Assembly (NCBI GenBank): GCA_963667465.2
Contig: CAXXDN010000002.1
Coordinates: 1,216,001 to 1,280,000, forward strand
From: Dehalococcoidia bacterium
GTDB lineage: Bacteria > Chloroflexota > Dehalococcoidia > UBA2979
Length of the DNA: 64,000 bases
Reading direction: 5' to 3'
Each line of letters begins with the position of its first letter. The stretch's first letter is position 1. Both the position numbers and the translations under genes were made by a program. The notes below the pieces were generated by a model. The model had not been told where the DNA came from and searched no databases. It worked only from the letters and a program-made list of their open reading frames with translations. Positions 1 to 64,000 of this stretch are shown here, in pieces.

Positions 1-731
1 CGCTCGCGATCGCCCTCGCGGCAGCCGCGTTCGCGATCGCGCTGCTCTTGCCGCGCTGGGAGGTGATCGCGCTGCTCGGCGCGGGCGCGATCGCGCTGCT
101 CGCAAGCGAGCACGGACCGCGGCGGCGGCTGCAGCGCGCGATCGTCGCCCTGCCCGCGCCGCTGCTCCCGCTGGCGCTACCCGCACTCGCCGTGACGCTG
201 CCCGAGGCCGTGCCGATCGCGCTGATCCATCTCAAGGCCGGCGCGCTGCTCTTCGGCGGCGGCTACGTGATCATCCCGCTGCTGGAGCCCGACGCCGTCG
301 CCCAGGGCTGGCTGACGGAGTCCCAGTTCCTCGACGCGATCGCGATCGGGCAGGCGACGCCGGGGCCGATCGTCACCACCGCCACCTTCGTCGGCTACGC
401 GGCCGGCGGCTGGTGGGGCGCACTGATCGCGACGGTAGCGATCTTCGCGCCCGCGTTCGTCTTCGCCATCTCGCTCGGCCGGCTGCTCGAGAGGCTCTCG
501 GCCTCCGAGGCGCTGCGCGCGTTCCTCGATGGCGTCGCCGCCGCGGTCTTCGGCGCGATCGCCGGGGCCGCCGTCGTGCTGCTGATGAGCCTCGAGGCCA
601 ATCCGCTGAGCGGGATCGTGCTCGTCATGAGCGGCGTGGTGCTGCTGCGCTCACTACTGCCCTCGTACGCCTGGCTGGTCGTCTGCGGCGGCGCCGGCCT
701 GCTCTACCACGCGGCGGAGCTTCCGGCATGA
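1..731 (+). CDS. chrA: Chromate efflux transporter (CHR family), 5' part outside window
   Basis: GALLFGGGYVIIP and FLDAIAIGQATPGP CHR motifs; hydrophobic. Confidence 0.85.
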   Translation, partial: LAIALAAAAFAIALLLPRWEVIALLGAGAIALLASEHGPRRRLQRAIVALPAPLLPLALPALAVTLPEAVPIALIHLKAGALLFGGGYVIIPLLEPDAVAQGWLTESQFLDAIAIGQATPGPIVTTATFVGYAAGGWWGALIATVAIFAPAFVFAISLGRLLERLSASEALRAFLDGVAAAVFGAIAGAAVVLLMSLEANPLSGIVLVMSGVVLLRSLLPSYAWLVVCGGAGLLYHAAELPA

Positions 732-1501
732 GAAGCGCCGTCGTCGAGGTCACCGAGTCCGCCCGCCTCTACGGCGAGACGCACATCCTCTGGCTGACCA
801 TGCCCGTGGAGTTCCGCCACGCGACCCCGGGTCAGTTCGTGATGGCCTACATCGGCGAGCAACACGACCCGCTGCTCGGCCGCGCCTGCTCGTTCCATCG
901 CCTGCGCGAGGGCCGCCACGGACCGGAGTTCTCCCTGCTCTTCGATGTCGTCGGGCGCGGCACGGACTGGCTCACGAGGCGCGAGCCGGGCGACGCCGTC
1001 CGCGTCGTCGGGCCGCTCGGGCGCGGCTACGAGCCGCGCGAGCGCGTCGACCACATGCTGCTCGTCGGTGGCGGGATCGGCTGCGCGCCGCTCGTCTGGC
1101 TCGCCGACGAACTGGTCGAGCAGGGCCGCGAGGTGACGCTCGTCCTCGGAGCTGCGAGGGAGGCGGGCATCTTCCCGCCTCGGCTGCTGCCCGAGGCCGT
1201 CGAGGTCGTCGTCGCCACGGAGGACGGGTCGCTGGGCGAGCGCGGCCTGGTGACCGCGCCCTTCGAGCGGCTGCTGCCCTGGGCCGACCAGGCCTTCGCC
1301 TGCGGCCCGAACCCGATGTTCGAGGCGCTGTTCGGTGTGCTCACGCGCTCCGGGCTGCGCAAGCCGGTGCAGGCCCTGCTGGAGGAGACGATGGCCTGCG
1401 GGATGGGCATCTGCTACGGCTGCGCGATCTTCCCCAAGCGCGGCGGCGTTCGGCTCTGCTGCACCGACGGCCCGATGTTCGACCTGCGCGATCTGTACTA
1501 G
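728..1501 (+). CDS. pyrK: Dihydroorotate dehydrogenase electron transfer subunit
   Basis: PGQF, GPLG, GGGIG, CGPNPM, MACGMGICYGC...C-x-DGP [2Fe-2S] motif; ATGA overlap with chrA. Confidence 0.9.
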   Translation: MRSAVVEVTESARLYGETHILWLTMPVEFRHATPGQFVMAYIGEQHDPLLGRACSFHRLREGRHGPEFSLLFDVVGRGTDWLTRREPGDAVRVVGPLGRGYEPRERVDHMLLVGGGIGCAPLVWLADELVEQGREVTLVLGAAREAGIFPPRLLPEAVEVVVATEDGSLGERGLVTAPFERLLPWADQAFACGPNPMFEALFGVLTRSGLRKPVQALLEETMACGMGICYGCAIFPKRGGVRLCCTDGPMFDLRDLY

Positions 1502-1764
1502 TGCTCCGGCGAGTCGCCATCGGCATCCCGATCGTCGGCGGTCTCGTGGCCGGCGCGCTGATCGGCGGCGTGCTGATGAAGCCGGAACCGGCGATCGTCG
1601 GCTGGCTCTTCGGCGCCGGCGCGGGACTGATGGGCGGCGCCTTCATCGTCGCCATCGCCACGAACGAGGCGCTCGTCGGCCGCGGCAGCGCAGGCCCGCG
1701 CTCCGTCAGCTACCCCGGCGAGACCCCGCCTCGAAGCCTCGACGAGGACGAGGGCGAGGAGTAA
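1501..1764 (+). CDS. Small Gly-rich membrane protein, hypothetical
   Basis: Two hydrophobic helices, abuts pyrK stop. Confidence 0.6.
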   Translation: MLRRVAIGIPIVGGLVAGALIGGVLMKPEPAIVGWLFGAGAGLMGGAFIVAIATNEALVGRGSAGPRSVSYPGETPPRSLDEDEGEE

Positions 1765-1793
1765 CGCGCCACGGGCTACTTTGGCGGCGCACC

Positions 1794-1814
1794 GTGCTAT
1801 CATCATGATAGCAC
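1794..1814. promoter_or_regulatory. Operator inverted repeat of the fitAB-like TA operon
   Basis: Perfect IR gtgctatcat-c-atgatagcac containing TGCTATCA/TGATAGCA half-sites, just upstream of the antitoxin. Confidence 0.75.
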
Positions 1815-1831
1815 TATCAGGGGAGCCAACA

Positions 1832-2101
1832 ATGGCGACGGTGAACGTACGACGCCTTGACGATGCAGTCGTCCAGCGGCTCAAGGAGCGGGCGGCCGCG
1901 AACGACCGCTCGCTGGAAGCCGAACTGCGGGACATCCTCGAACGTGTCGCGGCCGAGGATGACTACCGGGCGAGGAAGCAGGCGTTCCTCGACGAGTCGG
2001 ACAGGCTGCGCGCCTTGACTGCCGGCAGACACCACACGCCCGCGGAGGAGCTGATTCGGGAAGCGCGCGACCGCGGGTACGACCGTGGGCTTACCACGTG
2101 A
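1832..2101 (+). CDS. FitA-like ribbon-helix-helix antitoxin
   Basis: MATVNVRRLDDAVVQRLKERAAANDRSLEAELRDIL; GGAG RBS; overlaps toxin start. Confidence 0.85.
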   Translation: MATVNVRRLDDAVVQRLKERAAANDRSLEAELRDILERVAAEDDYRARKQAFLDESDRLRALTAGRHHTPAEELIREARDRGYDRGLTT

Positions 2102-2526
2102 CGCGAGTGGTGGTGGACGCCAACATCGCCGTCAAGTGGCTGGTGGATGAAGGACAACGGCAGGAGGCCATGCGCTTGCTGCACGACGAGTCCGAGTTGA
2201 ACGCACCACGCGTCATGGCGACCGAAGTCGCCAACGCCCTCTGGCAGAAAGTGGAGCGAGGCGAGATCGGGACCACAGCGGCAGGCGTCCTCGCGGACTC
2301 TGTTCAGCGACTGCCCCTTTACTGGGCGAACGACGAGCAGATCATTGCCGACGCGGTGCGTATCGCCATCGAGTTGGACCATGCAGCGTACGACTGCATC
2401 TACCTCGCGCTCGCGCACCGCCTCGGCGCTCGTGTGGTGACTGCTGACATGAGGTTCATGCGCCGCGTCGCGCCTACGGCGCACGGAGGCGCCATCGTCG
2501 GTCTCGCCGACTACGCCGCCGAGTAG
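2098..2526 (+). CDS. vapC: VapC/FitB PIN-domain toxin
   Basis: VVDANIAVKW, EVANAL, YDCIYLALA, VTAD PIN motifs. Confidence 0.9.
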   Translation: MTRVVVDANIAVKWLVDEGQRQEAMRLLHDESELNAPRVMATEVANALWQKVERGEIGTTAAGVLADSVQRLPLYWANDEQIIADAVRIAIELDHAAYDCIYLALAHRLGARVVTADMRFMRRVAPTAHGGAIVGLADYAAE

Positions 2527-2539
2527 CCCGACTCGCCGC

Positions 2540-3655
2540 CTACGCCCCCACCCGGTCCAGGATCGTCGCGACGTCGATGTACTCGTCGGCAAGGGCGCGC
2601 ATCTCCACCGAAGTGCTGCCGCTGAAGGCGACGACCTCGACGCGGACGCCCTGGCTCTGCAGCAACTCGACGGCGCGCGCGAAGTCCGCGTCGCCGGAGA
2701 CGATCGAGACCACGTCGAGGCGCTCCGCCATCGTCACCATGTCGAGCGCCATCTCGACGTCGAAGTTGCCCTTCACCGAGCCGTCCTGGAAGCGCTTCAT
2801 CGGCTTCGTCACGATCCGGTAGTCGTGGCGCACGAACGGCTCGACGAAGCGCTGGCGCTCCACCGGCTCCGCGGGGTCGTCCGAGACCGGCGAGTAGGCC
2901 GTCGCGCGGATCAACTCGCGGCCCTCGCTGAGGTAGGCGAGCAGCTTGCCCATGTGCACGGTCGCGCCGTCCGGTGCGCCCTCGCCGCGCTCCGCCCCGT
3001 AGATCAGGTTCGGCACGTCGACGAAGACGCCGAGGCGCAGCCGCCGCACGGCGCGCTCCTGGGTCTCGAGCAGCGCGTCGAGCGCCTGCGACTGAGTCGC
3101 CAGTGCCTCGCGCAGCGCGCGCACCTCCTCGGCGAGGGCGTCCGCCCCCGAGGCGTCGGCGCTGCTCTTCGCGCTCGACTTGCGCGTGCTCGCGCGCCGG
3201 CGGGCGGGCGCCTTCTTCTCGGTCTCGGTCTCGGCCTCCACCTCCGCCTCCGCCTTCGCGGGCTCGGTCTCAGGCGCGGGCCCGGCTTCCTCGGTCGCGG
3301 CGGCAGCGCGGCGGCGGCGCGGGGCTCGCTTCTTCGGCTCGGCCTCCGCTTCGGCGGGCGCCTCGGCTTCCGCCTTCGCGGGCTCCGGCGCGGCTTCCTC
3401 GGCCGCGGCCGCACGGCGCCGGCGCGGCGCGCGCTTCGGCGTGGCCTTCGCCTCGGTCTCGGCGGGCGGCGAGGACTCGGCGTCCGCCTCGCTCTTCGAC
3501 GGGCGGGCCGGCCGCCGGCCTGCAATCCGCGGATCGTTCAGCGTGTCGCCGCTCTCGGGCGTCTCGGCGGCGCGCGATCGGCCCCGGCCTCCACGTGTGC
3601 CACGGCGGCGCGTGCCCTCGCCCGAGGCCGGAGTGTCCGCGCGATCGGCGGTCAT
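2540..3655 (-). CDS. NYN (LabA/DUF88) domain protein with long low-complexity N-terminus
   Basis: FVDVPNL, KGNFDVEMALD, SGDADF motifs. Confidence 0.85.
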   Translation of the reverse strand: MTADRADTPASGEGTRRRGTRGGRGRSRAAETPESGDTLNDPRIAGRRPARPSKSEADAESSPPAETEAKATPKRAPRRRRAAAAEEAAPEPAKAEAEAPAEAEAEPKKRAPRRRRAAAATEEAGPAPETEPAKAEAEVEAETETEKKAPARRRASTRKSSAKSSADASGADALAEEVRALREALATQSQALDALLETQERAVRRLRLGVFVDVPNLIYGAERGEGAPDGATVHMGKLLAYLSEGRELIRATAYSPVSDDPAEPVERQRFVEPFVRHDYRIVTKPMKRFQDGSVKGNFDVEMALDMVTMAERLDVVSIVSGDADFARAVELLQSQGVRVEVVAFSGSTSVEMRALADEYIDVATILDRVGA

Positions 3656-4692
3656 GCCGCCACCCCCGCGTCACCGGCGTATTGCAGCACGGAGCAGCGG
3701 GCCGCGACCTGCTCCGCGAGCTCCACGAAGGCCTGCGCCTCCTCCGAGTCCGGGGCGGCCGCGACCAGCGGGGTGCCCTCGTCGCCGGCCTTGCGCACCG
3801 CCGCCGCGAGCGGCAGTTCTCCGAGGAACTCCACGCCAAGCTCGTCGGCGGCCTCGCGCGCTCCGCCGCGGCCAAAGATGTCAGAGGTCATGTTCTCCAC
3901 GATTCCGAAGATGGGGACGCCGAGCCTGTCGAACATCCCGATCGCCTTCGTTGCGTCCTCGATCGCCACCTGCTGTGGCGTGGAGACGATTACGACGCCG
4001 GCCACCGGCGCCTGCTGCGCCAGCGACATCGAGGCGTCCGAGGTGCCCGGCGGCAGGTCGACGATGAGATAGTCGAGCTCCCCCCAGTCGATGTCGTGCA
4101 CCAGCTGGCGCACGCCCGAGCCGATCATCGGTCCGCGCCAGACCACCGGGGTGCCCTTCGGCAGCACGAACCCGATCGAGGCGGCGCGCACGCCGTGGGC
4201 CTCGATGGTGTGCATCCCCTGCTGGCCCTCGGCCAGGCCACCCTGCTCGATGCCGAGCATGGTCGGGATGTTCGGGCCGGTGATGTCGGCGTCGACGATG
4301 CCGACCTCCGCCCCGAGCCGGGCGAGGGCGACGGCGAGGTTCGTCGCCACCGTGGATTTGCCGACGCCTCCCTTGTTGGAGGCGACCGCGATCAGGTTCT
4401 TGACGCCGACGACCGGCTCCGGGCCGCCCTCGCGGAGTGCCTGTCCGCGCACCTCCGCATCCCACTCGATCTCGACCGCGTCGATGCCGGGAATGGCGTC
4501 GAGGGCGGCGCGCACGTCCACGTCGATCTGCTCGCGCAGCGGGCAGGCCGGGGTGGTGAGCACCAGGCGGAAGGAGGCGGTCGAGCCCTCGACGGCGACA
4601 TCGTGCACCATGTTGAGCGACACCAGGTCGCGATGCAGCTCGGGATCGCGAACCTCGGAGAGAGCGGCAAGTACAGCCTCGGCAGTCGTCAC
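3652..4692 (-). CDS. mrp: Mrp/NBP35 (ApbC) Fe-S cluster carrier ATPase with N-terminal DUF59
   Basis: DPEL...TTPACP; KGGVGKST; DLPPGT; ENM. Confidence 0.92.
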   Translation of the reverse strand: MTTAEAVLAALSEVRDPELHRDLVSLNMVHDVAVEGSTASFRLVLTTPACPLREQIDVDVRAALDAIPGIDAVEIEWDAEVRGQALREGGPEPVVGVKNLIAVASNKGGVGKSTVATNLAVALARLGAEVGIVDADITGPNIPTMLGIEQGGLAEGQQGMHTIEAHGVRAASIGFVLPKGTPVVWRGPMIGSGVRQLVHDIDWGELDYLIVDLPPGTSDASMSLAQQAPVAGVVIVSTPQQVAIEDATKAIGMFDRLGVPIFGIVENMTSDIFGRGGAREAADELGVEFLGELPLAAAVRKAGDEGTPLVAAAPDSEEAQAFVELAEQVAARCSVLQYAGDAGVAA

Positions 4693-4736
4693 GTTATGTC
4701 CTCACGCTGCGAAAATGCTCGCGGATCGGCCAGATT

Positions 4737-4928
4737 CGTGGGAAAATCCCGGGAGTTACTCCAACCTGGAGGGAACCAAATCGCCCTCGGGAGCGTTTCA
4801 TCTCTAGGTACGGAGACTGCGCCATCCAGGATGGACGCGCCAGAAGGGTAGGCAAACGGGATGTTGGGGACACCTTCGAGGACTGTTCCCGGGATCGCGC
4901 TACGCCTCCCCACGGGGTTGGAAGCCCC
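4737..4928. ncRNA. Candidate structured ncRNA (6S-like rod, about 180 nt)
   Basis: Nested complementary blocks in a 530-bp intergenic region; family and strand not verified. Confidence 0.35.
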
Positions 4929-5218
4929 GCGTTGGGGGCTCTGGCCCCAGTATAGCCGCCCGCTCCCGTTGGGGCAGCGGCGCGAGGTGTGATCCTGGCC
5001 GCGCGGCCGGCGAGGCCGGCAGGGCGCGGAGCAAGGGAGGGCTTTATCGGGGTTTTGCAGCATTTTAGTGCACTTAAGGTTGACACCCGGGGCGTCTAGC
5101 CGTAAGGGTATGTCTCTGGTGCGCCGCCTGCACACAGCGAACGCACAACACAGGTAGTCAGGCGTCGGGCGAAGATCTGGGGGGACCAACACCGGCGCCA
5201 CGGGAAGGCAGAAGAACG

Positions 5219-5488
5219 ATGGTTACGGCAGCACAGACCGGGCACGACGTGCAGACCAGCGCGACCCCGCGCATGGCCTGCGTCCACCACTGGGTGATCG
5301 ATTCCCCGAGCGGGCGCGAGAGCGCCGGCGTCTGCAAGCGCTGCGGGCTTACCCGTAACTTCGCGAACGCTACCGAGAACGTGATGTGGGAGCACACGAA
5401 CACCGTGAGCAACTCCCCCGTCAGTACTCTCCGGCACCTCCCCCGGCCGGACCACTCCCTGCTCTCCGACGAGATCGTTCGCGACTGA
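5219..5488 (+). CDS. Small putative Zn-binding protein
   Basis: CVHHW...CKRC; TTGACA at 5080-5085 upstream; terminator downstream. Confidence 0.7.
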   Translation: MVTAAQTGHDVQTSATPRMACVHHWVIDSPSGRESAGVCKRCGLTRNFANATENVMWEHTNTVSNSPVSTLRHLPRPDHSLLSDEIVRD

Positions 5489-5514
5489 CCTCGCAACGCA
5501 GGGCTGAGCCAAGG

Positions 5515-5548
5515 CGGCGCCCCCGGGATTCCGGGGGCGCCGTTCTTT
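5515..5548 (+). terminator. Intrinsic terminator
   Basis: cggcgcccccgg-gatt-ccgggggcgccg followed by ttcttt. Confidence 0.8.
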
Positions 5549-5630
5549 GTCCCGGCATCCGCCGCGACCACCGCGCTGCCCGCCCGTGCCCGCGGCGGGT
5601 ATCATGAGCAAACCCGGAGCGAGGCGGCGC

Positions 5631-6560
5631 ATGGACCTCAGCCTCACCATCGGCCGCGGCGGCAAGCAGGAGCTGCTGCTCAGGAACCCCGTCCTCACGG
5701 CCTCAGGCACCCTCTCCAACGGCATCGAGTTCGCTCGCCGCTTCGACATCGACGCGCTCGGGGGCGTGATCTCGAAGGGCACGACGCTGCGGCCGCGCCG
5801 CGGCAACCCGCAGCCGCGCACCGTCGAGACAGCCGCCGGGATGATCAACTCGATCGGCTTCCAGAACGTCGGCGTCGGCGCGCTGATCCGCGACCTCGCC
5901 CCCGCCTGGGCGCGCTGGGACACCCCCGTCCTCGTCAACATCATGGGCGACAGCGTGCGCGAGTTCGGCCGGCTCGCCGCGCGCCTCGAGGGCGTCCCTG
6001 GCGTCGCCGGCCTCGAGGTCAACGTCTCCTGCCCCAACGTCGAGGTCGGCGGGATGGAGTTCGGGCAGGACTGCGACCTGACGGCCGCGGTGGTCGCGGA
6101 GGTGCGGCGCAGCACCACGCTGCCCTTCGCCGTGAAGCTCACGCCCAGCGTTGTCGACATCCGCCCCTTCGCCGAGGTCTGCGAGCAGGCCGGCGCCGAC
6201 GCGCTCTCGCTGATCAACACCGTACCCGCCACGGCGATCGACATCGAACGCCGGCGGCCCTCGATCGCCACCATCTTCGGCGGGCTCTCGGGCCCCGCGA
6301 TCAAGCCGATCGCGCTGCGCAGCGTCTACCTCGCCGCCTCCGTCACCGGCCTCCCGATCATCGCCTCGGGCGGAGTGATGAGCGGCCGCGACGCCGTCGA
6401 GTTCCTGATGGCCGGCGCCAGCGCCGTGCAGGTCGGCACCGCTACCTTCACCGACCCGGCCGCGCCCTGGCGCGTGCTCGACGAGCTGCGCGAGTGGTGC
6501 GAGGCTGAGGACGTCGGGCGCCTCGACGAGATCGTCGGCGCGGCGCGGCGGCGCGACTGA
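5631..6560 (+). CDS. pyrD: Dihydroorotate dehydrogenase B, catalytic subunit
   Basis: NPVLTASGT, GNPQPR, NVSCPNV, KLTP, GGLSGPAIKP. Confidence 0.95.
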   Translation: MDLSLTIGRGGKQELLLRNPVLTASGTLSNGIEFARRFDIDALGGVISKGTTLRPRRGNPQPRTVETAAGMINSIGFQNVGVGALIRDLAPAWARWDTPVLVNIMGDSVREFGRLAARLEGVPGVAGLEVNVSCPNVEVGGMEFGQDCDLTAAVVAEVRRSTTLPFAVKLTPSVVDIRPFAEVCEQAGADALSLINTVPATAIDIERRRPSIATIFGGLSGPAIKPIALRSVYLAASVTGLPIIASGGVMSGRDAVEFLMAGASAVQVGTATFTDPAAPWRVLDELREWCEAEDVGRLDEIVGAARRRD

Positions 6561-6575
6561 GGCGAGGAGGCTGCG

Positions 6576-6785
6576 ATGCGCGGTGTTACAAGCGTGCTTG
6601 GTGGCGCAGTGTGGCTGATCTCCGGAGCCTTCGCGGGCGCGGCCTGGGGCTGGGCCGGCATGCGGGTGCTCTACCGCTTCTTCGACGTCGACAGCGCCGA
6701 GGCCGCCCTCGCGGGCGGCGTAGTCTTCGGCCTGATCGTCGCGCTGGCGCTCTGGGGCCTCGGCTGGCGTGAAGTCCGGGGGTAG
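6576..6785 (+). CDS. Small membrane protein, hypothetical
   Basis: GAGGAGG RBS; two TM segments. Confidence 0.6.
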   Translation: MRGVTSVLGGAVWLISGAFAGAAWGWAGMRVLYRFFDVDSAEAALAGGVVFGLIVALALWGLGWREVRG

Positions 6786-6911
6786 CCCCTGTGCGCGGCA
6801 CCATTCATGCGGTGAGTTGCGAGACCTGACTGACTTGCGCCTGCTGGACGCACCTGCGCCACAGGTCAGCCTCGAAACCCGCGTGCGATCTCATCACCCC
6901 AGCGCCAGCGA

Positions 6912-7217
6912 TCAGTCGAGCGGCATAAGGACTGCGATCAACAGGGCGAGGACGACCTCAAAGCCTCCAGCGAGGACTCCGATGAGCACGATCTCGCTTG
7001 ACCCCGGCATGGACCAGTAGCCTCTGCCATAGAATGGCCAGCCGTGCCCCCAGAGTTTCCTGTACCCCCACCCGAGCGCCACTGCGTAGACGAGAGACGC
7101 CGGCAGCTCCACGTACACGGGCACGGGCGCCTTGGCCAGCACGGCGAACCCACCTACTGCGACAACGAGCAGAAGGCCGAAGCGCAGCAGGTCAGCCGTT
7201 GGTGGCAGGTTCGGCAT
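6912..7217 (-). CDS. Small three-TM membrane protein (possible immunity protein)
   Basis: MPNLPPTADLLRFG... hydrophobic; start overlaps the stop of an upstream Cys-rich frame (TGATG). Confidence 0.55.
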   Translation of the reverse strand: MPNLPPTADLLRFGLLLVVAVGGFAVLAKAPVPVYVELPASLVYAVALGWGYRKLWGHGWPFYGRGYWSMPGSSEIVLIGVLAGGFEVVLALLIAVLMPLD

Positions 7218-7465
7218 CAGCACTCGACGTGGCAGCTGATGACGGTCGTGATCGAGCAAGAAACCTGGCACCAGAATCCTGCGACGGGGTTGAGGATGGT
7301 CACGAGCTTGCAACCCCATTCCCAGCACGTCCGCACCCGGAAAACGATGCAGTCCTCTCACTCAGCTGCACCGCGGGCGCCGAGCCCGGACCACACACCA
7401 TCGGTGACTGTGACAGCAATGCCTCGACCCCTTTGCGAACGTGCGCGACGCAGTGCGGAGGCCCA
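7217..7465 (-). pseudogene. Interrupted Cys-rich peptide frame, halocin-C8/bacteriocin-like
   Basis: Manual translation: ...GAAE*EDCIVFRVRTCWEWGCKLVTILNPVAGFWCQVSCSITTVISCHVEC*; in-frame TGA at 7358-7360. Confidence 0.45.
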
Positions 7466-7856
7466 TCAACTGTAAGCCGCTGCTCGCCTCGTAATCCATA
7501 TCAGACGTAATCGTAACCGAGTTCGTCATATGAGGCGCCGCATGGTCAAGTCTGAGCCAGGGGGTGTCTCAGGCGTGGGCTGCGGGAGGCTTCACCCCGC
7601 AGGATGTCGAACCTGGGCGTGCTGGCCTGCCGCGAATCGCGCCGCCAGCGAGTCACCGAGAGGTCGCGCGACCGCGTTGGACGGCAGCAGCGGGTCGATC
7701 TCACGTGGAAGCAGGCCTCGGCTGGCGCGAAGACCGGCATTCGCCGCCTCCCCATCCGTTCGAGGCGTTGACGTGTCCGCGGCGCGGGCCGTAGCGTCGG
7801 ATCGCACCCTCGGGCGCCGGCCGTTGCGTCGGACCGCGCCCTCTGGGCGCGGATCT

Positions 7857-7934
7857 CGGGGTGTAGCTCAGCCAGGGTAGAGCGCTGCGTTTGGGGCGCA
7901 GAGGTCCGCAGTTCGAATCTGCGCACCCCGACCA
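7857..7934 (+). tRNA. tRNA-Pro(TGG)
   Basis: Cloverleaf; anticodon arm CTGCG-TTTGGGG-CGCAG; GTTCGAATC; CCA end. Confidence 0.97.
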
Positions 7935-7990
7935 ACACCGACTCCCAACAGCCGCGAGGCGTCCGCGATAGCGAAGGACCGGCAAACCCC

Positions 7991-8197
7991 ATGCAGGAAA
8001 CGCTCCCACCCTACGTGCTGGTCGTGCGGATCGGCTCGATCCTCGGCATGTCGCTGGCGCTGGCGGTCGGATTGCTGCTGCTGCTCGGCGGGTTCGTTCT
8101 CGCCTCGCTGGTGGCATTCGCCGCGTTCCTGCCCTCGCTCGGCATCATGGTCTACGCGGAGCGCCGGGCCGCCCGCGACCAGGAGAGCGAAGGCTGA
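7991..8197 (+). CDS. Small membrane protein
   Basis: Two TM helices; GC-rich codon pattern. Confidence 0.65.
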   Translation: MQETLPPYVLVVRIGSILGMSLALAVGLLLLLGGFVLASLVAFAAFLPSLGIMVYAERRAARDQESEG

Positions 8198-8254
8198 TCG
8201 CGGCCGTCGCCGGCCTCGTGCTGCCGTAAGCCCGCGAGCGCCTATCCTGTCGGC

Positions 8255-8518
8255 ATGTACGAACAACAGTCGGGGCCTGAGCCAGGCGGCTGCCGCGACA
8301 CGCTGCTGCTGACGCGCATCGCGTTCAGCGTGCTGATCCCGCCGCTGCTCGCCATCGCCGGCGTGCTCGTGCTCATCCTCGCCGCCTTCCTGCTCTTCAC
8401 CACGCACCCGCTGCTTGGCCTGCTGCCGCTCATCCCGATCGCCGGCGCGCTCGTCTGGATCGCGAGGCGCGATCGAAGGAACGAGCGCGACCGGGACGAC
8501 TCCAACCTGCCCTACTGA
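8255..8518 (+). CDS. Small membrane protein
   Basis: Two TM helices; TATCCT 6 nt before ATG. Confidence 0.65.
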   Translation: MYEQQSGPEPGGCRDTLLLTRIAFSVLIPPLLAIAGVLVLILAAFLLFTTHPLLGLLPLIPIAGALVWIARRDRRNERDRDDSNLPY

Positions 8519-8562
8519 GGCAGCGCCGGTCCGATAGCCCCATCCTGCGCTAGACTCTTGGC

Positions 8563-10212
8563 ATGCCGGATCCACGCGTCATCGCCCGTCAGCGCCTGAG
8601 CCGCGAACGCGGCTACGTGCAAAAGGACTGGGGCGGACGCATCCCGATCGTCCTCGTCTACCCCAACTCCTACTACATCGGCATGTCCAACCTCGGGCTG
8701 CAGACCGTCTACTCGCTGTTCAACGCCTACCCGGACTTCGTCTGCGAGCGGGCCTTCGTCGACCCGCCGGAGCGCGGCAAGCGCAACGGCGACGGACCGC
8801 CGCACATCGTCTCCATGGAGTCGCAGCGCCCGCTCGAGGACTTCGCGGTAATCGCCTTCACGCTCTCCTACGAGTATGACTACTTCCACATGGCGCAGGC
8901 GCTGAAGAGCGCGCGGATCCCGCTCTGGGCCTCGCAGCGCGACGGGCGGCACCCGCTCGTGATCGCCGGTGGCGCCTGCATGCTCACCAACCCCGCCGGC
9001 GTCGCGCCGTTCCTCGACGCGGCCGTGATCGGCGAAGGCGAGGAGATCATCCCCTCGCTCGCCGGGGCTTTCGAGGACGGCCTCTACGGCGGCCGCGACG
9101 ACCTGCTCGATGAGCTCGCCGCGCTCCCCGGCGTCTACGTGCCGGAGCGCCCGCCGCTCGGCCCCGTCGAGCGCCAGTGGGTCGAGGACATCGGCGCGAC
9201 CGAGGCCTACTCGACGATCCTCACGGAAGACACCGAGCTCTCCAACATGACGCTGATCGAGTGCGCGCGCGGCTGCGGCCGCGGCTGCCGCTTCTGCATC
9301 GCCGGCTACGTCTTCCGCCCGCCGCGCTACCGCCCGCTCGAGGATCTGCTCGGCGTCGTCGAGCACTCGCTGGAGCACAGCGAGCGCGTCGGGCTGCTCG
9401 GCGCGGCGGTCGCCGACCATCCGGAGCTGCCGGAGCTGGTGACCGGCGCGGGGGAGCTGGGCGCGCGCGTCTCGATCTCCTCGCTGCGCGTCGACAACCT
9501 GCGGCCGGAGGTGCTGCGCGTGCTCGCCGCCGGCGGGACGAAGACGGTCACCGTCGCGCCCGAGGCCGGCTCCGAGCGCATGCGCGAGGCGATCAACAAG
9601 GGCGTCAGCGAGGAGCAGATCCTGCGCGGGGCCGCCCTCGTCGGCGAGGCGGGGCTCACGCGCTTCAAGCTCTACTTCATGATCGGCCTGCCCGGCGAGG
9701 AGGAGGACGACGTGCACGCCCTCGCCCAGCTCGGGAACCGCATCAAGGAACGGCTGGACGCGGCGGGCAACGGCACGCGCCTGGTGCTCTCGGTCAGCCC
9801 GCTGGTGCCGAAGCCGTGGACGGCCTACCAGTACGAGACGCAAATGCCGCCCGCGGTGATCAAGGCGCGCCAGGGCATCCTCAAGCAGCACCTCGCCTCG
9901 GGCATCGAGCTGCGCAGCGACTCACCGCAGACCGCGCGCATCGACGACGTACTCTCGAGGGCGGACGGGCGGCTGGCCGGGCTGCTGGCGGAGCTGCCGG
10001 ACGCCTCGCTGGGCAGCTACAAGCGCGCGATCCGCGAGCACGGCCTGGACGGCGCGCGCCCCTGGGCGGGCGAAGCCCCGCCCTGGCACGTCGTCGACGT
10101 CGGCATGACGGAGCGCTTCCTGCTGCGCGAGATGGACAAGCACGAGCGCGTCCGCCGCACTATCCCCTGCCCCCCGCCCGAGGTGGGCTGCAAGCTCTGC
10201 GGGGTCTGCTGA
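8563..10212 (+). CDS. B12-binding-like radical SAM protein
   Basis: YPNSYYIGMSNLG; CGRGCRFC (CxxxCxxC); APEAGSER; C-terminal C..CKLCGVC. Confidence 0.88.
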   Translation: MPDPRVIARQRLSRERGYVQKDWGGRIPIVLVYPNSYYIGMSNLGLQTVYSLFNAYPDFVCERAFVDPPERGKRNGDGPPHIVSMESQRPLEDFAVIAFTLSYEYDYFHMAQALKSARIPLWASQRDGRHPLVIAGGACMLTNPAGVAPFLDAAVIGEGEEIIPSLAGAFEDGLYGGRDDLLDELAALPGVYVPERPPLGPVERQWVEDIGATEAYSTILTEDTELSNMTLIECARGCGRGCRFCIAGYVFRPPRYRPLEDLLGVVEHSLEHSERVGLLGAAVADHPELPELVTGAGELGARVSISSLRVDNLRPEVLRVLAAGGTKTVTVAPEAGSERMREAINKGVSEEQILRGAALVGEAGLTRFKLYFMIGLPGEEEDDVHALAQLGNRIKERLDAAGNGTRLVLSVSPLVPKPWTAYQYETQMPPAVIKARQGILKQHLASGIELRSDSPQTARIDDVLSRADGRLAGLLAELPDASLGSYKRAIREHGLDGARPWAGEAPPWHVVDVGMTERFLLREMDKHERVRRTIPCPPPEVGCKLCGVC

Positions 10213-10235
10213 GCAGCGCAGCGCGGCGCCCCCAA

Positions 10236-10700
10236 TGGCTTCTGCTGTTCCTCGACGAGAGCAGCCAAGACCGCCAGGAGTCAACGTACGAGGTGCTTGC
10301 GGGCGGCGCGATCCACGACACGCAGCGCTGGGCCTTCGGGCAAGACAGCCAGACCGCCGAGGAGCGGCTCTTCGGGTCGCGAGTCATTCTCGGCCCCAGG
10401 GAATTGAAGGCCCGGAAGCTGCTCAACACGCAGACGTTCCGGCAGGCTTCATGGCTCCCATCGCTCCCTCGCCAGCACGGCGCGGAACTTGCCGGGGCCG
10501 TGCTGGATGGCGGTGCGAACTCCACTCGCGAGCAAATCACCGCCCTCGCCCAGACCAGGATCGACTACTGCCACTTCATCATGGAGCAGTGCTCGACTCA
10601 CGCAGTGCGGTTGCTTGCGAGCCTCTACGCACCGAGCGCGGGGGTGAACCCCTCCAGGCCATCCGGCCCCGCCAGGAGTGAACCGCTTCGCCGCACGTAG
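10236..10700 (+). pseudogene. Degraded DUF3800-like gene fragment
   Basis: WLLLFLDESSQDRQESTYEVLAG...RELKARKLL resembles a DUF3800 N-terminus; no in-frame start; truncated. Confidence 0.5.
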
Positions 10701-10839
10701 CAGTCTCGCGGGCTCGAATGACGAGGCGGTGACGGCCATGTGGCTGCGCGATGACGTTTGCGTTTCGCGCATGTATCGGGCGCCCCTGCTTGACACCCCT
10801 GTCTGGCGGCAGCCCGCCCGGGAGGCGTAGCCTTGCCCC

Positions 10840-11553
10840 ATGACCACGACCGCCACATCCATCGCCGCGAACCTCGCCGTCGTGCGCGAGCAGATTGCCG
10901 CGGCCTGCGAGCGCGCCGGCCGCGACCCCGCCGGGGTCACGATCGTCGGCGTGACCAAGACGCACCCGCCCGAGGTCGTCGAGGCGGCGCTGGCGGCGGG
11001 GCTGAGCGACATCGGCGAGAACCGCGCGCAGGAGCTGCTGCCCAAGGCCGAGGCGCTCGAGGCGCGCGGGCTCGAGGCTCGCTGGCACTTCATCGGGCGG
11101 CTACAGCGCAACAAGGTGCGTGGCGTGCTGCCGCATATCGCCGCGCTGCACTCGCTCGGCTCGGTGCGGCTCGCCGACGAGATCGAGCGACGCGCCGAAC
11201 GCCTCGAGGCGGCCGCCGGCGCGGGGGCGCTCGCGCCACTTCCCTGCTACCTTGAAGTCAACGTGGGCGGCGAGGCCTCGAAGGACGGAATTGTCCCGGA
11301 GGAGCTCCCGGAGCTGCTGCGCGAGGCGGCGAACCGCCGCCACATCGCGGTCGCCGGGCTGATGACGGTCGCACCGCTCGTCGCTGACCAAGAACAGGTG
11401 CGGCCGGTCTTCCGGCAACTGCGCGAGCTGGCCCACGCGCACGGCCTCGAGGGACTCTCGATGGGCATGACCGACGACTACGCCGTCGCGGTCGAGGAGG
11501 GCGCGACGGTCGTGCGGCTCGGGCGCGTGATCTTCGGAGCGCGGCGCGGGTAG
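10840..11553 (+). CDS. yggS: PLP homeostasis protein YggS/PROSC
   Basis: VGVTKT, GENRAQE, WHFIGRLQRNK, LSMGMTDD. Confidence 0.95.
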   Translation: MTTTATSIAANLAVVREQIAAACERAGRDPAGVTIVGVTKTHPPEVVEAALAAGLSDIGENRAQELLPKAEALEARGLEARWHFIGRLQRNKVRGVLPHIAALHSLGSVRLADEIERRAERLEAAAGAGALAPLPCYLEVNVGGEASKDGIVPEELPELLREAANRRHIAVAGLMTVAPLVADQEQVRPVFRQLRELAHAHGLEGLSMGMTDDYAVAVEEGATVVRLGRVIFGARRG

Positions 11554-11573
11554 CGGCAGGCGGAGGAAGCAGC

Positions 11574-12380
11574 GTGCGAATCGGGATCATCGGTGGCGGC
11601 TTCATGGGCGAGGCGTTCCTGCGCGGGATTCTCAGCGCGGGTGTCGCCGATCCGTCCAACGTCGCCGTCGCCGAGCTGATCGCGGACCGCCGGCTCGCCC
11701 TCGCCGAGCACGGCGTGCGCGTCACCGACGACCCGGAGAGCGCCTGTATCGGCGCCGACCTCGTGCTGCTCGCCGTCAAGCCCGACGACCTGCCCGCGAC
11801 GGCGCGCAGCCTCGCCGGCGCGATTCCGGTCGACGCCGTAGTAGTGTCGATCGCCGCCGGCACTCCGCTCGCCGAGGTGCAACGCCACAGCGCACACCGC
11901 GCCTCGGTGCGGGTGATGCCGAACCTGCCCGCCGCGATCGGCGAGGGCGCGGCCGTCTTCCTGGCGGCTCCCGAGCTGAGCGACGAGCAACTCGCCCGCG
12001 TACGCGAGGTGCTCAGCGGCGTCGCGACCGCGATCGTCGAGGTCGGCGACGACGAGGCTGTGGACCTCGCGACAGCGTTGCACGGATCGGGTCCCGCCTA
12101 CGTCTACCTGCTGATCGAGGCAATGGTGGACTCGGCGGTGCGGCTCGGCATGAAGCGCCCGGAGGCGACGGATCTGGTGCTGGCGACCGTTGCCGGCTCG
12201 GCACGCTATGCGATCGAGAGCGGCGAGCACGCCGCGACCCTGCGCAACGCCGTCACCTCGCCGGGCGGGACGACGGCGGCGGCGCTCTCCGAGCTGGAGG
12301 CCGCCGGAGTACGGGCGGCCATCGACGACGCGATCGAGGCAGCGTTCACGCGGGCGCTGGATCTGGGGGAAGCGGAATGA
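11574..12380 (+). CDS. proC: Pyrroline-5-carboxylate reductase
   Basis: GIIGGGFMG, RVMPN, GSGPAY, VTSPGGTT. Confidence 0.95.
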   Translation: MRIGIIGGGFMGEAFLRGILSAGVADPSNVAVAELIADRRLALAEHGVRVTDDPESACIGADLVLLAVKPDDLPATARSLAGAIPVDAVVVSIAAGTPLAEVQRHSAHRASVRVMPNLPAAIGEGAAVFLAAPELSDEQLARVREVLSGVATAIVEVGDDEAVDLATALHGSGPAYVYLLIEAMVDSAVRLGMKRPEATDLVLATVAGSARYAIESGEHAATLRNAVTSPGGTTAAALSELEAAGVRAAIDDAIEAAFTRALDLGEAE

Positions 12381-12628
12381 CTGCACTGATCGGGATCGTA
12401 AGCCTGCTACTGAACCTGCTTTGGCTCGCGATCTTCGCCCGCGCGATCATCAGCTGGTTCCCGGTTGACCGTGACGGCCCGATCGTGAAGGCGCTCGACG
12501 CAGTCACCGAGCCAGTCCTCGAACCACTGCGGCGCGTGGTGCCACGCGTCGGGCTCTTCGATATCACGCCGATGGTCGCGCTCCTGCTGATCTTCGTGAT
12601 CCGGCAGTTGCTGATTTCGAGCCTCTAG
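12377..12628 (+). CDS. yggT: YggT family membrane protein
   Basis: ISWF...TEPVLEPLRRVVP...DITP. Confidence 0.9.
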   Translation: MTALIGIVSLLLNLLWLAIFARAIISWFPVDRDGPIVKALDAVTEPVLEPLRRVVPRVGLFDITPMVALLLIFVIRQLLISSL

Positions 12629-12708
12629 CAGCACAGTCCTCGTCGCCACGCGCCCGCCAGTAACATGGGTGCTGCAGCGTCAGCGCCGATGGCAACGGTG
12701 GGTCCGAG

Positions 12709-13011
12709 ATGAGCATGCTCCTCGGGATCATCGACGTGTTGCTGGCCCTGCTCTGGGTCGCGATTCTCGCCCGCGTGTTCGTCGGGTGGTTGCTGATCAA
12801 CTTCGAGCACGAGGACCCTTCGTTGCTGCGAGCACTGCACTGGATTACGGACCCGATTCTTAGCCCGCTGCGGCGCCTGATCCCGCAGGACATGCTGTTC
12901 GACATCACGCCATGGGTCGCCGTCGCGATCATCATCGTGATCCAGCAGATCGTGGTCCCGGATGGGGCCCTGCTGCCGGGCTATGAGCACCCGTTCGTCG
13001 GGGAGCGGTAG
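12709..13011 (+). CDS. yggT: Second YggT family protein
   Basis: ITDPILSPLRRLIP...FDITP. Confidence 0.8.
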   Translation: MSMLLGIIDVLLALLWVAILARVFVGWLLINFEHEDPSLLRALHWITDPILSPLRRLIPQDMLFDITPWVAVAIIIVIQQIVVPDGALLPGYEHPFVGER

Positions 13012-13024
13012 CCCCGCCGGGACC

Positions 13025-13210
13025 TCAGGCACCCCCGAGGCGCCGCCGCAGCTCCGCCGCCATGAGGCCATCGATGGCGACGACCTTGCTACGCGAGGCC
13101 TGCCCCGCCACCACGCGCACGGCTCCGCGCGAGAGGCGGAGGCGCTTCGCCAGCAGGCGCTCCAGCGCGCGGTTGGCGCGGCCCTCCACGGGCGGCTGCG
13201 CAGGAACTTG
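13025..13210 (-). pseudogene. Truncated DUF167/YggU remnant
   Basis: Manual translation [45 protein letters not shown]...; in-frame TAG upstream, N-terminal half missing. Confidence 0.7.
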
Positions 13211-13236
13211 ACGCTATAGAACCGGCGTTCTATTCT
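13208..13236 (+). promoter_or_regulatory. recA promoter with LexA (SOS) box
   Basis: TTGACG-17-TATTCT; atAGAAC-cggc-GTTCTat palindrome at 13216-13233. Confidence 0.88.
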
Positions 13237-13296
13237 TTCCCGCGTACCACCGACGTGCCACGACAGAACAGCAGCGTACGCGGAAGGACCCCCGCA

Positions 13297-14421
13297 ATGG
13301 GCAGCAAGCAGGGCAGCAAGAGCAACTCCAAACAGCGGCGCCACGAGGACCTCGACCGCACCATCGAGCAGATCACGAAGGACTTCGGGAAGGGCGCGAT
13401 CATGCGCCTCGGGGACGACGACGCCATCCTCAACGTCTCCGCCATCTCCACCGGCGCCCTCTCGCTCGACATCGCCCTCGGCATCGGCGGGGTGCCCCGA
13501 GGCCGCGTGACGGAGATCTTCGGACCGGAGTCGGCCGGCAAGTCCACGCTCGCCCAGCACATCATCGCCCAGAGCCAGCGCGCGGGCGGCACCACCGCCT
13601 ACATCGACGTCGAGCACGCCCTCGAGCCCGAGTACGCCGCCGCCTGCGGCATCGCTGTAGACGATCTGCTGATCTCCCAGCCCGACACCGGCGAGCAGGC
13701 GCTCGAGATCTGCGAGGCGCTGATCCGCTCGAACGCCCTCGACGCCGTCGTCGTTGACTCCGTCGCAGCGCTGGTGCCGCGCGCCGAGATCGAGGGCGAC
13801 ATGGGGGACTCGCTGCCCGGCCTGCAGGCGCGGCTGATGTCGCAGGCACTGCGCAAGCTGACCTCCGCAGTGGCGCGCTCGAACACCGCACTTGTCTTCA
13901 TCAACCAGCTGCGCGAGAAGATCGGCGTCGTCTTTGGCAACCCCGAGACCACGCCCGGCGGGCGCGCGCTCAAGTTCTACTCCTCCGTGCGGATCGACAT
14001 CCGCCGCATCGAGTCGCTGCGGCAGGGTTCGACGATCATCGGCAACCGCGTGCGCTGCAAGGTCGTGAAGAACAAGACCGCGCCGCCGTTCCGCCAGGCC
14101 GAGTTCGACATCATGTTCACCCCCGAGGAGCACGGCATCAGCCGCTCCGGCGACCTCCTCGACCTGTCGGTCGAGCACGGCATCGTGAAGAAGCTCGGTT
14201 CCTACTACTCGCTCGGCGAGCAGCGCCTCGGCCAGGGCCGCGAGAACTCGAAGGCCTTCCTCCGCGAGCACCCCGCGATGGCCGACGAGATCGAGGCGAA
14301 CGTGCGCGCCGCCGCCGGCCTGCCCGGCACGGAGCACCTTCCGGCCGAGCCGCCCGCGCAAACCGCCGCGGAGGCCACCGAGGCCGCCACCGCGATCTCC
14401 GGTCTGCCGCTTGATGCGTAA
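13297..14421 (+). CDS. recA: Recombinase A
   Basis: [38 protein letters not shown]. Confidence 0.98.
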
Positions 14422-14974
14422 GGGCGCTCGCTCGCGCCGGCGGGGCAGCGCTGCCCCGCCGAGCGATGACCCGCGCAAGGCCGTACAGCACGGGCTGCGG
14501 CTGCTCAGCCGCGCCGCTCGCACTGAGCACGACCTGCGCGAGCGCCTCGAGGCGCGCTTCACCGCCGAGGCGGTGACAGCCGCGTTGAGGCGGCTGCGTA
14601 CGCTCGGCTACGTCGATGACCGCGCCTGGGCCGCCGCCTACGTCGAGCGCCCCCGCTCGCTGCTCTGTAGCGCGCGGCTGTTGCAGCGTGAGCTGCGCGC
14701 GCGCGGCGTCTCCGAGGAGATCGCCGAGGCGGCCACGGGAGAGCACGACGACGATCGCGCCGCCCTCGCCGCCGCGCGGATCGCGCTGCGGCGGCTCTCT
14801 CGCGGCGGCGACGACCGCGACGACGACGGCCACGACGCAGGCGCGGCGCGCAAGCGCTCCCGGCGCCTCGTGGCCGCCCTGGCGCGCCGCGGCTTCGACC
14901 CCGGGACGATCGGGCGCGTCCGTTCCCGCCTGCGCGGCGACCGAGCAGGCGAGGCAACTCCCGTTAGGCCATAG
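14414..14974 (+). CDS. recX: Regulatory protein RecX
   Basis: [29 protein letters not shown]; overlaps recA end. Confidence 0.85.
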
Positions 14975-15135
14975 CACCCACCCGCGAAGCGCATCGCGAT
15001 GCGCAGTGCTAGACTGTGCACATCGACGGCGACGGCGCTGACTGGCCCCTCAGCCATGCGGCCACGCCGAGATGCCGACTTATGTCCCGCGACGCGCTCC
15101 GGCGGTGGCGCGGGCCCTCGAATCGAGGCCATCCC

Positions 15136-16710
15136 ATGGAATCGCTTGCACTCAGCGCCCTCGTGGGCGTGATCGCTCTCGTGATCGGCTTCCTGATCGG
15201 CTACGCCATCCTCGGACTGGGCGCGCGCGACGTGCGCCGCCGGGCCGAGCAGGCTGCAGATCGCATCCGCGAGCAGGCCGAGAACCGCAGCCGCGAGCTC
15301 CAGCTCGAGGGGCAGCAGGCCGGCCTTCACTACCGCGAAGAGGTCGAAGAGGAACTGCGCGAGGAGCGCCGCGAGGCTGCCCGCGTCGAGCGCCGCCTCG
15401 AGCAGCGCGAGGAGTCGCTGGAACGCCGCGCCGAGGGGCTCGAGCGCGGCGAGCAGTCGGTCCGCGACCGCGCCTCGGGACTCGACCGCCGCGAGCAGGA
15501 GCTCGAGGCCGGCCAGGATCGCCTGCAAGCCGCGCAAGAGCAGCTGCGCGAGCAGGAGTCGCAGCTTCGCGGTGAGCTCGAGCGGATCGCCGCGCTGAGC
15601 GCCGACGAGGCGCGCGACCTGCTGCTCGACAGCCTCGACGGCGAACTGCGCGACGAGTCCGCGCGCCGCGTGCGCGCGATGGAGGCCGCCACCCGGGCCG
15701 AGGCGGACATGCGCGGACGCAAGATCCTCGCCACCGTCATGCAGCGCATGACGTCCGAGATCACGGCGGAGGCAACCGTCTCCGTGGTGCCGATTCCCTC
15801 CGACGAACTGAAAGGCCGGATCATCGGCCGCGAGGGCCGCAACATCCGCGCCTTCGAGGCGGCCACCGGCTGCGACCTCCTGATCGATGACACCCCCGAG
15901 GTCGTCACCGTCGTCGGCTTCGACCCGGTGCGCCGCGAGGTCGCGCGGGTCGCGCTCGCGCGCCTCGTGCAGGACGGGCGCATCCAGCCGAGCCGCATTG
16001 AGGACGCCGTCGATAAGGCGCAGAGCGAGGTCGAGCGGATGGTCATCGAGGCGGGCGAGCAGGCCCTCGTCGACGCCGAGGTGGCGGCGCTCCACCCCGA
16101 GGTCGCGAAGACCCTGGGCAAGCTGCGCTTCCGGTACTCATACGGCCAGAACCAGCTGCGCCACTGCGTGGAGACTTCGTGGCTCGCGGTCGCGCTGGCG
16201 CACGAACTCGGCGCCGACGTGGAGACGGCCCGCCTCGGCGGACTGCTGCACGACCTCGGCAAGGCCGTGGACCGCGAGATGGAAGGCACGCACGCCGCGC
16301 TCGGCGCCGAGATCGCACGCCGCTTCGGCGTCGGCGACGAGATCGTCCACTGCATCGAGGCGCACCACGAGGAGATCACGCCGGAGACAGCCGAGGCGCT
16401 GATCGTAATCATCGCCGACGCGATCTCGGGCAGCCGCCCCGGCGCCCGCCGCGACTCGATCGAGCAGTACGTAAAGCGCCTCGAAGCCCTCGAGGCGGTC
16501 GCCAACTCTTTCGACGGTGTCGAGCAGTCCTTCGCCATCCAGGCGGGACGCGAGATCCGCGTGCTGGTGCGGCCGGAGGAGGTCGACGACCTCGCGGCCA
16601 CGCGGCTTGCGCGCGATGTCTCGCGCAAGGTCGAGGAGACGCTGCAGTACCCCGGCCAGATCCGGGTCACGGTCGTCCGGGAGACGCGCGCCAGCGCGGT
16701 CGCGCGCTAA
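15136..16710 (+). CDS. rny: Ribonuclease Y
   Basis: N-terminal TM, coiled coil, KGRIIGREGRNIR (KH), LLHDLGK (HD). Confidence 0.97.
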   Translation: MESLALSALVGVIALVIGFLIGYAILGLGARDVRRRAEQAADRIREQAENRSRELQLEGQQAGLHYREEVEEELREERREAARVERRLEQREESLERRAEGLERGEQSVRDRASGLDRREQELEAGQDRLQAAQEQLREQESQLRGELERIAALSADEARDLLLDSLDGELRDESARRVRAMEAATRAEADMRGRKILATVMQRMTSEITAEATVSVVPIPSDELKGRIIGREGRNIRAFEAATGCDLLIDDTPEVVTVVGFDPVRREVARVALARLVQDGRIQPSRIEDAVDKAQSEVERMVIEAGEQALVDAEVAALHPEVAKTLGKLRFRYSYGQNQLRHCVETSWLAVALAHELGADVETARLGGLLHDLGKAVDREMEGTHAALGAEIARRFGVGDEIVHCIEAHHEEITPETAEALIVIIADAISGSRPGARRDSIEQYVKRLEALEAVANSFDGVEQSFAIQAGREIRVLVRPEEVDDLAATRLARDVSRKVEETLQYPGQIRVTVVRETRASAVAR

Positions 16711-16713
16711 CCC

Positions 16714-17490
16714 GTGCGCGTCCTCATGGTCGGCGACATCGTCGGCCGGCCTGGCCGCGAAATCGTCGGCTCGGCGCTGCCTGAGCTGCGTGACGCCCTC
16801 GCTATCGACCGGGTGATCGCCAACGGCGAGAACGCCGCGCGCGGACGAGGTCTCACCGAACGCACCGCCAACGAGCTGTTCGCCGCCGGTGTCGACGTCC
16901 TCACCTCCGGCAACCACATCTTCGACGTGCGCGAGTTCGTCCCCGCCCTCAACCGCGACTGGCCCGTGCTGCGCCCCGCCAACTACCCGCCGGTGGTCCC
17001 CGGCCGCGGCGTCTGCACGATCGACGGACTGACCGTGATCAACCTGATGGGCCGCGTCTTCATGCCGGCCGTCGTCGACGACCCGTTCCGCGTCGTCGAT
17101 CAACTGCTCGAGGACGTCGCGCCCGGCAACAGCGTCGTCGTCGACTTTCACGCCGAGGCGTCCAGCGAGCAGCAGGCGCTCGCCTGGTACCTCGACGGGC
17201 GGGTCGCCGCCGTTGTCGGGACGCACACCCACGTGCCGACGGCGGACGCGCGGCTGCTCGCCGCTGGCACCGCCGCCGTCGGCGACCTCGGCATGGTCGG
17301 CGTGCGCGACTCAGTGATCGGCGACGACATCGAGTCCGTGATCAGCCGCTTCCTGACCGGGATGCCGACGCGCCTGCCGGTCGCCTCCGGCGAGGACGGC
17401 GTCTTCAACTCCGTGCTGATCGAGATCGACGACGCGAGCGGGCTGGCGACCGGCATCGAGCGCGTCGACCGCGTGCTCCCGCTGTGGTGA
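16714..17490 (+). CDS. ymdB: YmdB-like (TIGR00282) metallophosphoesterase
   Basis: GDIVGRPGR, NGENAA, GNH, DFHAEA, GTHTHV. Confidence 0.93.
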   Translation: MRVLMVGDIVGRPGREIVGSALPELRDALAIDRVIANGENAARGRGLTERTANELFAAGVDVLTSGNHIFDVREFVPALNRDWPVLRPANYPPVVPGRGVCTIDGLTVINLMGRVFMPAVVDDPFRVVDQLLEDVAPGNSVVVDFHAEASSEQQALAWYLDGRVAAVVGTHTHVPTADARLLAAGTAAVGDLGMVGVRDSVIGDDIESVISRFLTGMPTRLPVASGEDGVFNSVLIEIDDASGLATGIERVDRVLPLW

Positions 17491-17539
17491 GGACGGCACG
17501 CCGCCACGCGAGACGTCCGAGGCGCGGACGGGCCGCCTC

Positions 17540-18400
17540 GTGAGCCGTGGCGACTTCCACACGCACTCGACCTGCTCCGACGGCCTGCGCTCGCCCGCCG
17601 GGCTCGTCGATCTGGCGGCCGGCCGCGGCGTCCGCGTCATGGCGCTGACCGACCACGACACCCTCGACGGCCTCGCTGAGGCAGAGGCCGCGGCTGCGCG
17701 CCACCCCGGCTTCACGCTCGTGCCCGGCGTCGAGCTGTCCTGCGACGTGCCGGGCACCGAGGTGCACATCCTCGGCTACTTCATCGACCGCGAGCGCCGC
17801 GAGCTGGTCGAGCAGCTCGAGCGCTTCCGCGCTGGGCGGATCGAGCGGGCGCGGCGCATCATCGACGCCCTCGAACGGCTGGGCGCACCGATCGAGTGGT
17901 CGCGCGTGCAGGAGCTGGCGGGCGAAGCCTCCGTCGGTCGCCCGCACATCGCGCAGGCGCTGCTCGAAGCCGGGCACATCGAGAGCTTCAACGAGGCCTT
18001 CGACCGCTTCATCGGCCGCAACGGCCCGGCTTACGCCGAACGCCCGAAGCTCGCTCCCGCCGAGGCGATCGCGATGATCCGCGAGGCGGGCGGCCTTGCC
18101 GTCTTCGCCCACCCCTCGTTCACCGACGACTACCCGAGCGTCGCCGCCGAGCTTGCGGCGGCCGGCGCGTTCGGCCTCGAGGCCTACTACAAGGGCTACG
18201 AGCCGGAGCTTGTCGAGGAGCTGGCCACGCTGGCCGAACGCCTGGGGCTGTTCGCGCTCGGCGGCTCCGACTACCACGGCATCGATCGCGAGGACGAGCG
18301 CCAGCCGGGCGAGATCCCGCTGCCGGACGCCGTGACCGACGCCTTCCTCGATGCGGCGCGCGAGCGCGGCTGCCGCGTTCCCGAACCGACACCCGGATAG
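17540..18400 (+). CDS. PHP-domain phosphoesterase (YciV/TrpH-like)
   Basis: DFHTHSTCSDG, ALTDHDT, GRPHIA, GGSDYHG. Confidence 0.9.
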   Translation: MSRGDFHTHSTCSDGLRSPAGLVDLAAGRGVRVMALTDHDTLDGLAEAEAAAARHPGFTLVPGVELSCDVPGTEVHILGYFIDRERRELVEQLERFRAGRIERARRIIDALERLGAPIEWSRVQELAGEASVGRPHIAQALLEAGHIESFNEAFDRFIGRNGPAYAERPKLAPAEAIAMIREAGGLAVFAHPSFTDDYPSVAAELAAAGAFGLEAYYKGYEPELVEELATLAERLGLFALGGSDYHGIDREDERQPGEIPLPDAVTDAFLDAARERGCRVPEPTPG

Positions 18401-18451
18401 CCTTCGAGGGCGGCCCGCCGCTACACTCGCGGAGAAGCACCCGGAGGCGAG

Positions 18452-18697
18452 ATGTCCCGACGCTCACGCAGGCAGCGCAGCCGGCCCCGGCGCACTCCCC
18501 TGCCCGGCCCCCCGCCGCCCGGACCGCCCGCCCCGGGCACGACCTCCGCCGCGCGGGCGGCCGCCAGCGAGCGCCCTCGGAGGCTACTCGAGCGCGACGC
18601 GCCGTTCATCGGCGGTGAGCTGCTGAGGATCGCGATGATCAGCGCGGTCTGCGGTAGCCTGCTGGTACTGCTCGTGCTCATCGACCGGCTCAGGTAG
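18452..18697 (+). CDS. Small protein with C-terminal TM helix
   Basis: GGAGG RBS; basic N-terminus; ELLRIAMISAV TM. Confidence 0.6.
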   Translation: MSRRSRRQRSRPRRTPLPGPPPPGPPAPGTTSAARAAASERPRRLLERDAPFIGGELLRIAMISAVCGSLLVLLVLIDRLR

Positions 18698-18722
18698 CCG
18701 GCGCAACCGCGCTCCTCGAGGG

Positions 18723-19250
18723 CTACGCGAGGCGGTTCCAGGCGACGATCGCGCCGATCACCGCGAAGATGATGCCGCCTGCGTCCTGCGTGATCAGGTC
18801 CACCTCGCCGGAGACCAGCAGGCGCAGCAGCGCCGCTGCCACGATCGCGCCCGCGGCGAGCAGTTGCAGCGCGCGCCCCCGCTTGCGGTTCGTGACCACA
18901 TCGAACAATCGGGCCAGGAGGGTCGCCGCGCCAATGCCGCCGAACAGCGCGATCGCGAACTGCAGCAGGCCGCCTACCGGACTCGGCGGGAGCAGCAGCG
19001 CCGAGGCGACGCCGATCGCCAGGGCGCCGAGCAGCGCGACGGCGCCGGCCCGCAGGTAGTGCCCGGCCCCCAGCTCGTACATCGGGGGGCGGCGCAGCTG
19101 CGCGCAGTCCGGGCAGCGGATGCCACCCGGCGCGTGGACCATGCAGCGCGGGCAGATCGCCACCTCGCAGCGTCCGCAGCGCAGTTCGGTCTCGACATCG
19201 CGGTGGCGCTCGCAGTACGGAATAGCTGCCTCCGAAGCCGCGCTGGCCAT
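18723..19250 (-). CDS. B-box-like zinc finger membrane protein
   Basis: CERH..CGRC..CPRC..CPDC followed by four TMs. Confidence 0.8.
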   Translation of the reverse strand: MASAASEAAIPYCERHRDVETELRCGRCEVAICPRCMVHAPGGIRCPDCAQLRRPPMYELGAGHYLRAGAVALLGALAIGVASALLLPPSPVGGLLQFAIALFGGIGAATLLARLFDVVTNRKRGRALQLLAAGAIVAAALLRLLVSGEVDLITQDAGGIIFAVIGAIVAWNRLA

Positions 19251-19311
19251 CGCGGCGCCGTCCCGGCGATTGACCCCCCTCGGCGCGCGCATCTACCATC
19301 AAGGGGTACGC

Positions 19312-19388
19312 GGCCCCGTAGTGTAGCGGTCTAACACGCCACCCTGTCACGGTGGAGATCGGCGGTTCGAATCCGCTCGGGGTCGCCA
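19312..19388 (+). tRNA. tRNA-Asp(GTC)
   Basis: Cloverleaf, CTGTCAC anticodon loop, CCA end; TTGACC-18-TACCAT promoter at 19270-19299. Confidence 0.97.
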
Positions 19389-19444
19389 GCCATCACCACT
19401 CCCGCACGCCCTGCGAGAAGCGCCCGCCGAGGGCGCGTCCGGGG

Positions 19445-19981
19445 CTATGCGTCCGCGGCCGACGCCCCTGTCGCCGACTCCACGATCGCGACGGAGTGCA
19501 ACAGGTCGCCGGCCGGCAGTTCGCCCTCTGCCGCGGGGTCGCGTGGCGAGAGCGCGCGCGCCGCCTCGAGGCCGTCCTCGACGCTGCCGAGGTAGCTGAA
19601 GCGCCCGGTGAGCTGCGGCGCGTCAGCGAGCGCGATGAAGAACTGCGAGCCGTTGCTGTCCGGTCCGGAGTTGGCCAGCCCGACCGCGCCCGCCGCGAAC
19701 GGCTCATCCGACAGCTCGTCGGGTAGCCGGTAGCCGGGCCCGCCGTGGCCTCGGCCCGTCGGGTCGCCGCCTTGCGCGATGAACCCCGGGATTACGCGGT
19801 GGAACGTCGTACCGTCGTAGAACCCCTCGCGAGCGAGGAATACGAAGGAGTTAACCGCCTGCGGGGCCAGGTCGGGACGCAATCGAATGCGGATCACGCC
19901 GCGCGCTGTCTCGAGGACCGCGTGGCAGGCGCCGTCCTCGGCCAGCCCCACCGGGGCCGGCTCCTCGTAGCGGCGCGCCAC
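19445..19981 (-). CDS. Cyclophilin-type peptidyl-prolyl isomerase
   Basis: FHRVIPGFIAQGGDP, NGSQFFI. Confidence 0.92.
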   Translation of the reverse strand: MARRYEEPAPVGLAEDGACHAVLETARGVIRIRLRPDLAPQAVNSFVFLAREGFYDGTTFHRVIPGFIAQGGDPTGRGHGGPGYRLPDELSDEPFAAGAVGLANSGPDSNGSQFFIALADAPQLTGRFSYLGSVEDGLEAARALSPRDPAAEGELPAGDLLHSVAIVESATGASAADA

Positions 19982-19982
19982 G

Positions 19983-20831
19983 CTACTCGCCTCCCCCCGC
20001 CGTCTCCGTGATCTCAATGCTGAGGATGCGATCGGCGGGCGGCGAGCCCGGGCCGGGCTCGCGCGCCGTCAGCGAGCGAGCGATGTCGAGGCCCCCGATC
20101 ACGCGGCCGAAGACGGTGAAGTCGGGCTCCAGAAACGGGGTCGGCTCCAGTGTGATGAAGAACTGCGAGCCACTCACGGTGGTGGACTTCGCCATCGAGA
20201 GCACCCCGGCCTCGAACGGCAGCTCGTTCGTCTCCTCGTCGAGACTGTAGCCGGGACCGCCCGCGCCCCCACCCGTGGGGTCGCCGCCCTGGGCAACGAA
20301 GCCGGTGATTACGCGGTGGAAGGTGAGGCCGTCGAAGAAGCGGTTGCGCGCGAGGAAGACGAAGTTGTTGACGTAGCCGGGCGCCTCCTGCGGCAGCAGC
20401 TCCACCCGGATGTCGCCGCGTTCCGTCCGGATCAGCGCCTCGTAGCGGTTGGATGGATCGATCTCCATCGCCGGGGGCTCACTGTACGTGCGGAGGACCC
20501 CGTCTGCGTCCGGCGTCGGCGTCGGCTCCGGCGTAGGCTCCGCCGTCGGTTCGGAGGTCCCGCCGGCCGCTGCGGCCGCCTCGGTCGGCGTTGGGGTCGT
20601 GGTCGTGGTCGGGTCGGGCGACTGGTTCCCGAACGGCGCAGTGATGAAGACAGCGCCGAGGCTGAGGACCAGCACCACGATGCCGACGGCGAAGAGCACT
20701 CGTTGGCGGCGCTGCAGCCAGCCAAAGATGCCGGGGAACTCCACCGGGCCGGCGGGATCGTAGCCGCGCAACTGGCTGCGGCGCGCGCGCTGTCGCTGGC
20801 TGCGGCGCTGCCTTCGGCGATCGTTGCTCAC
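19983..20831 (-). CDS. Membrane-anchored cyclophilin-type PPIase
   Basis: TM + PT-rich linker + FHRVITGFVAQGGDP, GSQFFI. Confidence 0.9.
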   Translation of the reverse strand: MSNDRRRQRRSQRQRARRSQLRGYDPAGPVEFPGIFGWLQRRQRVLFAVGIVVLVLSLGAVFITAPFGNQSPDPTTTTTPTPTEAAAAAGGTSEPTAEPTPEPTPTPDADGVLRTYSEPPAMEIDPSNRYEALIRTERGDIRVELLPQEAPGYVNNFVFLARNRFFDGLTFHRVITGFVAQGGDPTGGGAGGPGYSLDEETNELPFEAGVLSMAKSTTVSGSQFFITLEPTPFLEPDFTVFGRVIGGLDIARSLTAREPGPGSPPADRILSIEITETAGGGE

Positions 20832-21057
20832 GCGCGTCTCCTCGCCTGCTCACTGCGGGTTGCCTGGGCTGCGGGTTGCCTGACCTCCGCTGGCCTCGGC
20901 GAATGTACTACGAACTCGGCGGAGGGTAATCGCCAGCCGCCGGCGGGCCCGCCTGGTCGAAGCCACGAACGAGCTGGCGGTGTAGCGGATCGCCTGGGAC
21001 AGCGCCCGTGGATCAGGCTATCGTGCGGATCGGATTACGCCGAGCAGAGGGGGAGCC

Positions 21058-21582
21058 ATGAGTACCGTCGCATTCATCCAGCGCAGCCTCGAGTTCACGC
21101 ACGCCGCCCTCATCGACGCGCGCAACGGCAGCGACGAGCAGCTGCACTTCGTCCCGGAGGACGGAAGCCACTCGATCGCCTGGTGCCTCTGGCACACCTC
21201 GCGCGTCGAGGACCTGATCATCAGCCGCGTGACGGATGAGCCTCAGGTCTGGAACGAGGAGTGGGCGAACCGCACCGGACTCTCCCTCGAGGGCTTCGGC
21301 ACCGGCATGTCCGACGCGGACGCCCGGCAGGTCCGTGTCGCAGACCTCGCAGCGCTCGGCAGCTACCAGGACGCCGTCTTCGAGCGCACGTCCCAGTTCC
21401 TGGCGGACGCCACAGAGGACGATCTCGAGCGGGAGATCCCGGCCCGCAACGGCAGCGAGAGCGTCGGCGAGGCGATCTCGCTGCACATGATGGGTCACTT
21501 CAACGGCCACCGCGGGGAGATCAACCTCCTCCGCGGCATGCAGGGAATGCCCACCGTCATGGCCGCGCATGGCACCCACTAG
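21058..21582 (+). CDS. DinB family protein
   Basis: SIAWCLWH...HFNGHRGEI metal-binding His pattern. Confidence 0.85.
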   Translation: MSTVAFIQRSLEFTHAALIDARNGSDEQLHFVPEDGSHSIAWCLWHTSRVEDLIISRVTDEPQVWNEEWANRTGLSLEGFGTGMSDADARQVRVADLAALGSYQDAVFERTSQFLADATEDDLEREIPARNGSESVGEAISLHMMGHFNGHRGEINLLRGMQGMPTVMAAHGTH

Positions 21583-21993
21583 CGCTGCCGACCCTGACGA
21601 CACAGTACGGGAGCACAACCTCAGGGCCGGCCACGATGGTCCCGGCTGTTATGTCTGCTGGCACCCTCGGCGCGGCCGGGCGCTGTAACCGCGAAGGGCA
21701 GCTCGGCGGCCTGGAGCGCGTGGTGGCATTCAGCTCCCGGACGACTCGTCACCGCCCGGCGTCCAGCGCTCGGGCAGGGCGTTGTTGTCGCGACGGCGCC
21801 TTGCTCTTCCCGCTACCAGGGTGCTGAAGAAGCGGCCGTTGGGGCCGCCGGCGGTACCGAACGACTCCGCGTGACCGCGAGCATGATGTTGGCCTGACGC
21901 TCGGCGTCTCCGGGCACGGGCTGCCTCCCAGGCTGCGCCCCCCACTTCAGCACTTGACAGAGAAAGCGCATACGCGCTATATCAAAAGGGGGC

Positions 21994-24900
21994 ATGGCAG
22001 ATGTGTCTGCTCTGGAGTTCGCAGCACGGGTGATGCGTATGTTGCGACAAGCCCCCGTTTACCTTCTCCGTATGGCGCCGCGGAAGATCGCCAGGCTGCC
22101 GCTTCGGCTGGCGGCGGCGCTGATCGTCCTGTGGATTGCGTTGGCCCCGTCGGCGCCCGAGGCCAACGCTCAGACGCCGGACCCCGTGATCTCGATCAAG
22201 GGACTCAAGAGAGTCGATGAGGGCGGGGACGCGTCGTTCACCGTCACGGCGAGCGCGGCTCCTGCCGCCGACCTGACCATCAAGCTCAACGTCGAGGAAA
22301 CCACCGGCGGCGGCGCCAACTACGTCCCCAGCGGACAGGAAGGCGACCGGACCGTCGTCATTCGCGCCGGCAAGCAATCCGTGAAGTTCACCATCCCCAC
22401 CAATGCAAGATACGCCAGGGAAGATAACGGCAAGGTGGTCGCCAAAATTCTGGCCGGCGCCGGCTATGCCGTGACCGATTCCCAAAAGCGCTCCCAGCAA
22501 GAAACTGTAATCCGCAATCGTAATGACGGGGTGCAGCTGGATTTTGCGACCCGGTGGGTCGCTGAGTTTGGCACCGCCCCGGTCAGGATCTCTGTTCAAG
22601 TCGCCGACGGGCACGAGCTGTGGGGAACAGCTCGTACCATCAACTACACGGTGAGCGGTACGGCGGAGCGCGGCGAGGGCAAGGACTACACCATTGACGG
22701 CTGCACGTCCTCACCGTGCAGCATCAGACTGCCCGCGAACACCCACACCGTCTCGATCCTGCTGAGGATCAACAATGACGGCCTGGACGAGAATGACGAG
22801 ACCATCGTGTTCACGCTGCAAAACGGCAGCGGCTACAAGGTGAACAACAGCAGGAGAACGACAAAGGTCACCCTGAGGGACGACGACACCCGCGGCCTGA
22901 CGTTCTATCGGAGCTGGCCAGACATCGACGAGGGCGACAGCGGCACGATCAAGGTCAGGTTGTCGTCGCAGCCGACGGCCGCGGTTACGGTCAACATCGC
23001 CTCCAACAACCCGGACGTGACGGTCAGCCCTACCTCGCTCACCTTCAACCCCAGCGGCAGCAATCTCTGGAGCCGGGATCGGACGGTGACGATAGCGGCA
23101 GCGCAGGACAATGACGCGGTCGACGACACGGCAACCCTGACCTACAGGACGTCGGGCGGGGACTACGGCGGCGCCAACGCACTGAGCATCGATCGGCCGG
23201 TCGCCGTCGACGACGACGACACCAGCACCACGGTGGGGCCCAATTTGCCCCGGATCACCATCGACGGCGGCCCCGCGGTGACGGAAGGCAGCGCAGCCAG
23301 CTTCACGGTGAACGCCGCCCCGGCGCCGACCGCACGCCTCACGGTGAACGTCGAGGTCGTGGAGCCCCCCGGCCAGGACTTCGTGGCCGCGAGCCACGAG
23401 GGCGTGAGAACCATCACCCTGAACGCAGGCGCAACCTCCGCGAGCTTCACCGTCCCCACCGTGAACGACAGTACCGACGAGGCTGACGGGTTCGTGCAGG
23501 TGTTCGTGAACGACGGCCCCGGCTACAACGCCGGCGGCGGCGGCTCTGTCGACGTCAACGACAACGACGACCCCACCCCCGCAGTGTCCTTCTCCTCGGC
23601 GTCATCGAGCGTGGGCGAGGGCGGCGGCTCGACCGGCGTGCGTGTGAATCTCACCCGGCCTGCGCCCTCGGGCGGCCTCACGGTCCGCTACACCGTCAGC
23701 GGCACCGCGAGGGCTGGAGGCAGCAACGACTTCACGATTCAGAACTCCGGCACGCTGAGCATCGCGGCTGGAGCGAGCTCCGCGACCATCCCGGTCGCCA
23801 TCAATGACGACAGCGCCACCGAGAACGCCGAGACGGTCATCCTGACCCTCAGCGGCGGCACGGGTTACACGCCGGGCAGCACGACGGTCCACACGCTGAC
23901 CATCAACGACAACGACAATGCGTCACAGCCCGCGGCGTCCTTCACCTCGGCAGCTTCGAGCGCGGCGGAGAGCGCCGGCACTCGCAATGTCACGGTCAAC
24001 CTGTCCTCAGGCGCCCCTTCGGGCGGTGTCACCATCGGCTACAGCGCCACCGGAACGGCGACGGGTGGCAGCGGCAACGACTTCACGATCCAGAACTCCG
24101 GCACGCTGAGCATCGCGGCTGGAGCGACCTCCGCCACCATCCCGGTCGCCATCAATGACGACAACGCGCGGGAAAGCGCCGAGACGGTCATCCTGACCCT
24201 CAGCAGCGGCACGGGGTACACGCTGGGCAGCCCGACGGTCCACACGCTGACCATCAACGACAACGACGGCTCAGGCCCCGCGCTGCCTTCAGCTTCACTC
24301 GCCTCGGCGTCTTCGAGTGCGGCTGAGAGCGCCGGCACTCGCAACGTGAGGGTCAACCTGTCCTCGGCTGCACCTTCGGGTGGCTTGTCGGTCAGGTACA
24401 GCGTCACCGGCACGGCGACAGCGGGCAGCGGCAACGACTTCACCATCCAGAACTCCGGCACGCTGAGCGTCGCGGCTGGAGCGACCTCCGCGACCATCCG
24501 GGTCGCCATCAATGACGACAGCGCGCGGGAAAGCGCCGAGACGGTCATCCTGACCCTCACCAGCGGCACGGGGTACACGCTGGGCAGCCCGACGGTCCAC
24601 ACGCTGACCATCACCGACAACGACAGTCCGCGGGCGCCCGATCGGGAACCCACCAGCGCCGACTCGGGGGGCAGCTTCGTCGATGGCGGCGGGATCACCG
24701 ACGACGGCCCGGCGCGCGACCTGACCCCGAGCGAGGCTGACTTCGAATGGACCGTCGACCGTGACCTCGATGAACTCGACAGCGGCCACGCGATGCCCAC
24801 GGGGCTGTGGTCGGACGGCGCGACCCTTTGGCTGCTCCACAACGCATCCGGCGCCGGCGACGCCGTCTACGCCTACGACCTCGAGAGCGGCGAGCGCCTT

Positions 24901-26568
24901 GAGGACCGTGAGTTCGCGCTCGCCGAGCGCAACCGCTCCCCCCGCGGGATCTGGTCGGACGGCACGACGGTGTGGGTCTCCGACAGCGGCCAGGACAAGC
25001 TCTTTGCCTCGGTCCTCGCCACGGGCGAGCGCCTCGAGGACCGTGAATTCGAGCTGCACGACCGGAACGCCGACGCGCGCGGCATCTGGTCGGACGGGGA
25101 GACCATGTGGGTGCTCGACGGCGGGAAGGACAGCCTCTTCGCCTACGACCTCGCCAGCGGCGACCTCCTCGCTGAGTACTCCCTCGACTCACGCAACCAC
25201 GACCCCCGCGGCCTCTGGTCCGACGGCGTCTCGTTCTGGGTGTCCGACCACGGCCTCAAGCAGATCTGGGCCTACCGTGTGCCCGCTCTGCCTGAGACCG
25301 CTGTGCCTGAGGGAGGGGAACCGGCGAATGAGCCGCCGGCCCTCGAACGCGTCGCTGACGAGGACTTCACCCACCTCTCCCGCGCAAGCAACAACAGCCC
25401 GCGCGGCATCTGGTCCGACGGCGTCCTGATGTACGTCGCCGACGCCAACGACGGCAGGATCTACAGCTACAACATGCCCGCGGCGATCGATGCCCGCCTC
25501 ACCTCACTGGAGCTCAGCGGGGTCAACTTCGGAGAGTTCGACCCCCGCCGCACCGAGTACGACGGGGTGGCAGCCGAGGGCGTGACGACGACGACGGTCG
25601 AGGCCGAGGCGGCACAAGCGGACGCCACGGTCGTGATCGAGCCGGCAGACGACGACACGGCGGCCGCGGGACACCAGGTCGCACTGACCGCGGTCGAGCA
25701 GATCGTGATCACCGTCACCTCGGAGGACGGCAGCCGTGAGCGCAGCTACCGCGTGCGCCTCGCCGAGCTCGCCGAGCTCGCCGAGATCGCCGAGGCCGGG
25801 CCGTCCGCGAGCTGCCTGCGCGGCGCCGTCAACGTCGGCTTCAGCCTCGTGGTGTACGAGGGCGGCAGCCTCGACGAGCTCGTGGCCTGTGCGGAGGGCC
25901 GCCACGCCACGGCGCTCTACGTCCTCGTGGACGGCGACTGGGTGTCCTACCACTCCGGCGCGCCGGACTTCGTGAACGCACCTTTCCACGCGCTGTTTGC
26001 CGACGGCGTCCCGGCCGCGACGCCGCTGATCGTGCGCAGCGCGGGTCCGGTGTCGCCGGCCCCACCCGCACCCGAGGTCGCCGAGCCCTCCCCGACCTGC
26101 CTCAGCGGCGAGCTATCGGAACGCTTCAGCCTCGTGGTGTACGAGGGCGGCAGCCTCGAGGATCTCGCTGCGTGCGCCGAGAGCCTCGGGGTCACAGCAC
26201 TGTACGCGCTGCACGACGGAACCTGGGTCTCTTACATCCTTGGAGTGAACGGAGTGTCGGAGTTCGTGAACGCACCCTTCCGCGCGCTGTTCACCGACGG
26301 CGTCCCGGCCGGGACGCCGCTGTCCGTGTGGGGCGAGGGGCAGGCGGCAGGCGAGGAGCGGAGCACCGAGGTCAGCGAGCAGGGAGTGCTGCGGCGAGCT
26401 GCGCCTCCGACAGCTCTCGCCACCTCGACAACGAGGCGCGTGCGTTCATCCGGTCATTCGTCAAGGAGATCGCGGTCAAGCCCGCGACGGCCACGATCCG
26501 CTACACCATCCCGACACCGCCCGACAGCCGCATCGCCGGAAGGATGTCGCGGCGATCAGCCTGCCTGA
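21994..26568 (+). CDS. Large secreted surface protein: Calx-beta repeats, PRGIWSDG propeller repeats, cadherin-like beta-sandwich, two C-terminal repeats (true start may be 22033-22072)
   Basis: Signal peptide ending near ANA-Q; INDD/NDND Calx-beta motifs; xxG(I/L)WSDG x5; DARLTSLELSG; TTGACA promoter at 21954. Confidence 0.85.
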   Translation: MADVSALEFAARVMRMLRQAPVYLLRMAPRKIARLPLRLAAALIVLWIALAPSAPEANAQTPDPVISIKGLKRVDEGGDASFTVTASAAPAADLTIKLNVEETTGGGANYVPSGQEGDRTVVIRAGKQSVKFTIPTNARYAREDNGKVVAKILAGAGYAVTDSQKRSQQETVIRNRNDGVQLDFATRWVAEFGTAPVRISVQVADGHELWGTARTINYTVSGTAERGEGKDYTIDGCTSSPCSIRLPANTHTVSILLRINNDGLDENDETIVFTLQNGSGYKVNNSRRTTKVTLRDDDTRGLTFYRSWPDIDEGDSGTIKVRLSSQPTAAVTVNIASNNPDVTVSPTSLTFNPSGSNLWSRDRTVTIAAAQDNDAVDDTATLTYRTSGGDYGGANALSIDRPVAVDDDDTSTTVGPNLPRITIDGGPAVTEGSAASFTVNAAPAPTARLTVNVEVVEPPGQDFVAASHEGVRTITLNAGATSASFTVPTVNDSTDEADGFVQVFVNDGPGYNAGGGGSVDVNDNDDPTPAVSFSSASSSVGEGGGSTGVRVNLTRPAPSGGLTVRYTVSGTARAGGSNDFTIQNSGTLSIAAGASSATIPVAINDDSATENAETVILTLSGGTGYTPGSTTVHTLTINDNDNASQPAASFTSAASSAAESAGTRNVTVNLSSGAPSGGVTIGYSATGTATGGSGNDFTIQNSGTLSIAAGATSATIPVAINDDNARESAETVILTLSSGTGYTLGSPTVHTLTINDNDGSGPALPSASLASASSSAAESAGTRNVRVNLSSAAPSGGLSVRYSVTGTATAGSGNDFTIQNSGTLSVAAGATSATIRVAINDDSARESAETVILTLTSGTGYTLGSPTVHTLTITDNDSPRAPDREPTSADSGGSFVDGGGITDDGPARDLTPSEADFEWTVDRDLDELDSGHAMPTGLWSDGATLWLLHNASGAGDAVYAYDLESGERLEDREFALAERNRSPRGIWSDGTTVWVSDSGQDKLFASVLATGERLEDREFELHDRNADARGIWSDGETMWVLDGGKDSLFAYDLASGDLLAEYSLDSRNHDPRGLWSDGVSFWVSDHGLKQIWAYRVPALPETAVPEGGEPANEPPALERVADEDFTHLSRASNNSPRGIWSDGVLMYVADANDGRIYSYNMPAAIDARLTSLELSGVNFGEFDPRRTEYDGVAAEGVTTTTVEAEAAQADATVVIEPADDDTAAAGHQVALTAVEQIVITVTSEDGSRERSYRVRLAELAELAEIAEAGPSASCLRGAVNVGFSLVVYEGGSLDELVACAEGRHATALYVLVDGDWVSYHSGAPDFVNAPFHALFADGVPAATPLIVRSAGPVSPAPPAPEVAEPSPTCLSGELSERFSLVVYEGGSLEDLAACAESLGVTALYALHDGTWVSYILGVNGVSEFVNAPFRALFTDGVPAGTPLSVWGEGQAAGEERSTEVSEQGVLRRAAPPTALATSTTRRVRSSGHSSRRSRSSPRRPRSATPSRHRPTAASPEGCRGDQPA
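23575..24625 (+). repeat. Three tandem about 360-bp intragenic Calx-beta repeats
   Basis: gcaacgacttcac...cagaactccggcacgctgagc recurs at about 23724, 24074 and 24431. Confidence 0.85.
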
Positions 26569-26590
26569 GGACATTCGCAACACGGTTTCG
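26420..26590 (+). pseudogene. C-terminal remnant of a large serine recombinase
   Basis: Alternate frame EARAFIRSFVKEIAVKPATATIRYTIPTPPDS resembles serine recombinase C-termini (recalled, not searched). Confidence 0.55.
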
Positions 26591-26592
26591 CT

Positions 26593-26667
26593 TGGTACCC
26601 TCGGCAGGATTCGAACCTGCGCACCCGGCTCCGGAGGCCGGTGCTCTATCCCCTGAGCTACGAGGGC
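26593..26667 (-). tRNA. tRNA-Arg(CCG)
   Basis: GCCCTCG...CCGGC-CTCCGGA-GCCGG...GTTCGAATCC...CGAGGGTACCA. Confidence 0.96.
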
Positions 26668-26715
26668 GCGACGATCAGTGTAGGGAGCGCGCTTCGTCGT
26701 CGGCAAGCGCGTGCG

Positions 26716-27858
26716 CTATGCCTCGCCGGCCGTGACCTCGGCGAAGAACGCCGCCACGTCCTCCGCGAACAGCTGCGGCTGCTCCATCGCCGCGAAGTGG
26801 CCGCCGCGCGGCGGTTCGCTCCAGCGGACGAGCCGGTAGGAACGCTCGAGGACCGCTCGGGGCGCCGTCCACGGCTCGCCCCGGAAGCGCGCGAACGCCA
26901 TCGGCACGGGCGGGGCCGCCGAGGCGCGGAACGGCGGCGACTCGCGGCGGCTCTCGTAGTAGGTGCGTGCCGCCGACAGTGCGCTGCCGGTCAGCCAGTA
27001 GAGCGTCACGTTCGCCAGCACCGCGTCGCGATCGAACGTCTCCCAGAGCTCGCCCGGCTCGCTCCACGCCTGGAACTTCTCGAGGATCCAGGCGAGCAAT
27101 CCGATCGGTGAGTCGTTGAGCGAGTAGGCGAGCGTCTGTGGCTTCGTGCCCTGGATGTGGCCGTAGGCGCCCTCGAGATCGCGCCACTCCGCCATCTGCT
27201 CGCGCCACTCGGCCTCCTCGGCCGAGAGCGGCGTGTCCGGCGAGGCCAGCACGAGTCCCGACGGGAAGTTGAGGTGCAGCCCCAGCACGGCCTGTGGCTG
27301 CTGGTGCGTCAGCCGCGCTCCGATGACGGAGCCCCAGTCGCCGCCCTGCACGCCGTAGCGCTCGTGGCCAAGCTCCGTCATCAGCGCGTGCATGCGCTCC
27401 GCGATCCGGCCCGGGTGCATCCCCGGCTCCCGCGCCGCCTCGGAGAACCCGTAGCCCGGCAGCGAGGGCACGACGACCTCGAAGCCGGGCGCGCCCGCGA
27501 CGCCGTCCGCGAGCAGCTCCGCCGCGGGCAGCAGCTCGATGAACGAGCCCGGCCAGCCGTGCAGCAGCAGCAGTGGCGTGCGCCCTTCGCCCGTCCCGAG
27601 AACGACGCAGTGCAGCGCCTCGCGCGCGTCGTCGACGGGGCCGCGCAGGTGCGTGAGCCGGTTGAGCGAGTCCTGCACCTTGAACCAGTCGAACTCGTGC
27701 CGCCAGTGGCGCCCGAGGTCGCGCAGCACGGCGTCGTCGGTACCGGCGGACCAGCCCGTCGGGAACGGGATCGAGGGCCAGCGCGCCTCGTCGATGCGCC
27801 TGTGGAGATCCGCGATCGCGGCCTCGCCGAAGTCGATGCGGAAGGGTTGCAGTGCCAT
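26716..27858 (-). CDS. Epoxide hydrolase (EHN + alpha/beta hydrolase)
   Basis: HGWPGS, PSLPGYGFS, QGGDWG, GGHFAAME. Confidence 0.93.
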   Translation of the reverse strand: MALQPFRIDFGEAAIADLHRRIDEARWPSIPFPTGWSAGTDDAVLRDLGRHWRHEFDWFKVQDSLNRLTHLRGPVDDAREALHCVVLGTGEGRTPLLLLHGWPGSFIELLPAAELLADGVAGAPGFEVVVPSLPGYGFSEAAREPGMHPGRIAERMHALMTELGHERYGVQGGDWGSVIGARLTHQQPQAVLGLHLNFPSGLVLASPDTPLSAEEAEWREQMAEWRDLEGAYGHIQGTKPQTLAYSLNDSPIGLLAWILEKFQAWSEPGELWETFDRDAVLANVTLYWLTGSALSAARTYYESRRESPPFRASAAPPVPMAFARFRGEPWTAPRAVLERSYRLVRWSEPPRGGHFAAMEQPQLFAEDVAAFFAEVTAGEA

Positions 27859-27872
27859 GGGCGCAGTATCGC

Positions 27873-29402
27873 CTACTCGCGCCCCCTGCGCCGGTACTGG
27901 ATTGCCTCGGCGAGGTGCGCGGACGAGATCTCGTCGGCGCCCTCGAGGTCGGCGATGGTGCGGGCGACACGCAGCACGCGATGGAAGGCGCGCGCCGAGA
28001 GGCCGATCTGCTCCATAGCCGCCGCGAGCAGCGGCTCCGCGCCGGCCTCGAGCTGTTGCTGGCAGAAGCGCCGCACCTCCTGCGGCCCCATCTCCGCGTT
28101 GGTCAGCGCGTCGCCGGCGGCGGCGTCAGTGCCGGCGAGCCGCTCGCGCTGCCGGGCGCGGGCGACCTCGACGCGCTCGCGCACTTCGGCGCTCGACTCG
28201 CCCGAGGGTGCGCGCGTCAGGTCGTCGTACTCGACGCGCGGCACGTCGACAAAGAGGTCGAAGCGGTCGAGCAGCGGCCCGGAGACGCGGCGCTGATAGC
28301 GCGAGACGGTCGCCTCCGGACAGGCGCAGGAGCGCCGGCTGTCGCCGTAGTAGCCGCAGGGGCAGGGGTTCATCGCCGCGACGAGCAGAATGCGCGCGGG
28401 GAAGCTGACGGAGCCGCGCACGCGCGAGATCGTGACCGAGCCCGCCTCCAGCGGCTCGCGCAACGCCTCGAGGGCGCTCCCCGGGTACTCCGGGAACTCG
28501 TCGAGGAAGAGCACGCCGCGGTGCGCGAGCGAGATCTCGCCCGGCCGGATTATGCTGCCGCCGCCGACCAGGCCGGCGTGCGAGATGGTGTGATGCGGGG
28601 CGCGGAAGGGCCGCTGGCGGATGAACGGGCGGTCCTGGCCCATCATCCCGGCGACCGAGTAGACCTTCGTGACCTGCAGCGCCTCCGCCGAAGTCAGCTC
28701 CGGCAGCAGGCCGGGCACGCAGCGCGCCAGCAGCGTCTTCCCGGAGCCGGGCGGGCCCTGCAGCATGACGTTGTGCCCGCCCGCGGCGGCGACCTCCAGC
28801 GCGCGCTTGACGTGCTCCTGCCCATGCACCGCCGCGAGGTCGAACGCAGGCCTGGGAAGCTCGTCGGGCTCGTCGTCGCCGTCCTCGCAGGCCCAGCCGT
28901 CCGGCTCGGCGCGCACATCGGAGAGGGTGGCGAGGCCGCGCACGTCCACCAGCTCGGCGAGCCGCGCCTCGGCGACGTCGTCCGGCGGCACCACCGCCGT
29001 GCCGATGCCCTGGTCGGCGCACATCGAGACGAGCGGCAGCACGCCGCTGACGTGACGCAGGCGCCCGTCGAGCGAGAGCTCGCCGAGCAGCGCCATCTCC
29101 TCGAAACGGTCGGGCACCTGGTGCGAGGCCACGAGGATCGCGACCGCAATCGGCAGGTCGTAGAGCGGGCCCTGCTTGCGCACGTCCGCGGGGGCGAGGT
29201 TGACGGTGATGCGCCGCAGCGGGAACTCGAAGCCCGCATTGCGGATCGCCGCGCGTACGCGCTCCTTCGCCTCCTGCACAGCCGTGTCCGGCAACCCCAC
29301 GATCTGGAACGCGGGCAAGCCGCTTCCGATATCCACCTCGACATCGACGGGGATGCCGTCGATGCCCACTACTGCTCCGCTGCGAACCTTTGCGAGTGCC
29401 AT
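27873..29402 (-). CDS. comM: YifB/ComM Mg-chelatase-like AAA ATPase
   Basis: VNLAPADVRK, GPPGSGKT, RAPHHT, NPCPCG. Confidence 0.93.
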   Translation of the reverse strand: MALAKVRSGAVVGIDGIPVDVEVDIGSGLPAFQIVGLPDTAVQEAKERVRAAIRNAGFEFPLRRITVNLAPADVRKQGPLYDLPIAVAILVASHQVPDRFEEMALLGELSLDGRLRHVSGVLPLVSMCADQGIGTAVVPPDDVAEARLAELVDVRGLATLSDVRAEPDGWACEDGDDEPDELPRPAFDLAAVHGQEHVKRALEVAAAGGHNVMLQGPPGSGKTLLARCVPGLLPELTSAEALQVTKVYSVAGMMGQDRPFIRQRPFRAPHHTISHAGLVGGGSIIRPGEISLAHRGVLFLDEFPEYPGSALEALREPLEAGSVTISRVRGSVSFPARILLVAAMNPCPCGYYGDSRRSCACPEATVSRYQRRVSGPLLDRFDLFVDVPRVEYDDLTRAPSGESSAEVRERVEVARARQRERLAGTDAAAGDALTNAEMGPQEVRRFCQQQLEAGAEPLLAAAMEQIGLSARAFHRVLRVARTIADLEGADEISSAHLAEAIQYRRRGRE

Positions 29403-29461
29403 GTGCAGGTTGTAGCACACCCGTTCGCTTCGTGGCAACCCCGTGTCAGGCCGAACCGCGC

Positions 29462-31657
29462 TCAGCCCTCGGAGCGGGTGACCGAGACGACGCCGCGCAC
29501 GCTGTCGAGGCGGCTCATCAGGCGCGAGACCTGGGCGCGTCCCTCCGTCTCGAGGGTGAGGTGGATGATCGTCATGCGGTCCTCGTGCTCGGTACGCACG
29601 GCGACCATGTTGACCCGCTCCGCGGCTACCAGTGTGCTGATGTCGCGCAGCAACCCGACGCGGTCCCAGGCGTGGACCTCGACGGCGGCGGCGTAGAGCT
29701 CGCCCTCGCGGCCCCAGTCGCACTCGACGAAGCGCTGCGGTTCTGCGTCGCTGCGCGTGTTGTGACAGTCGCGGCGGTGCACCGTGACGCCTCGCGATCG
29801 CGTGACGTAGCCGATGATGTCGTCGCCCGGCAGCGGGCCACAGCAGCGCGCGAGCGTGACGTGCAGCCCCGCGGAGCCCAGCACGCGCACGTTAGGCGGC
29901 CCGCGCCGTACCGAGGGTGCACGCGTGGTGATCGCGGGCTGCTCGGGCAGTTGATCGGCGAGCTTCTGGCCGAGCGCCTGCAGCGAGACGTCACCGTAGC
30001 CGATCGCCGCGAGCATGTCCTCGAAGGACTCGTAGTGGAACTCGCGATGCAGCTCGTCCGGGACCTCGGCGATCCCCATGCGCTTGCGCTCTCGTTCGAG
30101 CAGTTCGCGACCCTTGGCGACGTTCTCGCCGCGCTTCTGCCGCCGGAACCACTGCCGCACCTTCTGGCGGGCGTGACTCGAGCCGAGGTAGCCGAGCTCC
30201 GGGTTCAACCAGTCCCGCGAGGGCCCGCCGTCGCGCCGCCCGCGGACGATCTCGATCACGTCCCCGTTCTGCAGCTTCGTGCCCAGCGCCACCAGCCGGC
30301 CGTTGACCCTCGCGCCCGTGCAGTGATGCCCGAGGTCGGTGTGGATGCGGTAGGCGAAGTCGATCGGGGTCGAGCCGGCGGGCAGCACACGTACATCGCC
30401 GCGAGGCGTGAAGACGAAGACCTGGTCACGGAAGACGTCCGTCTTCACCGAGTCGAGGAAGTCCTCGGTGCCGGATGCTTCCTGCTGCCACTCGATGAGG
30501 TGGCGCAGCCAGGCCATGCGCTCCTCGTACTGGCGGTCGCGCGCGCTGGCGTGCTCCTTGTAGGCCCAGTGGGCGGCGACGCCGTACTCGGCGACCTCGT
30601 GCATCTCGCGGGTGCGGATCTGCACCTCGAAGGGGCGCGCGCCGGGGCCGAGCACACTCGTGTGCAGCGACTGGTACATCGACTCCTTGGGATTACCGAC
30701 GTAGTCGTCGAAGCTGTTCGGGATCGGGTGCCAGGTCTGGTGGACGACGCCGAGCGCGTGGTAGCACTCGGCGACCGAGTTGACGATCACGCGCACGGCG
30801 AGCAGGTCGTGGATCTGGTCGAAGGATTTCCCTTCGGCGGCGTAGCGCTGCATCTTCTCGTGGATCGAGTAGAGGTGCTTGACCCGCCCGATCACCTCGG
30901 CCTCGATGCCCGCATCCTCGAGGGCCTCGCGCAGCCCACGCTCGACCCGGCGGACGAAGCGCTCGCGCTCGGCCCGCCGTGAGGCGAGCGTGGAGGCGAC
31001 GCGCCGGTAGTGCTCCGGCTCGAGCACGCGGAACGCGAGGTCTTCGAGCTGCCACTTCATCTGCCAGATCCCGAGCCGGCTCGCGAGCGGCGCGTAGATG
31101 TCCATCGTCTCGCGTGCGATCTCGCGCTGCCGCTCCGGATCCAGGTACTGGATCGTCTGCATGTTGTGCAGCCGGTCGGCGATCTTGACGATGACGACGC
31201 GGACGTCCTCCGCCATCGCCACCAGCATCTTGCGCAGCGTCTCGGCGTCCTCGGCGCTCTTGCGCGCGCCCAGCGCGACACCTGCCGAGGGCAGGTGCTC
31301 GATCTTCGTGGCGCCTTCGACGAGGCTCACGACCTCGGCGCCGAAGCGCTGGCCCAGCTCGCGGGCGCTGACGCCGCAGTCCTCGATCACGTCGTGGAGC
31401 AGCGCCGCCTGGACGGTGTGCACGTCCATGTTCAACCCTGCCACGAGGCGGGCGACCGACACGGGATGAACGATGTAGGGATCGCCGGACTTCCGCAGCT
31501 GGCCCTCGTGGCATTCGGCGGCGTAGACGTAGGCCTCGCGCGCGGCCTCGACGCGTTCGTCGGGGAGATAGTCGCGGAGCGCGTCGAGCAACTCGGCCGA
31601 GCCGTCCGGCTGTGCGTGAACCGCGCTGCCTTGCTCGCTGCGTCCGTTGCCGGTCAT
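29462..31657 (-). CDS. relA: Bifunctional (p)ppGpp synthetase/hydrolase
   Basis: GDPYIVHP, LLHDVIED, ADRLHNM, YQSLHT, TGS and ACT domains. Confidence 0.96.
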   Translation of the reverse strand: MTGNGRSEQGSAVHAQPDGSAELLDALRDYLPDERVEAAREAYVYAAECHEGQLRKSGDPYIVHPVSVARLVAGLNMDVHTVQAALLHDVIEDCGVSARELGQRFGAEVVSLVEGATKIEHLPSAGVALGARKSAEDAETLRKMLVAMAEDVRVVIVKIADRLHNMQTIQYLDPERQREIARETMDIYAPLASRLGIWQMKWQLEDLAFRVLEPEHYRRVASTLASRRAERERFVRRVERGLREALEDAGIEAEVIGRVKHLYSIHEKMQRYAAEGKSFDQIHDLLAVRVIVNSVAECYHALGVVHQTWHPIPNSFDDYVGNPKESMYQSLHTSVLGPGARPFEVQIRTREMHEVAEYGVAAHWAYKEHASARDRQYEERMAWLRHLIEWQQEASGTEDFLDSVKTDVFRDQVFVFTPRGDVRVLPAGSTPIDFAYRIHTDLGHHCTGARVNGRLVALGTKLQNGDVIEIVRGRRDGGPSRDWLNPELGYLGSSHARQKVRQWFRRQKRGENVAKGRELLERERKRMGIAEVPDELHREFHYESFEDMLAAIGYGDVSLQALGQKLADQLPEQPAITTRAPSVRRGPPNVRVLGSAGLHVTLARCCGPLPGDDIIGYVTRSRGVTVHRRDCHNTRSDAEPQRFVECDWGREGELYAAAVEVHAWDRVGLLRDISTLVAAERVNMVAVRTEHEDRMTIIHLTLETEGRAQVSRLMSRLDSVRGVVSVTRSEG

Positions 31658-31783
31658 GGGCTCTGAGCGTATGCCGGATGTGGCATCGCCGCAACGCTCG
31701 CCATGGCGAGCCGCCCGGCACACTGCGCCAGCGGCGGCGAGGCCGTAGGCTGGAATGCGGCGGACCGCGCCCCGGAGGGAACG

Positions 31784-33058
31784 ATGGCGGACCTGCAGGC
31801 GCCGCGCGGCATGAGCGACCTGTTGCCGGAGGACGAGGCCGCCTGGCGCTTCGTCCGCGACACCACGGAGCGCGTCGCCGGGTCGTTCGGCTACTCCCTG
31901 ATCGCGACCCCGATCGTCGAGGACGCGCGCGTCTTCGCGCGCACCTCGGGCGGCGAGAGCGACATCGTCTCCAAGGAGATGTACGTCTTCGAGGACCGCG
32001 GCGGCGGCGAGCTGGCGCTACGTCCCGAGGGCACCGCGTCCGTCTGCCGCGCCTACCTCGAGCACGGCATGGCGAGCCGCCCGCAACCGGTGCGCCTCTA
32101 CTACTTCGGCCCGATGTTCCGCTACGACCGCCCGCAGGCGGGCCGCTACCGCCAGCTCTGGCAGCTCGGCGCGGAGTGCATCGGCGACTCCTCGCCCGCC
32201 GCCGACGCCGAGGTGATCGAGCTGCAACACGCGATCTTTCGCGAACTCGGGCTCGACAACCTCGTGCTGCGCATCAACTCGATCGGCACGGCGGAGACGC
32301 GGCGCGGCTACACCGCGCACCTGCGCGAGCACCTCCGCCCGCACCTCGAGACGCTCTCGCACGACTCGCAGCGGCGCTTCGAGACGAACCCGCTGCGCAT
32401 CCTCGACTCGAAGGAGGACGCCTCCCACGCGGCGCTGCGCGAGGCGCCGAGTATCCTCGACCACCTCTCCGCCGAGGACGCCGAGCACTTCGCCAGCGTG
32501 CGCTCCCTGCTGGACGCCGCGGGCGTCGCCTACGAGGTCGCCCCGCGCATCGTGCGCGGGCTGGACTACTACGCGCGCACCGTCTGGGAGTTCGAGCCGC
32601 CCTCGGAGGACGGCGAGGCCGGCGGGCAGTCGACCGTCGGCGCGGGTGGCCGCTACGACGGCCTGATTGAGCTGCTCGGCGGCCCGCCGACGCCCGGCAC
32701 CGGCTTCGCGACGGGCATCGAGCGCACGCTGCTCAACATGCGAGAGCGCGGCGTCGAGGCGCCGCCTGTCGCCGCGCTTGATGTCGCGACGATCCCACTC
32801 GGCGCGCACGGCCCGGCGGCGGCGCTGCGCCTCGCGCAGGTGCTGCGCGCGGCGGGCCTCGCCGTGCGCGCCGGCGTCCCCGGCCGCTCCCTCCGCGCGC
32901 AGCTGCGAGGCGCAAACGCCTCGGGCGCGCGCTACGCCGCCATCGTCGGCGACGACGAAGCCGCCCGCGGCGTCGTCCAGCTCAAGCCGCTCGCGACGGA
33001 CGGCGACCAGTTCGAGGTGGCGATGGGGGACGCGGCGGCGGCGGTACGGGGGGAGTAG
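31784..33058 (+). CDS. hisS: Histidine--tRNA ligase
   Basis: LRPEGTA, FRYDRPQAGRYRQ, RGLDYY, GGRYDGL. Confidence 0.97.
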   Translation: MADLQAPRGMSDLLPEDEAAWRFVRDTTERVAGSFGYSLIATPIVEDARVFARTSGGESDIVSKEMYVFEDRGGGELALRPEGTASVCRAYLEHGMASRPQPVRLYYFGPMFRYDRPQAGRYRQLWQLGAECIGDSSPAADAEVIELQHAIFRELGLDNLVLRINSIGTAETRRGYTAHLREHLRPHLETLSHDSQRRFETNPLRILDSKEDASHAALREAPSILDHLSAEDAEHFASVRSLLDAAGVAYEVAPRIVRGLDYYARTVWEFEPPSEDGEAGGQSTVGAGGRYDGLIELLGGPPTPGTGFATGIERTLLNMRERGVEAPPVAALDVATIPLGAHGPAAALRLAQVLRAAGLAVRAGVPGRSLRAQLRGANASGARYAAIVGDDEAARGVVQLKPLATDGDQFEVAMGDAAAAVRGE

Positions 33059-33062
33059 CAGG

Positions 33063-35915
33063 GTGGCGCGACGATCCCGGCAGAGCGATCCCGAGACCAC
33101 CCGCGAGGAAGTTGTCAACGTCCTGCTGGCCGAGCTGCTCAAGGATCACGGCATCAAGGCGCGAGCGGAGCGCCGAAGCCGCTCTGGCGTCCCCGACGTG
33201 CGGGTCGCGCTGTACGGTAAGGACTCCGTGATCATGGACTGCAAGTGGGACGGCTCCGCGACCGCGCTCCACGCCCAACTCGACGCGCGCCTGTCGAGGT
33301 TCCCCGACGCGCTCGGCGCCATCGGCCTGCTCTATCCCGATCGCCTACGGCGCGCGGAGGACACCGCCGCCGTGCTCCGGGGAGCTCAGGACCTTCAATG
33401 GTGGATCCACGGCTCGCGTAGCCTGCGCCACCCCGACTCCAGAGTCCGGACGGGCTCTGTAGCCGCCTTGGCTGACCAGTTGCGCAACTTGCCGCTGGAA
33501 CTTGAGGGCTTCGACAGCGTAGAGGCAGCCGCGAAGAGAATCGGATGGGCCGTTGAGGACGCCGTCGGCGCGCTCACCGGCCATGCCCGCATCGCCCGGC
33601 GCATCGCCGACCTTATCGCCGAGACGGATCAGGAGAAGGATCGCGCCGCCGCCCTGCGCATCGGCTGCCTTGTACTCTTCAACGCCCTCGCATTCCAGGA
33701 TCGCCTCGCCGCCGTCAACGGCGATGTGCGGACAGTGGACGAAGCGATGCGCAACGGCCTCGCTGGGCTGCACGCGGCGTGGCGGTCGATCTGCGACGAC
33801 ATCGACTACGTGCCCGTCTTTGAGCTCGCGGGCGAGATTCTCGGCGTGGTCGCCGACGCGCCGGAGGACACCGCCAACGCGGTCCTCGCGCCGCTCGTCA
33901 AGGCGATGGAGGACACGCGCCGCGTCGAAGGGCACGACCTGTCCGGGCGACTGTTCCATACGTTGCTGAGCGACGCAAAGTTCACCGGCGCCTACTACAC
34001 GTCCGTGCCCGCGGCCACGCTGCTCTCCCGACTGGTGTTCCAAGACTGGCCGCCGCGCGTCGACTGGAGTGATCACGAGTTCCCGGCCTCGCTCAACATC
34101 GCCGACCTCGCGTGCGGCACGGGCACACTGCTGATGGCCGCCGCCAGCGAGGTCGAACGCCGCCACCGCGACGCCGGTGGGCAACGCGCCGCCGAGTTGC
34201 ACAAGGCGATGGTCGAGCAGGCCCTGCACGGTTACGACGTGCAGCTTTCGGCTGTGCACTTCGCGGCCACGAGCCTTGCGATGCTGAACCCGGAGATCCA
34301 GTTCGACCGCATGAACCTCTACGTCATGCCGCTCGGCGTCGAGGGCGAGACCACCTCGCTCGGCTCGCTCGACTTCCTCGGCGAGAACGAAGCGCCGGTC
34401 CAGTACACGCTCTCGATGGACGCGGCGGGCATCTCCACGCGGGGCGGCGAGCGGGTATCCGGCGAGGGGGCGCGCGGCGCGGCCGAGGGCGTCACCGCGA
34501 CGCTGCCGGAGCTCGACCTCGCAATCATGAACCCGCCATTCACCCGCTCAGTGGGTGGAAACCTGCTATTCGGCAGCCTGCCCGCGGCGGAGCGGCGTCA
34601 ACTGCAAACCGAGCTGTCCCGCCGCCTGCGTCAGCGGCGCGGCGAGTTTGAGCAACGACAAGGGTCGTCCACACCCGGCCTGGCCGCCGCGTTCGTAGCG
34701 ACGGCGGCACCCAAACTGCGGCGCGGCGAGGGACGCCTCGCGCTCGTGCTCCCCTCCACCGTGTGCACTGGCCCGTCGTGGGAACGCACGCGAGCCCTCA
34801 TCGAGCTCGATTTCATGCTCGACATGGTGATCGCATCCCACGACCCGCAACGATGGAATTTCTCGGACAGCACGTCCCTCTCGGAGGTGCTGCTCATCGC
34901 CACGCGCCGTCCTGTCGAACGTGTCGAAGAAGAGCACCGGACGGTGTTCATCAACCTCTGGCGGAACCCGGACGGCGTGCTGGACGCGCACCGAGCCGCG
35001 CAGGCGATCACCGCAACCACGCCCGCGCTGCTCGAGGATTCAGGCACGGCGCTGCTCGAAGCGGACGGCCTGCACATCGGCGAGGCGTTCTCGATGCCCG
35101 CGTCGCGGCTCGCCGGTAAGCAGTGGTCCGGCATGCAGTTCGCCCGCGCCGACCTGGTTCGCGGCGCACTCGGGCTGCTCGACGACGGCGAGGTCTGGAT
35201 CCCGGGCGAGGGCGATCCCGTCGACATCCCGCTCTGCGCCCTAGGCGAACTCGGCCAAGTCGGCCCCGACCGCCGCGATGTGTGGGACGGCTTCGAGCGT
35301 ACAGCTGCAGTGACCGCCTATCCAATGGTGGAGAACCACGACACCGAGCAGAGGAAGCGTCTCGTGACGGAGCCGGACTGCTATCTGGCCCCGCTCGTCA
35401 AAGCCCGACCGGGACGCCACTTGAAGGCGGCGGCCCAGTTGTGGCCGAAGGCAGGGCAGCTCCTTGTTGCCGAACGACTGCGACTCGACACGGCCAGAAT
35501 TGCTGCCATGCGGTGCACGACGCGCGTGCTGTCCAACGTCTGGTGGCCCGTTCGCATTGGAGATGCGGTGAGCGAGCGGGCGCTGGCCGCCTGGCTCAAT
35601 TCGAGCCTCGGCCTGCTAACGCTGCTCGCACAGCGGACCAGCACGGAGGGGAGCTGGGTCGGGCTGAAGAAGGCCGATCTCGAACGGCTCCCGGTGCTCG
35701 ACATGGGAGCACTCTCGGCGCGGCAGCGCGGGAACCTCGCGGCCCTGTTCGACAAGATGGCGGATGAGGAGTTCGAGCGGCTGCCGGCAATGGCGCACTG
35801 CCCGGCGCGCAAGGCCCTGGACGACGGCGTCTCGCGAATCCTCAGGCTGCCGGACCTCGCCACCTTGCGCGAGTTGCTGGCGTCGGAGCCCGTGGTCGCG
35901 AACCGGCCGCTGTAG
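33063..35915 (+). CDS. Type IIG-like fused restriction endonuclease/N6-adenine methyltransferase
   Basis: N-terminal PD...D-C-K; GAYYT, DLACGTG (motif I), IMNPPF (motif IV); TRD-like C-terminus. Confidence 0.8.
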   Translation: MARRSRQSDPETTREEVVNVLLAELLKDHGIKARAERRSRSGVPDVRVALYGKDSVIMDCKWDGSATALHAQLDARLSRFPDALGAIGLLYPDRLRRAEDTAAVLRGAQDLQWWIHGSRSLRHPDSRVRTGSVAALADQLRNLPLELEGFDSVEAAAKRIGWAVEDAVGALTGHARIARRIADLIAETDQEKDRAAALRIGCLVLFNALAFQDRLAAVNGDVRTVDEAMRNGLAGLHAAWRSICDDIDYVPVFELAGEILGVVADAPEDTANAVLAPLVKAMEDTRRVEGHDLSGRLFHTLLSDAKFTGAYYTSVPAATLLSRLVFQDWPPRVDWSDHEFPASLNIADLACGTGTLLMAAASEVERRHRDAGGQRAAELHKAMVEQALHGYDVQLSAVHFAATSLAMLNPEIQFDRMNLYVMPLGVEGETTSLGSLDFLGENEAPVQYTLSMDAAGISTRGGERVSGEGARGAAEGVTATLPELDLAIMNPPFTRSVGGNLLFGSLPAAERRQLQTELSRRLRQRRGEFEQRQGSSTPGLAAAFVATAAPKLRRGEGRLALVLPSTVCTGPSWERTRALIELDFMLDMVIASHDPQRWNFSDSTSLSEVLLIATRRPVERVEEEHRTVFINLWRNPDGVLDAHRAAQAITATTPALLEDSGTALLEADGLHIGEAFSMPASRLAGKQWSGMQFARADLVRGALGLLDDGEVWIPGEGDPVDIPLCALGELGQVGPDRRDVWDGFERTAAVTAYPMVENHDTEQRKRLVTEPDCYLAPLVKARPGRHLKAAAQLWPKAGQLLVAERLRLDTARIAAMRCTTRVLSNVWWPVRIGDAVSERALAAWLNSSLGLLTLLAQRTSTEGSWVGLKKADLERLPVLDMGALSARQRGNLAALFDKMADEEFERLPAMAHCPARKALDDGVSRILRLPDLATLRELLASEPVVANRPL

Positions 35916-35933
35916 CGCCGCTACGCGACGAAC

Positions 35934-35966
35934 TCAGACCAACATCTCATCGAGCAGCAGCTTCAA
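35934..35966 (-). pseudogene. 10-codon remnant of a PIN-like (DUF5615-type) toxin
   Basis: TTG AAG CTG CTG CTC GAT GAG ATG TTG GTC TGA = MKLLLDEMLV*; TTGA overlap with antitoxin stop. Confidence 0.6.
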
Positions 35967-36400
35967 GCGCGGAGCAGTTCCCGCTTACGGAGCCACTCAG
36001 TCTCGGCCTGCTCGGCTTCCTCGGCGTTGCGGTTGATCCAGTCCTCAATCTCGTCCGGGTAGTCGAGGTAGTAGAGCAGAGCCGCTCGCATGAGGTGGCG
36101 CGGCTGACCCATGAGATCAACCGTCCGGTCCACGGTGCGTTCGATAGCCTCTTCGCTGCCCATCGGTTGTCCGAGGAACACGTCGGCTACCTGCCACACG
36201 TCGGGTCCGCCCATGAGCACGGCCCTGCGCCCGGCTGGCCCGTCGCGGAAGAACACCCAGGGATGCCGCGCCATGCGCAGCCCCTCCTCGACCAGCCGTG
36301 CGGCCGCCGCCGAGCGGGACTCGCCCGACTCGCGGCCGAGCGCATCCAGCCGGCCGAGCGTCTCGTCGCCGAGGCCAATCGAGACCTTGCGCCTCGCCAT
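35963..36400 (-). CDS. RHH + DUF433-like antitoxin
   Basis: SIGL..ETLGRLD RHH; HPWVFFRDGPAGRRA..GGPDVWQV; YYLDYPDEIE. Confidence 0.8.
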   Translation of the reverse strand: MARRKVSIGLGDETLGRLDALGRESGESRSAAAARLVEEGLRMARHPWVFFRDGPAGRRAVLMGGPDVWQVADVFLGQPMGSEEAIERTVDRTVDLMGQPRHLMRAALLYYLDYPDEIEDWINRNAEEAEQAETEWLRKRELLRA

Positions 36401-36491
36401 CGTGCCCTCCCGCGCGACACACGTCGCCGCACACATCGTAGCACCGGGCCCCGCGCGGGCTCCCGGACCCGCCCCCTGCTACCCTAGTCCC

Positions 36492-37562
36492 ATGCACGAA
36501 CGCATCGCGGAGATCGAGGCGCGCTTCGAGGAGTTGACGCAGCTCCTCAGCGATCCGGAGGTGGCCTCCGACCACCGCCGCATGGCCGAACTCGCCCGCG
36601 AACGCTCGCGCCTCGAGCCAATCGTCGATCTCGGACGGCGCTTCCGCGAGACAGAGGAAGCCCTCGCCGACGCGCGCGACCTGCTGCGCTCCGGCGACGA
36701 CGACGAGCGCGAACTGGCCCGCGAGGAGGAGGAGCGGCTGACGCCGCTGTTCGCCGACCTCGAGGAGGAGCTGAAGCTCGCGCTGCTGCCTCGCGATCCC
36801 GCCGACGAGAAGGACGCGATCATCGAGATCCGCGCCGGCGCGGGCGGCGAAGAGGCCGCGCTCTTCGCCGCCGACCTGTTCCGCATGTACCAGCGCTACG
36901 CCGAGCGCCAGGGCTGGCGGCTGGAGGTGCTCAACACCTCCGAGGCCGGACCCGGCGGCTACCGCGAGATGACCTTCGAGCTGTCCGGCGAGGACGCCTA
37001 CCGCCGTATGAAGCACGAGTCCGGCGTGCACCGCGTGCAGCGCGTCCCGGAAACCGAGTCGCAGGGTCGCATCCACACCTCGACGGCCACGGTCGCCGTG
37101 CTGCCCGAGGTCGACGAGGTGGAGGTGGACATCGACTGGGGCGAGGTGCGGACGGACATCTTCCACGCCTCCAGCGCGGGCGGGCAGAACGTCAACAAGG
37201 TCGCCACCGCCGTGCGCTTCACGCACGAGCCGACCGGCATCGTCGTCGTCTGCCAGGACGAGCGCTCGCAGGCCAAGAACCGCGCGAAGGCGGAGAGCGT
37301 GCTGCGCGCCCGCCTCTACGACCTCGAGCGCGCGAAGGCCGCCGCCGAGGTCGCCGACGTACGCCGCTCGCAGGTGGGGAGCGGCGACCGCTCGGAGAAG
37401 ATCCGCACCTACAACTTCCCCGACGACCGCGTGACCGACCACCGCGTGCGGCTCACGAAGCACGGCCTCCCGCGCATCCTCGACGGCGAGATCGACGCGC
37501 TGATCGACGCCGTCGCGATGGAGGAGCAGTCGCGCCTCCTGCAGCAGGCCGCGACGACCTGA
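36492..37562 (+). CDS. prfA: Peptide chain release factor 1
   Basis: ESGVHRVQRVPET (PxT), GGQNVNK, RSEKIRTYNF. Confidence 0.97.
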   Translation: MHERIAEIEARFEELTQLLSDPEVASDHRRMAELARERSRLEPIVDLGRRFRETEEALADARDLLRSGDDDERELAREEEERLTPLFADLEEELKLALLPRDPADEKDAIIEIRAGAGGEEAALFAADLFRMYQRYAERQGWRLEVLNTSEAGPGGYREMTFELSGEDAYRRMKHESGVHRVQRVPETESQGRIHTSTATVAVLPEVDEVEVDIDWGEVRTDIFHASSAGGQNVNKVATAVRFTHEPTGIVVVCQDERSQAKNRAKAESVLRARLYDLERAKAAAEVADVRRSQVGSGDRSEKIRTYNFPDDRVTDHRVRLTKHGLPRILDGEIDALIDAVAMEEQSRLLQQAATT

Positions 37563-37572
37563 CCGCCGCCCG

Positions 37573-38487
37573 ATGGCGCTCGATCCACACGGCCCCGCGG
37601 ACACCGTCGGCTCGTTGCTGCTGGAGGCGGCGCAAGGGCTGGTCGCCGCCTGGGCCGCGGAGAGCCTCGACGAGGCGCGGCTGGAGGTCGACCTGCTCTA
37701 CGGCGAGGCGGCGAGGCTGAGCCGCGCGCAGGTGATCGCGGCCGGCCGCGACACGCCGCCGCCCGAGGCGCGCGAGGGCTTCGAGGCGCTGCTGTTGCGG
37801 CGCATGGCGCGCGAACCACTCGCCTACATCCTCGGACGCCGCGAGTTCCACGGCCTGACCTTCGAGGTCGGCCCCGGCGCGCTGATCCCGCGCCCGGAGA
37901 CCGAGACCCTGGTCGAGGCGGCGCTGGCGGCGATCCGCGAGCACCCGAACGCCCGGCGAATCGTGCGCGTGGCCGACGCGGGCACGGGCAGCGGCGCGGT
38001 CGCGATCGCGATCGCGCGGCATGCGCCCTCGGCGAAGGTCTTCGCGACGGACGCCTCGACAGAGGCGCTGGCCTGGGCGGGCCGCAACCGCGCGCGGCTG
38101 GGGCCGCTGGAGCGCGTGGTGCTGCTCGCCGGCGACCTGCTGGAGCCGATCGGCGAGCCGCTCGACGTGGTCGCCGCGAACCTGCCCTACATCCCGACCG
38201 ACGAGTACGAGCGCCTGCCCGAGGAGATCCGCGCCGGCGAGCCGCGCCTCGCAGTCGACGGCGGCGACGACGGCCTCGCGCTGGTCCGCCGCCTCGTCGA
38301 CCAGCTCCCGGAGCACCTCGCGGACGGCCCCGCCGCCGTCCTGCTCGAGCTCGGCGGCGGCCAATCCCCCTTCGTCGCCGACTGGCTCACATCCGCCCTC
38401 GGCGGCGGCGATGCTGACGTGACTGTCGAGGTGCACCGCGATCTGGCTGGCAACCGGCGGGTGTTGGAGGCGCGGCGGGGGTATTGA
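37573..38487 (+). CDS. prmC: Release factor glutamine methyltransferase
   Basis: LIPRPETE, DAGTGSG, NLPY. Confidence 0.95.
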   Translation: MALDPHGPADTVGSLLLEAAQGLVAAWAAESLDEARLEVDLLYGEAARLSRAQVIAAGRDTPPPEAREGFEALLLRRMAREPLAYILGRREFHGLTFEVGPGALIPRPETETLVEAALAAIREHPNARRIVRVADAGTGSGAVAIAIARHAPSAKVFATDASTEALAWAGRNRARLGPLERVVLLAGDLLEPIGEPLDVVAANLPYIPTDEYERLPEEIRAGEPRLAVDGGDDGLALVRRLVDQLPEHLADGPAAVLLELGGGQSPFVADWLTSALGGGDADVTVEVHRDLAGNRRVLEARRGY

Positions 38488-38600
38488 GAGTTCCTGAAGA
38501 TGCGGAAAGCCCCCGGCCGTCTCTGCCGAGGGCTTCACATGTGCGGATTCGCACAACGCGCCTGTCCAGCGCACTGGCGTCGTGGAGTGGCTCACCGCCG

Positions 38601-38777
38601 TCAAGGCGGCAACAGCCGCTTCGCCTCGACCTCGCCGGACGCCGGCTCGCCCCTCGGGGGGAGGCCGGAGCGGATCGACTCCCACGTACGCTCTGCGAGG
38701 TCCACTACCTCGTCGAAGGGCCGCTCACCCTGGAGGTACTCGCGGTAGGCGTCGCGAACCTTGTCCGTCGGCTTCAT
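38601..38777 (-). CDS. Small hypothetical protein
   Basis: MKPTDKVRDAYREYLQGE...; ATGA overlap with upstream ORF; GGAG RBS. Confidence 0.55.
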   Translation of the reverse strand: MKPTDKVRDAYREYLQGERPFDEVVDLAERTWESIRSGLPPRGEPASGEVEAKRLLPP

Positions 38778-39103
38778 CGTCTCCAACCCTCCCTCAGGGA
38801 CAGCAGGACATCGCGTTCGTGCCAGATCGCCCAGTACCAGTGCCGCGGCTCCATCTGGTGAACGGGCCCCGGCTCGGCGCCAGCCGTGTTCAGGGCGAGC
38901 GACCGGAGCGGCAGCGGCCCACCGCCTGCAAGCGCGAGGTCCGACATGAGGAGGTAGCTCGCGAGGTTCACGAGTCCGTGCTCGTACCGCAAGTCGGCGC
39001 CGGGACTCTCGACGACATACGCGCAGACATCGCACGCATCCGGCGTGAGGTCGGCATGGTTCTCAACCGGGACGCGGCACCTCCGCCCTGGCCAATACTG
39101 CAC
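38774..39103 (-). CDS. Hypothetical protein
   Basis: GTG start 4 nt after TATACT; coupled to downstream ORF. Confidence 0.5.
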   Translation of the reverse strand: MQYWPGRRCRVPVENHADLTPDACDVCAYVVESPGADLRYEHGLVNLASYLLMSDLALAGGGPLPLRSLALNTAGAEPGPVHQMEPRHWYWAIWHERDVLLSLREGWRR

Positions 39104-39161
39104 AGGGAGTATAGCGGATGATTCATGTGTGCCACAATGCGAACCGATAGCGCCGCCGCCC

Positions 39162-40313
39162 CTACCCCGGCATCTGCTGCGCGATCTGGTAGATCTTTCC
39201 CTCCGTCTTGATCGAGGGGGCGATGACCATCCTCGCGGCGTGGAAGTCGGCGATGGACTGGGCGCCACACGTGGCCATCGAGGTGCGCAGGGCGCCGACG
39301 AGGTTCTCGGTGCCGTCCGTGCGCGAGGTCGGGCCGAAGAGCAGCGTGTCCAGCGTCCGCGGCTGGCCGACGTGCACGCGCACGCCTCGAGGCAGCTCCG
39401 CGTGCGGAGTCGCCATGCCCCAGTGGTAGCCGCGGCCCGGCGCCTCCTTCGTCGCGGCGAAGGGGGAGCCGATCATGACCGCGTCGGCCCCGGCGCAGAT
39501 CGACTTCGAGAGGTCGCCGCCGGTGCGGATGCCGCCGTCCGTAATGATCGGCACGTAGCGGCCCGTCTGCTCGTGGTAGAGGTCGCGCGCGTAGGCCGTG
39601 TCGAGCGTCGCGCTGACCTGCGGGATGCCGATGCCCAGCACCTCGCGCGAGGTGCACGCCGCCCCCGGCCCCACGCCGACGAGGATCGCGTGGATGCCCG
39701 TCTCCATCAGCTCCAGCGCCGCACCCGTGTCGACCGTGTTGCCGACGAGTACGGGGAGAGGGTCGATCTGCTCGACGAGCTCGTCGAGGCGCAGGCCGCG
39801 CAGGGAGCGCGAGACGTGGCGGGCGGTGGTGACGGTGGACTGCACGGCGAAGAAGCTGGCCCCCGCGTCCCTGGCGACGGGGGCAAGGCGCTTCGTGTTC
39901 TGCGGCGTGGCGCTCACGGCGGCGACGCCGCCGAGCTCGATAATCTCCTCGATACGCCGCCCGACGAGGTCGTCGCGAATCGGCTGCGAGTAGACGTGCT
40001 GGATGATCTCGGTCGAGTGATCGAGGTTGGCGGCGGCGATCTCCTCGTAAATGCCCGCGGTGTCCTCGTAGCGCGTTTGCACGCCCTCGAGGTTGAGGAC
40101 GGCGAGGCCGCCCGCCTTCGTGAGGGCGCCGGCGAAGGAGGGGTCGACGACGGCGTCCATCGCCGAGGCGAGGATCGGGACGGGGAAGGAGTGCGCGCCG
40201 AGGGTGAAGGCCGGCTCGACGAGATCGGGGTTGGTGGTGACGGCGCCGGGGACGATCGCGACATCGTCGAATCCCCAGGCGCGCTCAAGGCTCTTGCGCT
40301 CTGCTGCCGTCAT
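39162..40313 (-). CDS. guaB3: GuaB3-family IMP dehydrogenase-related protein
   Basis: ASAMD, LNLEG, GVGPGAACT, TDGGIRTGGD, HWGMA. Confidence 0.92.
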   Translation of the reverse strand: MTAAERKSLERAWGFDDVAIVPGAVTTNPDLVEPAFTLGAHSFPVPILASAMDAVVDPSFAGALTKAGGLAVLNLEGVQTRYEDTAGIYEEIAAANLDHSTEIIQHVYSQPIRDDLVGRRIEEIIELGGVAAVSATPQNTKRLAPVARDAGASFFAVQSTVTTARHVSRSLRGLRLDELVEQIDPLPVLVGNTVDTGAALELMETGIHAILVGVGPGAACTSREVLGIGIPQVSATLDTAYARDLYHEQTGRYVPIITDGGIRTGGDLSKSICAGADAVMIGSPFAATKEAPGRGYHWGMATPHAELPRGVRVHVGQPRTLDTLLFGPTSRTDGTENLVGALRTSMATCGAQSIADFHAARMVIAPSIKTEGKIYQIAQQMPG

Positions 40314-40394
40314 CGTCGTGGCCCCTCCCCCGTCACGCTCAGGTGACTCTGAGCGGCGGGCACTGCGATCGGGGAGAGTGCCTGGAGGCGCAGA

Positions 40395-40530
40395 TACACA
40401 AAGACCCCGCCGCGGGGGAGGGGTCTTGCCCGGGATGCGCCCGAGGACTTCGATAGCCAGGTTGTCGCATGGGTCCCGCCACGGTCACCCTGCTTTTGAG
40501 GATGGTAGGGCCACCCCGATCGGGGGTCAA
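40395..40530 (-). promoter_or_regulatory. guaB3 promoter and leader with intrinsic terminator (riboswitch/attenuator candidate)
   Basis: TTGACC-17-TACCAT (40530-40502); two hairpins, then aagacccc...ggggtctt-tgtgt terminator about 85 nt before ATG. Confidence 0.6.
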
Positions 40531-40590
40531 TGTCGGGGCCCCCGAAACGCGCGAACCGGGCCTCGGCGGGCCGCGAGCATCGCGCGAGGG

Positions 40591-41316
40591 CTACCGCACC
40601 GGGCGCGCGTACCAGCCCCGCCAGACCGCCTTGCGGCGGCGCAGCAACGCGATGAACAGCGGGTTCGTCCAGATCAGAATCCGCCACAGCGGCCACTTGT
40701 CGAACCGCCGCGTCGAGGGCTGGACGCGCGGCTGCCGGATGAGCGCGACCTTGCGCCCCGTGTCGCGCGCGAGCCGCTTGAGGCTCCGGTAGAAGTCGGA
40801 GTCCTCGCCGATCCACGCCGTCTCGTCGTAGCCGCCGGCCTCCTCGAAGGCGGACGCGCGGCAGAACTGCGCGGCGCCCTGCGCCATGCGCGTGAGCCGC
40901 GCGAGCAGCCGCGAGGCGCGCAGGTAGAGCCTCGCGAGGCGGCGCTGCGGCCGGTAGTCGACGGCGACGGCGCCGCCGAGGCAGGTCGGGTCGTCCAGCA
41001 CCGCATGGATCGCCTGGAGGAACGTGGGCGGCACGATCACGTCGGCGTCGACGAAGACGAGCACGTCGCCCTCGGCGTGGCGGGCGCCCGCGTTACGTGC
41101 GCGCGCGATGCCCTGCCCGGGCTCGTGGATCACCCTCGCGCCCCCCACGAGGGCGACGGCGGCGGTCCGGTCGGTGCTGTTGTTGTCGACGACGATCGTC
41201 TCGACCGTCCCATCGATGCGGTCGAGCAGGCGGGTTGCGGCGACCTCGATCGAGTCGAGCGTGGCGGCCACGTAGTCCGCTTCGTTGAAGGCCGGGACGA
41301 TGATCGAGAGCCTCAC
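40591..41316 (-). CDS. Glycosyltransferase family 2
   Basis: SIIVPAFNE, VVDNNSTD, FVDAD, GED. Confidence 0.9.
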   Translation of the reverse strand: MRLSIIVPAFNEADYVAATLDSIEVAATRLLDRIDGTVETIVVDNNSTDRTAAVALVGGARVIHEPGQGIARARNAGARHAEGDVLVFVDADVIVPPTFLQAIHAVLDDPTCLGGAVAVDYRPQRRLARLYLRASRLLARLTRMAQGAAQFCRASAFEEAGGYDETAWIGEDSDFYRSLKRLARDTGRKVALIRQPRVQPSTRRFDKWPLWRILIWTNPLFIALLRRRKAVWRGWYARPVR

Positions 41317-41400
41317 GGGAACGCAGCGTACCGCGACGCCCCGCTGTGCGGCAGTGTGCGGCAGGTGGCCCTGCGGGGTGCAGGTGCTACGATTCGAGCG

Positions 41401-43068
41401 ATGGCTGAGACGGTCCTCGCCGCGGTCGCGTGGCCCTATGCAAACAGCGCGCTGCACGCGGGCCAGATCGCCGGCGCATACCTGCCTGCCGACATCTTCT
41501 CCCGCTACCACCGCATGCGCGGCGACCGCACGCTGATGGTCTCGGGCTCCGACGTGCACGGCACCCCCGTGACGATCCGCGCCGAGGAGGAGGGCTCTAC
41601 CCCCGAGGCCGTGATCGAGCGCGCCCACGCCTCCTTCCTCGACACCTTTGAGCGCTTCGGCATCTCGTTCGACCTGTTCACCTCGACCGGCACGGCGAAC
41701 CACGCCGCGGTGACGCAGGACCTCTTCCTGCGCCTCCACGAGCAGGGCCACATCTACGAGGCCGAGATGACGATGCTGTTCGACCCCGAGGCCGAACGCT
41801 TCCTGCCCGATCGTTATGTCGAAGGTGAGTGCCCCTACTGTGGCTACGACGGCGCGCGCGGCGACCAGTGCGACGAGTGCGGACGCACGATGGACGCCCT
41901 CGAGTTGATCGCGCCGCGCTCCCGGCTCTCCGAGGCGACCCCGGAGCCGCGCCGGACCAACCACTGCTTCCTCAAACTCAGCGAGTTCAACGACCAGTTG
42001 CTCGAGTGGGTCGATCCGCAGACACACTGGCGGCCGGCCGTGCGCAACTTCACGCTCGGCCTGTTGCGCGAGGGACTGCACGACCGCGCGATCACGCGCG
42101 ACATCGAGTGGGGCGTGCCCGTACCCCTCGAGGGCTGGGACGAGAAGCGCATCTACGTCTGGTTCGAGGCGGTGATCGGCTACCTCTCCGCGACGAAGGA
42201 GTGGGCGCAGAACTCGGGGCAGCCGGACGCCTGGGAGGCGTGGTGGAAGGATCCGGCGGCGCGGACCGTCTACTTCCAGGGCAAGGACAACGTCCCCTTC
42301 CACACCACCATCTGGCCGGCCATGCTGCTCGGCTACGGCGGCCTCAACCTGCCCTACGACGTCCCCGCGAACCAGTACGTCACGATCTCCGGCTCGAAAG
42401 CCTCGTCCTCGCGCAACTGGGCGATCTGGATGCCGGACTACCTCGACCGCCACGACCCGGACCCGCTGCGCTACGGGCTGACCGCGATGATGCCCGAGAC
42501 CTCCGACACGGACTTCACGTGGGCCGAATACGTGCGCCGCAACAACGACGAACTGGTCGCGCGCTGGGGCAACCTCGTGCACCGCGTGCTCACCCTGACG
42601 CGACGTCACTTCGACGCGCGCGTACCGGGCGCCGAGGCAGCGCCCTCGGCGGGGTCGGCGGCGCTGCTCGCGCGCGTCGACGCGGCCTTCGAGGAGGTCG
42701 GCGCGCACATCGACGGGCTGCGCCTGCGCGCAGCCCTGCAGACCGCGATGGGCGTCGCGCAGGAGGCGAACCGCTACCTCGATGAGCGCGCACCGTGGGC
42801 GGCCGTGCGCGAGGACCGCGAGTCGGCGGCGGAGACGCTCTCGACGGCGATCCAGGCGATCGCCGGGCTGGCCACGCTGCTGCAGCCGTTCCTGCCCTTC
42901 ACCTCGCCGCGCGCGTGGGCCCTCGCCGGCTGCGAGGGCGACATCGAGGCGGCGGGCTGGACTCGCACGCCCGTCGCGCCGGGCACGCCCCTGCCCGAGC
43001 CGGCGCCGCTGTTCCGCAAGCTCGACGAGTCGCTGGTCGACGAAGAAGAGGCGCGGCTCGGCCAGTAG
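41401..43068 (+). CDS. metG: Methionine--tRNA ligase
   Basis: WPYAN..HAGQ (HIGH-like), SGSDVHGTP, CPYC/CDEC knuckle, YVWFEA, KASSS. Confidence 0.96.
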   Translation: MAETVLAAVAWPYANSALHAGQIAGAYLPADIFSRYHRMRGDRTLMVSGSDVHGTPVTIRAEEEGSTPEAVIERAHASFLDTFERFGISFDLFTSTGTANHAAVTQDLFLRLHEQGHIYEAEMTMLFDPEAERFLPDRYVEGECPYCGYDGARGDQCDECGRTMDALELIAPRSRLSEATPEPRRTNHCFLKLSEFNDQLLEWVDPQTHWRPAVRNFTLGLLREGLHDRAITRDIEWGVPVPLEGWDEKRIYVWFEAVIGYLSATKEWAQNSGQPDAWEAWWKDPAARTVYFQGKDNVPFHTTIWPAMLLGYGGLNLPYDVPANQYVTISGSKASSSRNWAIWMPDYLDRHDPDPLRYGLTAMMPETSDTDFTWAEYVRRNNDELVARWGNLVHRVLTLTRRHFDARVPGAEAAPSAGSAALLARVDAAFEEVGAHIDGLRLRAALQTAMGVAQEANRYLDERAPWAAVREDRESAAETLSTAIQAIAGLATLLQPFLPFTSPRAWALAGCEGDIEAAGWTRTPVAPGTPLPEPAPLFRKLDESLVDEEEARLGQ

Positions 43069-43094
43069 GCCGGGCAACGGAGGACGAGCACACG

Positions 43095-43910
43095 ATGAGC
43101 CCCCTCGACGCCCCGATCGTCGACGCACACGCACACACCTGGTCCGGCGCGTTCTCCGAGGACCACGCCGAGGTGATGGAGCGCGCCTGGGGCTCCGGCC
43201 TCACCGCCGTCGTCGAGGTCGGCGGCAGCGCGCCGAGCAGCGAGGAGGCGTACGCCCTCGCCGCGGCCGACGAGCGGGTCCACGCCGTCGCCGGGCTGCA
43301 CCCGCACCGTGCGAAGGACCTGCCGGAGCAGCGCGAGCAGCTGCACGAGCAGGCGCACAGCGGGCGCTTCGTCGGCCTCGGCGAGATGGGGCTGGACTTC
43401 TACCGCAATCTCTCGCCGCACGACATCCAGTACGAGGCCTTCCGTTACCAGTTGGACCTGGCGCGCGAGGCCTCGCTGCCCGTCGTGATCCACAGCCGCG
43501 ACTCCGACGAGGAGTCGTACGCGGTGATCGAGGAATGGGCGCGCCACTCGGGGCGCTACCTGGGGCCGGACCGCGAGATCGGGATGATGCACTGCTACGC
43601 GGGCGACGCGGAGCTGGGTGAGCGCTACCGCGCGCTCGGCTTCCTGCTCTCGATTCCCGGCCCCGTCACCTACCCGGGCGGCACGCAGCGCCAGAACGTC
43701 GCGAGGACGGCGCCGCTCGAGCAGCTGCTGGTCGAGACCGATGCACCGGCACTGACGCCGCAGTCGCATCGCGGGCGGCGCAACGAGCCGGCCTACCTCC
43801 TCGAGACGATCGCCTTCGTCGCGCAGCTGCGCGGCGACACGCCGGAGCACGTGGCGCGCGTCACGGCCGGGAACGCCGCGCGGCTCTTTGGCTTCGAGCT
43901 GCCTCGATGA
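43095..43910 (+). CDS. tatD: TatD family nuclease
   Basis: DAHAH, GLHPH, GEMGLD, IHSR, VETDAP. Confidence 0.93.
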   Translation: MSPLDAPIVDAHAHTWSGAFSEDHAEVMERAWGSGLTAVVEVGGSAPSSEEAYALAAADERVHAVAGLHPHRAKDLPEQREQLHEQAHSGRFVGLGEMGLDFYRNLSPHDIQYEAFRYQLDLAREASLPVVIHSRDSDEESYAVIEEWARHSGRYLGPDREIGMMHCYAGDAELGERYRALGFLLSIPGPVTYPGGTQRQNVARTAPLEQLLVETDAPALTPQSHRGRRNEPAYLLETIAFVAQLRGDTPEHVARVTAGNAARLFGFELPR

Positions 43911-44884
43911 CCGCGCCGGCCAGCCAGTTCGAGGTCTACGGCCCCGTCGCGGACGACCTGCCGCGCGTCGACGAGCTGCTCGACTCGCTGCGCGATGTCG
44001 AGTTTCCGTGGCTGCGCGAGATGCTGGGCGCGGTGCTCGGCGGCGGCGGCAAGCGGTTGCGGCCGGCGCTGACGCTGCTCGCGGGGCGCCTCGGGCGCTA
44101 CGACCTCGACCTGCTCGTGCCGATGGCCGCGAGCGTCGAGCTGCTGCACACGGCGACGCTCGTCCACGACGACGTGATCGACCAGGCGGAGGAGCGGCGA
44201 GGGCGGCCGACGGTGGCCGCGCAGTTCAACAACGGGCCGAGCGTGATGCTCGGCGACTACATGTTCGCTCACGCCGCCCACTTCGTGGCGCTGACCGGCA
44301 ACCTGCGCGTGGTCCGCAACTTCGCCGAGACGCTGCGCGTCATGGCGCGCGGCGAGCTGAGCCAGGACCTCGCGGCCTACGAGTATTCGCCGGACGTGCG
44401 GCGCTACCTCGATCGCATCCATGGCAAGACCGCCTCGCTCTTTGCCACCGCCGCCGAGGGCGGGGCGATCGTGTGCGACGCGCCCGAGCCGCTCATCGAG
44501 CCGGTCCGCCGGTTCGGCGAGCAGCTCGGCATGGCCTTCCAGGTGGTCGACGACGTGCTCGACTTCAGCGCTACGGCCGAGGAGCTCGGCAAGCCGGTCG
44601 GGTCCGACTTGCTGGCCGGAACGCTGACGCTGCCCGCGCTGCTCTACCTGGACCGCTACCCTGAGGACAACCCGATCCGGCGCGCCTTCGCGGGCGTCCG
44701 CAGACGGGCGAACCTGCAACGCGCGATCAGCGAGATCCGCGAGTCCGGGCTCCTCGAGGAGTCGATGGAGACGGCGCAGCGCTTCGCCGAGCAGGCTGCG
44801 GCGTCGCTTGAGCCGCTCCCCGGCGGCCAGCCGCGCGAAACCTTCGAGTCTCTGACGGAGTACGTGCTCGCGCGTCGCAGCTGA
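43907..44884 (+). CDS. Polyprenyl diphosphate synthase
   Basis: GGKRLRP, HDDVID...RRG, FQVVDDVLD. Confidence 0.93.
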   Translation: MTAPASQFEVYGPVADDLPRVDELLDSLRDVEFPWLREMLGAVLGGGGKRLRPALTLLAGRLGRYDLDLLVPMAASVELLHTATLVHDDVIDQAEERRGRPTVAAQFNNGPSVMLGDYMFAHAAHFVALTGNLRVVRNFAETLRVMARGELSQDLAAYEYSPDVRRYLDRIHGKTASLFATAAEGGAIVCDAPEPLIEPVRRFGEQLGMAFQVVDDVLDFSATAEELGKPVGSDLLAGTLTLPALLYLDRYPEDNPIRRAFAGVRRRANLQRAISEIRESGLLEESMETAQRFAEQAAASLEPLPGGQPRETFESLTEYVLARRS

Positions 44885-44923
44885 GGCGCTGCGCGGGGCA
44901 ACTCAGACCTCGGGAGTCAGAGG

Positions 44924-45337
44924 CTACGAGGCGCCCTTGCCCTCACCGCGCGCGCGGCGGCGGCCACGCGAGCCGCTGCCCTTGACGCGCTCGCGGACCT
45001 GCACCGCGGCCTTCCTCGCGGCGACTTCCTCGGCCGTAACCTTCGTGGCGGCGGGCACGACGCGCGGATCCTTCACGAGGAAGGGCTCCATCTTCGTCAT
45101 GTCGTTCGTCTGCATCGGCTTCGTGGACTGCCCCTTGGGCGTCCAGTAGAGGTTCTGGTCCGGGATGCGGCGCGGCATCCCGCCGCGCATGGTGAAGGCG
45201 TGCACCTCGGTCGGCATGAGGCGCCGGCCGTCGCCGTCGCAGACGACGCACGGCTGCGGGTCCGAAGACTCGCGCACAGGGCGAATCAGCTCGAAGATGC
45301 CGTCGCAACCTTCGCAGTAGTACTCGTAGAGCGGCAT
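44924..45337 (-). CDS. FmdB-family zinc ribbon protein
   Basis: MPLYEYYCEGC...CVVC. Confidence 0.85.
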   Translation of the reverse strand: MPLYEYYCEGCDGIFELIRPVRESSDPQPCVVCDGDGRRLMPTEVHAFTMRGGMPRRIPDQNLYWTPKGQSTKPMQTNDMTKMEPFLVKDPRVVPAATKVTAEEVAARKAAVQVRERVKGSGSRGRRRARGEGKGAS

Positions 45338-45360
45338 GCCGCGTCTCCTCGATCCGTCAG

Positions 45361-46227
45361 TCAGGCGTTCAGGTTGTCCCGCTCAGTATACGCGGGCAAC
45401 GGCTCAGCCGATGCACTCCCCGCAGGCGCCACCGCAGACGACTCGTCGCCGTCCGCCGCCCGAGGCGTCTGGCGCACCTCGGAGAGGAAGCGCGCGCTGC
45501 CCAGATCGCGCTCGGCCATCGCGCGCATCAGCTCGTGCATCACCCGCTCCAGGCCGGAGGCGAGCTCAGGCGTAAGGCGCACGCGCGCGGCCTCCTCGTA
45601 CGGCTCCTGCTGGATGTAGCGCAGCACCTTCAGCACGGAGGCGTCGATCGGCCCCGCCTCCGGGTGCGAGCCCCGGCAGGCCGTGCAGATCACGCCTCCG
45701 GCGAGCGGCGACCAGGCCAGGGTTTCGAGCGAGACCGGCTCCCCGCAGGCGGCGCAGTTGCGCCACTCCGGCCGAAAGCCCGTCGCATCGAGCAGCCCCA
45801 GCTCGAACGACCTCGCGACGAGCTGCTCGCCGTCACCCCGCGCGAGGCGCAGCAGCGCGACCAACAGCAGGCGGTAGACGGCGTCCGCCTCGGCATGCTC
45901 GACGGTGAAGCGGTCGGCGAGCTCGAGCAGGTAGAACGCGAGGCTGAGCCTGTCGAGGTCGTCGCGAATCGTGGCGAAGCCCTCGATCGTCTGGGCCTGG
46001 GTGATGATGTCGAGGTTGCGGCCGTGGGCGAGCAGCACCTCGGCGTGGGTCACCGGCTCCAGGTGACCCGCGAGCCTGCTCCGCGGGCGCAGCGCGCCCT
46101 TGGCGATCGCGTCGATCTTCCCGCGCGCGGGGGTGAGCAGCGTGACGATGCGATCGCTGTCGCCGAAGCGCCGGTGGCGGATCACCACCGCCTCGCTGCG
46201 GGTAACGCGGGGGGCGCGCGCGGGCAT
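45361..46227 (-). CDS. recO: DNA repair protein RecO
   Basis: DSDRIVTLLT..GK..AKG; CAAC..CTAC zinc finger. Confidence 0.93.
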   Translation of the reverse strand: MPARAPRVTRSEAVVIRHRRFGDSDRIVTLLTPARGKIDAIAKGALRPRSRLAGHLEPVTHAEVLLAHGRNLDIITQAQTIEGFATIRDDLDRLSLAFYLLELADRFTVEHAEADAVYRLLLVALLRLARGDGEQLVARSFELGLLDATGFRPEWRNCAACGEPVSLETLAWSPLAGGVICTACRGSHPEAGPIDASVLKVLRYIQQEPYEEAARVRLTPELASGLERVMHELMRAMAERDLGSARFLSEVRQTPRAADGDESSAVAPAGSASAEPLPAYTERDNLNA

Positions 46228-46244
46228 GGTTACAGGTTAAACGA

Positions 46245-46272
46245 CGGGAGCCGGCCCGCGGGCCGGCTCCCG
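46245..46272 (-). terminator. Hairpin terminator after SBP (second copy at 48481-48508)
   Basis: cgggagccggcc-cgcg-ggccggctcccg. Confidence 0.75.
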
Positions 46273-46293
46273 GTTCTCTCGCCTCGTGCGGGT

Positions 46294-48294
46294 CTAGCCG
46301 CGGAGGTCCACCGTGAGAGTCTGATCCACGTTCTCGTTGTCGAGCCACGTCTTGTGGAAGGCGTAGCCCCAGTCCCAGAAGCTGTGGAGGCCGATGTACG
46401 GACCGTGGAAGCGCACAAAGCGCACTTCCGGCCGCACGATGAAGATGCCTGCCGAGGCCGGCACCTTGTCCATCCAGTACGCCTCCTCGTTCATCTGGTC
46501 GATGATCTGCGTGAACATCTCGCGCCGCGCGTCCGTGTCGAACTCACCGAACTGCTTGTCGGCAAGCTCGTCGATGACCGGGTCCACGATGTTGAAGTGC
46601 TGCGTCGTCGACTGGGAGTGGATGTTCTCCCAGAAGTACCCGTTCGCGGTCGGAGCCGCGGTCGACCAGCCCTGGATCATCTCCGACTCCCGCGCCTCAG
46701 GGTCGGAGAAGCCCTGGCTGTAGTAGTGCTTCGAGAAGGCGGCGCCGTCGGCCGGCAGCAACTCCGGCGCGAAGCCGAGCGCCCGCATGTCCTCGAAGAT
46801 CAGCTCCGTGTCCGGGCCCAACCCTGCGAATCCGAGCGGAGAGCGGTGGCGAACCGTGAGTCCCGGCTCGACGCCGGCCGCCGCGAGCAGCTGTGCCGCC
46901 TGCTCCGGGTCGTACGCGCCGGTGCTGCCGAAGGCGTCGCGGCCCGGGTACGAGTCGGAGTAGAACGGCCAGCCGAAGGCGGGCAGCGCGTCCGGCCACT
47001 TCTGACCCGGGTAGCGGATCGCCAGGTAGCGGTCCACGTCCATGCCGAGCTTGAGGGCGCGGCGCACGCGCGTGTCGTTGAAGGGCGCGACGTTGGAGTT
47101 CACCGCGTAGATCGAGATGCCCATCAGCGACGGGTTGTTCATCACGTTCATGCCCGGGACGCTGCCCCACAGCGCGTCCAGTTCCTCTGTCCGCAGGGTG
47201 GGCAGACCGTGGTGCGTCTGCCCGGTGCGGAACGCGGCCTTGCGTGTCTCGGGGTCCTGGATCGTGTCGAAGTGGAACGCGTCCAGCAGCGGCGCGCCGC
47301 CCCAGTAGTCGGGGTTGCCCACGAACACCATCCGCTGGTCCTGGACCGTGTTCTCCTTGTCGAGGATGCCGGGGCCGGTGCCGATCGGCGTCGTGTCCGC
47401 GATCCCGGCGTCGTAGACCTCCGGCGGGTAGATCGGCGTCTCGCGGTTGCCCGCCACGACGAGGATGTCCGCGTTTGCCTTCGACATGTTGAAGCGCACC
47501 GTGCGGTCGTCCACCGCCTCGGCAGACTCGAGGCCGAGCAGCAGGCCGGCCTGGCGGCCGCTCTGCATGCGCGTGTAGGCCTGCGCCACGTCGTTGGCGA
47601 CCATCGCCCGGCCGTTCACGGGCGCCACGTTGTGGTAGTTCGCCTCACGCAGCGCGAAGGTCAGCGTCAGACCGTCCGGCGCAACTTCCCACCCGGTGGC
47701 GAGGCCGAAGTCCGGGTTGAGCTCCATCTGGTAGACGTTGAAGTCCGGGCCCTGGTGGTACCCGACGAGCATGTCGCCAACCATCGTGTTGGTCGACTGC
47801 GTCAGACCGCCACCCGAGGTGATGTTGTCGAAGCTCGAGTGGATCAGCGATGTGCCGTACGTGAGGATGCCGCCGGCGACCGGCTTCTTGTCCGGCTCCG
47901 CCCAACCGTAGGCGAAGGGCGCGCCGTCAGTGCGGGCATTGCCGATGTAGTCGTAGGACGGCTCGGTCGGATACCCGGCGCCCTCCGGCGTGGGGGCCGG
48001 AGTGGCCGTCGCCGTGGCGCCCGCCGCCGCTGTCGGCGTCGGCGTCGGCTCGGGCGTCGCGGTCCGCACGATGGCAGCGGTCGGGACGGGAGTCGCCGAG
48101 GCGGTCGGCGCCGCCGCCTGCGTCGGCGCCGGAGTTGCCGCCGGAGCGTCGTCGTCGTCGTCGCCGCAGCCGATCAAGGCTGCTGCCGTCAGGCCGACCG
48201 CGCCGATGACGCCGCCGCGGATGACGCTGCGGCGGCTGACGCGAGACCCGATCAGCCTGGACAGCCCCTGCCCGTTGCTTGCTTGTTCTGTCAT
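46294..48294 (-). CDS. Family 5 ABC substrate-binding Tat lipoprotein (copy 2)
   Basis: SRRSVIRG Tat motif, LIGC lipobox, PIGTGP, RVRRAL. Confidence 0.9.
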   Translation of the reverse strand: MTEQASNGQGLSRLIGSRVSRRSVIRGGVIGAVGLTAAALIGCGDDDDDAPAATPAPTQAAAPTASATPVPTAAIVRTATPEPTPTPTAAAGATATATPAPTPEGAGYPTEPSYDYIGNARTDGAPFAYGWAEPDKKPVAGGILTYGTSLIHSSFDNITSGGGLTQSTNTMVGDMLVGYHQGPDFNVYQMELNPDFGLATGWEVAPDGLTLTFALREANYHNVAPVNGRAMVANDVAQAYTRMQSGRQAGLLLGLESAEAVDDRTVRFNMSKANADILVVAGNRETPIYPPEVYDAGIADTTPIGTGPGILDKENTVQDQRMVFVGNPDYWGGAPLLDAFHFDTIQDPETRKAAFRTGQTHHGLPTLRTEELDALWGSVPGMNVMNNPSLMGISIYAVNSNVAPFNDTRVRRALKLGMDVDRYLAIRYPGQKWPDALPAFGWPFYSDSYPGRDAFGSTGAYDPEQAAQLLAAAGVEPGLTVRHRSPLGFAGLGPDTELIFEDMRALGFAPELLPADGAAFSKHYYSQGFSDPEARESEMIQGWSTAAPTANGYFWENIHSQSTTQHFNIVDPVIDELADKQFGEFDTDARREMFTQIIDQMNEEAYWMDKVPASAGIFIVRPEVRFVRFHGPYIGLHSFWDWGYAFHKTWLDNENVDQTLTVDLRG

Positions 48295-48529
48295 GGGTCC
48301 TCCTCGATCACGAACCGAAACCTGCTTCGCAGGCCTTCTGATCGCTGCACGCTCCGCGCTACGGTACGGTTCTGTGCAACCCCGCGCAAGTGCGGACAAC
48401 ATCGCCGGACTACGATTATCCGGCGCCCTGTTCCGGTGTAACGCGGGGGGCGCGCGCGGGCATGGTTACAGGTTAAACGACGGGAGCCGGCCCGCGGGCC
48501 GGCTCCCGGTTCTCTCGCCTCGTGCGGGT

Positions 48530-50530
48530 CTAGCCGCGGAGGTCCACCGTGAGAGTCTGATCCAGGTTCTCGTTGTCGAGCCACGTCTTGTGGAAGGCGT
48601 AGCCCCAGTCCCAGAAGCTGTGGAGGCCGATGTACGGACCGTGGAAGCGCACGAAGCGCACTTCCGGCCGCACGATGAAGATGCCTGCCGAGGCCGGCAC
48701 CTTGTCCAGCCAGTAGGCCTCTTCGTTCATCTGATCGATGATCTGCGTGAACATCTCGCGCCGCGCGTCCGTGTCGAACTCACCGAACTGCTTGTCGGCA
48801 AGGTCGTCGATGACCGCGTCCTCGATGTTGAAGTGCTGCGTCGTCGACTGGGAGTGGATGTTCTCCCAGAAGTACCCGTTCGCGGTCGGAGCCGCGGTCG
48901 ACCAGCCCTGGATCATGTCCGCGTCCCGCGCCTCGGGGTCCGAGAAGCCCTGGCTGTAGTACTGCTTCGAGAAGGCCGCGCCGTCGGCCGGCAGCATCTC
49001 CGGCGCGAAGCCGAGCGCCCGCATGTCCTCGAACAGCAGCTCCGTCTCCACGGCCGGGTTCGTGAACCCGGCTGGCGAGCGGTGGCGGATCTGGTGACCC
49101 TCCTCGACGCCGGCCGCCGCGAGCAGCTGTGCCGCCTGCTCCGGGTCGTACGGGCCGGTGCTGCCGAAGGCGTCGCGACCCGGGTACGAGTCGGAGTAGA
49201 ACGGCCAGCCGAAGGCGGGGATCGAGTCGGGGAAGCGCTGGCCCGGGTAGCGGATCGCGAGGTAGCGGTCCACATCCATGCCGAGCTTGAGGGCGCGGCG
49301 CACGCGGGTGTCGTTGAACGGCGCGACGTTGGAGTTGACCGCGAAGATGAGGATACCCATCAGCGACGGGTTGCTCATCACGTTCATGCCCGGGACGCTG
49401 CCCCACAGCGCGTCCAGTTCCTCTGTCCGCACGGAGGGCAGGCCGTGGTGCGTCTGCCCGGTGCGGAACGCGGCCTTGCGCGTCTCCGAGTCCTGGATCG
49501 TGTCGAAGTGGAACGCGTCGAGCAGCGGCGCGCCGCCCCAGTAGTCGGGGTTGGCCGCGAACACCATCCGCTGGTCCTGGACCGTGTTCTCCTTGTCGAG
49601 GATGCCGGGGCCGGTACCGATCGGCGTCGTGTCCGCGATCCCCGCGTCGTAGACCTCCGGCGGGTAGATCGGCGTCTCGCGGTTGCCCGCCACGACGAGG
49701 ATGTCCGCGTTCGGGCGCGACATGTTGAAGCGCACCGTGCGGTCGTCCACCGCCTCGGCAGACTCGAGGCCCAGCAGCAGGCCGGCCTGGCGGCCGCTCC
49801 GCATGCGCGTGTAGGCCTGCGCCACGTCGTTGGCGACCAGCGCCCGGCCGTTGACCGGCGCCACGTTGTGGTAGTTCGCCTCGCGCAGCGCGAAGGTCAG
49901 CGAGAGCCCGTCCGGGGCAACCTCCCAGCCCGTCGCCAGGCCGAAGTCCGGGTTGAGCTCCATCTGGTAGACGTTGAAGTCCGGGCCCTGGTGGTACCCG
50001 ACGAGCATGTCGCCAACCATCGTGTTGGCCGACTGTGTCAGACCGCCACCCGAGGTGATGTTGTCGAAGCTCGAGTGGATCAGCGATGTGCCGTAGGTGA
50101 GGATGCCGCCGGCGACCGGCTTCTTGTCCGGCTCCGCCCAACCGTAGGCGAAGGGCGCGCCGTCAGTGCGGGCATTGCCGATGTAGTCGTAGGACGGCTC
50201 GGTCGGATACCCGGCGCCTTCCGGCGTGGGGGCCGGGGTGGCCGTCGCCGTGGCGCCCGCCGCCGCTGTCGGCGTCGGCGTCGGCTCGGGCGTCGCGGTC
50301 CGCACGATGGCAGCGGTCGGGACGGGAGTCGCCGAGGCGGTCGGAGCCGCCGCCTGCGTCGGCGCCGGAGTTGCCGCGGGAGCGTCGTCGTCGTCGTCGC
50401 CGCAGCCGATCAAGGCTGCTGCCGTCAGGCCGGCCGCGCCGATCACGCCGCCGCGGATGACGCTGCGGCGGCTGACGCGAGACCCGATCAGCCTGGACAG
50501 CCCCTGTCCGTTGCTTGCTTGTTCTGTCAT
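48530..50530 (-). CDS. Family 5 ABC substrate-binding Tat lipoprotein (copy 1)
   Basis: Same motifs; 666 aa paralog of the same length. Confidence 0.92.
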   Translation of the reverse strand: MTEQASNGQGLSRLIGSRVSRRSVIRGGVIGAAGLTAAALIGCGDDDDDAPAATPAPTQAAAPTASATPVPTAAIVRTATPEPTPTPTAAAGATATATPAPTPEGAGYPTEPSYDYIGNARTDGAPFAYGWAEPDKKPVAGGILTYGTSLIHSSFDNITSGGGLTQSANTMVGDMLVGYHQGPDFNVYQMELNPDFGLATGWEVAPDGLSLTFALREANYHNVAPVNGRALVANDVAQAYTRMRSGRQAGLLLGLESAEAVDDRTVRFNMSRPNADILVVAGNRETPIYPPEVYDAGIADTTPIGTGPGILDKENTVQDQRMVFAANPDYWGGAPLLDAFHFDTIQDSETRKAAFRTGQTHHGLPSVRTEELDALWGSVPGMNVMSNPSLMGILIFAVNSNVAPFNDTRVRRALKLGMDVDRYLAIRYPGQRFPDSIPAFGWPFYSDSYPGRDAFGSTGPYDPEQAAQLLAAAGVEEGHQIRHRSPAGFTNPAVETELLFEDMRALGFAPEMLPADGAAFSKQYYSQGFSDPEARDADMIQGWSTAAPTANGYFWENIHSQSTTQHFNIEDAVIDDLADKQFGEFDTDARREMFTQIIDQMNEEAYWLDKVPASAGIFIVRPEVRFVRFHGPYIGLHSFWDWGYAFHKTWLDNENLDQTLTVDLRG

Positions 50531-50707
50531 GGGTCCTCCTCGATCACGAGCTCGCCCACACGCACGCAGGCACTGATGGCTATACGCCGAGTACCACCGT
50601 ACGGTTCTGTGCGTTCGCGCACAAGTACCGGCGGCGGCGGCGGATTACGATTGCCGATGCTGGATTCCGGAACTGTTCCCGAACGTCAAGCGAAGTCGTT
50701 CGTGCGG

Positions 50708-51601
50708 CTAGCGCGACCCACGCAGCCGCGGGTCCAGCACATCGCGCACGACGTCGCCGAGCAGGTTGAACGCAAGGACCGTGACCATGATCGCGATGGC
50801 CGGGAAGATCGCGAGCCAGGGCGCCAGTTCCATGAACTGGCGGCCCTTATCGCTCAGCATCAGGCCCCAGGACGGCGTCGGCGGCTGGGCGCCCATGCCG
50901 AGGAAGGCGAGCCCGGCCTCGATCAGGATCGCCGCCCCCAGGACGGTGGACATCATGATCAGGATCGGGGCCACTACGTTCGGGAGGATGTGGCGCAGCA
51001 TGATCCGGCCCGGACCGGCCCCGATCACTCTGGCCGCCTCGACGTAGACGTTCTCCTTGACGGCGAGCACGGCACTGCGGATCACGCGTGCGTTGAAGGG
51101 GATGATGATCAGGATGATCGCGATGATCCCCGTCGTCACTCCCGGAGTGAAGACCGCGGCGAAGATTAGCGCCAACACGAGCCCGGGGATCGCCAGCATC
51201 GCGTCGACAAGGCGCTGCGAGAGGAGATCCAGCCAACTACCGGCGAACCCCGACAGCAGGCCCCAGGCCGCACCCACAAGGCAGCCGCCTGCTGTGGCGA
51301 GGAACCCCACCCAGAGCGAGATCCGCGCACCATGCATCAGACGCGACAACTGGTCCCGTCCGAGGTCGTCCGTACCGAACGGATGCGACGCGCTCGGCCC
51401 CACGAGGACGTCCCGCGAGGATTGGTACGGGTCGGGGCCCACGTCGGCAAAGATCGCGCCGAGGACCAACACCGCGAGCACCGCCGTCGAGATTCCACCG
51501 ACCGGCGACTTGAAGATACGGATCGTCGCGTCCAGCGCGGGATGGCGCCCATCGGTCGCGAAATCGCGGATTGCCGGCGCCGGGGTGGTCTGCTCAGCCA
51601 C
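50708..51601 (-). CDS. Dpp/Opp ABC permease (DppC-like)
   Basis: HPFGTDDLGRD, YVEAARVIGA, HILPN, DPRLR. Confidence 0.92.
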   Translation of the reverse strand: MAEQTTPAPAIRDFATDGRHPALDATIRIFKSPVGGISTAVLAVLVLGAIFADVGPDPYQSSRDVLVGPSASHPFGTDDLGRDQLSRLMHGARISLWVGFLATAGGCLVGAAWGLLSGFAGSWLDLLSQRLVDAMLAIPGLVLALIFAAVFTPGVTTGIIAIILIIIPFNARVIRSAVLAVKENVYVEAARVIGAGPGRIMLRHILPNVVAPILIMMSTVLGAAILIEAGLAFLGMGAQPPTPSWGLMLSDKGRQFMELAPWLAIFPAIAIMVTVLAFNLLGDVVRDVLDPRLRGSR

Positions 51602-51614
51602 GCGCTGCTCCCTG

Positions 51615-52643
51615 CTATGAGTACCTGATGCGCGGGTCGATCAGCCCGTAGGCAAGATCAACCGCGAGGTTCACCAGGATGAACACGATCGACATCAGCA
51701 GCACGGTAGCCTGCACGACCGGATAGTCGCCGATCCTCACCGATTCCAGGGTGAGGCGGCCCAGGCCGGGCAGGCGGAACATCTGCTCCACGATCACGGT
51801 GCCGCCGAAGAGGAAGGTGATCTGCCCCGCCATGATGGTCAGCACGGGGATAACGGCGTTCCGCAGCGCGTGCTTCAGGATGACCGGGCGCTCCGCGAGC
51901 CCCTTGGCGCGGGCCGTTCGCACGTAGTCCTCGCGCAGCACTTCAAGCATCGTCGACCGCATCATGCGGGCGCTGATCGCGGACAACCGGTAGCCGATGA
52001 TCAGGGCCGCGAGGATCAGCGCCTGGAAGTTCGCCCACGGGTTATCGAGGATTGGTTCGTAGAGCGGCGGCAGCCACGACTGGAACAACCCGAACGTCAC
52101 ATCGTCGAGGTATACCGTCAGGAACAGGATCAGCAGGGTCCCCCACACGAAGTCAGGACCGGAAAGCCCGAGGACGGTAAAGAGCCGCGCCCCATAGTCG
52201 AGCGGGCTGTCCTGTTTCACCGCGGAGATGATGCCCAGCGGTACCGCCAGCGCAGGGGCCAGCAGCACCGCCATCAGCACAAGCTCGATGCTCAGCGGCA
52301 GGCGCGACTTGATCAGGTCGTTGATCGAGTTCCTCGTGCGCAGCGAATCCCCGAGGTCGCCGCGCAGCAGGCCACCGCCCTCGCAGCCGCCGATCGCGCT
52401 GATGTTGTTCAGGGCATCACCGAGCGCCCAGCACTTGTACTGGTGCGGCCACGAGCGATCGAGGCCCAACTCCGCACGGCGCTGGTTGAGGAACTCCTCG
52501 CTCGGGGCGCTACCGCCGTCGGAAATGGCCAGCTTCTCCACCACGTCGCCCGGGATCAGGCGCATCAGGCAGAAGATGATGACGGAGACCAGGAAGATCG
52601 TCGGAATCGCCGCAAGCAGGCGCTTGATGATGTATTGCGTCAT
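51615..52643 (-). CDS. Dpp/Opp ABC permease (DppB-like)
   Basis: YIIKRL, GDLGDS, DYVRTARAKGL, DPRIR. Confidence 0.92.
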   Translation of the reverse strand: MTQYIIKRLLAAIPTIFLVSVIIFCLMRLIPGDVVEKLAISDGGSAPSEEFLNQRRAELGLDRSWPHQYKCWALGDALNNISAIGGCEGGGLLRGDLGDSLRTRNSINDLIKSRLPLSIELVLMAVLLAPALAVPLGIISAVKQDSPLDYGARLFTVLGLSGPDFVWGTLLILFLTVYLDDVTFGLFQSWLPPLYEPILDNPWANFQALILAALIIGYRLSAISARMMRSTMLEVLREDYVRTARAKGLAERPVILKHALRNAVIPVLTIMAGQITFLFGGTVIVEQMFRLPGLGRLTLESVRIGDYPVVQATVLLMSIVFILVNLAVDLAYGLIDPRIRYS

Positions 52644-52768
52644 GCGGCCCTGCGCCCCGCTCCCGGCTGCGCCCTTCGTCGGGCGCGAGAGTTCTGCAGC
52701 GTCGGGGAGTCTCGCAATGGGCGGGGCCGATGTCAATCGGCGCGCCACCAACGAGCGTCTGGAAGCGG

Positions 52769-53434
52769 CTATTCGACGCGCTGACGATGCTCGAGGGCGC
52801 GCTCGAGCGTGACGTTGTCTGCGTACTCCAGGTCCGCGCCGGCGGGCAGACCGCGCGCGAGCCGCGTGACGCGCACGCCCAGCGGCTCGATCAGCCGCGC
52901 GAGGTACATCGCCGTCGCTTCGCCCTCGAGGTTCGGGTTCGTGGCGACGATCACCTCGGCGACAGGGACGGCCGACGCCGCTGCCGGCTCCTCCCCGTCC
53001 GCGTGCGCCGGCCGTTCGGCGCCGTCGAGCCGGCGCAGCAGCTCGCGGATTCGCAGGTCCTCGGGCCCGACGCCGTCGGCCGGCGAGATCACGCCGTGCA
53101 GCACGTGGTAGAGCCCGTGGTAGCCCTGCGTACGCTCGATCGCCACGAGGTCCAGCGGCTCCTCGACGACGCAGATGACGCTGCGGTCGCGCTGCCCGTC
53201 GAGGCAGATCGGGCAGGGGTCGCCGTCGCTGATCTGCTGGCAGCGCGAGCAGAAGACGGTGCGCTCCTTGACCTCGATCAGCGCCTCGGCGAGGTCGCGC
53301 GCCTCGCCCGCCGGCGAGCGCAGCACATGGTAGGCAAGGCGCTGCGCGGACTTCGGCCCGACGCCCGGCAGCCGCCGGAAGGCCTCGACGAGACGTGAGA
53401 TCGAGGAGCCGGTGCCGCCCTCGCGCAGCGTCAC
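52769..53434 (-). CDS. recR: Recombination protein RecR
   Basis: LPGVGPKSAQRLA, C4 zinc finger, TOPRIM ATNPNLEGEATA. Confidence 0.96.
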   Translation of the reverse strand: MTLREGGTGSSISRLVEAFRRLPGVGPKSAQRLAYHVLRSPAGEARDLAEALIEVKERTVFCSRCQQISDGDPCPICLDGQRDRSVICVVEEPLDLVAIERTQGYHGLYHVLHGVISPADGVGPEDLRIRELLRRLDGAERPAHADGEEPAAASAVPVAEVIVATNPNLEGEATAMYLARLIEPLGVRVTRLARGLPAGADLEYADNVTLERALEHRQRVE

Positions 53435-53504
53435 GACCGCCGCTCCGGGAGGGAGTGCGCCGTCGCGCGCGCTGCGTGTCTACGGGTGGATCGCACGCCG
53501 GCCG

Positions 53505-55286
<1,782 letters not shown>

Positions 55287-55415
55287 CCCATGCTCCGGCC
55301 GGGGGATTCGGCCGTCGCCGCGCGGCCAGTGTAGCAGCGCGGCGCGCCGGAGGCCGTCCGGCCGCCGTCAATCGCGCTCGCGGCGCGCAACCGTGGCCGC
55401 CTGTACCCTCGATCC

Positions 55416-55913
55416 ATGGCCTACCAGATCTCGATCGAGGTGGATGGCGCGGCGCGCGACCTCGACGTGCGCCCCGTACGCGCGATGATCCGCCGTGCGC
55501 TCGTGAGCGAGGGCCTCGACGCCGCCGCTGTCGCGCTGCTCTTCGCCGGCGACGAGTTGCTGCTGCGGCTCAACCGCGAGCACCGCGGCATCGAGGACTT
55601 CACGGACGTGCTCGCCTTCCCCGCCGAGGAAGGGGAGACGGCGCCGAACGACGATCCCCGCAGCGACGACGAACCCCCGCCGTTCCTCGGCGATATCGCC
55701 GTCTCCACGCCCGCGGTGAGCCGCCAGGCGGAGGACGCGGATCTCGCCTTCGAGACGGAGCTCCACCACGTCGTGCTGCACGGCCTGCTGCACCTGCTCG
55801 GCTACGACCACGACGCCGCGGAGGACGCGGTGGCGATGCGCGAGCGCGAGGAGGCCGTGCTCGGCGGCGAGATCCACGCCGCCGGCGGCGGTCACGGCCA
55901 GCACGGGGACTGA
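55416..55913 (+). CDS. ybeY: rRNA maturation RNase YbeY
   Basis: TDVLAF, LGDI, HGLLHLLGYDH. Confidence 0.95.
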   Translation: MAYQISIEVDGAARDLDVRPVRAMIRRALVSEGLDAAAVALLFAGDELLLRLNREHRGIEDFTDVLAFPAEEGETAPNDDPRSDDEPPPFLGDIAVSTPAVSRQAEDADLAFETELHHVVLHGLLHLLGYDHDAAEDAVAMREREEAVLGGEIHAAGGGHGQHGD

Positions 55914-56129
55914 CGGGCAGACCCCTCGAGGGCTCCGAGGCGCCTCGAAGCCTGTTGCGCACGAGGGACTCGGACGAGCCTGCGCTGCGCGCGGCTCGCA
56001 CCCACCCACCCGCCCCGGATTGTGTTCTCTGTGGGGGCTGCGCCCCCACACCCCCCGCTCCGGCATCGCCTCACAGTTCCACCTCCGGCCCCCTCTCCTG
56101 GGGGAGAGACACCCCAGGGTGCTAAGGCG

Positions 56130-57353
56130 TCAAGCGGCGAGCTGTTCGCGGTCGTGGCGGTGCGCCCAGGCGGTGGCCTCGTCGTAGGGGCGACGTGCCT
56201 TCAGGCAGCCGTGGAGGTAGCCGACGAGGCGGTTGCCGAGAGCGCGCAGCGCCTGGTGGTGGAGGTCGCCCGCGGCGCGGCGGCGGTGGTAGAAGTCATG
56301 GCAGCCGGGGCTCGCCTGCAGCGAGCAGAGCGCCCAGCGGTCCACGGCGTCGGCGAGCCGGCGGTTGCGCACGAAGCGGGCGCGCACGCTGCGCTTGCGG
56401 CCCGATGCTACGGTGAGCGGCGAGGTGCCGGCGTAGTTCCTGCGGGACTTCGCCGACTCGTAGCGTTCGGGGTCGTCCCCGAACTCGCCGAGCACCCGGG
56501 CGCCGAGCACGACACCGAGACCGGGCAGGGAACGGTAGATTGCGGCGTCCGGGTGCTGCTCAAAATGGCTCGTGAGCGCGGCCTCGAGCTCCGTAAGCTG
56601 ACGGTTGATCTCGCTGATCTGCGCGACCGCCGCGCGGGTGCTCGCGGCGAACGCCCGGCTCACGGCAGGCGGCGCCTCGAGTTGCGGGGAGCGCAGCGCG
56701 TCGCGCACCGCGGCGGCGCGCCGCTCGAGGTTGCGCTGACGTCCGCCGCGGCGCAGCGCCGAGCGGATCTTCGACGTGCTCAGGCGCGCCGCCTCGCGCG
56801 GCTCGCTCGCCCGCGCCAGCACGCCCAGGGCGTCGCCGTGCGCGAGGCTGGGGAAGGCCTGCAGGGCAGCCGGGAAATACTCCCTGAGGGCGTTGCGCAG
56901 CCGGTTGGTCTGGCGCACGCGGTCCCAGATCAGCTGCTGGTGGGCGCGGGCGAGGATGCGCACCGCGGCAGCCTCGTCGCTGTCGCCGGCCAGCGGACGG
57001 TGGTTGTGGCGGTCGGTGCGCACGAGGTCGGCGAGCAGCTTCGCGTCGGCGGCGTCGGACTTGGCGCCGCCCAGGTGGTGACGCTCACGGTAGCGCGCCG
57101 CCGAGCGGGGGTTGATCGCGTAGACGCGGTAGCCGGCCGCGAGCAGGGCCGTGACCCAGGGTCCGCGGTCGGTCTCGATGCCGACCACGACCGCGCCCGG
57201 GTCTGAGGCGTGCTCGGCAACCAGTTCGTGCAGCACGGCGACGCCCGCGACGCCCTCGGGCAGCCGCCTGGCGGCGAGCCGTTCGCCGGCCTCGTTCATG
57301 AGCTGGACATCGTGGTGGTCTTCGGACCAGTCGTCACCGACGTAGAGGGTCAT
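56130..57353 (-). CDS. IS110 DEDD recombinase/transposase
   Basis: YVGDDW, GIET, KSDAADA (DEDD); LPGLG..LGA..LGE, ASG serine motif. Confidence 0.96.
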   Translation of the reverse strand: MTLYVGDDWSEDHHDVQLMNEAGERLAARRLPEGVAGVAVLHELVAEHASDPGAVVVGIETDRGPWVTALLAAGYRVYAINPRSAARYRERHHLGGAKSDAADAKLLADLVRTDRHNHRPLAGDSDEAAAVRILARAHQQLIWDRVRQTNRLRNALREYFPAALQAFPSLAHGDALGVLARASEPREAARLSTSKIRSALRRGGRQRNLERRAAAVRDALRSPQLEAPPAVSRAFAASTRAAVAQISEINRQLTELEAALTSHFEQHPDAAIYRSLPGLGVVLGARVLGEFGDDPERYESAKSRRNYAGTSPLTVASGRKRSVRARFVRNRRLADAVDRWALCSLQASPGCHDFYHRRRAAGDLHHQALRALGNRLVGYLHGCLKARRPYDEATAWAHRHDREQLAA

Positions 57354-57359
57354 CGTGCC

Positions 57360-57590
57360 TCGCTTTCCTGCGCTTCGTGCTGCTGTTTGCGACCTGCCGG
57401 GCTGGTCCTGCGACGGCCTAATGGACCAGTGCTCTCGGGCACGACACCCCAGGAGTGCTGTGGACCACCCGGACGCACCAGCCGGGGCACGGTCTCTCCC
57501 TGGAGATCGCAGTGTCTCGGGGAGGGGCAGTGCTCACCGGCCGGCCGGTCCAAGACCAGTCTCCCAGATCGCTCCAGGGTCCGGTCGAAC
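57360..57590 (-). ncRNA. IS110 bridge RNA
   Basis: Contains segments matching both the target and the donor junction (see findings). Confidence 0.8.
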
Positions 57591-57871
57591 CCCATTAGGG
57601 AGGGGGTGAGGGGGCTCGCCGGACCCTCGAGGTTGCGCGGGGGTCACGAACGCACTCGGGCTGCCGCGCCGCCCTTGCGCCATCGAGTTCGAGGGGTTCC
57701 GCAAGAGACGCACATCCGCCTTCCGGACAGCCCGTTGCACTCCCCGTGGGAGCAGGGCCCCACAGAAACAACCGAGGGCAGGTGGGTGGGCTGGAGCCGC
57801 GCGCAGCGCGTGCTCGTCCCGGATGGGGGCGTGGGGGGCGCAGCCCCCACAAGACAGTGTGGGCAGCCTCG

Positions 57872-59347
57872 CTACGGAGTGACGATGACCAGCGTCTCGG
57901 CGGCGCGCTGGGCGGCGCCGAGCAGCGGCGCGGGGATCAGGCCGAAGAACAGCACGGCGACGGCGGCGAGGCCGAGCACGGCCTGCACCGGCGTGCTCGC
58001 GTGGAACGGCGCCTCGTCCTCGGGCTCGTCCAGCACCATCGTGCGCACCCAGCGCAGGTAGTAGAACGCCGAGACCGCCGAGTTGAGCACGGCGATGACG
58101 ACGAGCCAGACCAGCCAGTCGTGCCCGGATTGGACCGCGCTGTTGAAGACGTAGAGCTTCGCGAGGAAGCCCGCGGCCGGCGGGATGCCCGTTAGCGAGA
58201 GCAGACAGAGCACCAGCACGCCGGCAACCACCGGCGAGCGCTTCATCAGGCCGGCGTAGCCGCTCACATCCTCGACGCCGATCCGCTCCGAGACGACGAT
58301 GACGCAGAGGAACGCGCCCACGTTCGTCGCCGCGTAGGCGCCGAGGAAGAAGAGCACCGCCGAGGGCCCGGCGACGCTCCCCGCGGCCACCGCCGCGAGC
58401 CCGACTGCGATGTTGCCCGCCTGCGCGATCGAGGAGTACGCGAGCAGCCGCTTCACGTTCGTCTGCAAGATCGCGGCGGCGTTCCCGAAGCACATCGAGG
58501 CCGCCGCGAGCACGGCGATCAGCGCCGCCCAGTGCTCGGCGATGAAGGTGTCGCCGCCTCCGAGGCCGCCGTAGAAGATGCGCAGCGCGACCGCGAAGCC
58601 CGCCGCCTTCGAGGCGACCGAGAGGAAGGTGGTGACGGTCGTCGGGGAGCCCTCGTAGACGTCAGGCACCCAGGCCTGGAACGGCGCGAGCGACATCTTG
58701 AAGCCGAGCCCCGCCACGACCAGCACGAGGCCGAGCACGAGCGCCAGCTGCGTCCCGTCCGACCCCGTCTGCACGAAGGCGGCGATGCCCTCGAGCGAGG
58801 TGGTGCCGGAGAGGCCGAACAGGAAGGCGAAGCCGTAGAGCAGCACGGCGGCGGCGACGGCCCCGCTCAGCAGGTACTTGATGCCTGCCTCGGAGGATCG
58901 GTCGTCGCGAGCGATGCCGGCCAGCACGAACTGTGCAATCGAGGTCGTTTCGAGAGCCACGAAGATCGCGATCAGGTCGTTGGACTGCGCGAGCAGGACC
59001 ATCGCCCCGGTTGCCGTCAGCAGCAGCGCGAAGAACTCGGGGCGGTGCTGGACGCGCGCGAGGCCCTCGGAGGTGGCGATCACGACGGCGAGCGCGACGC
59101 CGATGAGCAGGAAGGCGAAGAACAGCGCGAAGCGGTCGACGACGACGGCGCCCGCCAGTGCGGAGCCTTCGGTGCCGGAGGCGGCCTGCACGATCGCCCA
59201 GACGCCCGCCGCGACCAGCACGAGGATGGTGATCGCGACGACGGGCGCGCGGCGCGGCGCGATCAGGTCGGCGGTCATCACGATGCCCGCGCCGAGCAGC
59301 AGCGCGAAGGCCGGGCCGATGTGGTGGATCTGTTCGTACCAGTTCAT
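57872..59347 (-). CDS. nuoN: NADH-quinone oxidoreductase subunit N
   Basis: EAGIKY, GLGFK..APFQAWVPDVYEG, KRLLAYSSI. Confidence 0.95.
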   Translation of the reverse strand: MNWYEQIHHIGPAFALLLGAGIVMTADLIAPRRAPVVAITILVLVAAGVWAIVQAASGTEGSALAGAVVVDRFALFFAFLLIGVALAVVIATSEGLARVQHRPEFFALLLTATGAMVLLAQSNDLIAIFVALETTSIAQFVLAGIARDDRSSEAGIKYLLSGAVAAAVLLYGFAFLFGLSGTTSLEGIAAFVQTGSDGTQLALVLGLVLVVAGLGFKMSLAPFQAWVPDVYEGSPTTVTTFLSVASKAAGFAVALRIFYGGLGGGDTFIAEHWAALIAVLAAASMCFGNAAAILQTNVKRLLAYSSIAQAGNIAVGLAAVAAGSVAGPSAVLFFLGAYAATNVGAFLCVIVVSERIGVEDVSGYAGLMKRSPVVAGVLVLCLLSLTGIPPAAGFLAKLYVFNSAVQSGHDWLVWLVVIAVLNSAVSAFYYLRWVRTMVLDEPEDEAPFHASTPVQAVLGLAAVAVLFFGLIPAPLLGAAQRAAETLVIVTP

Positions 59348-60816
59348 GCGGCAGCCTGCACGATCTGCGCGATCGGCTCGATGCCGAGCTCAACCACGTC
59401 GGTAAGCAGTCGCGGATAGACGCCGACGCCGATGATGAAGACCAGCATCGCGGCCATCGCGGCGAGCTCGTACCACTCGGTCGCGTCGCCGAGGCCGGAC
59501 CAGCGCTCGTCGGCGGGGCCGGTGAAGACGCGCTGCACGGCCCAGAGGATGTAGCCGGCGGCGAGCACAACCCCGAAGACGGAGATGATCGTCGCCGCCG
59601 GGTGCACCTGCAGCGTTCCGGCGAAGACCGCGAACTCGGCGACGAAGCCGCTCAGCGCGGGCAGGCCGAGCGCGGCGAAGCCCGCGATGATCGCGACGAG
59701 GCCGAGCAGCGGCATCTGGTGCAGCAGCCCGCTCATGTCGGAGATCTGCCGCGTGTGCGTGCGGTCGTACATCACGCCGACGACGATGAAGAGCAGACCC
59801 GTGATGACGCCGTGCGAGAACATCTGCAGCGCCGCGCCGGAGAGGCCGGCCGCCCCCATCGCGGAGACGCCGAGCAGCACGTAGCCCATATGCGAGACCG
59901 AAGAGTAGGCGACGAGCCGTTTGAGATCGCGCTGCTGCAGCGTCAGCACAGCGCCGTAGATCACGGAGAAGGCGGCGATCGCCGCGAGGATTACGCGGAA
60001 GTCCTGCGCCTCGCCGGGCAGGATCGGCAGCACGATGCGCAGGATGCCGTAGCCGCCCATCTTCAGCAGCACGCCGGCCAGCATCACCGAGACCGCCGTC
60101 GGCGCGTCCGTGTGGGCGTCGGGCAGCCAGGTATGCACGGGGAAGACCGGCAGCTTGATGAGGAAGGCGACGATGATCAACCAGAACACGACGCTGAGCG
60201 GCACCAGCGCCTCGGTCGGCGGGTTGGCGGTGAGCACGGCGATGTCGAACGTCCCGGCCTGGAGACCAAGCACGAGGAAGCCGGCGAGCATCAGCGCGGA
60301 GCCGGCCATCGTGAACAGCAGGAACTTCATCGCGCTGTAGCGCGGCCGCCCGCTGCCCCAGATGCTGATCAGCATGTACATCGGGAGCAGCTCCAGCTCC
60401 CAGAAGAAGAAGAACTGGATCAGGTCGAGCGAGGTGAAGACCCCCGCGACGGCGGTCTCCAGCACCAGCAGCCAGGCGAAGTACTCCTTGACCCGCTTGT
60501 CGACGCGCCAGGAGACCAGCACCGAGGCCAGCCCGAGCAGCCCCGTGAGCAGCACCAGCGGCGCCGAGAGGCCGTCCACGCCGAGCACGTATTGCACCGC
60601 GAATCCGGTGTCGCTCCCGCGGATCCACTCGAATTGGTCGACCAGCTGGTAGCCCTCGGCGGCGTGGTCGAGGCGGGCGAAGATCACGATGCCGACGATG
60701 AAGGTGATCGTGCTGAAGAAGAGCGCGATCCAGCGCGCGTCGGCCCGGCGGTGCCGCGGCAGCGTCGCGATCAGCAGGGCCCCGACGGCCGGCAGGAAGA
60801 CGAAGACCGACAGCAT
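59344..60816 (-). CDS. nuoM: NADH-quinone oxidoreductase subunit M
   Basis: FWELELLP, HTWLPDAH, LLKMGGYG, AYSSVSHMG. Confidence 0.95.
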   Translation of the reverse strand: MLSVFVFLPAVGALLIATLPRHRRADARWIALFFSTITFIVGIVIFARLDHAAEGYQLVDQFEWIRGSDTGFAVQYVLGVDGLSAPLVLLTGLLGLASVLVSWRVDKRVKEYFAWLLVLETAVAGVFTSLDLIQFFFFWELELLPMYMLISIWGSGRPRYSAMKFLLFTMAGSALMLAGFLVLGLQAGTFDIAVLTANPPTEALVPLSVVFWLIIVAFLIKLPVFPVHTWLPDAHTDAPTAVSVMLAGVLLKMGGYGILRIVLPILPGEAQDFRVILAAIAAFSVIYGAVLTLQQRDLKRLVAYSSVSHMGYVLLGVSAMGAAGLSGAALQMFSHGVITGLLFIVVGVMYDRTHTRQISDMSGLLHQMPLLGLVAIIAGFAALGLPALSGFVAEFAVFAGTLQVHPAATIISVFGVVLAAGYILWAVQRVFTGPADERWSGLGDATEWYELAAMAAMLVFIIGVGVYPRLLTDVVELGIEPIAQIVQAAA

Positions 60817-62771
60817 CAGCGACCCACCACGTCAGTGCCGAACACCGCGACCACGACGACCGCGATCACGATGCCGATGAAGAAGAGCGAGGTGTAGGCC
60901 TGCACGTAGCCGGCCTCGGCGCGGCGCAGCCCGTCGCCGGCGAGCCGCGTCGCCGTGCCGATCCCGTTCACGATCGCGTCCACGACGTAGCGGTCGAAGA
61001 GGTCGGCGCTGCGCTGCAGACCGGCGTTGAGGATCCAGCGCACGACCACCGTCTCCGCGAGGAAGTCGAGGTAGTACTTCCGCTCCACGATGCCCGGCAG
61101 CGGCCCGAGGCGTGCGGCAACAGCCTCCGGGGCCGGATTGCGGTAGAGGTAGACCGCGGCGGCGGCCCCGATCCCGGCGAGCGCAGCAACGAGCGAGGCC
61201 GCGACGACGATACCCTCGATGCTGGGCTTGCCGTGGCGCAGCTCGGCGGGGAGCGAGCCCTCGATCAGGTGCGTGAAGCCGCTGCCGAGGGCGAACAGCC
61301 CGGCGAAGATGGCAGGCACCGCGAGGATGATCAGCGGGAACGCCATCGAGGGCGGCGACTCGTGCGGGACGGACGAGAAGTCCTCGTGGCCGGCCTCGGG
61401 TTCCTCGCCGCCGCGGTACTCGCCCCAGAAGGTCATGAAGATCGCGCGGAACATGTAGAGCGCAGTCATGAAGGCGACGGCGACGCCGATCACGAAGAGC
61501 AGCTTGTCGTACTTCCAGGCGTCGAGCAGGATCTCGTCCTTGCTCCAGAACCCCGCGAGGGGGAAGACACCGGACAGCGAGAGCGCGCCGATCACGAACG
61601 TCGCGTAGGTGACGGGCATGTACGAGCGCAGCCCGCCCATGCGGCGCATGTCGAAGGTGTGCGTCGCGTGGTTGACAGACCCTGACCCGAGGAAGAGCAG
61701 CGCCTTGAAGAACGCGTGCGTGAAGAGGTGGAAGATCGCCGCCACGTAGCCGAGCACGCCCAGCGCCAGCACCATGTAGCCGATCTGCGAGATCGTCGAG
61801 TAGGCAAGCACGCGCTTGATGTCCGTCTGCACCAGCCCGAGCACCGCCGCCAGCAGCGCCGTGAAGCCGCCCACGTAGGCCACGAGGTCCAGCACCTCGG
61901 CGGGTGCGGCCTCGAAGCTCGGGAACATGCGCGCGATCAGGTAGACGCCGGCAACGACCATCGTCGCCGCGTGAATCAGCGCGGAGACGGGCGTCGGGCC
62001 CTCCATCGCGTCCGGCAGCCAGATGTGCAGCGGGAACTGCGCGGACTTGCCGATTGCTCCGGAGAGCAGGCCGATGGTGAAGCCGACCAGCACCGACGAG
62101 GACAGCGCGCCGGCAAGCGCCAGCTCGTTGATCTCGTGGATGTCGAAGGTGCCGGTCTTGCCGAAGATCAGCAGCACCGCCAGCAGGAAGGCGAAGTCGC
62201 CGAAGCGCGTGACGATGAACGCCTTCTTTGCGGCCGCCGCCGCCGCGGGCCGGTGGAACCAGAAGCCAATCAGCAGGTACGAGGCGAGCCCGACCAGCTC
62301 CCAGTGCACGAACAGCTGGAGCAGGCTGGAGGCGAGCACGAGTCCCAGCATCGCCGCCGTGAACAGCGACATGAAGGCGAAGTAGCGCGCGTACCCGCTG
62401 TCGCCGTGCATGTAGCCGACCGAGTAGATCTGGACGAGCAACGAGACGCTGGTGACGACCACGGCCATGATCGCCGAGAGGCCGTCGATCCTCACACCCA
62501 TCTCGATGTGCAGGTCGAACAGGTTCAGCCAGAGGTGTGGCTGGAAGCCGAGCGCCTCGCCGTCCGCGCCGATCGAGCTGTCGAGCGTCCACAGCGCTGC
62601 GAGGAAGGCGATGCCGATCGCGGCGATGGTGAGCCGCCCCGCCCACGCGTCGCGGAACGGGAAGCCGAACAGCCGCCGCGCGATCAGCCCGGCGGTGATC
62701 AGCAGCGTCGAGGCGACCGGGGCGAAGTAGATCGCCCAGACGACGGATTCGGGGACTTGACCGAGCAGCAT
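60816..62771 (-). CDS. nuoL: NADH-quinone oxidoreductase subunit L
   Basis: KSAQFPLHIWLPDAMEGPTPVSALIHAATMV. Confidence 0.96.
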   Translation of the reverse strand: MLLGQVPESVVWAIYFAPVASTLLITAGLIARRLFGFPFRDAWAGRLTIAAIGIAFLAALWTLDSSIGADGEALGFQPHLWLNLFDLHIEMGVRIDGLSAIMAVVVTSVSLLVQIYSVGYMHGDSGYARYFAFMSLFTAAMLGLVLASSLLQLFVHWELVGLASYLLIGFWFHRPAAAAAAKKAFIVTRFGDFAFLLAVLLIFGKTGTFDIHEINELALAGALSSSVLVGFTIGLLSGAIGKSAQFPLHIWLPDAMEGPTPVSALIHAATMVVAGVYLIARMFPSFEAAPAEVLDLVAYVGGFTALLAAVLGLVQTDIKRVLAYSTISQIGYMVLALGVLGYVAAIFHLFTHAFFKALLFLGSGSVNHATHTFDMRRMGGLRSYMPVTYATFVIGALSLSGVFPLAGFWSKDEILLDAWKYDKLLFVIGVAVAFMTALYMFRAIFMTFWGEYRGGEEPEAGHEDFSSVPHESPPSMAFPLIILAVPAIFAGLFALGSGFTHLIEGSLPAELRHGKPSIEGIVVAASLVAALAGIGAAAAVYLYRNPAPEAVAARLGPLPGIVERKYYLDFLAETVVVRWILNAGLQRSADLFDRYVVDAIVNGIGTATRLAGDGLRRAEAGYVQAYTSLFFIGIVIAVVVVAVFGTDVVGR

Positions 62772-62817
62772 CAGGCCTCGCCAGCGTCCCTTCTGGTTCC
62801 GCGTGTACGCATCGCCG

Positions 62818-63006
62818 CTAGATCTTGTTCAGCACTTCGCGGGCGACGTGGGTCTTGCCGTCGGGCGCCCAGATCTCGCGCGGCGCGGACATCGGACCGA
62901 CCTCGAGGGGCGGCACGATGCGTACGGAGACGGCTTCCGTGTTGAACAGCTCCCACCACATCGCGGCGGCGTAGCCGTCGGGCGCGTCCATGAACTTGAC
63001 CCACAT
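62818..63006 (-). CDS. Small DUF2007-like protein inside the nuo operon
   Basis: MWVKFMDAPDGYAAAMWWELFNTEAV...EIWAP..AREVL; GGGGG RBS. Confidence 0.65.
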   Translation of the reverse strand: MWVKFMDAPDGYAAAMWWELFNTEAVSVRIVPPLEVGPMSAPREIWAPDGKTHVAREVLNKI

Positions 63007-63016
63007 CCGCGCCCCC

Positions 63017-63343
63017 CTACCAGCGCATCAGGTTGATGCGATCGAGGTCGACCGTCTCGCGTCGTCGATAGATCAGCACCGCCATCGCCAGCGCGACGGC
63101 CGCCTCGGCTGCCGCGACGGTGAGTACGAAGACGACGAAGACGTGGCCCGCCAGCGGCGCGTCGGCGGAGTCGAACGCGCCGCCGAAGCGCGAGAAGGCG
63201 AGGAAGGTGAGGTTGACGCCGTTGAGCATCAGCTCGACGCCCATGAGGACCGCGATCGCGTTGCGCTTGGAGAGCGCGATCGCGATGCCCGCGCCGAAGA
63301 TCATCGCGCCGACGGTCAGGTAGTGGGCCAGCTCGACGCTCAT
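63017..63343 (-). CDS. nuoK: NADH-quinone oxidoreductase subunit K
   Basis: KRNAIAVLMGVELMLNG, VAAAEAAVALA. Confidence 0.95.
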   Translation of the reverse strand: MSVELAHYLTVGAMIFGAGIAIALSKRNAIAVLMGVELMLNGVNLTFLAFSRFGGAFDSADAPLAGHVFVVFVLTVAAAEAAVALAMAVLIYRRRETVDLDRINLMRW

Positions 63344-63855
63344 GCCGGCTCGTCCTCCCGGACCAGCACGATCGCACCGATCAGCGCGGCGAGCAGCAGC
63401 ACCGAGGCGACCTCGAAGGCGAGCACGTAGCGCCCCAGCAGCGCGTCGCCGATCGCGTCGGCAGTGGTCTCGAACGACTGGCCGGCGAGCGCGGCAGCGC
63501 CGGCTGCGCCCCATTCGGCATCGATCGCGACGATCGCGACGAGCACCGCGAAGGCGCCCCCGAGCAGCACGCCGGGCACGACGTAGAGCGAGTTGCCGTT
63601 GTCGCGCCCCGCGAGCGGGGTGAGCATCACGGCGAAGACCATCAGCACGGGAATCGCGCCCGCGTAGATCAGCACCTGCGCGGCGGCGATGAAGTCCGCG
63701 GAGAGCGTTACGAACAGCCCGGCGGTGGCGACGAAGGAGAGCACGAGGAGCACCACGGCATGGATCAGGTTCCTCGCGAGGAAGACGCCGACGGCGGAGC
63801 CGACCGCGATCGCGGAGAGCAGCCAGAAGGCGACGATGATGCCGGCGGAGTCCAT
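63340..63855 (-). CDS. nuoJ: NADH-quinone oxidoreductase subunit J
   Basis: AAAQVLIYAGAI, FEVASVLLLAALIGAI. Confidence 0.95.
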   Translation of the reverse strand: MDSAGIIVAFWLLSAIAVGSAVGVFLARNLIHAVVLLVLSFVATAGLFVTLSADFIAAAQVLIYAGAIPVLMVFAVMLTPLAGRDNGNSLYVVPGVLLGGAFAVLVAIVAIDAEWGAAGAAALAGQSFETTADAIGDALLGRYVLAFEVASVLLLAALIGAIVLVREDEPA

Positions 63856-64000
63856 CAGGCCTGCGTCCCCAGTTCCGATGCGCCAAGCCGCCGCGCGGCC
63901 TGCAGCCCGCCGACACCCCGGGTGAGGATCGGCTGCCGCACCGCCTCGCGCTCGGGGCGGTAGCCCATGCGGCGCGCCCACTCACGTACGAGGATGATCG
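63855..64000 (-). CDS. C-terminal end of upstream nuo gene (possibly NuoH), partial
   Basis: Open frame IILVREWARRMGY...GTQA* with TGATG overlap to nuoJ. Confidence 0.4.
   Translation of the reverse strand, partial: IILVREWARRMGYRPEREAVRQPILTRGVGGLQAARRLGASELGTQA

Follow-up and report, generated by a model that had tools for sequence, protein, structure and literature searches.

It is very likely that positions 57598-56107 on the minus strand of the window (the whole stretch of DNA that was analysed, 64,000 nt) are a complete IS110-group insertion sequence whose 245-nt left end encodes an IS621-type bridge RNA acting in RNA-guided insertion. The earlier note on this DNA had read a bridge RNA with its guide segments in the order LTG-RTG-LDG-RDG, and this reading is now supported by a two-loop structure that is conserved among homologues, by covariation between the guides and the flanking DNA, and by a base in the handshake position. 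Comparison of sequences fixes the ends of the element, its CT core, the two-loop structure of the RNA and the strand that each guide would read, and the anatomy is as expected of an IS110-group element. The features are as follows.

56107-57598, minus strand: entire IS110-group element with both CT cores, based on ten copies with identical ends and differing flanks
57599-57605, minus strand: left target half cccctcc of this copy's site, within a REP-like repeat
57397-57587, minus strand: structured part of the bridge RNA, its predicted 5' end taken from the putative junction promoter and its 3' end set at the last conserved helix
57477-57545, minus strand: target-binding loop module, with an outer stem (57545-57530 with 57490-57477) and an inner hairpin (57518-57515 with 57506-57503); helices 2 and 3
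[quoted passage not shown]
57494-57500, minus strand: RTG (GGGAGAG), reverse complement of CT plus ctccc; the AC that comes next (57493-57492) complements the last two donor bases, GT, a handshake-type position
57397-57472, minus strand: donor-binding loop module, with an outer stem (57472-57462 with 57408-57397), a closing stem (57458-57455 with 57414-57410) and an inner hairpin (57442-57439 with 57432-57429); helices 4-6
[quoted passage not shown]
57417-57424, minus strand: RDG (CCAUUAG, 57424-57418), reverse complement of CT plus aatgg, then G57417, complementary to the final base of the left target
56130-57353, minus strand: recombinase ORF, 407 aa (DEDD RuvC-like domain and Tnp domain), based on Pfam, NCBIfam and Foldseek
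56128-56133, minus strand: TTGACG, putative -35-like hexamer overlapping the stop codon
56102-56106, minus strand: ctccc, right half of the target and 5' arm of the REP-like hairpin ctctccccc-agg-agaggggg

On the minus strand, two CT cores enclose 1,488 bp of the element. Its left junction reads ...cccctcc-CT-aatgg, with the CT at 57598-57597, and its right junction reads ...cctggggtgt-CT-ctccc, with the CT at 56108-56107; the empty-site and circle-junction strings that the earlier note had written out follow from these two junction sequences. Between the cores lie a long non-coding left end of 245 nt, an ORF of 407 aa, and a short right end of 21 nt that is followed by CT. The host assembly (two contigs, 2.97 Mb, 70.6% G+C) contains ten full copies of the element, whose only difference is one substitution in one copy, as well as an eleventh copy interrupted by a contig end. 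CT stands on both sides of each of the ten full copies, and because these provide ten independent flanks, the boundaries of the element are fixed. Judged from their sequences, the copies show that the element has multiplied recently in this genome, all ten of them at CT within one repeat family. The element had been described as intact, which agrees with the open ORF, the invariant motifs of catalytic type and the ten near-identical copies.

In contigs from three of four runs, 56106 and 57598 are separated by a single other letter, so that 56107-57597 (1,491 letters) is skipped. The matching sides of these contigs are just 23-25 nt long, and the joined string with its one other letter does not occur in the host assembly. 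It is possible that this form is an empty-site allele with a changed core base, the second core base not being T. The circle junction was not found in the contigs of the four runs. In one run (X2), contig depth is about five-fold higher over 56439-56580, where there are two G>A differences (56460 and 56490), and this likely reflects conserved sequence common to other IS110 relatives in the same samples. The element is also flanked on both sides, in inverted orientation, by a second repeat of about 100 nt with gtgggggc-gcagcccccac palindromes (at about 57745-57856 and 55966-56071), which has dozens of further occurrences in the genome at 77-90% identity.

The protein carries the two domains of an IS110 recombinase. 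Pfam family PF01548 (DEDD_Tnp_IS110) covers residues 5-161 (E 6.9e-38), giving an N-terminal DEDD RuvC-like domain, and PF02371 (Transposase_20) covers residues 273-356 (E 7.1e-11), giving a C-terminal Tnp domain, while the NCBIfam model NF033542, “IS110 family RNA-guided transposase”, matches with 185.8 bits, above its cut-off of 140. When an AlphaFold model of the recombinase (mean pLDDT 76) was searched with Foldseek, the top ten matches were all chains of IS621 (8wt6, 8wt9) or ISCro4 (9t56), with E about 1e-10, TM 0.63-0.66 normalised to the target, and 17-18% identity in the structure alignment. The best structural match is ISCro4 (PDB 9t56; E 6.5e-11, TM 0.65 normalised to the target, 17-18% identity), an element compared here by structure alone. 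In sequence searches of the PDB, no recombinase was matched either by phmmer or by a 17-sequence profile. The claim that this lineage is distant from the characterised examples is therefore well founded, given 17-18% identity to IS621 and ISCro4 and no sequence-level match in the PDB.

Seven residues (D7, D8, E60, D100, D103, S317 and G318) are invariant among 17 homologues of 70-92% identity. In IS621 the residues used are D11, E60, D102, D105 and S241-G242 (PMC11208158). From the order and spacing of the motifs, not from a residue-level alignment, we infer that D7/D8, E60, D100 and D103 are the equivalents of D11, E60, D102 and D105, and that S317-G318 is the equivalent of S241-G242. A separate observation concerns the opposite strand of this gene, where the Rfam family Ms_AS-4 (“Actinobacteria sRNA”, RF02464) matches 56448-56529 (+) with 65.1 bits, above its gathering score of 50. 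The hit lies antisense to the best-conserved stretch of the transposase gene, and it probably reflects conservation of the IS110 coding sequence and not a separate sRNA gene.

The four guide segments stand on the minus strand where they had first been reported: cccctccc at 57527-57520, gggagag at 57500-57494, cctggggtgtc at 57453-57443 and ccattag at 57424-57418. The match of cccctccc to the left target stood up in part; it is a perfect 8 nt at the site of this copy, but only there, and position -3 varies across the ten occupied sites. In this element the contiguous guide matches total 33 nt (8+7+11+7), LTG and LDG match just the first core base, and LTG ends in CC, where 34 of the 48 guide pairs of relatives have an LTG ending in CT. 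Outside the IS copies, on both strands of the genome, the 11-mer CCTGGGGTGTC occurs 0 times, CCATTAG 13 times, CCCCTCCC 113 times and GGGAGAG 491 times, and a sample of 200,000 random 230-nt windows from the host genome included none with all four words in order. Taken alone, the target-side words CCCCTCCC and GGGAGAG would be weak evidence in a genome this rich in C and G; the donor-side words would not be weak.

Guides that read the target should change when the target changes, and the earlier note had proposed aligning homologous elements to look for such covariation. The recombinase has thousands of relatives, and a scan of one genome per species gave 80 loci. The nearest relatives (75-92% identity) are in Dehalococcoidia-labelled MAGs, and the others (65-73%) are mostly Actinomycetota, including Mycobacterium, Rhodococcus and Nocardia. 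Homologous left ends align from a common CTAATGGG onward, and the DNA that precedes it diverges. Both ends were found in 72 of 81 elements and aligned by HMM to a profile of 25 left ends. After exclusion of four elements for a failed RTG anchor pattern (L028, L029, L040 and L084) and of seven for flanks shorter than 7 nt, the usable set comprised 61 insertions with 48 distinct guide pairs, and the invariant core was left out of the matching.

[quoted passage not shown] LDG tracks the right end. LTG matches the left flank at 4.63 of 7 positions, against 2.33 +/- 0.17 when flanks are permuted among elements, and the complement of RTG matches the right flank at 4.73 of 7, against 2.79 +/- 0.13; on either side, 0 of 10,000 permutations reached the observed match. 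The match is concentrated next to the core, at 96%, 88% and 83% for positions -1, -2 and -3 of the left target and falling further out, and at 96% for positions +1 to +4 of the right target, 52% at +5 and background beyond. Register slips in some relatives (for example L079 and L087, each with 0 of 7) were retained, and they count against the signal.

Two groups of close relatives (L018-L021 versus L022-L027, L032 and L075) have the same RTG and different LTGs. One of them carries the LTG TGGCTCCCT and is sited at tccggc(c/t)cc-CT-ctcccc, read as the second arm of the same REP hairpin; the remaining group carries the LTG CCT(C/T)GCCC and is sited at cacccccgcc-CT-ctccc. This difference between the groups looks like natural retargeting of one guide. 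Elsewhere in the family, L095 sits in a tandem array of the 7-mer GGCACCT, and its LTG and RTG each match the repeat unit. Among the Actinomycetota loci L036-L094, most targets read CT-AG from the core on, which makes a CTAG site and often a short palindrome such as cCTAGg or gCTAGc.

Within the host genome, all ten copies are located at CT in a REP-like repeat of the form ...ccccctcaccccNcc-CT-ctccc-loop-gggagaggggccgg, and the right flank is ctccc in nine copies and aaccc in one. The CT-aaccc flank is seen in two insertions (the host copy at C2 1583212 (+) and locus L018) though RTG expects CT-ctccc, so that the left half matches and the right half is mismatched. At the site of the copy described here, the landing-pad repeat ...ccccctcacccccgcc-CT-ctccc-gcga-ggggagagggggccgga spans 57599-57625 and 56084-56106, and some of the landing-pad repeats form tandem series with a spacing of about 80 bp (for example C1 120643, 120723 and 120803).

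The element-free pattern CC-N-CC-CT-CTCCC is found at 53 further host sites. Position -3 of these empty sites is G in 50, C in three, and A or T in none, and at the ten occupied sites it is g in five, a in two, c in two and t in one. Because LTG has U at this position and G is present in 5/10 occupied and 50/53 empty sites, there is a U.C mismatch at most of the element's own targets. A base other than G stands at -3 in 5/10 occupied sites versus 3/53 empty ones (Fisher p 0.0016), a comparison drawn from a small sample in which the empty sites are defined by an exact pattern not required of the occupied ones. As a weaker, additional reading, the U of LTG may favor insertion at those repeat variants, rare in the genome, that have a base other than G. 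A general rule that the target be a hairpin was not found among 64 rebuilt empty sites (mean z -0.32, with 8/64 below -2).

On the donor side, LDG matches the right end over 9 nt family-wide (TGGG-G/A-TGTC) and over 11 nt in this element. At the G/A position, the 21 distinct pairs of guide and end are distributed as (G,G) 11, (A,A) 8, (G,A) 2 and (A,G) 0, and this one-way exception is what would be expected for an RNA guide that tolerates rG.dT. A second position of LDG covaries too, CA going with CA in L018 and CC with CC in this element. RDG (CCATTAG) and the left end (CTAATGG) are invariant in the family, with RDG matching 7 nt in this element. Because this invariance leaves no covariation test, the assignment of RDG is based on where it lies, on analogy and on how rare the word is.

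The two sides of the reaction meet at the handshake position. In IS621, once strands have been exchanged, the bases that directly follow RTG and RDG pair with the final base before the core in the other DNA (PMC11208158). Among 64 distinct cases in the present family, the base after the AG of RDG is complementary to the final left-target base in 62 (G-C 52, C-G 9 and U-A 1), the other two being G.T. Covariation of a donor-loop base with target DNA, as seen here, is specific to the bridge mechanism. The base after the AG of RTG is A in every element read, and it faces an invariant donor T, the right ends reading ...GT-CT or ...AT-CT; this is consistent with the handshake rule and uninformative.

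The structure of the RNA was tested with 42 pairs in six helices over 25 distinct homologous left ends. Its architecture consists of a 5' stem, a long stem that closes a hairpin-split internal loop, and a second stem system that closes another hairpin-split internal loop. Pairing is seen in 93.2% of the cells of the 25 left ends and drops to 33-47% if partners are shifted by 1-3 columns, and changes on both sides (compensatory) are seen in 19 of the 42 pairs. None of 500 shuffles matched the observed pairing, the covariation score or the number of compensated pairs. Helices 2 and 3 of the target loop have 98.6% and 98.0% of their cells paired, with 6 and 3 pairs changed on both sides, and pair 161/205 of the donor module switches from A-U to G-C in 9 of the 25 sequences. 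In other words, the guide pairs face each other across two internal loops, as the earlier note had suggested they might: in the 25 homologues, LTG and RTG flank the first loop, and LDG and RDG the second.

A single-sequence fold of the left end is not exceptional (z -0.51), and in its structure of minimum energy LTG is paired with RTG and LDG with itself. Pairing of LTG with RTG is possible in this element because the target itself is a hairpin. This fold was rejected for the family, where pairing is seen in 72% of cells overall and in 58% of those of the LTG-RTG helix, and where the observed value was attained by 125 of 500 shuffles. The concern that the guides might be buried in stems is thus answered by a burying fold that does no better across the family than it does on shuffled data. 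Two pairings called by RNAalifold were also set aside. One joins the CTAATGG of the left end to RDG, which is trivial because RDG is complementary to the left end by design, and the stretch would lie upstream of the start set by the putative junction promoter. The other is a self-fold of LDG with zero compensatory changes, where an alternative closing stem has them. Among the 4,227 families of Rfam, there is no match in 57354-57598 at E <= 1.

Durrant et al. (PMC11208160) describe circles in which a promoter is rebuilt across the core, and by analogy a promoter may be formed across the circle junction of this element. Joining of the ends would put TTGACG 18 nt from TCTAAT (t56109, then CT, then aat at 57596-57594). 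Of 61 distinct junctions of a right end with a left end, 57 have TTGACN over the stop codon, its TGA being the stop (36 of them TTGACA), all 61 have TCTAAT across the core, and 55 have a spacer of 17-18 nt. To place TTGACN over the stop requires T as the synonymous third base of the last Ala codon. A scan for sigma-70-like sites called none in the integrated element. The -10-like box TCTAAT has C instead of A at its second position, and because this A is missing, the rule of the scan would not call it a promoter.

These observations bear on several other explanations of the left end. It could be argued that the internal copies of the end sequences are sub-terminal DNA repeats that serve as binding sites for the transposase protein, with no guide RNA involved. 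Indeed, LDG repeats the right end directly, RDG repeats the left end in inverted orientation, and both hardly vary within the family, as might also be true of sites bound by a protein. However, sites of this kind fail to predict that the two other segments covary with flanking host DNA, that the base adjacent to RDG complements the last base of the target in 62/64 cases, that compensatory changes occur at 19/42 helix positions, or that LDG and the right end differ in one direction only at the G/A position. We therefore consider this explanation very improbable.

We hold an equally low opinion of the proposal that the structured left end is a mere 5' leader controlling translation or stability of the transposase mRNA, and that the matches are by-products of a C/G-rich palindromic target. 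In its favor, LTG and RTG can pair in this element, the target being a hairpin, and C-rich or G-rich 7-8-mers are common in a genome of 70.6% G+C, as the 113 and 491 copies of the target-side words attest. Yet relatives with quite different, non-palindromic targets keep the same loops and matching guides, the LTG-RTG pairing is not conserved (58% of cells in that helix), and the 11-mer LDG is found nowhere else in the genome. Least credible of all, to a degree that we regard as negligible, is that the four matches arose by chance. The segments were picked after both ends had been seen, which would favor such coincidences, but 0/200,000 random windows contain all four in order and the same columns match the flanks in dozens of homologues.

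The bridge RNA reading can also be set against the IS110 elements that have been studied. IS621 of E. coli (Durrant et al. 2024, PMC11208160; Hiraizumi et al. 2024, PMC11208158) likewise has a CT core, an RNA encoded in a long left end, and a first internal loop that binds the target and a second that binds the donor, binding roles that for the present RNA are predicted from its sequence. The handshake-type base after the 3' guide, the REP-like target and a candidate promoter-like motif over the predicted circle junction are further points of likeness, as are the DEDD domain, the Ser-Gly loop and the matching fold of the protein. The two recombinases are, however, only 17-18% identical, and the present one has 407 aa versus 326 aa, with extra helices between about residues 160 and 228 of the model, after the coiled coil. 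The left end is 245 nt here versus 191 nt in IS621 (PMC11208160), and the right end has only 21 nt before the CT, the stop codon being overlapped by the -35-like box. In this element LTG and LDG each extend over a single core base, and the nucleotides contiguously matched by guides number 33 versus 28 in IS621 (preprint 10.64898/2026.10.21.760802). In that preprint, 86 models yield 32,190 predicted bridge RNAs whose guides add up to 12-40 nt (IS621, 28), and the 33 nt of this element fall within its range. Predicted bridge RNAs are present in 85.7% of catalogued IS110s (PMC11208160).

ISPpu10 of P. putida is an IS110 element that needs a target DNA hairpin besides guide pairing (preprint 10.64898/2026.03.19.712850). 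The insertion point described here is also in the 5' arm of a genomic hairpin repeat, but a target hairpin is not general in this element's family, and the RNA keeps a 5' stem that is said to be absent from ISPpu10. The IS1111 group has the same family of recombinase, with a seekRNA or bridge RNA in a long right end and sub-terminal inverted repeats of 7-17 bp (PMC11208160). Because the structured RNA of the present element is in its left end and its right end is 23 nt including CT, it belongs to the IS110 group and not to the IS1111 group. Our literature searches found no paper on the RNA of this clade, which may be listed in the supplementary tables of PMC11208160 and 10.64898/2026.10.21.760802.

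By homology with IS621, we hypothesize the following cycle. The element would be excised as a circle in which the right end is joined to the left end over one CT. The junction promoter, TTGACG-18 nt-TCTAAT, would then drive expression of both the RNA and the recombinase. The DEDD/Ser recombinase would bind the RNA, a tetramer holding the two RNA loops, of which one would pair with the circle junction and the other with the REP-like genomic repeat. Serine-linked strand exchange at CT would insert the element.

Systems of this type have been known since 2024, and the NCBI model NF033542 already names such proteins RNA-guided transposases. We accordingly view the element as a real but ordinary example that opens no new question. 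Whether it represents an experimentally uncharacterised clade, one made up of Dehalococcoidia-labelled MAGs and many Actinomycetota, with a 407-aa recombinase bearing extra helices, a 21-nt right end and, in this element, 33 guide-matched nt, we judge to be an even bet. If this is true, the clade could serve as an orthogonal, naturally reprogrammed bridge system; in close relatives, LTG seems already to have been redirected to the other arm of the REP hairpin. The potential for reprogramming ascribed to the element is likewise something we infer, and the support for it comes only from natural retargeting within the family.

For the host, a bridge system explains the expansion of this insertion sequence to ten copies, and it explains why a REP-like repeat family is the landing pad in this genome. 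For the family, the 48 distinct guide pairs with matching flanks amount to a natural experiment that reproduces three rules of IS621 from sequence alone: the strand read by each guide, the coverage of the core by the guides, and the handshake base. That the same rules hold at 17-18% identity to IS621 supports the generality of the mechanism and provides one more candidate for an orthogonal recombinase.
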